Under the pieces are notes generated by a model. That model saw only the letters and a list, made by a program, of their open reading frames with translations, searched no databases and was not told where the DNA came from. Of a stretch of 20,322 nucleotides of DNA, positions 1 through 20,322 are shown in pieces. The stretch is from Promethearchaeia archaeon. Its GTDB lineage: Archaea > Asgardarchaeota > Lokiarchaeia > Sigyniarchaeales > SOKP01. Where the stretch lies: contig JAHQWL010000079.1 in assembly GCA_029856155.1 (NCBI GenBank), positions 1 through 20,322 on the forward strand, given 5' to 3'. Numbering within the stretch: position 1 is the first letter of the stretch; each line of letters begins with the position of its first letter. A program made the position numbers and the translations under genes.

Positions 1-20
1 GTTTTAATATATTATCAATA

Positions 21-40
21 TCTAACTTTATTAAGTTAGA
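21..40. promoter_or_regulatory. Perfect inverted repeat TCTAACTT-N4-AAGTTAGA, candidate operator, downstream of a TATA-like element (2-11)
   Basis: 8-bp arms at 21-28 and 33-40. It ends 15 nt before the ATG at 55 and covers the start site expected from the TATA-like TTTTAATATA. Confidence 0.45.
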
Positions 41-54
41 GATGGGATATGTAA

Positions 55-1449
55 ATGAAAATAATCGTTTTAAATGGAAGTCCGAAAGGTATTGAAAGCG
101 CTACAATGCAATATATTCTATATATTCAGAAAAAATTTCCTCAACATGAATTAAAAATCTTAAATATTGCTCAACAAATTAAAAAACTTGAAAATAACGA
201 GGAAAAATTTAAAGAAATTATAGATGATGTGAAGAATTCTGATGGTGTTATTTGGGGTTTCCCTTTATATGTGATGCTTGTTCCATCTCAATACAAAAGA
301 TTTATTGAACTAATCACAGAAAGGAAGAAGGAAGTCGCTTTTACAGATAAATACACTGCTGTGCTAGCAACATCAATTCATTTCTATGATCATACTGCGA
401 TAAATTATATGAATGGTATTTGTGATGATTTCGAAATGAAATTTGTTGGTTCTTTTTCTGCTGATATGTTTGATCTTATGTTTCCAAAAAAGAGAGAGCA
501 ATTAATTATATTTGCTGAAAATCTATTTAACGCGATTGAAAATAATCTTCCCACAACCCGAAAGAATTTACCCCTAGTTAAACAAGCTTTTGAATATGTA
601 CCAGGAAACCTTGGAAAAGAAGTAGCAAGAATAGATACAAATGGGAAAAAAGTTCTCATTATAACAGATTCAGTAGATAGAAGCACTAATTTAGGGAAAA
701 TGATCCAACAATTTCAAAGTTGCTTTTCTACTGAAATTGAGATAATAAATATATATGATCTAGAGATAAAGGGTGGATGTTTGGGATGTATTCAATGTGG
801 TTATGATAATATTTGTGTTTATAAAGATAAAGATGAGTTTACTGAATTTTGGAGTGTAAAATTAGAATCTGCTGATATTTTAGTTTTTGCAGGAAATATA
901 GTAGATAGATATTTATCATCAAGATGGAAAATGGTATTTGACAGGAGTTTTTTCAATGGACATATTCCTACATTAAGAGAAAGACAATTCGGTTTTCTTA
1001 TATCTGGCCCATTAGGTCAAATTGCTAATCTTAGACAAATCATAGAGTCAATTGCTGAACTTCAAGACAGTAACCTTGTAGATATTATTACTGATGAATA
1101 TGCAGATTCAAAGACTATTGATTCATTAATTTATAATTTTGGTAAAAATTTAATCATTTTTTCCAATTCTGGCTATAAAAAACCCCAAACATTCCTAGCG
1201 GTAGGAGGAAATAAAATATTCCGAGATGCTGTATATGGAAGAATGAGATTTGTGTTTCAAGCAGATCATAGACATTATGAAGAACATGGATTTTATGATT
1301 TTCCCCATAACGATAAATATGCCAAAAAAATGAATGAAAAGTTCATCCCTTTAACTCAAAACGAGAAGTTTAGAAAGGTTTTTTATTCTGTGTTAAAAAC
1401 TGAAATGATAAAACCTTTAAAAAGTGTTGTTGATAATCCAGATAAATAA
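55..1449 (+). CDS. NAD(P)H-dependent FMN reductase / iron-sulfur flavoprotein with two tandem flavodoxin-like domains
   Basis: N-terminal IIVLNGSPK and GFPLY flavodoxin/FMN_red motifs. Second domain starts near KKVLIITDS and has the Isf-type Cx2Cx2Cx5C motif CLGCIQCGYDNIC followed by ADILVFAG...KMVFDRSF. Confidence 0.85.
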   Translation: MKIIVLNGSPKGIESATMQYILYIQKKFPQHELKILNIAQQIKKLENNEEKFKEIIDDVKNSDGVIWGFPLYVMLVPSQYKRFIELITERKKEVAFTDKYTAVLATSIHFYDHTAINYMNGICDDFEMKFVGSFSADMFDLMFPKKREQLIIFAENLFNAIENNLPTTRKNLPLVKQAFEYVPGNLGKEVARIDTNGKKVLIITDSVDRSTNLGKMIQQFQSCFSTEIEIINIYDLEIKGGCLGCIQCGYDNICVYKDKDEFTEFWSVKLESADILVFAGNIVDRYLSSRWKMVFDRSFFNGHIPTLRERQFGFLISGPLGQIANLRQIIESIAELQDSNLVDIITDEYADSKTIDSLIYNFGKNLIIFSNSGYKKPQTFLAVGGNKIFRDAVYGRMRFVFQADHRHYEEHGFYDFPHNDKYAKKMNEKFIPLTQNEKFRKVFYSVLKTEMIKPLKSVVDNPDK

Positions 1450-2201
1450 TGTATTTTATTAGATCTATGGAATTATTGAAAAATATCTTTGAAGAAATCA
1501 AAAGAACCAAAAACCCAGAAATAATAAATGATTTCTTAATAAAATTAAGTGAAGATCCAAAAGAAGAATATCTAAATTATATAGAATACTTCATGAATAA
1601 TTTAGACAAGCACATTTTTGATAAAATTAAACTAAATTTAATTTTTCTAATAGGCGAGATTAGTAATTTAACAACATTAGAAGAGAGATATTTATCTTTC
1701 TTAGTAGAGACTTATTATACATCAGATAGATGGATTAGAAATGAGATAATTCAAGCGATTAGAATAATTTCAGCAAAATCGGTTATAACTGATGAAGTTA
1801 TAAAATTAATAGGATATGCAGTAAATGATGATTATTCTCCAATTAAAGTTAATGCACTTCAAGTAATTTTAAATTTAGAAACCCTCCCACCTACAGTCAT
1901 TAGAAATATTTTTCAAGCATTGAATTCAAAAAGTTCTGAGTTAGAAATATTACTTGTAAAAATATTAAAGAAGTTTCTCCCTGATTATAATCAATTGTAT
2001 AATTCTTTGAATTATTTAGATCATTACAAAATTTTAAAACAACATGCCATTAGAACTTTATTACTGGTGTATTTTAGTTCTGCATTTAATTTAGAATCAT
2101 TTCGACAAAAAATTTCTAATTCAAAATGGGAGATAGAAAATAAAGAGAACTTCCTTGAAGAAATTGATAACTATGAAAAAGTTTTTTTAAGAAAATTATG
2201 A
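1449..2201 (+). CDS. HEAT/ARM-like alpha-helical repeat protein
   Basis: HEAT-like segments SDRWIRNEIIQAI, DDYSPIKVNALQVI and IKLNLIFLIGEI. TAATG stop/start overlap with the upstream gene; the second Met (1467) is an alternative start. Confidence 0.55.
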   Translation: MYFIRSMELLKNIFEEIKRTKNPEIINDFLIKLSEDPKEEYLNYIEYFMNNLDKHIFDKIKLNLIFLIGEISNLTTLEERYLSFLVETYYTSDRWIRNEIIQAIRIISAKSVITDEVIKLIGYAVNDDYSPIKVNALQVILNLETLPPTVIRNIFQALNSKSSELEILLVKILKKFLPDYNQLYNSLNYLDHYKILKQHAIRTLLLVYFSSAFNLESFRQKISNSKWEIENKENFLEEIDNYEKVFLRKL

Positions 2202-2211
2202 ATTGGTATAA

Positions 2212-3432
2212 TTATTGATATTTTTTAAATATATCTTCTAAATCCTCATAAGATAATACAATATCATTAAAAATCTTTATTAGAAACTTTATGATTCCTC
2301 TAGGATTACCATTCGTTTTATTATATATATATTTTAACACATTTTCATTTAGAGGATAATAGGAATTTGAAAAATCTCTCAAGTAATCAAAATAATTAAT
2401 ATGACCAAAAAAGAATTCTAGATTTCTTTTATAAAATGAGTCAAGATCTTTTTCAATAAAATTGGATAAAATAATAGGTTCACTTACAACATTTAGCAGA
2501 GTACTATCTCTTTCTTTTAGTTTATTTATAATTTCTCTGTAAAATTCGGTCGATTTTAAGGTAATGATGATTCTAAGACCATCAATTTTATTTAAATTAA
2601 TAATTTTCTTTAAGATTTTATCAGCAGTACGTGTTTGTGGCGATTGTGTAGCCCCGAAAAGCCAACTTCTGTCAAAAACTTCTTCTTTTTGTTCTCCTAT
2701 TGGCACGGGTCTCATCATAGAAAGTATTTTTTCAAAATCATCAATGAATAATACACTACGTACCATAGCATTTTCAACTAATACTTTAAGCATTGTATAT
2801 GAATTATTTCTCTCTCTTAAATCGTGTTTTAAATTCAACCTTGAAAGATCTCTTATGTCTATTGCTTCTCCTAAAAACCATCGTTCAACTTCTATTTTTT
2901 TATATGGATCTAATTGATGGGTTATTATAGCATTAATAATATCTGATATAGCATCTTTATTTTCAAAACTAGGAGCCCACTTTTCAAATGCCTCTTTCTT
3001 AACTTTTTCAATATCAGCTAAATGAAAAAAACCAAATTTTCTCTCTAAAGCACCCCATTTATCACACAGTCTTCTAGCAATGTTTCTTAACACTTCAATG
3101 CCCATATTTTCTATAAATTCTGAGTATGTATTGTTATAAAATTTCTTAATAACATTTTCAAAAGAAATATGGACGATATTATAATAATATAACTCATGTT
3201 TTAAAGCCCAGTATAAGTGTGTTTTTCCTGTTCCAATATCACCAATTATTGGTAAGATTACGTTTTCATCTTTTTCAAGTACATTTATTATAGAATCCAA
3301 TAAATCTTGTCTTGATTGGACTAATCCAATGTCTTCTTTAATTTCTCCAGTAGATACAAATTTTTTAAAGGGTGATCCTGTAAATTTTAAGAAATTCAAT
3401 AATTTTTGTTCCTTATTTTCGAAAAGAAGCAT
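2212..3432 (-). CDS. P-loop NTPase, AAA+-like ATPase
   Basis: Walker A GDIGTGKT, Walker B VLFIDDFE, long helical insert between them, and C-terminal YPL...TNGNPR lid motif. Confidence 0.75.
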   Translation of the reverse strand: MLLFENKEQKLLNFLKFTGSPFKKFVSTGEIKEDIGLVQSRQDLLDSIINVLEKDENVILPIIGDIGTGKTHLYWALKHELYYYNIVHISFENVIKKFYNNTYSEFIENMGIEVLRNIARRLCDKWGALERKFGFFHLADIEKVKKEAFEKWAPSFENKDAISDIINAIITHQLDPYKKIEVERWFLGEAIDIRDLSRLNLKHDLRERNNSYTMLKVLVENAMVRSVLFIDDFEKILSMMRPVPIGEQKEEVFDRSWLFGATQSPQTRTADKILKKIINLNKIDGLRIIITLKSTEFYREIINKLKERDSTLLNVVSEPIILSNFIEKDLDSFYKRNLEFFFGHINYFDYLRDFSNSYYPLNENVLKYIYNKTNGNPRGIIKFLIKIFNDIVLSYEDLEDIFKKYQ

Positions 3433-3449
3433 TTCAAATCAAAATTGTT

Positions 3450-4073
3450 TTAAATTTTTAATTCCTCTATACCTAAAATTATTATATATTCAATTACTTT
3501 ATCATCAACGTTGACTATTGGTTCATAACTTATATTAAGTTCATCATCTTTATCCCTTCCAACAATGATACAATCATAAAAAACAGGGTTACCGTTATCA
3601 TCAATAACAACTCTGTCAGCTACAATAATGCCATTTCTAATCATTGAAATAGGATTTTTTAAAATTTCACCTTTAAAAAAATTTAAATGATTCACACAAA
3701 AGTTGAGATCATTTAATAAAAGCCCAGCAGTATGAAGTAAATTTAATGTAAATGGAAAATCATTTGAAAATTGCCCTTGATCGTATTGTTCCATTGTATC
3801 TTCAGGAATTAAAACAGAATATTCCAATGGTATTTCATTTAAATTCCATTTGAAATCAGAGTTTCTCGAAATTGGATCGAATTGGTTACCCTTTTTCTCA
3901 AAACCAATGATTAAACCTTCCTTTATAATTAGTTCTTTAGATTCTGAAATTTTTAAATTATCTGAAAAGATAATTTTATCTTGACACTTTGAAATAATAG
4001 AACCTGTAAATTCTCCATTAATTTTTATATCTTTTAATGAGTCATAAAGTATAAATTTGCGCGAATTATTCAT
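3450..4073 (-). CDS. Hypothetical protein (207 aa), probably co-transcribed with the ATPase
   Basis: 207-codon ORF in AT-rich DNA, 17 nt upstream of the ATPase on the same strand; no recognisable motif. Confidence 0.65.
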   Translation of the reverse strand: MNNSRKFILYDSLKDIKINGEFTGSIISKCQDKIIFSDNLKISESKELIIKEGLIIGFEKKGNQFDPISRNSDFKWNLNEIPLEYSVLIPEDTMEQYDQGQFSNDFPFTLNLLHTAGLLLNDLNFCVNHLNFFKGEILKNPISMIRNGIIVADRVVIDDNGNPVFYDCIIVGRDKDDELNISYEPIVNVDDKVIEYIIILGIEELKI

Positions 4074-4140
4074 GGGATCTATTTTTTAAAGATTTATTTT
4101 TACTCTTTTTATTTGAGTGTTTCAATTTCATATCATTAAT

Positions 4141-4153
4141 ATTATATATATAT
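4141..4153. promoter_or_regulatory. Putative bidirectional TATA element in the divergent intergenic region
   Basis: ATTATATATATAT lies roughly midway between the divergent starts at 4073(-) and 4209(+). Confidence 0.35.
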
Positions 4154-4208
4154 CCCTTCCATATATTTTTAGATAGAATATATTACATATCCAAGTAGAG
4201 AGTATAAA

Positions 4209-5453
4209 ATGGGTTCTTCTATGCTTGCTCATAGCCTCTTAGAATTATCGAAGGTTGAATTATTAGATAGAGCGAGTCAATTTATTTTTTCGACTGGTTT
4301 AAATGATGGAACCTCAAAGTTATGCAAAGCAAACATGAAATATGGCTTAGCACAGTTCCATTTGATCCAAGAGAAATATGGCTTTGAGCCAAAAGCAACT
4401 TTTATTTCTTCTCCAGATGAAACGATCTCGCGTAATAAATTTAGGTGGAATTCTGGATTAGGGTACGGAGGAAGATTAAACTGGGGTAATGGAAAGGAAA
4501 AATTGATTTTTTTGAATTCCAAACCAAATTGCTGTGGTATCTTAGTAGGCGGCTTGGAAGAATTGCCTGACCCATATAATTTAATTACGAAAATTGATAG
4601 AATAAAATCAGAACCGTTGTATTATGATGATATTTCAATAGATTGGGATTACGGAATATCTAATCATTTTATTAACTGTTTTGAAACAAAGAAATTATCA
4701 GATATAGATCTTCCCCCCTATCTATTTTTAATTCATGGTTCAGCTCCAGAATTTAGAGATGATTGCCATGGAATTGGACTTTATATAGATAAATCAAAAA
4801 TATTGAAAGATATTGCTATTGAAGAAAAAACTAAATTTGGGACACAATATATTTTATTGGATTCAGATGCTGCTGAATATCTTCAATTCAGTAAAAAAGC
4901 TTTAGAATTCTCTAGTTTAAAAAGAGAGATAATAGCTAATAATCTTTTTGATTATGGTTATAAAATTATTTGTAACCAACCGCATCAATTTTTAAAAGAT
5001 TATAATAATATGTACTTAGGAAGTAATTGTACAGATGTTAGTTGTGAATTAATAAATTCAGATAAATTTCCAACAACCCTTAGGGCAGATATCGCAGCGT
5101 ATTTATTTAAAGGAAAAAAAAATCTTTCAGAAACAACACTTAAAAATCAAAATCTCTTAGAAAGAGCAGTCGATTTAGAACTTTTAGATTTATTAACAAA
5201 TGCTAATATTCTCCCACATGGAGGGGGATATTCCTTTAATGATGTTGAAGATGTTTTAGATATATTAGAATATAAAGACCAACGATATTTTGTCACATCT
5301 TTAAAAACAAATACTAGTAGATTAAAAATAATTAGAAATGTTAGCGAGTTACAATTTGAATATAGAGGTCGAGATGTTGTACTTAAAACTATTCAATTAG
5401 ATCTTGGAGAAATTATTGCTCGTTTAAATCCTTTGTTTTCCTTAAAATTATAA
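4209..5453 (+). CDS. Divergent RtcB-superfamily protein (RNA 3'-phosphate ligase fold)
   Basis: RtcB motifs in the correct order: SPD70...GLGYGG, NCC109G, SN152H153F, IH176GS, H259Q, PH337GGG, E380xxxxY385, and C-terminal IIARLNPLFSLK413L. Confidence 0.75.
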   Translation: MGSSMLAHSLLELSKVELLDRASQFIFSTGLNDGTSKLCKANMKYGLAQFHLIQEKYGFEPKATFISSPDETISRNKFRWNSGLGYGGRLNWGNGKEKLIFLNSKPNCCGILVGGLEELPDPYNLITKIDRIKSEPLYYDDISIDWDYGISNHFINCFETKKLSDIDLPPYLFLIHGSAPEFRDDCHGIGLYIDKSKILKDIAIEEKTKFGTQYILLDSDAAEYLQFSKKALEFSSLKREIIANNLFDYGYKIICNQPHQFLKDYNNMYLGSNCTDVSCELINSDKFPTTLRADIAAYLFKGKKNLSETTLKNQNLLERAVDLELLDLLTNANILPHGGGYSFNDVEDVLDILEYKDQRYFVTSLKTNTSRLKIIRNVSELQFEYRGRDVVLKTIQLDLGEIIARLNPLFSLKL

Positions 5454-5454
5454 A

Positions 5455-7512
5455 TTACTCTATTCTTGCTCCAGGAGGAAGATCTCTATCAAGTATTAAA
5501 ATTGATACTTTATCATTTTCAACAGCGGCAAGAAGCATTCCTTTACTTAAAATTCCTTTTAATTTCCTAGGTTCTAAATTAGTTAACACTACGATTTTTT
5601 TTCCTTGTAAGTCTTCGATTTTATAGTGTTCTGCTAATCCAGCAACTAAGGTTCTTTTTTCAGTTCCTAAATCAATAGAAAGTTTATAGAGTTTATCTGC
5701 TTTCGGAACTTTTTCCACTTTTTCAACCAAAGCAACTCGAATATCTAATTTTTTAAACTCATCATAAGATATAATTTCTTTTTCACCTTCTTTTGGTTTC
5801 CCTTCTTTTAATTTTTTATATTTTTGTTTAATTTCCTCAATATCTAATTTTTGAAATAGAGGTTCTGGTTTCTTAATAACATGTCCCGCTTTTAGAGAAT
5901 TTTCATTTATACTATCCCATGTTATTTCTGATAATTTTGAAGCATTTAAATAAGATAAAATCTTTTCAGATGTTCCTGGGATAAATGGACTTAACAAAAC
6001 AGCTAAAGCATATGATGCTTGAGCACACAAATTAAAAACATGTCCAGCTGCTTTTCTATTTTTCTTAATTAGATGCCATGGAGCTTTTTCATTCAAATAG
6101 ACATTGCCTTCTCTTCCAAAGTTAACAATTTCTCTTAACGCTTTTCTTAATTCAAAGTTTTCTAATAAGTCTCCTATAACTTTTGATATTGAGTTTATTT
6201 TTAAAATAAAAGCTTTATCTACTGCATCAGACTCAATTTTTTCTGGTATCCTATTATTAAATTGCTTATTAATAAATGTCATAGAGCGATGAATAAAATT
6301 ACCAATAACATCATTTAACATTTTATTAGTATTATCAAACTCAGACCACAAAAATGACGCGTCACTTTTTTCCATTCTGTTATACACTAAATTAAAACGC
6401 CAATAATCTAAAGGAGCCAGTTCTAACGCTTCATCGATCCAAATACCAATTCCTCTTGATTTTGAAAATTTTTGATTTTCATACATTAACCATTCTGTTG
6501 ATGATACATTGTAGGGTAATACAAGTTTCTCACTTTTTTCCTTGTTATCATTATAAGCCAATAATAATCCAGGAAATACAATTAAATGAAAAATGATATT
6601 ATCTTTGCCGATGAAAAATACTGTTTTAGTCTTAGGATCATTCCAAAAATAATTAAATTTATCTGGATTATTAATTACCTTTTCAGCCCATTCTTTTACA
6701 GCAGTAATATATCCCAATACCGCTTCAAACCATACATAAATGGTTTTATCTTCCGCATTCTCGAATGGTGCTGGAATCCCCCATTCTAAATCTCTTGTAA
6801 TTGCTCGTTCAGGTAATCCTTCAGCTATACTATTTAAACACATTTGTCGCGCGTTAGCGGGTATAATTTCATTTTCTTCTATTAATGTTTTTAATCTATC
6901 TTGTAATTTTGGTAGATCTAAGTACCAGTGTTTTGTCTTTTTAATTGTAGGAGTCTGTCCACACACTGCGCATTTTGGTTTAATAAGTTCTAAAGGAGTT
7001 AATAATTTCTGACAATTATCACATTGATCTCCTCGTGCATCTTCAAAATTACAATGAGGACATATTCCTTCCACGAACCGATCAGGTAAAAACAAGTCAT
7101 CGTGTTTACAGTAAAGTGACTCAATCTCTTTTTCTATGATATACCCATTTTTCTGTATATCTAAATACATTTTCTGTACAAATTCAATATGAGTAGGATT
7201 ATGGGTTATTGTATAATTATCAAAAGAAATTTGCCATTTTTCATGTAAATCTTTAATAATATTATGATATTTAAAGGCTAGTTCTTCAGCGGGGACATTT
7301 AGCTTTTTTGCCTCTACCGAAACAGGCGTTCCATGAGAATCTGATCCAGAAACAAACACTACTTCTTCTCCTTTCATTCTCAAAAATCTAGCAAATACAT
7401 CTGCTGATAATGTGCTACCAATTAGATTCCCTAAATGCGGTGTAGCATTCACATAAGGCCACGCTGACGTAACAACCCATTTATTTTTATTTTTGGTTTC
7501 TAAATTAATCAA
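5455..7512 (-). CDS. metG: Methionine--tRNA ligase (class I) with C-terminal tRNA-binding OB domain
   Basis: TSAWPYVNATPHLGN (HIGH), GSDSHG, zinc knuckles CKHD/CPHC/CDNC/CAVC, YVWFEA, GKDNIIFH, KFSKS (KMSKS), and C-terminal FKKLDIRVA...NLEPRKLKGILSKGMLLAA. TTG start. Confidence 0.97.
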   Translation of the reverse strand: MINLETKNKNKWVVTSAWPYVNATPHLGNLIGSTLSADVFARFLRMKGEEVVFVSGSDSHGTPVSVEAKKLNVPAEELAFKYHNIIKDLHEKWQISFDNYTITHNPTHIEFVQKMYLDIQKNGYIIEKEIESLYCKHDDLFLPDRFVEGICPHCNFEDARGDQCDNCQKLLTPLELIKPKCAVCGQTPTIKKTKHWYLDLPKLQDRLKTLIEENEIIPANARQMCLNSIAEGLPERAITRDLEWGIPAPFENAEDKTIYVWFEAVLGYITAVKEWAEKVINNPDKFNYFWNDPKTKTVFFIGKDNIIFHLIVFPGLLLAYNDNKEKSEKLVLPYNVSSTEWLMYENQKFSKSRGIGIWIDEALELAPLDYWRFNLVYNRMEKSDASFLWSEFDNTNKMLNDVIGNFIHRSMTFINKQFNNRIPEKIESDAVDKAFILKINSISKVIGDLLENFELRKALREIVNFGREGNVYLNEKAPWHLIKKNRKAAGHVFNLCAQASYALAVLLSPFIPGTSEKILSYLNASKLSEITWDSINENSLKAGHVIKKPEPLFQKLDIEEIKQKYKKLKEGKPKEGEKEIISYDEFKKLDIRVALVEKVEKVPKADKLYKLSIDLGTEKRTLVAGLAEHYKIEDLQGKKIVVLTNLEPRKLKGILSKGMLLAAVENDKVSILILDRDLPPGARIE

Positions 7513-7655
7513 CCTCTCAATTCAAATTTATTAATAAAAAGAATCCTATGCTTAAATAATTTAAACAAATTAAGAATAAATATTTAGTTATTCTAAGTAC
7601 ATTTTAGCTCCCTAACTGCAATTGGGCATTATTTGTAATGAATATGTATTTTTAA

Positions 7656-9194
7656 TTACTCCACTCTTACTATTTCTTTAAATAACCTTTCTATAAATCC
7701 ATCAAAATTATCTGAAGTGAATTCAACATTCAATAGGTGAAGCATAAGTCGAGGAATATAGTCTTCATTTTCATAGATAGGAATAATTTTCATTAAGTCT
7801 TTTTTTCTTAATTGAAATGCAACTTGCCATTCATCTTTTACTGCTTTTGATTTCATTGAATTTTCAGAACAAAAAAGGATGAATATATTACATTTTTTAA
7901 GCGTTTCTTCCATATATTCTACAATATTTGCACTACTATCTGCTTCCCAAAATAAAACTTCTTCAATTTCAGTATAACTTTTTAATTTTTCGACCATTTT
8001 TGAAATTTGGAAGTGTTCTGAGTCCAATGTAGAGTAACTCATAAATATTTTTTTTGGAGCGCCTATTAATGTAGGTATCGGTGCACTTTCTGGAACAACT
8101 TTAGGTTTCCCCAGATATTTCCTTTTAATTAGAATTATACTCCCTATAACTAATACTGAAATTATTAAGGTTGCTATAATAAGATAAACAATATCAATAG
8201 GAAGCATTCTTCCACTCCCACCTGTAGATCCATTACCATCAGATCCACCATTTAAATCTTCGACCATTATTGTATATTGTGCAAAATCTATACTATGTTG
8301 GTTTGGTTCTATTAGAAGAACATAATTACCAGTGATAGATGGACTAAAACTAATATTTTTTGGATAGCTAAGTCCAGTATTGTTTTTGATATTGGTCACT
8401 GTTAAAGGTTCAAATTCAACTAATCTCATATTCAAGATCCCAGATCCAGAGTTTCTATTTAGTATAATATTATAACTTGCTCCAGCTTCCATATAAATAA
8501 AGTAAGCATCTAAATAATCATTTCCAGAAATATCTCCTGTAATCGATGTAATGTCAGTTAAGTTTGTAATTTCCTCATACATAAGGTCGACAATCCACTC
8601 ATATCTATTCTCAATAAAAACTCCAGTTTCATCATAAAAATAGGAATAACCCAAACTAGGCTCATTACCACTAATAAGCACACAATCTGAACGAGGAAGA
8701 TCACTTGAAAACATGATAGCGGGGGTATCATCAATAGCATAGACAGGTCCATGATAATAATTTGTATGCCATGAAGGGCTCGACGTGTAAGGAAGATTGT
8801 ATATAGTACTGTCAACCCACCATTGTGCTGTTTCATTATTAAAATCATCACTAAAAAAAGATATTACCAAATTATACGGTCCGGTTCCATCGCATCTATA
8901 TTTAAACTGGACACCTTTAACAATGACAAACCTTCCAAATGGGATAGGAAATTCAACTATTAAATATTGAAAATCTGAACTAGAATCATAATGAACATAA
9001 GCGTTATCATCTGAAATTTCATCATCATAATTATGTATCCATAGTGTTGGGCTTGATAACCTAAGATTTTTATGAACTGAATCTTGAGAATTGATTAAGG
9101 CATAATTTTCAAAACTGTTCAGCATATATAAATTTAAAAAAATAATTGAAAACCCAATTATGAAAATTTGAATACGTAATGAAATTTTCTTCAT
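7656..9194 (-). CDS. Single-pass membrane receptor-like protein: signal/N-terminal anchor, shared head + PPC-like domain, TM, cytoplasmic TIR domain (catalytic Glu intact)
   Basis: N-terminal basic+hydrophobic segment, PPC-like DYLDAYFI...GNYVLLIEP, Gly/Ser linker, TM IVYLIIATLIISVLVIGSIILI then KRK, TIR KIFMSYS...FILFCSENSMKSKAVKDEW...KIIPI (E455, nt 7830-7832). Confidence 0.85.
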   Translation of the reverse strand: MKKISLRIQIFIIGFSIIFLNLYMLNSFENYALINSQDSVHKNLRLSSPTLWIHNYDDEISDDNAYVHYDSSSDFQYLIVEFPIPFGRFVIVKGVQFKYRCDGTGPYNLVISFFSDDFNNETAQWWVDSTIYNLPYTSSPSWHTNYYHGPVYAIDDTPAIMFSSDLPRSDCVLISGNEPSLGYSYFYDETGVFIENRYEWIVDLMYEEITNLTDITSITGDISGNDYLDAYFIYMEAGASYNIILNRNSGSGILNMRLVEFEPLTVTNIKNNTGLSYPKNISFSPSITGNYVLLIEPNQHSIDFAQYTIMVEDLNGGSDGNGSTGGSGRMLPIDIVYLIIATLIISVLVIGSIILIKRKYLGKPKVVPESAPIPTLIGAPKKIFMSYSTLDSEHFQISKMVEKLKSYTEIEEVLFWEADSSANIVEYMEETLKKCNIFILFCSENSMKSKAVKDEWQVAFQLRKKDLMKIIPIYENEDYIPRLMLHLLNVEFTSDNFDGFIERLFKEIVRVE

Positions 9195-9226
9195 TTTTAC
9201 TTAATTGATACTATTATTTTAGATTT

Positions 9227-11626
9227 TTAACGTCTTAAAATTTCTTTATAAAGATTTTGAATGAAGCCTTCAAAATCATCATTGGTATATTTAACATTTA
9301 ACATCGGCATCAACATATAGGGAATAAATTTTTCTTCTTCATGCACAGGAATAATTTTCATGACTTCCTTTTTCTGTAACTGAAATGCAGCTTGCCATTG
9401 ATCCTTCACGTCCCTAGATTTTTCAGAATTTTCAGAGCAAAATATTATAAATACATTTGAATTTTGTAGTGCTTCTTCCATCAATTCTACTACATTTTGA
9501 TAACTTTTCTCTTCCCAATAAAAAACTTTATCTATTTCTGGATATTCTTCTAAAGCTTTTGCTATTTTTGCTAAATTAAAATTTTCAGAATCATCAACTG
9601 AAAAACATAAAAATATTTTTAATTTTCGTTCTATATGTGGTTCAAGTACTGCTTCCTGTGTTTGTATACTTTGTTCAGTTTCTATAACTAATTCAATATG
9701 TTCTGATTTTTCTCCAGTTCCCATTTTTATCTTTCCTAATCTAATAGCTATCATTATTAAAACAGCCAAAGCAAGTAATGATATTAAAATTATAATAAAT
9801 AACCTAACATACTCATAAGGTGTATTATCTCCACTCGGAGGAGAAATAAAAACGTTACTTTCTATAACGTTTCCCACACAATTTATCTCTTTAATGTTTT
9901 CCTCATTATTTAAGAATTCATTAAACTTTACAATATTATAATCAGATTCATAAAAATAAATTCCAAATTGATTATGTTTTATTGAATTTTCAATTATAAT
10001 GTTGTGAGAGCTTAATAATAGGTAAATTCCCGCGTGAAAATTTCCATTTATAGAATCATAATTTAATTTTATAGTGATATTATGACTATTAATCAATTTA
10101 ATCCCATTCCATCCGTTATCATAGATAAAACTGCCTATAATTGTAATATTATGACAATCTATCAAAATAATACCGTTGCCATTATAAACGTACGTGTTAT
10201 TAGAAAGAACACCATTAGATACATTAAACAATTTAATACCAGCACTATCAGAATTATATAATGATTCTTGAAACTCACAATAAATCATTTGAAAGTATTT
10301 TATAGAATTTCTAATTTCAATACAACTGCTAAGATTATTTCCATCTATCCACAAATTTTGAAGGATGTAAGGATCACTATCAGTCCCAGATCCAGAACAC
10401 CAATTTTTATCCGCCATTTCTGCCCATGTATAATCCGCATTTCCTAAATCATCAATTATAAAGGGTGATTGCGGAAGAGGTTGACTCTCTACGTAAATAT
10501 AATTAGTTTTATATTCATAGTCTGTTTCGTTGTTTTTATCTTTAATCCATAAGCTTACTGAAAAGTATCCTGTTGAATTATATTGATGAATAGGGTTTTC
10601 TAAAGTGGAGTTTGTTGAACCATCTCCAAAATTCCATTGGTAAGTAGTCGGTGTAGTTCCATCATTACCTGTAAATTCAAATTGAATCCAATCTCCCATA
10701 ACAATATAAGTTTCATTTGCTGTAAAATCTGCTAAAGGCATACTTTCATCATAATATCTGATAGAATAATCTGCTATATCGGTTGCAGGATTATTTGGTT
10801 CCACTAATAATATATAGGTTGCAGAACTTAAAGGTGTGTAGCTCATATATTCTGGATCAGATGTTCCGCTTGATAGAGCTAGCACATCGTTAGTAAGATC
10901 TTGATAAGTTACTAAACGCATATCAAGGTTACCTGACCCAGAAGTACGTTCAAGTTTGAATTCATAAGTGATACCTGCCGATAGAGTTACAAAATAAGCA
11001 TCTACAAAATCAGTGTCTGTTATACTTCCTTCATATTTTTGTTTAATGTTCATTGTTATAATCCATTCATAAATGAGTTCGACAATATATTCATAATTAG
11101 GATCAACTGTCCACCCACTACCAACATCATACCAGCTGTTACCGATACTCGGGGTATCACCACAGAGTGCAATACAATCATCTGAGGGATCCATTCCTAT
11201 AAAACGTACCCATGGATTATCATCAATAAGATAAGTAGGTCCTAAGCAACGAAAAGTCCTCCAAGTAGGAGTAAGCCCCACATCAGGAATTCCTAAATCT
11301 AAATATCCAACCCAAAAACTATCACCTTCAAAACGTATCTCCACATCGTAAGGTCCTGTTCCAGGTCCATAGTTAACATACCTATATCTTACTCCTGTAC
11401 TAATAAGGGAGCCTTCAAATAAATTATAATAGATTGCTAAGTTTTCCATATCTCCGTATGTGTCATCGTTTACAACATAAGCCGCTTCATGAGTAGTATC
11501 ATCAAAATTACCCGCATGTCTGGCGGGAGTTGCAGTTCCATTAATGATATAATTTGGTAAAATAATTATAATCAAAGTAAAGGTTAAGATTGAAACTTTT
11601 AATAACTTTAAGTCTAGAGTTTTCAT
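9227..11626 (-). CDS. Single-pass membrane receptor-like protein: signal peptide, shared head + PPC-like domain, PKD, NosD/CASH beta-helix, TM, TIR domain with Glu->Gln
   Basis: PKD WNFGDG...NPIHQY, GSGTDSDPYIL lead-in with GIxL-x2-S-x-N beta-helix repeats, TM LFIIILISLLALAVLIMIAI, TIR KIFLCFS...FCSENSEKSRDVKDQW (Q743, nt 9398-9400). Confidence 0.85.
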   Translation of the reverse strand: MKTLDLKLLKVSILTFTLIIIILPNYIINGTATPARHAGNFDDTTHEAAYVVNDDTYGDMENLAIYYNLFEGSLISTGVRYRYVNYGPGTGPYDVEIRFEGDSFWVGYLDLGIPDVGLTPTWRTFRCLGPTYLIDDNPWVRFIGMDPSDDCIALCGDTPSIGNSWYDVGSGWTVDPNYEYIVELIYEWIITMNIKQKYEGSITDTDFVDAYFVTLSAGITYEFKLERTSGSGNLDMRLVTYQDLTNDVLALSSGTSDPEYMSYTPLSSATYILLVEPNNPATDIADYSIRYYDESMPLADFTANETYIVMGDWIQFEFTGNDGTTPTTYQWNFGDGSTNSTLENPIHQYNSTGYFSVSLWIKDKNNETDYEYKTNYIYVESQPLPQSPFIIDDLGNADYTWAEMADKNWCSGSGTDSDPYILQNLWIDGNNLSSCIEIRNSIKYFQMIYCEFQESLYNSDSAGIKLFNVSNGVLSNNTYVYNGNGIILIDCHNITIIGSFIYDNGWNGIKLINSHNITIKLNYDSINGNFHAGIYLLLSSHNIIIENSIKHNQFGIYFYESDYNIVKFNEFLNNEENIKEINCVGNVIESNVFISPPSGDNTPYEYVRLFIIILISLLALAVLIMIAIRLGKIKMGTGEKSEHIELVIETEQSIQTQEAVLEPHIERKLKIFLCFSVDDSENFNLAKIAKALEEYPEIDKVFYWEEKSYQNVVELMEEALQNSNVFIIFCSENSEKSRDVKDQWQAAFQLQKKEVMKIIPVHEEEKFIPYMLMPMLNVKYTNDDFEGFIQNLYKEILRR

Positions 11627-11680
11627 TTATTTTTGAATCCCTTTATTCTTTAATTTTGATCTACCACTAATTTTAGACTC

Positions 11681-14600
11681 CTACTTTCTGAATTTTTTTC
11701 TAATAAGAATTAAAGTTAATAGAGAAATTAAACCGATTATTAATAAATTGTACCCTGGAATTGCTCCAGAACCTGTTGTAGGACTGTATGCAAGCTCCTT
11801 AATTACAATTAATTCCACATATCCTTGGTTTCCAGAAGTATCTAGTACATAAAATTCAATGGTCGATTGTCCCTCAGGCAATGCATCCCATAGAGTCTCA
11901 TCAATTACACCTATCAGATCTGTAATCACATACGTAGTGATACCCCCATCTAAAGTATACCAGATGCTTTGTAATCCATATTCTTCTATACTAATATCAT
12001 CAATAGATATATAATAAGCGGGGGAAAACTTTCCGAAAGATTGATTGTATTCGGGAGCTAAAATCGTAATAGTGGGTGCAATTGTATCTCTGACATGGAT
12101 AATAAAAGAACCATTTTCAAAATTGTTATATATATCATATACTCGAACCTCTAATGAATAAGTACCTAATGATAAAGGATTGAAATTTACAATCACTCCA
12201 TCATCATTAATAATGAAATGAGTTGTATCATTTATCCACCAATGATCAAATGCCGAAAGATCTGAAGCATTTAAATCTAATCTAAATAAGTTTCCGTATT
12301 CAAGAATTTGATTTGTAATAATTTCAGGGTCAAAAGTGGGGGCTGTTGTATCTTGGACTGTAATAGTTATAATAGTATTGCAATATGTATTATATAGGTT
12401 ATAAGCTCTTACTTGTAGCCAATATATTCCAATAGATAAGGGTAAAGCATTAATAATTGTCCCATTTCCGGATATTTGAAAGTTTAAGGTATCATTTATC
12501 CACCATTGATAAATACCCCAAATACTCGAAGCATTTAGATCATATATTAAATTGTTACCATACTCTACGACTTGATCGATTGGAATTTGATCCCAAATTG
12601 GGGGTGAAGTGTCCTGTACTGTAATCTTTATGATAGCACTACAATTCAAACCGTACGGATCATATGCTATAATTTCCAGCCAATATTGTCCTATAAATAA
12701 GGTGGTAATATTAGTAATAATACCATTTCCATCAATATTAAAATTAGAGGTATCATTAATCCACCATTGATAAATCCCAGAGAGATCAGTAGCGTTTAGA
12801 TCATAATTGAATTTGTCGCCAAACTTTATAGATTGGTCTATGGGATTTTGATCCCAACTTGGAGGTGTTGTATCCCGTACTGTAATCTTAATGATAGCAC
12901 TACAATTCAAACCATAAGGATCATATGCTATAATTTCCAGCCAATATTGTCCTATAAATAAGGTGGTAATATTAGTAATAATACCATTTCCATCAATATT
13001 AAAATTAGAGGTATCGTTAATCCACCATTGATCAATTCCTGAAAAATCTGAAGCATTTAAATTAAAAATAAAGTAGGAGCCTAATTCAATAGTTTTATCA
13101 GAAGGTATCTGTATCCAAATTGGGGGTGTTGTATCCTGTACTGTAATCTTTATGAAAGCACTACAATTCAAACCATAAGGATCATATGCTATAATTTCCA
13201 ACCAATATTGTCCTACTAATAATGAAGTAATATTAGTTATAACACCATCTCCATCTATATTAAAATTAGAGGTATCGTTAATCCACCATTGATCAATTCC
13301 AGAGAGATCTGAAGCATTTAAATTATAAATAAAGTAGGAGCCTAATTCAATAGTTTTATCAGAAGGTATCTGAATCCAAATTGGGGATGTTGTATCCTGT
13401 ACTGTAATCTTTATGAAAGCACTACAATTCAAACCATAAGGATCATATACTATAATTTCCAGCCAATATTGTCCTATAAATAAGGTGGTAATATTAGTAA
13501 TAATACCATTTCCATCAATATTAAAATTAGAGGTATCGTTAATCCACCATTGATCAATTCCAGAGAAATCAGTAGCGTTTAAATCATAATAAACTCCGGA
13601 TCCCAACTCTAAGGCTTGATCAGTAGGAATTTGATCCCAAGTCGGTGGTGTAGTGTCTTGTACTGTAATTTTCAAAAAAGAAGATAGAACATTATCATAC
13701 GAATCATTTACTTGAATTTTTAACTGATATATTCCCATGGAAAGAAATGAATTGTTGCTAATGACACCATTCGAATCAATTTGAAAGTCAATTGTATCAT
13801 TAATCCACCAATGATCTATTCCAGAAGGATCAGTGGCATTTAAGTCATAATAAAGGGGATTCCCAAATTCTATAAATTGATTAGAAGGTATTTGAATCCA
13901 AGTAGGAGGCGTTGTATCTAATACACCTTCACTCATAAAAAATATAAAATGGGTAACTTGTTTTCCTTCCGAATCAGAGCCATCCCAAATAATCTCATCA
14001 TAACCATCTCCATTTATATCCCTTACTCTTAACCTCAAGTCATAATAGTGATTGTAATATATTTTATCTAATTTAATTTCAATTGGATCACCAAAAGAAG
14101 TCCCAAGCCAAGAGTAAATTCGAATAACATCGGTCCAATATTGATTACTCCCCGAATCAGGACAAAAAAAGCTTACATATCTTCCATATAAATCATTAGA
14201 AAATAGTTTTCCCACTCCATACATAGAATTTTGGTTTGATACTTGTTTGACTAATTGTTGATAAGAAAAACTACTAGTAGAAGAATCATAAATAATAATG
14301 TACCGATAATTATCAATCCATGTACTTGCCATCCCAACAACTAAATCTTCATTACCATCTCCGTTAAGATCTTCATGATCATCGAATTGGTCTAGAAATG
14401 TTGGATCCCGGTTGAGCCAATATTCCTTTAATAAAGAATAAGAATGAGAAGAATCATCATAGATCCTAATTCCACCATCGAACCCACTGTTATATCCCCA
14501 ACTATAAACAATCTCATCGAAATTATCTCCATCTATATCAATCATCGTAGCATCAGCTATCCCATCCCAACCTTGTGTGGAAGGATCATCAAAAGATTTT

Positions 14601-16426
14601 AATTCTTCAAATCCAGTACCATTATATGAAATTACACGTCTTCTTCCCTCATGACCACCATATGCAATTCCATTATCTGCATAAACAAATTCTTCTTTAC
14701 CGTCATTGTCTAGATCGCCAAAACAAATTTTGCCACGGTCGTCGTAACCGGTATCCCAAATGTTTTCAAGACTTAGAATTTTTGATTCCCAATCATAATA
14801 ATAAAAATAATAATCATAACTAGTAGCAGGCATTCCAACTAATTCATTTATTCCATCTCCATCATAATCTCCAAATTCATAAACTGAAATAGGAATATTA
14901 TCATAAAATTCGCAATCATTTCCAGTAAATGTGTATATAGAGGTTTCATAATTAGGCATATGCCTAATTAGTTCTAATTTACCATCATTATTAAGATCAA
15001 TAAAATTAAAATTTTTTCTTTCACTCGCATCATTTTCCCATGTTACATTAAAATCAATCGCATAATCACTAAATGGATCAGAATAAAAACTTATACTTGT
15101 TGAATTCATAGTGATAATATCGTGTGCTGGAGCTGATGGATTACCATAATAAGCGCTTACTGATATTACTTCAAAATTTAAAACTTGTGTCGGTTTTGAA
15201 TAATCACCTAGTCCATAGACTCCTAATGAATCGTTATCAAGTATAACTAAATGAAAAATTTCAGGATCGTAAAAGGGATTTCCTAGAAATTCTGGTTTTC
15301 TCGTCCATTTAATACCAGAAAGACTCCCTATTAATGTTCCACTATTAAGATAATACGTACGTAGAACTCCTTCATCATCATGGGCGGCATATCCATTTCC
15401 TTGATCATCAATATAATATATGGGATCTCCAGATCTCGTATACCCAGAAACCCAAATGTTGCTACCATCACTTCCACTCAACAACTGGAAATCATCATTT
15501 CCATCTCCATTTTGTGGAGTCACTAAAATATCAAAAAAACCATCACTATCTTGATCTGGACAAACAGCTTCACCCCAAGAATCAAAACCAATATCTCCTG
15601 AAGTCCAAACTAATGAACCATTTGCACCACTCCAACAATGAATTCTATCAACATAATTTGCACCTGTGATGATATCCCATATATTATCTCCATCTATATC
15701 TGGGATTGGGTTAAGATGGGGGTTTGTACTATATGGATCTGATTGTGAATAATAATTTGACCAAATCATTGTCTTGTCGCTGGAGTTTAATATGCCATAG
15801 GATTTGTCGTTTCTACTCATAATAATTTCGGGCTTACCATCTCCCGTAAAATCCTCAATTAATGCTTGTGGAATATTTGTCGATCCGAAAGGCTCTCCAA
15901 CATATAAAATTTTACCTGTTTTACCGTCTAAAATCCCCATACTATTATTTTGGAAACATCCAATGACGTCCATTACACCATCGAAATTCTCATCATAAAA
16001 GGCTGGAAAATACCAACCCATCTCTCCACGAGACCTTAATATTTTGCCATCATATGTTGTTAGATAAGCATAGAAATAATCTTTAGACCAAAGAATATTC
16101 CCGTCATGATCAAAAACAGTGGTATTCCAATTCGAACTTATACTGGTTGTAACAATAATATCATCAAAGCCATTATCATTCAGATCAGGGTATATTATGA
16201 AATTACCCCAATCTAATGTTGTTCCAAAATTTTTTGTCCATTTTTCTACATATTGCAAAGATGATCCATTTGAGGGATTTAAATCTGAATTTGAATGGAA
16301 CTTATCCATATTTTTATTTAAATTAAAATCTATAAGTGAATAAATTTGAAAAATGAGGATAAAAGATAAGAAGAGAAAAACTAAATTTGATTTATGGGAT
16401 CTAAAATATCTATATTTTCCAGTCAT
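11681..16426 (-). CDS. Large surface adhesin-like protein: two FG-GAP/VCBS-type beta-propellers, 7 Ig-like repeats, terminal Ig-like domain, Loki-CTERM-like anchor
   Basis: About 11 DxD/NxDGxxD/E-hh Ca-binding loops (e.g. DFTGDGKPEII, GDYDGDGINELV, GDLDNDGKEEFV, RDINGDGYDEII), DTTPPxW repeats, and C-terminal IPGYNLLIIGLISLLTLILIRKKFRK. Confidence 0.85.
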   Translation of the reverse strand: MTGKYRYFRSHKSNLVFLFLSFILIFQIYSLIDFNLNKNMDKFHSNSDLNPSNGSSLQYVEKWTKNFGTTLDWGNFIIYPDLNDNGFDDIIVTTSISSNWNTTVFDHDGNILWSKDYFYAYLTTYDGKILRSRGEMGWYFPAFYDENFDGVMDVIGCFQNNSMGILDGKTGKILYVGEPFGSTNIPQALIEDFTGDGKPEIIMSRNDKSYGILNSSDKTMIWSNYYSQSDPYSTNPHLNPIPDIDGDNIWDIITGANYVDRIHCWSGANGSLVWTSGDIGFDSWGEAVCPDQDSDGFFDILVTPQNGDGNDDFQLLSGSDGSNIWVSGYTRSGDPIYYIDDQGNGYAAHDDEGVLRTYYLNSGTLIGSLSGIKWTRKPEFLGNPFYDPEIFHLVILDNDSLGVYGLGDYSKPTQVLNFEVISVSAYYGNPSAPAHDIITMNSTSISFYSDPFSDYAIDFNVTWENDASERKNFNFIDLNNDGKLELIRHMPNYETSIYTFTGNDCEFYDNIPISVYEFGDYDGDGINELVGMPATSYDYYFYYYDWESKILSLENIWDTGYDDRGKICFGDLDNDGKEEFVYADNGIAYGGHEGRRRVISYNGTGFEELKSFDDPSTQGWDGIADATMIDIDGDNFDEIVYSWGYNSGFDGGIRIYDDSSHSYSLLKEYWLNRDPTFLDQFDDHEDLNGDGNEDLVVGMASTWIDNYRYIIIYDSSTSSFSYQQLVKQVSNQNSMYGVGKLFSNDLYGRYVSFFCPDSGSNQYWTDVIRIYSWLGTSFGDPIEIKLDKIYYNHYYDLRLRVRDINGDGYDEIIWDGSDSEGKQVTHFIFFMSEGVLDTTPPTWIQIPSNQFIEFGNPLYYDLNATDPSGIDHWWINDTIDFQIDSNGVISNNSFLSMGIYQLKIQVNDSYDNVLSSFLKITVQDTTPPTWDQIPTDQALELGSGVYYDLNATDFSGIDQWWINDTSNFNIDGNGIITNITTLFIGQYWLEIIVYDPYGLNCSAFIKITVQDTTSPIWIQIPSDKTIELGSYFIYNLNASDLSGIDQWWINDTSNFNIDGDGVITNITSLLVGQYWLEIIAYDPYGLNCSAFIKITVQDTTPPIWIQIPSDKTIELGSYFIFNLNASDFSGIDQWWINDTSNFNIDGNGIITNITTLFIGQYWLEIIAYDPYGLNCSAIIKITVRDTTPPSWDQNPIDQSIKFGDKFNYDLNATDLSGIYQWWINDTSNFNIDGNGIITNITTLFIGQYWLEIIAYDPYGLNCSAIIKITVQDTSPPIWDQIPIDQVVEYGNNLIYDLNASSIWGIYQWWINDTLNFQISGNGTIINALPLSIGIYWLQVRAYNLYNTYCNTIITITVQDTTAPTFDPEIITNQILEYGNLFRLDLNASDLSAFDHWWINDTTHFIINDDGVIVNFNPLSLGTYSLEVRVYDIYNNFENGSFIIHVRDTIAPTITILAPEYNQSFGKFSPAYYISIDDISIEEYGLQSIWYTLDGGITTYVITDLIGVIDETLWDALPEGQSTIEFYVLDTSGNQGYVELIVIKELAYSPTTGSGAIPGYNLLIIGLISLLTLILIRKKFRK
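12089..13918 (-). repeat. Intragenic tandem repeat, 7 units of 261 nt (87 aa; last unit 264 nt)
   Basis: Asp codon of the DT(T/S) unit start recurs at 13918, 13657, 13396, 13135, 12874, 12613 and 12352. The central four units are near-identical at DNA level. Confidence 0.92.
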
Positions 16427-16485
16427 TTTGAATCACTATTTTGGAATTCTTTAAATTCTAGTTAATTTTTTTTAAGGCTATTTTA

Positions 16486-16499
16486 TTTTATATAAAAAA
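16486..16499 (-). promoter_or_regulatory. T-tract overlapping a TATA-like palindrome (possible terminator of the upstream gene and/or promoter of the 1581-aa gene)
   Basis: Minus strand reads TTTTTTATATAAAA 5 nt after the stop at 16505, about 60 nt before the ATG at 16426. Confidence 0.3.
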
Positions 16500-16504
16500 C
16501 ATTT

Positions 16505-19108
16505 CTAACTAATTTTTTTTCTAAAAAACAAATTTTTACATTTTAATATTTTCAAAATAAGGATAATGCTGATAAGAGATATTGTTCCTATAATAAGATT
16601 TAAATCATATCCTGGAATTCCAGGGGGTGATGACGCAGGCATATCATCTGAGGAAAGATCTTTTACTATTATAACATCTTTATAACAAGACCTCTCCTCA
16701 ATATCTTGAGCATAAAAGCTTATTGTTATATGCCCTTCTGGTAAAGCATCCCAGACAGTCTGATCAATAAGATCTGTCAATATAGTGATATAATAAACAG
16801 TAGTTCCACCATTTAATGTATACCAGATCAAATCAATATCATCACCAATAATAGAGATACTATATGCAGGAGCATATCGTCCATATACAGCATTCATCTC
16901 CGGATTATTTATATCTATTGATAATTGAATAACTTCGACAAGAATATAATTTATTAATGTAAGATTGTCAGAATCTCCATTAAAATCTATAATAATTAGG
17001 GAGACTGAATATGTACCTGGAATACTATAAATATGGATAGGATTTTTTTCAGTAGAAATTAGACTTCCATCCCCAAAGTCCCATTCGAATGTAGCGGGAG
17101 TATTACCTTCGCTTCCTATGAATGTGAATTGGACACTTTCATCAACATCTATAATTGTTTCATCAGCAATGAAATTAGCAATAGGACTAATATCTGCTAT
17201 TACAGAAATCAAATTTATTTTCATTTCAATATCTATATCACCATCAATATCTGTTAACGTTAAAGTAACGGTAAAATTATCAACAGTATTGTAATAATGG
17301 TGAGGATTCTGTTCATTAGAAGTAGGACTTCCATCACCAAAATCCCAAAGAAAGATTGTAGGGAGATTGCCAATATTCCCGATAAATATGAAATTAACCC
17401 ATCCCTCTCCTATCAACAAGCTTGTATTTACATTAAAATCAGCATTTGGTAATAAATCGATATCCACGACAACATAATCCATGTGCGCATCAAAATCACC
17501 ATTATTATCTGTTACATTTAATATTATCCAGAATAAACCCGATGAATTGTATTGATGTATAGGATTTTTTTCTGTAGAAATTGGACTACCATCTCCAAAG
17601 TTCCATTGAAATGTAGCGGGAGCAGTTCCTTCAGTTCCAGTAAAATTAAATTGTACCCATTGACCCTCTATAATTTCTGTTCGATTAGCAGTAAAATTAG
17701 CTATTGGTAATTCATTGAGATTTACTGTTATATAATCAATTTTCTCAATAAAATCAGAATCACCATTTCGATCAGTGACAAGTAGACTAACATTATAAAT
17801 ACCAACATCTGAATATTGGTGTGATGGATTTTGTTCACTCGAAGTAGGAGTACCATCTCCAAAATCCCACAAATATATAGCAGGAGCATTTCCTTCACTT
17901 CCTGTGAAGTTGAACTGGACAATTTCGCTCTGGGAAATATTAATTTCATTAGCTGAAAAATCTGCAATAGGTACTAAATCAGCTTCGACTGTAATATAAT
18001 TTGTTTTCACTTCATTATCAATATCACCATCATTATCAGTAACAGTAAGATCAACTGTGTAATTTCCAGCTGAAGTATATTGGTGAATAGGATTTTTATC
18101 TGTAGATGTAGGAGTACTATCCCCAAAATCCCATAAATAAGTTGTTGGAGTATTACTCTCAGAACCATTAAAAGTGAATTGGACCGACTCACCTTCTAGT
18201 ATTATGGTTGCATTTGAAGTAAAATCTGCAATAGGTGTTGGTTCAATATAATAACGAATTGAATAGTCTGCTGTGTCGTTATTGGGTATATTAGGTTCAA
18301 TAAGTAATACATAAGTATCAGTACTGGAGGGTGTATATGTCATATACTCCGGATCCGAAGATCCGCTTGATTGAGCTAGTACATTATTAGTTAGATCTTG
18401 ATTTACAACTAACCTCATATTAAGATTCCCTAAACCTGAAGTGCGATCAAGCTCGAATTCATACTCTACTCCACTAGTTAATGTTACAAAATAAGCATCT
18501 ACATAATCGGATGTTGTTATACTTCCTGTCGTTGTGGTATCAATATTTAAATTTACCACCCATTCATATAGAAGATCTACTAAATATTCATAAAAATTGT
18601 CTAAAATCCAACTTCCACCGATGTTATAATAACTATGACCATTACTGGGTTCTGTCGCACATATAGAGGGGCAATTACTTGATGTATCTATTCCAATACA
18701 ATAAACTACGGGATCATCATCTAAAAGATAAGTTGGACCCATACATCTAAATGTTCTCCAAGTATCGCTGATAACATGATCAATATTTAAATCTTGATAT
18801 CCTACCCAGAATGATTCTCCTTCAAATATGATTTCCATATTTGTAGGATTGCTTCCGACATTATTATGCATATATCTAATTCCTGTACAAATAACTGTTC
18901 CTTCACCCATATTATAAGTAATGGCTAAATATTCCATAGCTGAAGGATTATCATAAAATACCATCCATCGAGCATTTACATATTCATCATCATAATTCCA
19001 TCCTCGTCTACCAGTTGTTGCAATTCCTGTTTTTAACAAATTTGAGAATAAAAGACAAGAAATAGTAAAAATTAAAAAAATTGACAAATTTTGTTTTTTT
19101 ATTCTAAT
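16505..19108 (-). CDS. Surface protein: signal peptide, shared head + PPC-like domain, 5 PKD domains, Ig-like domain, Loki-CTERM-like anchor (no TIR)
   Basis: Head aligns with those of 9227-11626 and 7656-9194. Five W(D/N)FGD PKD units; C-terminal IPGYDLNLIIGTISLISIILILKILK. ORF-track start is TTG 19087; an in-frame ATT at 19108 behind GGTGA is proposed here. Confidence 0.85.
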   Translation of the reverse strand: MRIKKQNLSIFLIFTISCLLFSNLLKTGIATTGRRGWNYDDEYVNARWMVFYDNPSAMEYLAITYNMGEGTVICTGIRYMHNNVGSNPTNMEIIFEGESFWVGYQDLNIDHVISDTWRTFRCMGPTYLLDDDPVVYCIGIDTSSNCPSICATEPSNGHSYYNIGGSWILDNFYEYLVDLLYEWVVNLNIDTTTTGSITTSDYVDAYFVTLTSGVEYEFELDRTSGLGNLNMRLVVNQDLTNNVLAQSSGSSDPEYMTYTPSSTDTYVLLIEPNIPNNDTADYSIRYYIEPTPIADFTSNATIILEGESVQFTFNGSESNTPTTYLWDFGDSTPTSTDKNPIHQYTSAGNYTVDLTVTDNDGDIDNEVKTNYITVEADLVPIADFSANEINISQSEIVQFNFTGSEGNAPAIYLWDFGDGTPTSSEQNPSHQYSDVGIYNVSLLVTDRNGDSDFIEKIDYITVNLNELPIANFTANRTEIIEGQWVQFNFTGTEGTAPATFQWNFGDGSPISTEKNPIHQYNSSGLFWIILNVTDNNGDFDAHMDYVVVDIDLLPNADFNVNTSLLIGEGWVNFIFIGNIGNLPTIFLWDFGDGSPTSNEQNPHHYYNTVDNFTVTLTLTDIDGDIDIEMKINLISVIADISPIANFIADETIIDVDESVQFTFIGSEGNTPATFEWDFGDGSLISTEKNPIHIYSIPGTYSVSLIIIDFNGDSDNLTLINYILVEVIQLSIDINNPEMNAVYGRYAPAYSISIIGDDIDLIWYTLNGGTTVYYITILTDLIDQTVWDALPEGHITISFYAQDIEERSCYKDVIIVKDLSSDDMPASSPPGIPGYDLNLIIGTISLISIILILKILKCKNLFFRKKIS
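16935..18240 (-). repeat. Five tandem PKD domains (~86-88 aa each)
   Basis: P(I/N)A(D/N)F...W(D/N)FGD(G/S)...NP(I/S/H)HxY...D(x)xGD repeated five times; diverged at DNA level. Confidence 0.9.
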
Positions 19109-19115
19109 TTGATTT

Positions 19116-19170
19116 TCACCGAGATTAAATCTTTTTATTGTGTATTACTATAATGTCAATATATAAAAAT
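19116..19170 (-). promoter_or_regulatory. Putative archaeal promoter (TATA) and SD-like GGTGA for the surface cluster's first gene
   Basis: Minus strand GAAACATTTTTATATA near 19160-19175 and GGTGA at 19120-19116. Spacing fits a start site near 19135. Confidence 0.45.
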
Positions 19171-19313
19171 GTTTCATATGAAGAAAAATCTTTAATAGAG
19201 TTTTGAATTAAAAATAATCTTATTTACGGATTTTTAGATATGTAATAAAAATTATAGACTCTATAATACTAGTAATAACCTCCTCAATTAATTTGAAAAT
19301 TGAGCATTCATAC

Positions 19314-19336
19314 TAATTTCTAAAGGTTAGAAATTA
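19314..19336. promoter_or_regulatory. Perfect 10-bp inverted repeat TAATTTCTAA-AGG-TTAGAAATTA
   Basis: Read directly from sequence. Lies 45 nt past the stop of the vWA gene and upstream of the surface-cluster promoter. Confidence 0.4.
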
Positions 19337-19381
19337 TTCTTTATTATATCTACAATAGAAATAAATATTTGTGGTGATAAT

Positions 19382-20322
19382 CTAATTATTAATAATTTTT
19401 GCCCCACAAAATCTACATGCCTTAATTTCTTTATTCATTTTTTGAAGACAAGGTTCATGATAATACGCATTACAATTTTCACATTGATAAACTTTAAAAT
19501 CTCCTAAAAAAATGCTATGGCAATAGGAACATGATGCGTTAATTTGATCGATTTTTTCTTCAGGTATTAAGCTCATTTTTGTATTGGATAATTCATCCTC
19601 ATCTACAATTATTATACCTTGAGATAATTCTTCTTTATCTTTGACTAATTTTAAAGCGGCTGCTGGAATCGATAGAAGAAAGAAGCAGAAAGGGCATCTG
19701 AACACATTTTCGCTGTATTCTGTTTTTTTAGCCCACATAGCTGCACAAGATAAATGCATTACGCGATCACAATTGGGGCAAAAACGGCCCTCACTGAAGA
19801 AATCAGCACCTGTAACTGCCGCTTTAACAGAATGGCAGATTTGGCACTTTTTTTGTCCTCGATCCCTCCCTCCTATCATTAACCTAATATCTAATAAAGA
19901 TGGTCTTCTTAATGGTAAGGCAATCTCACTGACAAGAGGGGCAATAGTATCTTTTTTATCTGGGGAAAAATAATCTATGCCTTCTTTCACATCTTTCTTT
20001 GAAGCGAACGCTTTACCTGCAGAAATTATTGATTTAGTATCATTAAAATATCCATATTCTCCTCCAGTTTTTTGGGTTATTCTCTTTAAAGAATTTTCTC
20101 CATATTCTTGTTTACCTCCTAATTGGCAAGCATCAATAAACACACTCAAACCCTTAGCAATTTCAATCATTTTTACTAATTTGTTAGTATCAGTGTTTAA
20201 TTTGTTATCAGTAATTATAAAAATACGCGGTATTTTTCCCCCAATTTTACGCATTTCCTCAACAAGAATTTGTAAAGCGAATGCAATCCCTTCATGTAAA
20301 TATCCCCGTCCCGAAATTTGAA
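19382..20322 (-). CDS. vWA-domain protein with two C4HC3 (RING-variant/PHD-like) zinc fingers; TFIIH p34/p44-like; 5' truncated by window
   Basis: Frame stays open upstream of the ATG at 20254 to the window edge (QISGRGYLHEGIAFALQILVEE-M). vWA elements RIFIITD, VFIDACQLG, LKRITQKTGGEY. Fingers CQIC..CPNC-x4-H-x2-C..CPFC and CSYC..CENC-x4-H-x2-C..CRFC. Confidence 0.75.
   Translation of the reverse strand, partial: QISGRGYLHEGIAFALQILVEEMRKIGGKIPRIFIITDNKLNTDTNKLVKMIEIAKGLSVFIDACQLGGKQEYGENSLKRITQKTGGEYGYFNDTKSIISAGKAFASKKDVKEGIDYFSPDKKDTIAPLVSEIALPLRRPSLLDIRLMIGGRDRGQKKCQICHSVKAAVTGADFFSEGRFCPNCDRVMHLSCAAMWAKKTEYSENVFRCPFCFFLLSIPAAALKLVKDKEELSQGIIIVDEDELSNTKMSLIPEEKIDQINASCSYCHSIFLGDFKVYQCENCNAYYHEPCLQKMNKEIKACRFCGAKIINN

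What the first reader, a model, noticed from the sequence alone, without database searches (positions are those of the whole stretch)
7656..19108. Candidate archaeal Toll/IL-1R-like receptor system: active TIR receptor, pseudo-TIR receptor, TIR-less paralogue and FG-GAP adhesin in one cluster
Seen: four co-directional genes with short gaps (32, 54, 78 nt). Three share the same extracellular head; two continue into TM + cytoplasmic TIR and one ends in a CTERM anchor. Known: ectodomain-TM-TIR is the topology of animal TLR/IL-1R, which use co-receptors and TIR-less decoys, and prokaryotic TIRs are oligomerisation-activated NADases in immunity (e.g. Thoeris ThsB, TIR-SAVED). Inference: an extracellular ligand (virus, partner cell, glycan) clusters the heads and switches on TIR NAD+ cleavage or signal synthesis, tuned by the other members. 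TIR domains as such already occur in archaeal annotations; the receptor/pseudo-receptor/decoy arrangement is what looks new.
Basis: partly seen in the sequence, partly recalled or inferred. Interest (0 to 1): 0.92.

Follow-up and report, generated by a model that had tools for sequence, protein, structure and literature searches.

The report
Asgard membrane TIR pair, one disabled
An accessory gene island of a Loki-type Asgard archaeon carries two neighbouring surface receptors with a lectin-like head outside and a TIR signalling domain inside; one TIR keeps its catalytic glutamate and the other has lost it in two species, like paired plant immune receptors, while the two flanking genes look like ordinary anchored surface proteins rather than decoys.

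Summary
The anatomy is confirmed: four minus-strand genes, gaps 78/54/32 nt; three share a lectin-like jelly-roll + PPC head; two continue into one membrane helix and a cytoplasmic TIR. Both receptors belong to a multi-copy Promethearchaeota family of ectodomain-TM-TIR proteins with swappable ectodomains. I found it in no paper searched, but this scan has already reported it on other DNA, including three more copies in this genome. Specific to this window: the second TIR has E743Q and a beta-A Tyr-to-Phe change, against E in 68/68 and Y in 67/68 other members. Both changes recur in a second species (TIR 71% identical, dN/dS 0.26), beside the intact receptor with the same 32-nt gap. The 11.8-kb block is an accessory island absent from four congeners. 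The decoy reading is weak: most of about 70 head-bearing proteins have no TIR, those with readable context have no TIR neighbour, and heads swap between anchored and TIR genes. 'Active' is unproven: the family lacks the WxxxE tryptophan of cyclising TIRs. Best model: ligand clustering switches on the E-TIR; the Q-TIR tunes it. No activity, ligand, interaction or immune role is shown.

The parts
7656..9194 (-). E-TIR receptor, 512 aa: N-terminal hydrophobic export segment, jelly-roll head, PPC/collagen-binding-type domain, one membrane helix, 23-aa linker, TIR with E455
   Evidence: orthologue 73% identical in GCA_048939845.1
7662..8054 (-). TIR domain of the E-TIR receptor; FxSYS motif intact, E455 (GAA, 7832-7830), Ala at the WxxxE tryptophan position
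8127..8183 (-). membrane helix of the E-TIR receptor, followed by KRK
8259..9053 (-). shared head module: jelly-roll beta-sandwich (about 160 aa) plus PPC domain (about 105 aa); 86% and 77% identical in the second species
9227..11626 (-). Q-TIR (pseudo-TIR) receptor, 799 aa: export segment, head, PPC, one PKD, NosD-type beta-helix, one membrane helix, TIR
   Evidence: orthologues P0005/P0016 60% identical
9233..9625 (-). disabled TIR: Q743 (CAA, 9400-9398) for the family Glu, Phe for the beta-A Tyr, Val for the following Thr, Lys for the Asp of the loop after beta-B
9743..9799 (-). membrane helix of the Q-TIR receptor
10751..11536 (-). head + PPC of the Q-TIR receptor; head 85% identical to that of a TIR-less anchored protein (P0018) but only 58% to the head of its own orthologue, so it was exchanged
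11681..16426 (-). 1581-aa surface protein: FG-GAP repeats, about six 87-aa (261-nt) tandem repeats, PG[YF]-helix-basic (Loki-CTERM-type) anchor; its counterpart in the second species is a mosaic with concanavalin-like domains
16505..19108 (-). TIR-less surface protein: head, PPC, five PKD domains, Loki-CTERM-type anchor; non-ATG start (ATT 19108 or TTG 19087)
   Evidence: homologue P0019 passes NF033507 Loki-CTERM
7612..19391 (.). accessory island between a vWA/PHD-finger gene and metG; the flanks are joined directly in congeners G080, G067, G034 and G047; no integrase in it
7601..7611 (-). GGAGCTAAAAT, relic of the vWA/PHD gene's 3' end at the metG-side border (9/11 with 19405-19395)
19395..19405 (-). 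GGGGCAAAAAT, the other copy of the imperfect border repeat, inside the last codons of the vWA/PHD gene

Best explanation
The block is an accessory island of surface genes. Its core is a receptor pair from a Promethearchaeota family of single-pass ectodomain-TM-TIR proteins. Shown: topology, family membership, loss of catalytic residues in one partner, conservation of the pair in two species, head swapping. Inferred: (1) the jelly-roll + PPC head binds a multivalent extracellular polymer, most likely a glycan on a partner cell, particle or virus; (2) binding clusters the 512-aa receptor, whose TIR assembles and cleaves NAD+, probably to linear ADP-ribose or another non-cyclic product because the WxxxE tryptophan is missing; (3) the 799-aa receptor cannot cleave NAD+ but keeps the TIR fold, joins the assembly and restrains or gates it, with an exchangeable head adding a second specificity, as sensor TIRs do in plant pairs; (4) the product may be read in trans by the RelA/SpoT-TPR-SLOG protein encoded on contig C92. 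The TIR-less and FG-GAP genes are ordinary anchored surface proteins; the TIR-less one belongs to the pool with which the receptors exchange heads, and need not be a decoy.
For: Topology. Family: TIR clade at E <= 1e-50 in 29 of 135 family genomes; ectodomains vary (NosD/beta-helix 30, Peripla_BP_6 6, SBP_bac_5 5 of 38). Glu position aligns with the alpha-C Glu of a solved TIR; top fold match is the NADase Cat1 (Z 15.3, rmsd 1.8, 117 aligned; tied with RPS4/RRS1, TRR-2 and MyD88). Pseudo-TIR: E 68/68 and Y 67/68 in other members, Q and F in both Q-TIRs; TIR is the best-conserved part of that gene (71%, dN/dS 0.26). Pair: same order and 32-nt gap in GCA_048939845.1; near-identical strains also have a gene ending 32 nt upstream (sequences not readable). 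Head fold: Cwp84 lectin-like domain Z 12.7, rmsd 2.9, 140 aligned; ColG collagen-binding domain Z 14.6, rmsd 1.8, 100 aligned. Head swap: TIRs of the two Q-receptors are sisters (96/100), their heads are not (AU p 1.6e-31); dS of the head is twice that of the TIR. Effector: RelA_SpoT-TPR-SLOG gene recurs in 10 TIR loci, and all 15 genomes with a close orthologue hold the TIR clade. Precedent: sensor TIRs of paired plant NLRs lack the Glu (PMC13732033).
Against: No activity, ligand, transcript or interaction was measured. The Q-TIR is known from two lineages only and was not found in 160 other class genomes. An E-TIR orthologue (P0025) stands without it, so the pair is not obligatory. Loss of the WxxxE aromatic is also seen in TIRs with no activity in vitro. 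Jelly-roll matches include capsid and phage-tail proteins at the same Z (13.1, 11.3), so 'lectin' is only likely. The SLOG gene is not beside this cluster, was not found in 14 of the 29 TIR-positive genomes, and its co-occurrence partly reflects physical linkage and kinship. dN/dS rests on one pair of sequences.
Confidence: 0.5

Rival explanations
1. The four genes are independent surface proteins gathered on an island by tandem duplication and domain shuffling. The Q-TIR receptor works alone, or with any of the other four TIR receptors of the genome, or is slowly decaying; its position next to the E-TIR gene only records descent.
For: Island status and patchy presence; tandem TIR receptor arrays in which all members keep Glu (L048, L085); E-TIR orthologue without the Q-TIR; another copy in this genome is frameshifted (C82), so turnover is fast.
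Against: The Q-TIR reading frame is intact in both species at dS about 0.6, its TIR is the most conserved domain (dN/dS 0.26), and the changes cluster at catalytic positions.
Confidence: 0.25
2. The family signals as scaffolds, as animal TLR TIRs do: clustering recruits cytoplasmic or 4-TM TIR proteins of the same clade (LRR-PCI-TIR, 4TM-PCI-TIR), and NAD+ cleavage is minor. The E-to-Q change would then matter little.
For: WxxxE Trp absent family-wide; soluble LRR-PCI-TIR and 4-TM TIR proteins carry the same TIR clade; scaffold TIRs tie for top fold match.
Against: Glu, the beta-A Ser-Tyr pair and Cys-Ser are nearly invariant; a SLOG nucleotide-binding gene recurs beside the family; Box 2/3 motifs of scaffold TIRs are absent.
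Confidence: 0.15
3. One reading: a co-transcribed four-part TLR/IL-1R-like immune unit with active receptor, pseudo-receptor, TIR-less decoy and adhesin co-receptor acting on one ligand.
For: Short gaps and common strand; all three head copies of the genome lie together; three of the four genes are linked in a second species; the four are gained or lost as a block.
Against: TIR-less head proteins are the majority state and occur without TIR neighbours; the E-TIR head is only about 35% identical to the other two and lies on a separate branch, so a common ligand is doubtful; the FG-GAP gene has a different architecture in the second species; no defence genes nearby.
Confidence: 0.15
4. The E-TIR is a direct killing effector: virus attachment clusters it and NAD+ is drained (abortive infection); the Q-TIR prevents self-activation.
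For: Non-cyclising TIRs such as Cat1 deplete NAD+ (established knowledge; top fold match); variable island and swapped heads fit an arms race.
Against: Many relatives carry nutrient-binding (Venus-flytrap, SBP_bac_5) heads and sit among housekeeping genes at stable loci; five receptors per genome able to kill on an outside cue would be costly (inference).
Confidence: 0.2

Closest known systems
Animal Toll/TLR and IL-1R family (with SIGIRR/IL-1R8 and the decoy IL-1R2, from own knowledge)
   Same: Single-pass type-I layout: ectodomain, one helix, cytoplasmic C-terminal TIR; multigene family with varied ectodomains (PMC7075850).
   Different: No LRR or IL-1R-type Ig ectodomain; no Box 2 or Box 3; TIR keeps NADase-type residues; 12-20% identity to the animal TIR structures matched; no MyD88/death-domain pathway tested or expected. 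Most likely convergent.
Paired plant TIR-NLRs (Arabidopsis RRS1/RPS4, CHS3/CSA1)
   Same: Adjacent genes, one TIR with and one without the catalytic Glu; the Glu-less partner carries the variable recognition part (PMC13732033).
   Different: Membrane-spanning with outside heads; no NB-ARC or LRR; genes are head-to-tail, not divergent; hetero-oligomer not shown.
Thoeris (ThsB TIR plus SLOG-type effector ThsA)
   Same: TIR sensor plus a SLOG-containing protein that recurs beside family members; weak ThsB hits.
   Different: Sensor is outside the cell; no effector in this operon; the candidate reader is RelA/SpoT-TPR-SLOG, not SIR2-SLOG; no aromatic at WxxxE, which all cyclising TIRs have.
Cat1, TIR-SAVED, TIR-STING, SPARTA (ligand-assembled NAD+-depleting TIR effectors)
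   Same: Closest fold (Cat1 Z 15.3, 24% identity); activation by assembly is the inferred mechanism.
   Different: Those bind cytoplasmic nucleotides or nucleic acids; these have glycosylated extracellular heads and a membrane helix.
Loki-CTERM sorting-domain surface proteins (NCBIfam NF033507)
   Same: The TIR-less and FG-GAP genes end in the same IPGY-helix-basic signal; homologue P0019 passes the model.
   Different: The two window proteins themselves were not listed by the model at E <= 0.05; membership rests on the motif and on the homologue.

Membership tests
TIR domain (TIR_2, PF13676) | profile score above cut-off and flavodoxin-like TIR fold | tested here: met
   49.6 and 49.0 bits against 28; model pLDDT 91, top matches all TIR
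NAD+-cleaving TIR enzymes | catalytic Glu in alpha-C (E-TIR, 7656-9194) | tested here: met
   E455; aligns with the alpha-C Glu of 9m0n
NAD+-cleaving TIR enzymes | catalytic Glu in alpha-C (Q-TIR, 9227-11626) | tested here: not met
   Q743 here and in the orthologue
NAD+-cleaving TIR enzymes | NAD+ turnover on oligomerisation | not testable with these tools
   needs an assay
cADPR-isomer-producing TIRs (Thoeris ThsB type) | aromatic residue at the WxxxE position | tested here: not met
   Ala 56, Ser 12, Asp 1, Tyr 1 of 70; rule from 10.1101/2022.05.07.491051
Thoeris | effector gene (SIR2-SLOG, TM-Macro or other) in the same operon | tested here: not met
   neighbours are surface proteins, metG and a vWA/PHD gene; a SLOG gene lies on another contig
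Thoeris | anti-viral protection | not testable with these tools
   needs infection assays
Animal TLR / IL-1R | type-I topology with C-terminal cytoplasmic TIR | tested here: met
   (hydropathy, sequons, positive-inside; no SignalP/DeepTMHMM available)
Animal TLR / IL-1R | LRR (TLR) or Ig (IL-1R) ectodomain | tested here: not met
   heads are jelly-roll, PPC, PKD and beta-helix; the single PKD is Ig-like in fold but another family
Animal TLR / IL-1R | Box 2 (RDxxPG) and Box 3 (FW) motifs | tested here: not met
   absent from alignments A2 and A6; definition in PMC7075850
Animal TLR / IL-1R | TIR descends with the animal receptor clade | not tested
   no animal rows in my tree; fold scores are tied across plant, animal and bacterial TIRs
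Paired TIR receptors (RRS1/RPS4 type) | adjacent genes, one with and one without the catalytic Glu, linkage conserved | tested here: met
   two species; one E-TIR orthologue lacks the partner
Paired TIR receptors (RRS1/RPS4 type) | NB-ARC and LRR domains | tested here: not met
Paired TIR receptors (RRS1/RPS4 type) | the two proteins form a complex and need each other | not testable with these tools
   needs co-purification and co-expression
Loki-CTERM surface proteins | C-terminal PG[YF] motif, membrane helix, basic tail | tested here: inconclusive
   motif present in both TIR-less genes; NF033507 hit only for homologue P0019
TIR-less decoy receptor (IL-1R2 type) | arose from, and shares the ligand of, the signalling receptor; occurs only with it | tested here: not met
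   TIR-less state is the majority and occurs without TIR neighbours; shared ligand itself not testable

The most novel reading that the evidence does not exclude
A prokaryotic outside-in TIR pathway run by a heteromeric receptor pair: a catalytically dead membrane TIR with a recombination-renewed head gates an enzymatic membrane TIR, the anchored paralogue serves as head reservoir and competitor, and a non-cyclic NAD-derived signal is read by a RelA/SpoT-TPR-SLOG protein. It would be a Toll-like receptor layout and a sensor/executor pair evolved independently in Asgard archaea.
Probability: 0.25. Interest if true: 0.9.

Novelty: new variant of a known kind. Interest (0 to 1): 0.68.

Why it matters
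All characterised prokaryotic TIR systems that I know of, or met in the papers read, sense inside the cell; surface receptors with a cytoplasmic TIR are taken to be an animal trait. A family of such receptors in the archaea closest to eukaryotes shows that the layout can be assembled from ordinary surface-protein parts, and offers a way to study how Asgard cells sense partners, substrates or viruses. This locus adds a natural active/disabled pair and a short 512-aa member, which make the central questions directly testable in E. coli or in vitro: does the TIR cleave NAD+, into what, and does a dead partner control it. The weight is limited by the rarity of the pair (two lineages) and by the family having been noted elsewhere in this scan.

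Tried and rejected
Metagenome scans for more Q-TIRs found none: empty; the 20 pattern hits are chance (no tblastn match); one search gave one ordinary clade member. No relative in viral contigs. Promoter scan at chance level and of the wrong type for archaea. PADLOC gave only weak TIR hits. Atlas searches for the head gave unnamed, mostly viral clusters at 0.92-0.93 and PPC-containing proteins: leads only. Ten literature searches returned no description of Asgard TM-TIR receptors; four Asgard/immunity papers read do not mention them; subscription papers and asCOG tables were not searchable. Rejected: sequencing error or fresh pseudogene for E743Q (conserved CAA in a second species); TIR outside the cell; conserved Asgard-wide four-gene operon; the island as a self-mobile element (no integrase seen). 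I did not equate the Asp lost after beta-B with the plant BB-loop Asp, since the alignment there is uncertain.


Full report
Setting. The window is a whole 20.3-kb contig (C79) of a 4.1-Mb, 30% GC genome. Close relatives of its TIR genes come from Promethearchaeota (Loki-type Asgard) assemblies.

Observation. The four genes, their strand and the gaps of 78, 54 and 32 nt are as described. In reading order: a head-PPC-5xPKD protein with a C-terminal anchor and no ATG start; a 1581-aa FG-GAP protein with 261-nt repeats and the same kind of anchor; a 799-aa head-PPC-PKD-beta-helix-TM-TIR protein; a 512-aa head-PPC-TM-TIR protein. The head occurs nowhere else in the genome. The TIRs face the cytoplasm: sequons lie only before the helix, basic residues after it, and 41 of 41 long family members obey the same rule.

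The receptors belong to a larger family. The genome has three more ectodomain-TM-TIR genes of the same TIR clade, with beta-helix or Venus-flytrap heads, one frameshifted inside the TIR. The clade scores E <= 1e-50 in 29 of 135 family genomes; a few weaker hits lie elsewhere in the class and almost none beyond it among 400 phylum genomes. Among 38 full-length members the ectodomains include NosD/beta-helix (30), Peripla_BP_6 (6), SBP_bac_5 (5), FN3, LVIVD and WD40; at a single locus the ectodomain length varies from about 1000 to 2200 aa while the tail stays. Neighbours are mostly housekeeping and surface genes, not defence genes. Earlier notes of this scan report the same family on other DNA; I had reached it independently.

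The pseudo-TIR is real. Of 70 clade TIRs, 68 have Glu at the alpha-C position and two have Gln: this gene and its orthologue; the search pattern allowed either residue. The same two rows replace the beta-A Tyr (67/68) by Phe, the next Thr (64/68) and the Asp after beta-B (60/68). The orthologue lies in GCA_048939845.1 in the order FG-GAP gene, Q-TIR, E-TIR, metG, with the same 32-nt gap; its metG is 83.5% identical to the window's. Between the two species the Q-TIR domain is 71% identical, the highest in the gene, with dS 0.59 and dN/dS 0.26; the E-TIR has 79% and 0.16. The domain is therefore kept while its catalytic residues are lost. Limits: two lineages only; none in 160 other class genomes; the E-TIR orthologue P0025 has no Q-TIR upstream.

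'Active' is not shown. E455 aligns with the catalytic position of a solved TIR and the model matches NADase and scaffold TIRs about equally (Cat1 Z 15.3, RPS4/RRS1 14.7, Hydra TRR-2 14.7, MyD88 14.6). The WxxxE position is Ala or Ser in 68 of 70, whereas all cyclising TIRs have an aromatic there and TIRs without it make linear ADPR or are inactive (10.1101/2022.05.07.491051). A cyclic ADPR signal is thus unlikely; a non-cyclic product is the better guess.

The head. The model (pLDDT 88) has two beta-sandwiches. The first is a jelly roll like the lectin-like domain of Cwp84 (Z 12.7), a PBCV-1 capsid protein (13.1), phage tail-tip domains and, weakly, CBM35 (8.2); the second matches the ColG collagen-binding/PPC domain (14.6). 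Binding of a glycan or other polymer is likely but inferred.

The decoy reading is weak. A profile search found about 70 proteins with this head: 32 end in an anchor, 13 in other cytoplasmic tails, 10 in a TIR (four lineages), 17 are partial or unclassified. Anchored ones with readable context have no TIR neighbour, and the genome has 25 proteins with this anchor. So the TIR-less form is the common state, and TIRs were added to it. Heads move between the forms: the Q-receptor's head is 85% identical to that of the anchored P0018 and 58% to its own orthologue's; synonymous divergence of head and PPC is twice that of the TIR; the two Q-TIRs are sisters but their heads cannot be held together (AU p 1.6e-31). 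The E-receptor's head, in contrast, is stable (86%) and only about 35% identical to the other two. The FG-GAP gene is also a mosaic between the two species.

The block is an island. In G080 (metG 92-94% identical), G067, G034 and G047 the vWA/PHD gene directly precedes metG; window 7612-19391 is missing. An imperfect 11-bp repeat of the vWA/PHD 3' end marks the borders (modest evidence in AT-rich DNA). The carrier GCA_048939845.1 is more distant than non-carriers G080 and G067, which needs repeated loss or spread by recombination through the flanks.

A possible reader. A RelA_SpoT-TPR-SLOG gene recurs in 10 of the TIR loci; this genome has it at the end of contig C92 (69% identity). All 15 genomes with a close orthologue hold the TIR clade, but 14 TIR-positive genomes lack a hit, and linkage and kinship inflate the association.

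Mechanism, with my odds per step: topology and family 0.95; Q-TIR catalytically impaired and maintained 0.8; E-TIR cleaves NAD+ when clustered 0.6; Q-TIR controls the adjacent E-TIR 0.5; SLOG protein reads the product 0.35; TIR-less gene is a decoy 0.15; role in anti-viral defence rather than partner or substrate sensing 0.4.

Comparison. It is laid out like TLR/IL-1R but fails their defining ectodomain and Box 2/3 features. It resembles paired plant TIR-NLRs, where the sensor lacks the Glu (PMC13732033), without NB-ARC or LRR. It resembles Thoeris in TIR-plus-SLOG logic without an operonic effector. It is a member of none. Ten searches and the Asgard defence papers read gave no description of such receptors; subscription literature was not covered.

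Verdict. Observation confirmed, interpretation partly supported. New variant of a known kind; interest 0.68. The solid, window-specific result is a conserved active-type/disabled pair of membrane TIR receptors with an exchangeable head on an accessory island.

Noticed in passing
G000:C82:62346-67651 (L003): A fifth ectodomain-TM-TIR gene of the same clade is frameshifted about 20 residues into the TIR; orthologues at the same locus are intact.
   Followed up: partly
G000:C92:82820-85420 (L117:10818-13388): RelA_SpoT-TPR-SLOG gene, the recurrent neighbour of this TIR family elsewhere; its upstream side is cut by the contig end.
   Followed up: partly
L082:7578-9191 and homologues in L048, L055, L071, L074, L075, L079, L094: An unannotated 530-550-aa gene (no Pfam family over cut-off) lies directly beside TIR genes of different sub-clades in 8 loci; no homologue was found in this genome.
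   Followed up: partly
L048 (JBHLOC010000007.1): Array of five TIR genes of this clade, four of them consecutive, all with the catalytic Glu.
   Followed up: partly
G000:C31:38178-39854 and C52:89592-92093: Two soluble LRR-TIR genes of a different TIR clade; a further TIR_2 hit at C4:33709-34038.
   Followed up: no
window 19382-20322: vWA-type protein with C1/PHD/RING-like zinc fingers, cut by the contig end (about 400 aa in congeners); conserved upstream of metG, and the island sits at its 3' end.
   Followed up: partly
window 4209-5453: 414-aa gene with no Pfam match, conserved next to metG in congeners; His/Asp/Cys-rich motifs suggest a metal-dependent enzyme (RtcB-like by eye, untested).
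   Followed up: no
window 19087-19120: The TIR-less gene has no ATG; an ATT 8 nt behind GGTGA gives a normal signal-peptide n-region, suggesting a non-canonical start.
   Followed up: partly
proteins P0029, P0056, P0059, P0063, P0031, P0035, P0071: The same head is also joined through one helix to other cytoplasmic tails (zinc ribbons, TPR-like helical repeats, LRR), so it serves several receptor types.
   Followed up: no
P0030 (L106): Head-PPC-TM receptor with a helical, HEPN/Swt1-like segment (by eye) between helix and TIR, convergent on a PKD-repeat gene like the window's TIR-less gene.
   Followed up: no
window 12652-13593: Middle 261-nt repeats of the FG-GAP gene are 89-94% identical in DNA, the outer ones 65-70%: recent expansion or homogenisation.
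   Followed up: no

Follow-up and report, generated by a model that had tools for sequence, protein, structure and literature searches.

Pairs of TIR proteins in which one member is an enzyme and the other a pseudo-enzyme are known from the intracellular NLRs of plants. In Arabidopsis, RRS1/RPS4 and the other paired TIR-NLRs are genetically linked, with one TIR containing the catalytic Glu and the other lacking it (PMC13732033, PMC13725568), and the dead member has also lost BB-loop residues and is the more variable of the two. Heteromeric TIR NADases were first reported in 2026 (PMC13732033). Among prokaryotic TIR NADases, TIR-SAVED, SPARTA TIR-APAZ, Cat1, AbTir and Thoeris ThsB share the TIR_2 fold, the Glu of helix alpha-C and a composite active site, to which one subunit contributes the Glu, the BB loop and the pocket and its neighbour the EE/DE face (10.1101/2022.05.07.491051, PMC8635717). 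These are soluble homo-oligomers triggered by nucleotides, nucleic acids or phage proteins, and no natural dead partner was found described for them; engineered E84Q/E85Q TIR mutants are the laboratory form of the natural exchange described here.

The window, which is the whole stretch of 20,322 nucleotides that was analysed, belongs to a Promethearchaeota (Loki-type) archaeon and contains two linked genes, P0001 and P0002, encoding single-pass surface receptors with the order ectodomain-TM-TIR that are members of a large Asgard family. By hydropathy each has one N-terminal segment and one TM helix, with a cytoplasmic TIR. The features are as follows.

7656–9194, minus strand: receptor P0001, 512 residues, with a signal or N-terminal hydrophobic segment, a two-domain beta head, one TM helix and a Glu-type TIR
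7665–8051, minus strand: TIR of P0001 (residues 382–510), matching the family consensus at 27/27 conserved pocket-side positions
7830–7832, minus strand: GAA, Glu455, the catalytic position of P0001 (codon read and profile alignment)
8127–8183, minus strand: TM helix of P0001 (residues 338–356), from hydropathy
8256–9056, minus strand: extracellular head of P0001 (residues 47–313), a jelly-roll/lectin-like and a PPC/collagen-binding-like domain, from model and fold matches
9195–9226, minus strand: intergenic spacer of 32 nt between P0001 and P0002
9227–11626, minus strand: receptor P0002, 799 residues, with signal, beta head, PKD, beta-helix stalk, one TM helix and a pseudo-TIR
9233–9619, minus strand: pseudo-TIR of P0002 (residues 670–798)
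9233–9385, minus strand: EE/DE-side half of the pseudo-TIR (residues 748–798), 0/14 conserved positions changed, dN/dS 0.16
9398–9400, minus strand: CAA, Gln743, the catalytic position of P0002, likewise CAA in loci L031, L103 and L108
9506–9508, minus strand: Lys707 of P0002, replacing a BB-loop Asp (86% conserved; D419 in P0001)
9599–9613, minus strand: beta-A motif FLCFS of P0002 (residues 672–676), with Phe675 where 220/223 relatives have Tyr, and a private Cys674
9743–9799, minus strand: TM helix of P0002 (residues 610–628), from hydropathy
9845–10741, minus strand: stalk of P0002, PKD (residues 296–370) and beta-helix (residues 444–594)
10748–11533, minus strand: head of P0002 (residues 32–293)
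11681–16426, minus strand: FG-GAP surface protein, 1581 residues, upstream of the pair
16505–19087, minus strand: TIR-less paralogue, 860 residues, with the same head as P0002, five PKD domains and a C-terminal anchor

Of P0002, the coordinates in the preliminary description spanned only the TIR; its complete gene is the one given above. The 32-nt spacer indicates that the two genes are probably co-transcribed, and its length is the same in L103 and in three further contigs, where some gene ends at this distance before the P0001 orthologue. A scan for σ70 promoters, a model unsuited to archaea, gave nothing above chance. Unlike the plant pairs, the two proteins are archaeal, membrane-anchored by a single pass and equipped with extracellular sensors; their genes are in tandem and co-directional, not divergent, and have no Pfam match to NB-ARC or LRR. 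The topology is that of Toll-like and IL-1 receptors, and the TIR-less paralogue is reminiscent of their co-receptors and decoys, but the ectodomains consist of jelly-roll, PPC, PKD and beta-helix domains instead of LRR or Ig. The head of P0001 was modelled with a pLDDT of 69 and has fold matches with Z of 11.5–12.2, while the head of P0002 is 36% identical to that of P0001 and 57% to that of the TIR-less protein. A literature search of incomplete coverage revealed no study of membrane TIR receptors in Asgard archaea.

The TIRs of P0001 and P0002 both score above the TIR_2 cut-off, and BLASTP aligns them without gaps with 69/129 identical residues, exactly as counted by hand in the preliminary description, which had also read the two catalytic codons and the beta-A motifs (FMSYS in P0001) correctly. 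The model of the P0001 TIR has a pLDDT of 87.8 and matches the RPS4 TIR with a Z of 15.6 (rmsd 2.3 Å, 129 aligned residues) and the SPARTA TIR with a Z of 15.5, and Hydra TRR-2 is also among its top fold matches. E455 is located in a predicted helix, and the profile alignment places it opposite the Glu that RPS4 and Cat1 have in helix alpha-C; this residue is retained in 221/223 other TIRs of the clade. Judging from this invariant Glu, the P0001 TIR is probably an enzyme that cleaves NAD+ upon head-to-tail contact between TIRs. Unlike the prokaryotic NADases, the receptor family has Ala or Ser in place of the WxxxE Trp, four residues before the Glu (123/131 family clusters), and P0001 has no aromatic residue there; the aromatic residue is needed for cyclic ADPR products, and its absence suggests linear ADPR rather than inactivity (10.1101/2022.05.07.491051).

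Helix alpha-C of P0002 contains no Glu, and Gln is found in the window, L108, L103 and L031. With Glu in 221/223 relatives, such an exchange is not expected by chance. A sequencing error or private mutation can be dismissed, as Q is present in a diverged orthologue (P0003/P0097, found in two other datasets) that is 60% identical and also has the Y>F exchange; L108, which is 100% identical to the window over 3325 nt and could stem from the same sample, confirms Q only weakly, and the diverged orthologue is the real confirmation. Of the changed beta-A residues the Phe is thus common to both orthologues, whereas the Cys is private (Ser in the orthologue), and Cys674 was discarded as a meaningful change. 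The Y>F exchange need not inactivate by itself, because the enzymatic RPS4 has Phe there in the profile alignment. Nor was D419 strictly equated with the BB-loop Asp of plants, because the alignment is ambiguous there and the retained E417 may be the equivalent. That P0002 is still an enzyme, using another residue or catalysing another reaction, is very improbable: plant TIRs can be active with Phe in beta-A and an Asp precedes Gln743, but this Asp is conserved in only 142/223 relatives (Gly in 49/223) compared to 221/223 for the Glu, and was rejected as a substitute catalyst. In addition, E>Q abolishes the activity of ThsB and TIR-SAVED, even E>D lowers that of AbTir (10.1101/2022.05.07.491051), and the pocket residues nearby have drifted apart in the two Q orthologues.

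The alteration of P0002 is larger than the two pocket motifs noted before. Conserved pocket-side residues are changed at 8/27 positions in P0002 and 10/27 in the orthologue, compared to 0/14 on the EE side (Fisher p 0.003), and none of the 223 other TIRs has equally many pocket changes with zero EE change. The Q-TIR has a dN/dS of 0.25 (CI 0.14–0.47; Fisher p 6e-7 versus neutrality), showing purifying selection, with 0.34 in its pocket half, while the EE and pocket halves of the partner TIR have 0.12 and 0.19. Q, pocket decay and purifying selection together show that the Q-TIR is kept as a pseudo-enzyme. These statistics rest on rows that are not independent, since Q has one origin and is known in two distinct sequences.

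A slow relaxation, in which P0002 is kept for its ectodomain as an adhesin or glycan binder and its TIR lost catalysis once and stays as a stable folded tail, is unlikely, yet several observations fit it. Decay is ongoing, as the pocket-half dN is about twice that of the partner (0.17 vs 0.077) and additional pocket positions (W>C, V>F, S>R) separate the two Q-TIRs; the same head occurs without a TIR in the window and in genomes G083 and G086, and the family turns over rapidly and has broken copies (a frameshift in C82, a stop codon in L138/L139). Against this, P0002 is best conserved in its TIR (70% identity between orthologues vs 55–66% for ectodomain parts), no stop or truncation has appeared over a dS of about 0.6 although loss of the tail would be easy, and the polar conserved positions of the EE half are all kept (Q461, K464, K469, N489, E507 and R510 in P0001 numbering). 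Retention of the EE half may reflect folding alone, since a number of its conserved residues are hydrophobic core positions.

The preliminary description had proposed a retained scaffold or inhibitor TIR. The retained non-catalytic TIR stands, since the E>Q exchange is real, shared with the orthologue and under purifying selection beside a Glu-type partner, but inhibition is one option only, because an engineered dead TIR (E84Q) can complete its partner's NADase and boost it (10.1101/2022.05.04.490601). With the Glu and pocket half lost and the EE/DE half kept, the most likely role of P0002 is that of a pseudo-enzyme co-receptor donating its EE face to the composite active site of P0001, which we favour tentatively, at somewhat less than an even chance. 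An outside ligand would cluster P0001 and P0002, and the EE face of the P0002 TIR would meet the P0001 BB loop, so completing one active site; the P0002 TIR itself could not catalyse and probably could not lengthen the strand. NAD+ turnover would then be gated by the longer and more variable P0002 ectodomain, and runaway assembly would be capped. A candidate reader of the product is a RelA_SpoT-TPR-SLOG(LSDAT) protein encoded by an unlinked gene on contig C92; the only ThsB match was a weak one, and the window itself contains no Thoeris-type effector gene. The model infers the hetero-assembly as well as the ligand, the product and the sign of regulation, and the missing WxxxE Trp of the family counts against it. 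A predicted 2+2 TIR complex with NAD, with a median of 0.29 and the mark at 0.32, speaks neither for nor against binding.

The main rival to the co-receptor is an RRS1-like inhibitor, by which P0002 would keep P0001 switched off, through poisoning or capping of TIR strands, as long as no ligand has rearranged the complex, or would compete for ligand and partner. We consider this rather unlikely, but in the Arabidopsis pairs the linked sensor without Glu or BB-loop Asp does repress the executor (PMC13732033, PMC13725568), and both the Glu and a conserved Asp of the BB loop are likewise missing from P0002. Its head also diverges faster than that of the partner (55% vs 82% identity between orthologues), as in a sensor, and a TIR-less paralogue with the same head is located within the cluster. 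However, the faster head also has a higher dS (1.14 vs 0.44), indicating recombination rather than selection, and the DE surface is highly variable in the TIRs of plant sensors (PMC13725568), whereas the EE/DE half is the best-kept part of the P0002 TIR.

A parallel to animal TLRs had also been drawn, but their TIRs are scaffolds throughout, and RRS1/RPS4, with one enzyme and one dead partner, is therefore closer; the TIRs of the Asgard family hold the enzyme-type Glu, and the resemblance to TLRs is noted as a likeness in architecture. A dead TIR that recruits another cytoplasmic protein, or serves other TIR receptors of the cell instead of its neighbour, is improbable. The genome does have three additional TIR genes from this clade, one of which is frameshifted, along with more distant TIRs, and in trees the Q-TIR does not group as sister to that of P0001, to which it is 53% identical, compared to 54–57% to the others. 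On the other hand, no TIR-only adaptor of the receptor clade was found in the genome, and linkage to the P0001 orthologue is retained in L103, where the Q-type orthologue lies 32 nt upstream of it, followed by metG.

The linked Glu/non-Glu gene pair is thus present in the window and L103. In L104/L105, a more distant pair of orthologues (49% identical), both TIRs contain Glu, and in L106 the P0001 orthologue occurs without a P0002-type partner, showing that the dead partner is not required. In a tree test of whether the Q-TIR descends from the upstream TIR of L104, p-AU was 0.10 (38 rows, 13 pocket columns masked), and the 124-row TIR tree was built by quick search only. No further Q orthologue was found in 53 other genomes of the genus, in 134 of the family or in metagenome scans, where 22 pattern matches were not TIRs; the scan of genome contigs gave one locus, of Glu type, and the Atlas search generic TIR_2 clusters and nothing more. 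With so narrow a lineage, the value of the pair is that of a model case and not of a widespread system.

An independent lineage with E>V has 10 pocket changes and 1–2 EE changes, and its gene follows that of a Glu-type paralogue at a distance of 43 nt. Family genes are often in tandem arrays, with a background adjacency of 9/43, so adjacency alone proves no interaction. It is conceivable, although doubtful, that these receptors form an archaeal surface heteromer in which a naturally dead TIR is half of the partner's NADase site and acts as a logic gate, and that this arrangement evolved on two or more occasions (E>Q, E>V) within a Toll-like family found across Asgard archaea, separately from the plant paired NLRs. 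If the pair cooperates, the closest prokaryotic relatives of eukaryotes would regulate Toll-like surface receptors via dead co-receptors, and P0001 and P0002 would be a natural snapshot of a TIR passing from enzyme to scaffold; with two domains of 130 residues that are 53% identical, a direct test in vitro is possible. In L103 a shorter relative of the 1581-residue FG-GAP protein is likewise located upstream of the pair.

P0002 and P0001, the neighbouring TIR receptors of the window, are encoded by co-directional genes separated by 32 nt:

9227–11626, minus strand, P0002 gene (799 aa)
9398–9400, minus strand, CAA codon of Q743 in P0002
7656–9194, minus strand, P0001 gene (512 aa)
7830–7832, minus strand, GAA codon of E455 in P0001

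The C-terminal domains both pass the TIR_2 cut-off and are identical at 69 of 129 positions in an ungapped alignment, and the core of the preliminary description, E455 in one TIR and Q743 in the other, is confirmed by alignment and codon reading. The P0001 TIR is modelled with a pLDDT of 87.8 and a Z of about 15 against the TIRs of RPS4, SPARTA, RUN1 and Cat1, and in the family profile alignment E455 coincides with the alpha-C Glu residues of RPS4 and Cat1. Both proteins combine an N-terminal hydrophobic segment with a single TM helix and a cytoplasmic TIR, and they share a head of roughly 260 aa (34–36% identical) that is predicted with moderate confidence to contain a jelly-roll/lectin-like and a PPC/collagen-binding-like domain; P0002 has in addition a PKD and beta-helix stalk. 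Upstream of the pair are a paralogue that shares the head but has no TIR (16505–19087) and an FG-GAP surface protein, and homologues bearing names are from Promethearchaeota, i.e. Loki-type Asgard archaea. The P0002 head (10748–11533) is 57% identical to that of the TIR-less paralogue and 55% to its own orthologue; its identity profile is patchy and its dS is raised, and it has likely undergone recombination between heads.

A second Gln TIR is present in P0003/P0097, a full-length P0002 orthologue with 60% identity found in a Logan assembly and an NCBI genome, which has CAA at the equivalent codon and also the Y>F change. Its gene is located 32 nt upstream of a P0001 orthologue followed by metG (L103), the same order as in the window, and this conserved linkage together with the shared CAA and Y>F excludes a sequencing error or private mutation as the source of Q743. 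The question of whether Q and the CF motif are conserved is answered positively for Q and Phe, but the Cys is Ser in P0003/P0097. Between the window and L103 the Q-TIR shows a dN of 0.15, a dS of 0.60 and a dN/dS of 0.25 (bootstrap 0.14–0.47), and the Glu-type partner TIR a dN/dS of 0.16; the P0002 TIR is not a pseudogene. No more Q copies were found across 134 family genomes or in metagenome scans, and the dead state is lineage-restricted.

Both TIRs belong to an expanded Asgard clade in which the TIR is joined to many differing ectodomains; of 61 related genomes, 34 were hit by the TIR query, up to 19 times each with distant TIRs counted. The catalytic position in 225 full-length clade TIRs is Glu in 221, Gln in two and Val in two (128, two and one after clustering at 80%). 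In 123 of 131 clade clusters Ala or Ser takes the place of the WxxxE Trp, with a nearly invariant Trp directly following the Glu, and the product may be unusual; as cyclising TIRs have Trp there, linear ADPR is more likely than a cyclic isomer (inferred, 10.1101/2022.05.07.491051). The window's genome has three further clade genes, one of them frameshifted within the TIR of a large receptor (G000:C82:62346–67651; genuine or an assembly error). Five soluble proteins in other genomes (P0031, P0032, P0033, P0098 and P0099), of a type not found in the window's genome, carry two clade TIR domains each, at least three with a PCI/winged-helix match, and are possible adaptors.

Positions at least 85% conserved among other clade members were scored, 27 on the pocket side (beta-A to alpha-C) and 14 on the EE/DE side. 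Pocket and EE deviations are 0 and 1 in P0001, 8 and 0 in P0002, and 10 and 0 in P0003, and so many pocket changes without a single EE change occur in none of 223 other TIRs. Counting sites hit in either Q-TIR the contrast gives a Fisher p of 0.003, where the two Q rows have a single origin and part of the EE-side residues are core hydrophobics. Y387F, T389V/F, I397L, D419K/E, I424V and E455Q (P0001 numbering) are altered in both Q-TIRs, and Y427L affects a position that is aromatic in all other TIRs. The decay thus spans the entire pocket side and not two motifs in a conserved background as had been proposed, and Y>F is compatible with an enzymatic TIR, that of RPS4. The dN/dS is 0.34 for the pocket and 0.16 for the EE side of the Q-TIRs, and 0.19 and 0.12 for the partner, with overlapping intervals. 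Relaxation in a protein retained for its ectodomain would fit the pocket changes, but is unlikely with the TIR as the most conserved part of P0002 against its orthologue (70%, and 55–66% for the ectodomain parts).

The TIR NADase site is composite, formed by the Glu, BB loop, beta-A and alpha-B/C together with the EE/DE face of the next subunit (10.1101/2022.05.07.491051; PMC8635717; 10.1101/2023.09.23.559129), and P0002 would thus be without the catalysing half and retain the half completing its neighbour's site. E>Q abolishes the activity of ThsB (10.1101/2021.01.06.425286) and TIR-SAVED (10.1101/2022.05.04.490601), and residual activity of the P0002 TIR is very improbable. Dead E84Q subunits nevertheless bring back, and also increase, the activity of a partner whose own site is intact (10.1101/2022.05.04.490601); E>Q does not imply an inhibitor, as had been suggested. 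We tentatively favour P0002 as an asymmetric co-receptor for P0001: when ligand clusters the receptors, the EE face of P0002 would be offered to P0001, each heteromer would have a single active site, and further growth would be capped. In paired TIR-NLRs of Arabidopsis, a nearer parallel than the animal TLRs invoked earlier, a linked sensor without the Glu or BB-loop Asp keeps the executor repressed and has a variable DE surface (PMC13732033; PMC13725568). An RRS1-like brake, with P0002 restraining P0001, would match this linkage and loss of Glu, sits less well with the unchanged EE side, and is rather doubtful. It is probable that the dead TIR acts in one of these two ways, as co-receptor or as brake, to regulate its neighbour. 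A scaffold for other partners is improbable for a TIR linked to P0001 here and to the P0001 orthologue in L103. The two proteins would operate like a paired TIR receptor but belong to neither the TIR-NLR nor the TLR family, and searches of the literature covered, which is incomplete, turned up neither membrane TIR receptors described from Asgard archaea nor a naturally dead prokaryotic TIR partner. An 867-aa RelA_SpoT-TPR-SLOG(LSDAT) protein, unlinked to the pair (L153:821–3421, contig C92 of the same genome), is a candidate reader of an NAD-derived signal.

In the more divergent pair L104/L105 the upstream gene is 49% identical to P0002 with equal architecture, and both TIRs have Glu and canonical motifs; at L106/L107 the P0001 orthologue is placed behind another gene. 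The gene pair therefore either existed before the TIR died or underwent an exchange of the TIR module. In the phylogenies the upstream TIR of L104 joins the P0001 clade (98/93), apart from the Q-TIRs (99/99), but a constraint uniting this L104 TIR with the Q-TIRs is not rejected (p-AU 0.10). The two TIRs of L104 (L104:3–3863) are 70% identical to each other, which suggests exchange or conversion of the module.

An E>V lineage, independent of the E>Q lineage, is represented by the multi-TM receptors P0158 and P0164, with 10 pocket-side and 1–2 EE-side changes and loss also of D419 and I424. The P0164 gene follows a Glu-type TIR gene at a distance of 43 nt, and with a background adjacency of 9/43 among clade genes the position of dead lineages beside a Glu paralogue (2/2) is suggestive, not significant. 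The tandem of an E>V pseudo-TIR on a multi-TM receptor behind a Glu-type paralogue is seen at L137:365–1321, and at L138/L139 the gene upstream of the E>V receptor is interrupted close to its end by a premature stop codon.

Tandem soluble LRR-TIR genes on contig C52 of the window's genome (L154:1593–6373), one with the alpha-C Glu and the other apparently without it in translation, appear to form a second active/dead pair. In the FG-GAP protein (window 12100–13700) near-identical repeats of about 261 nt encode 87-aa Ig-like units, a block absent from the L103 relative. A gene cut by the contig end (19382–20320) encodes PHD/RING/C1-type zinc fingers after a possible vWA-like N-terminal part. 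A 414-aa ORF convergent with metG (4209–5453) has no Pfam match, and its His/Asp/Cys motifs presumably resemble those of RtcB-like ligases.
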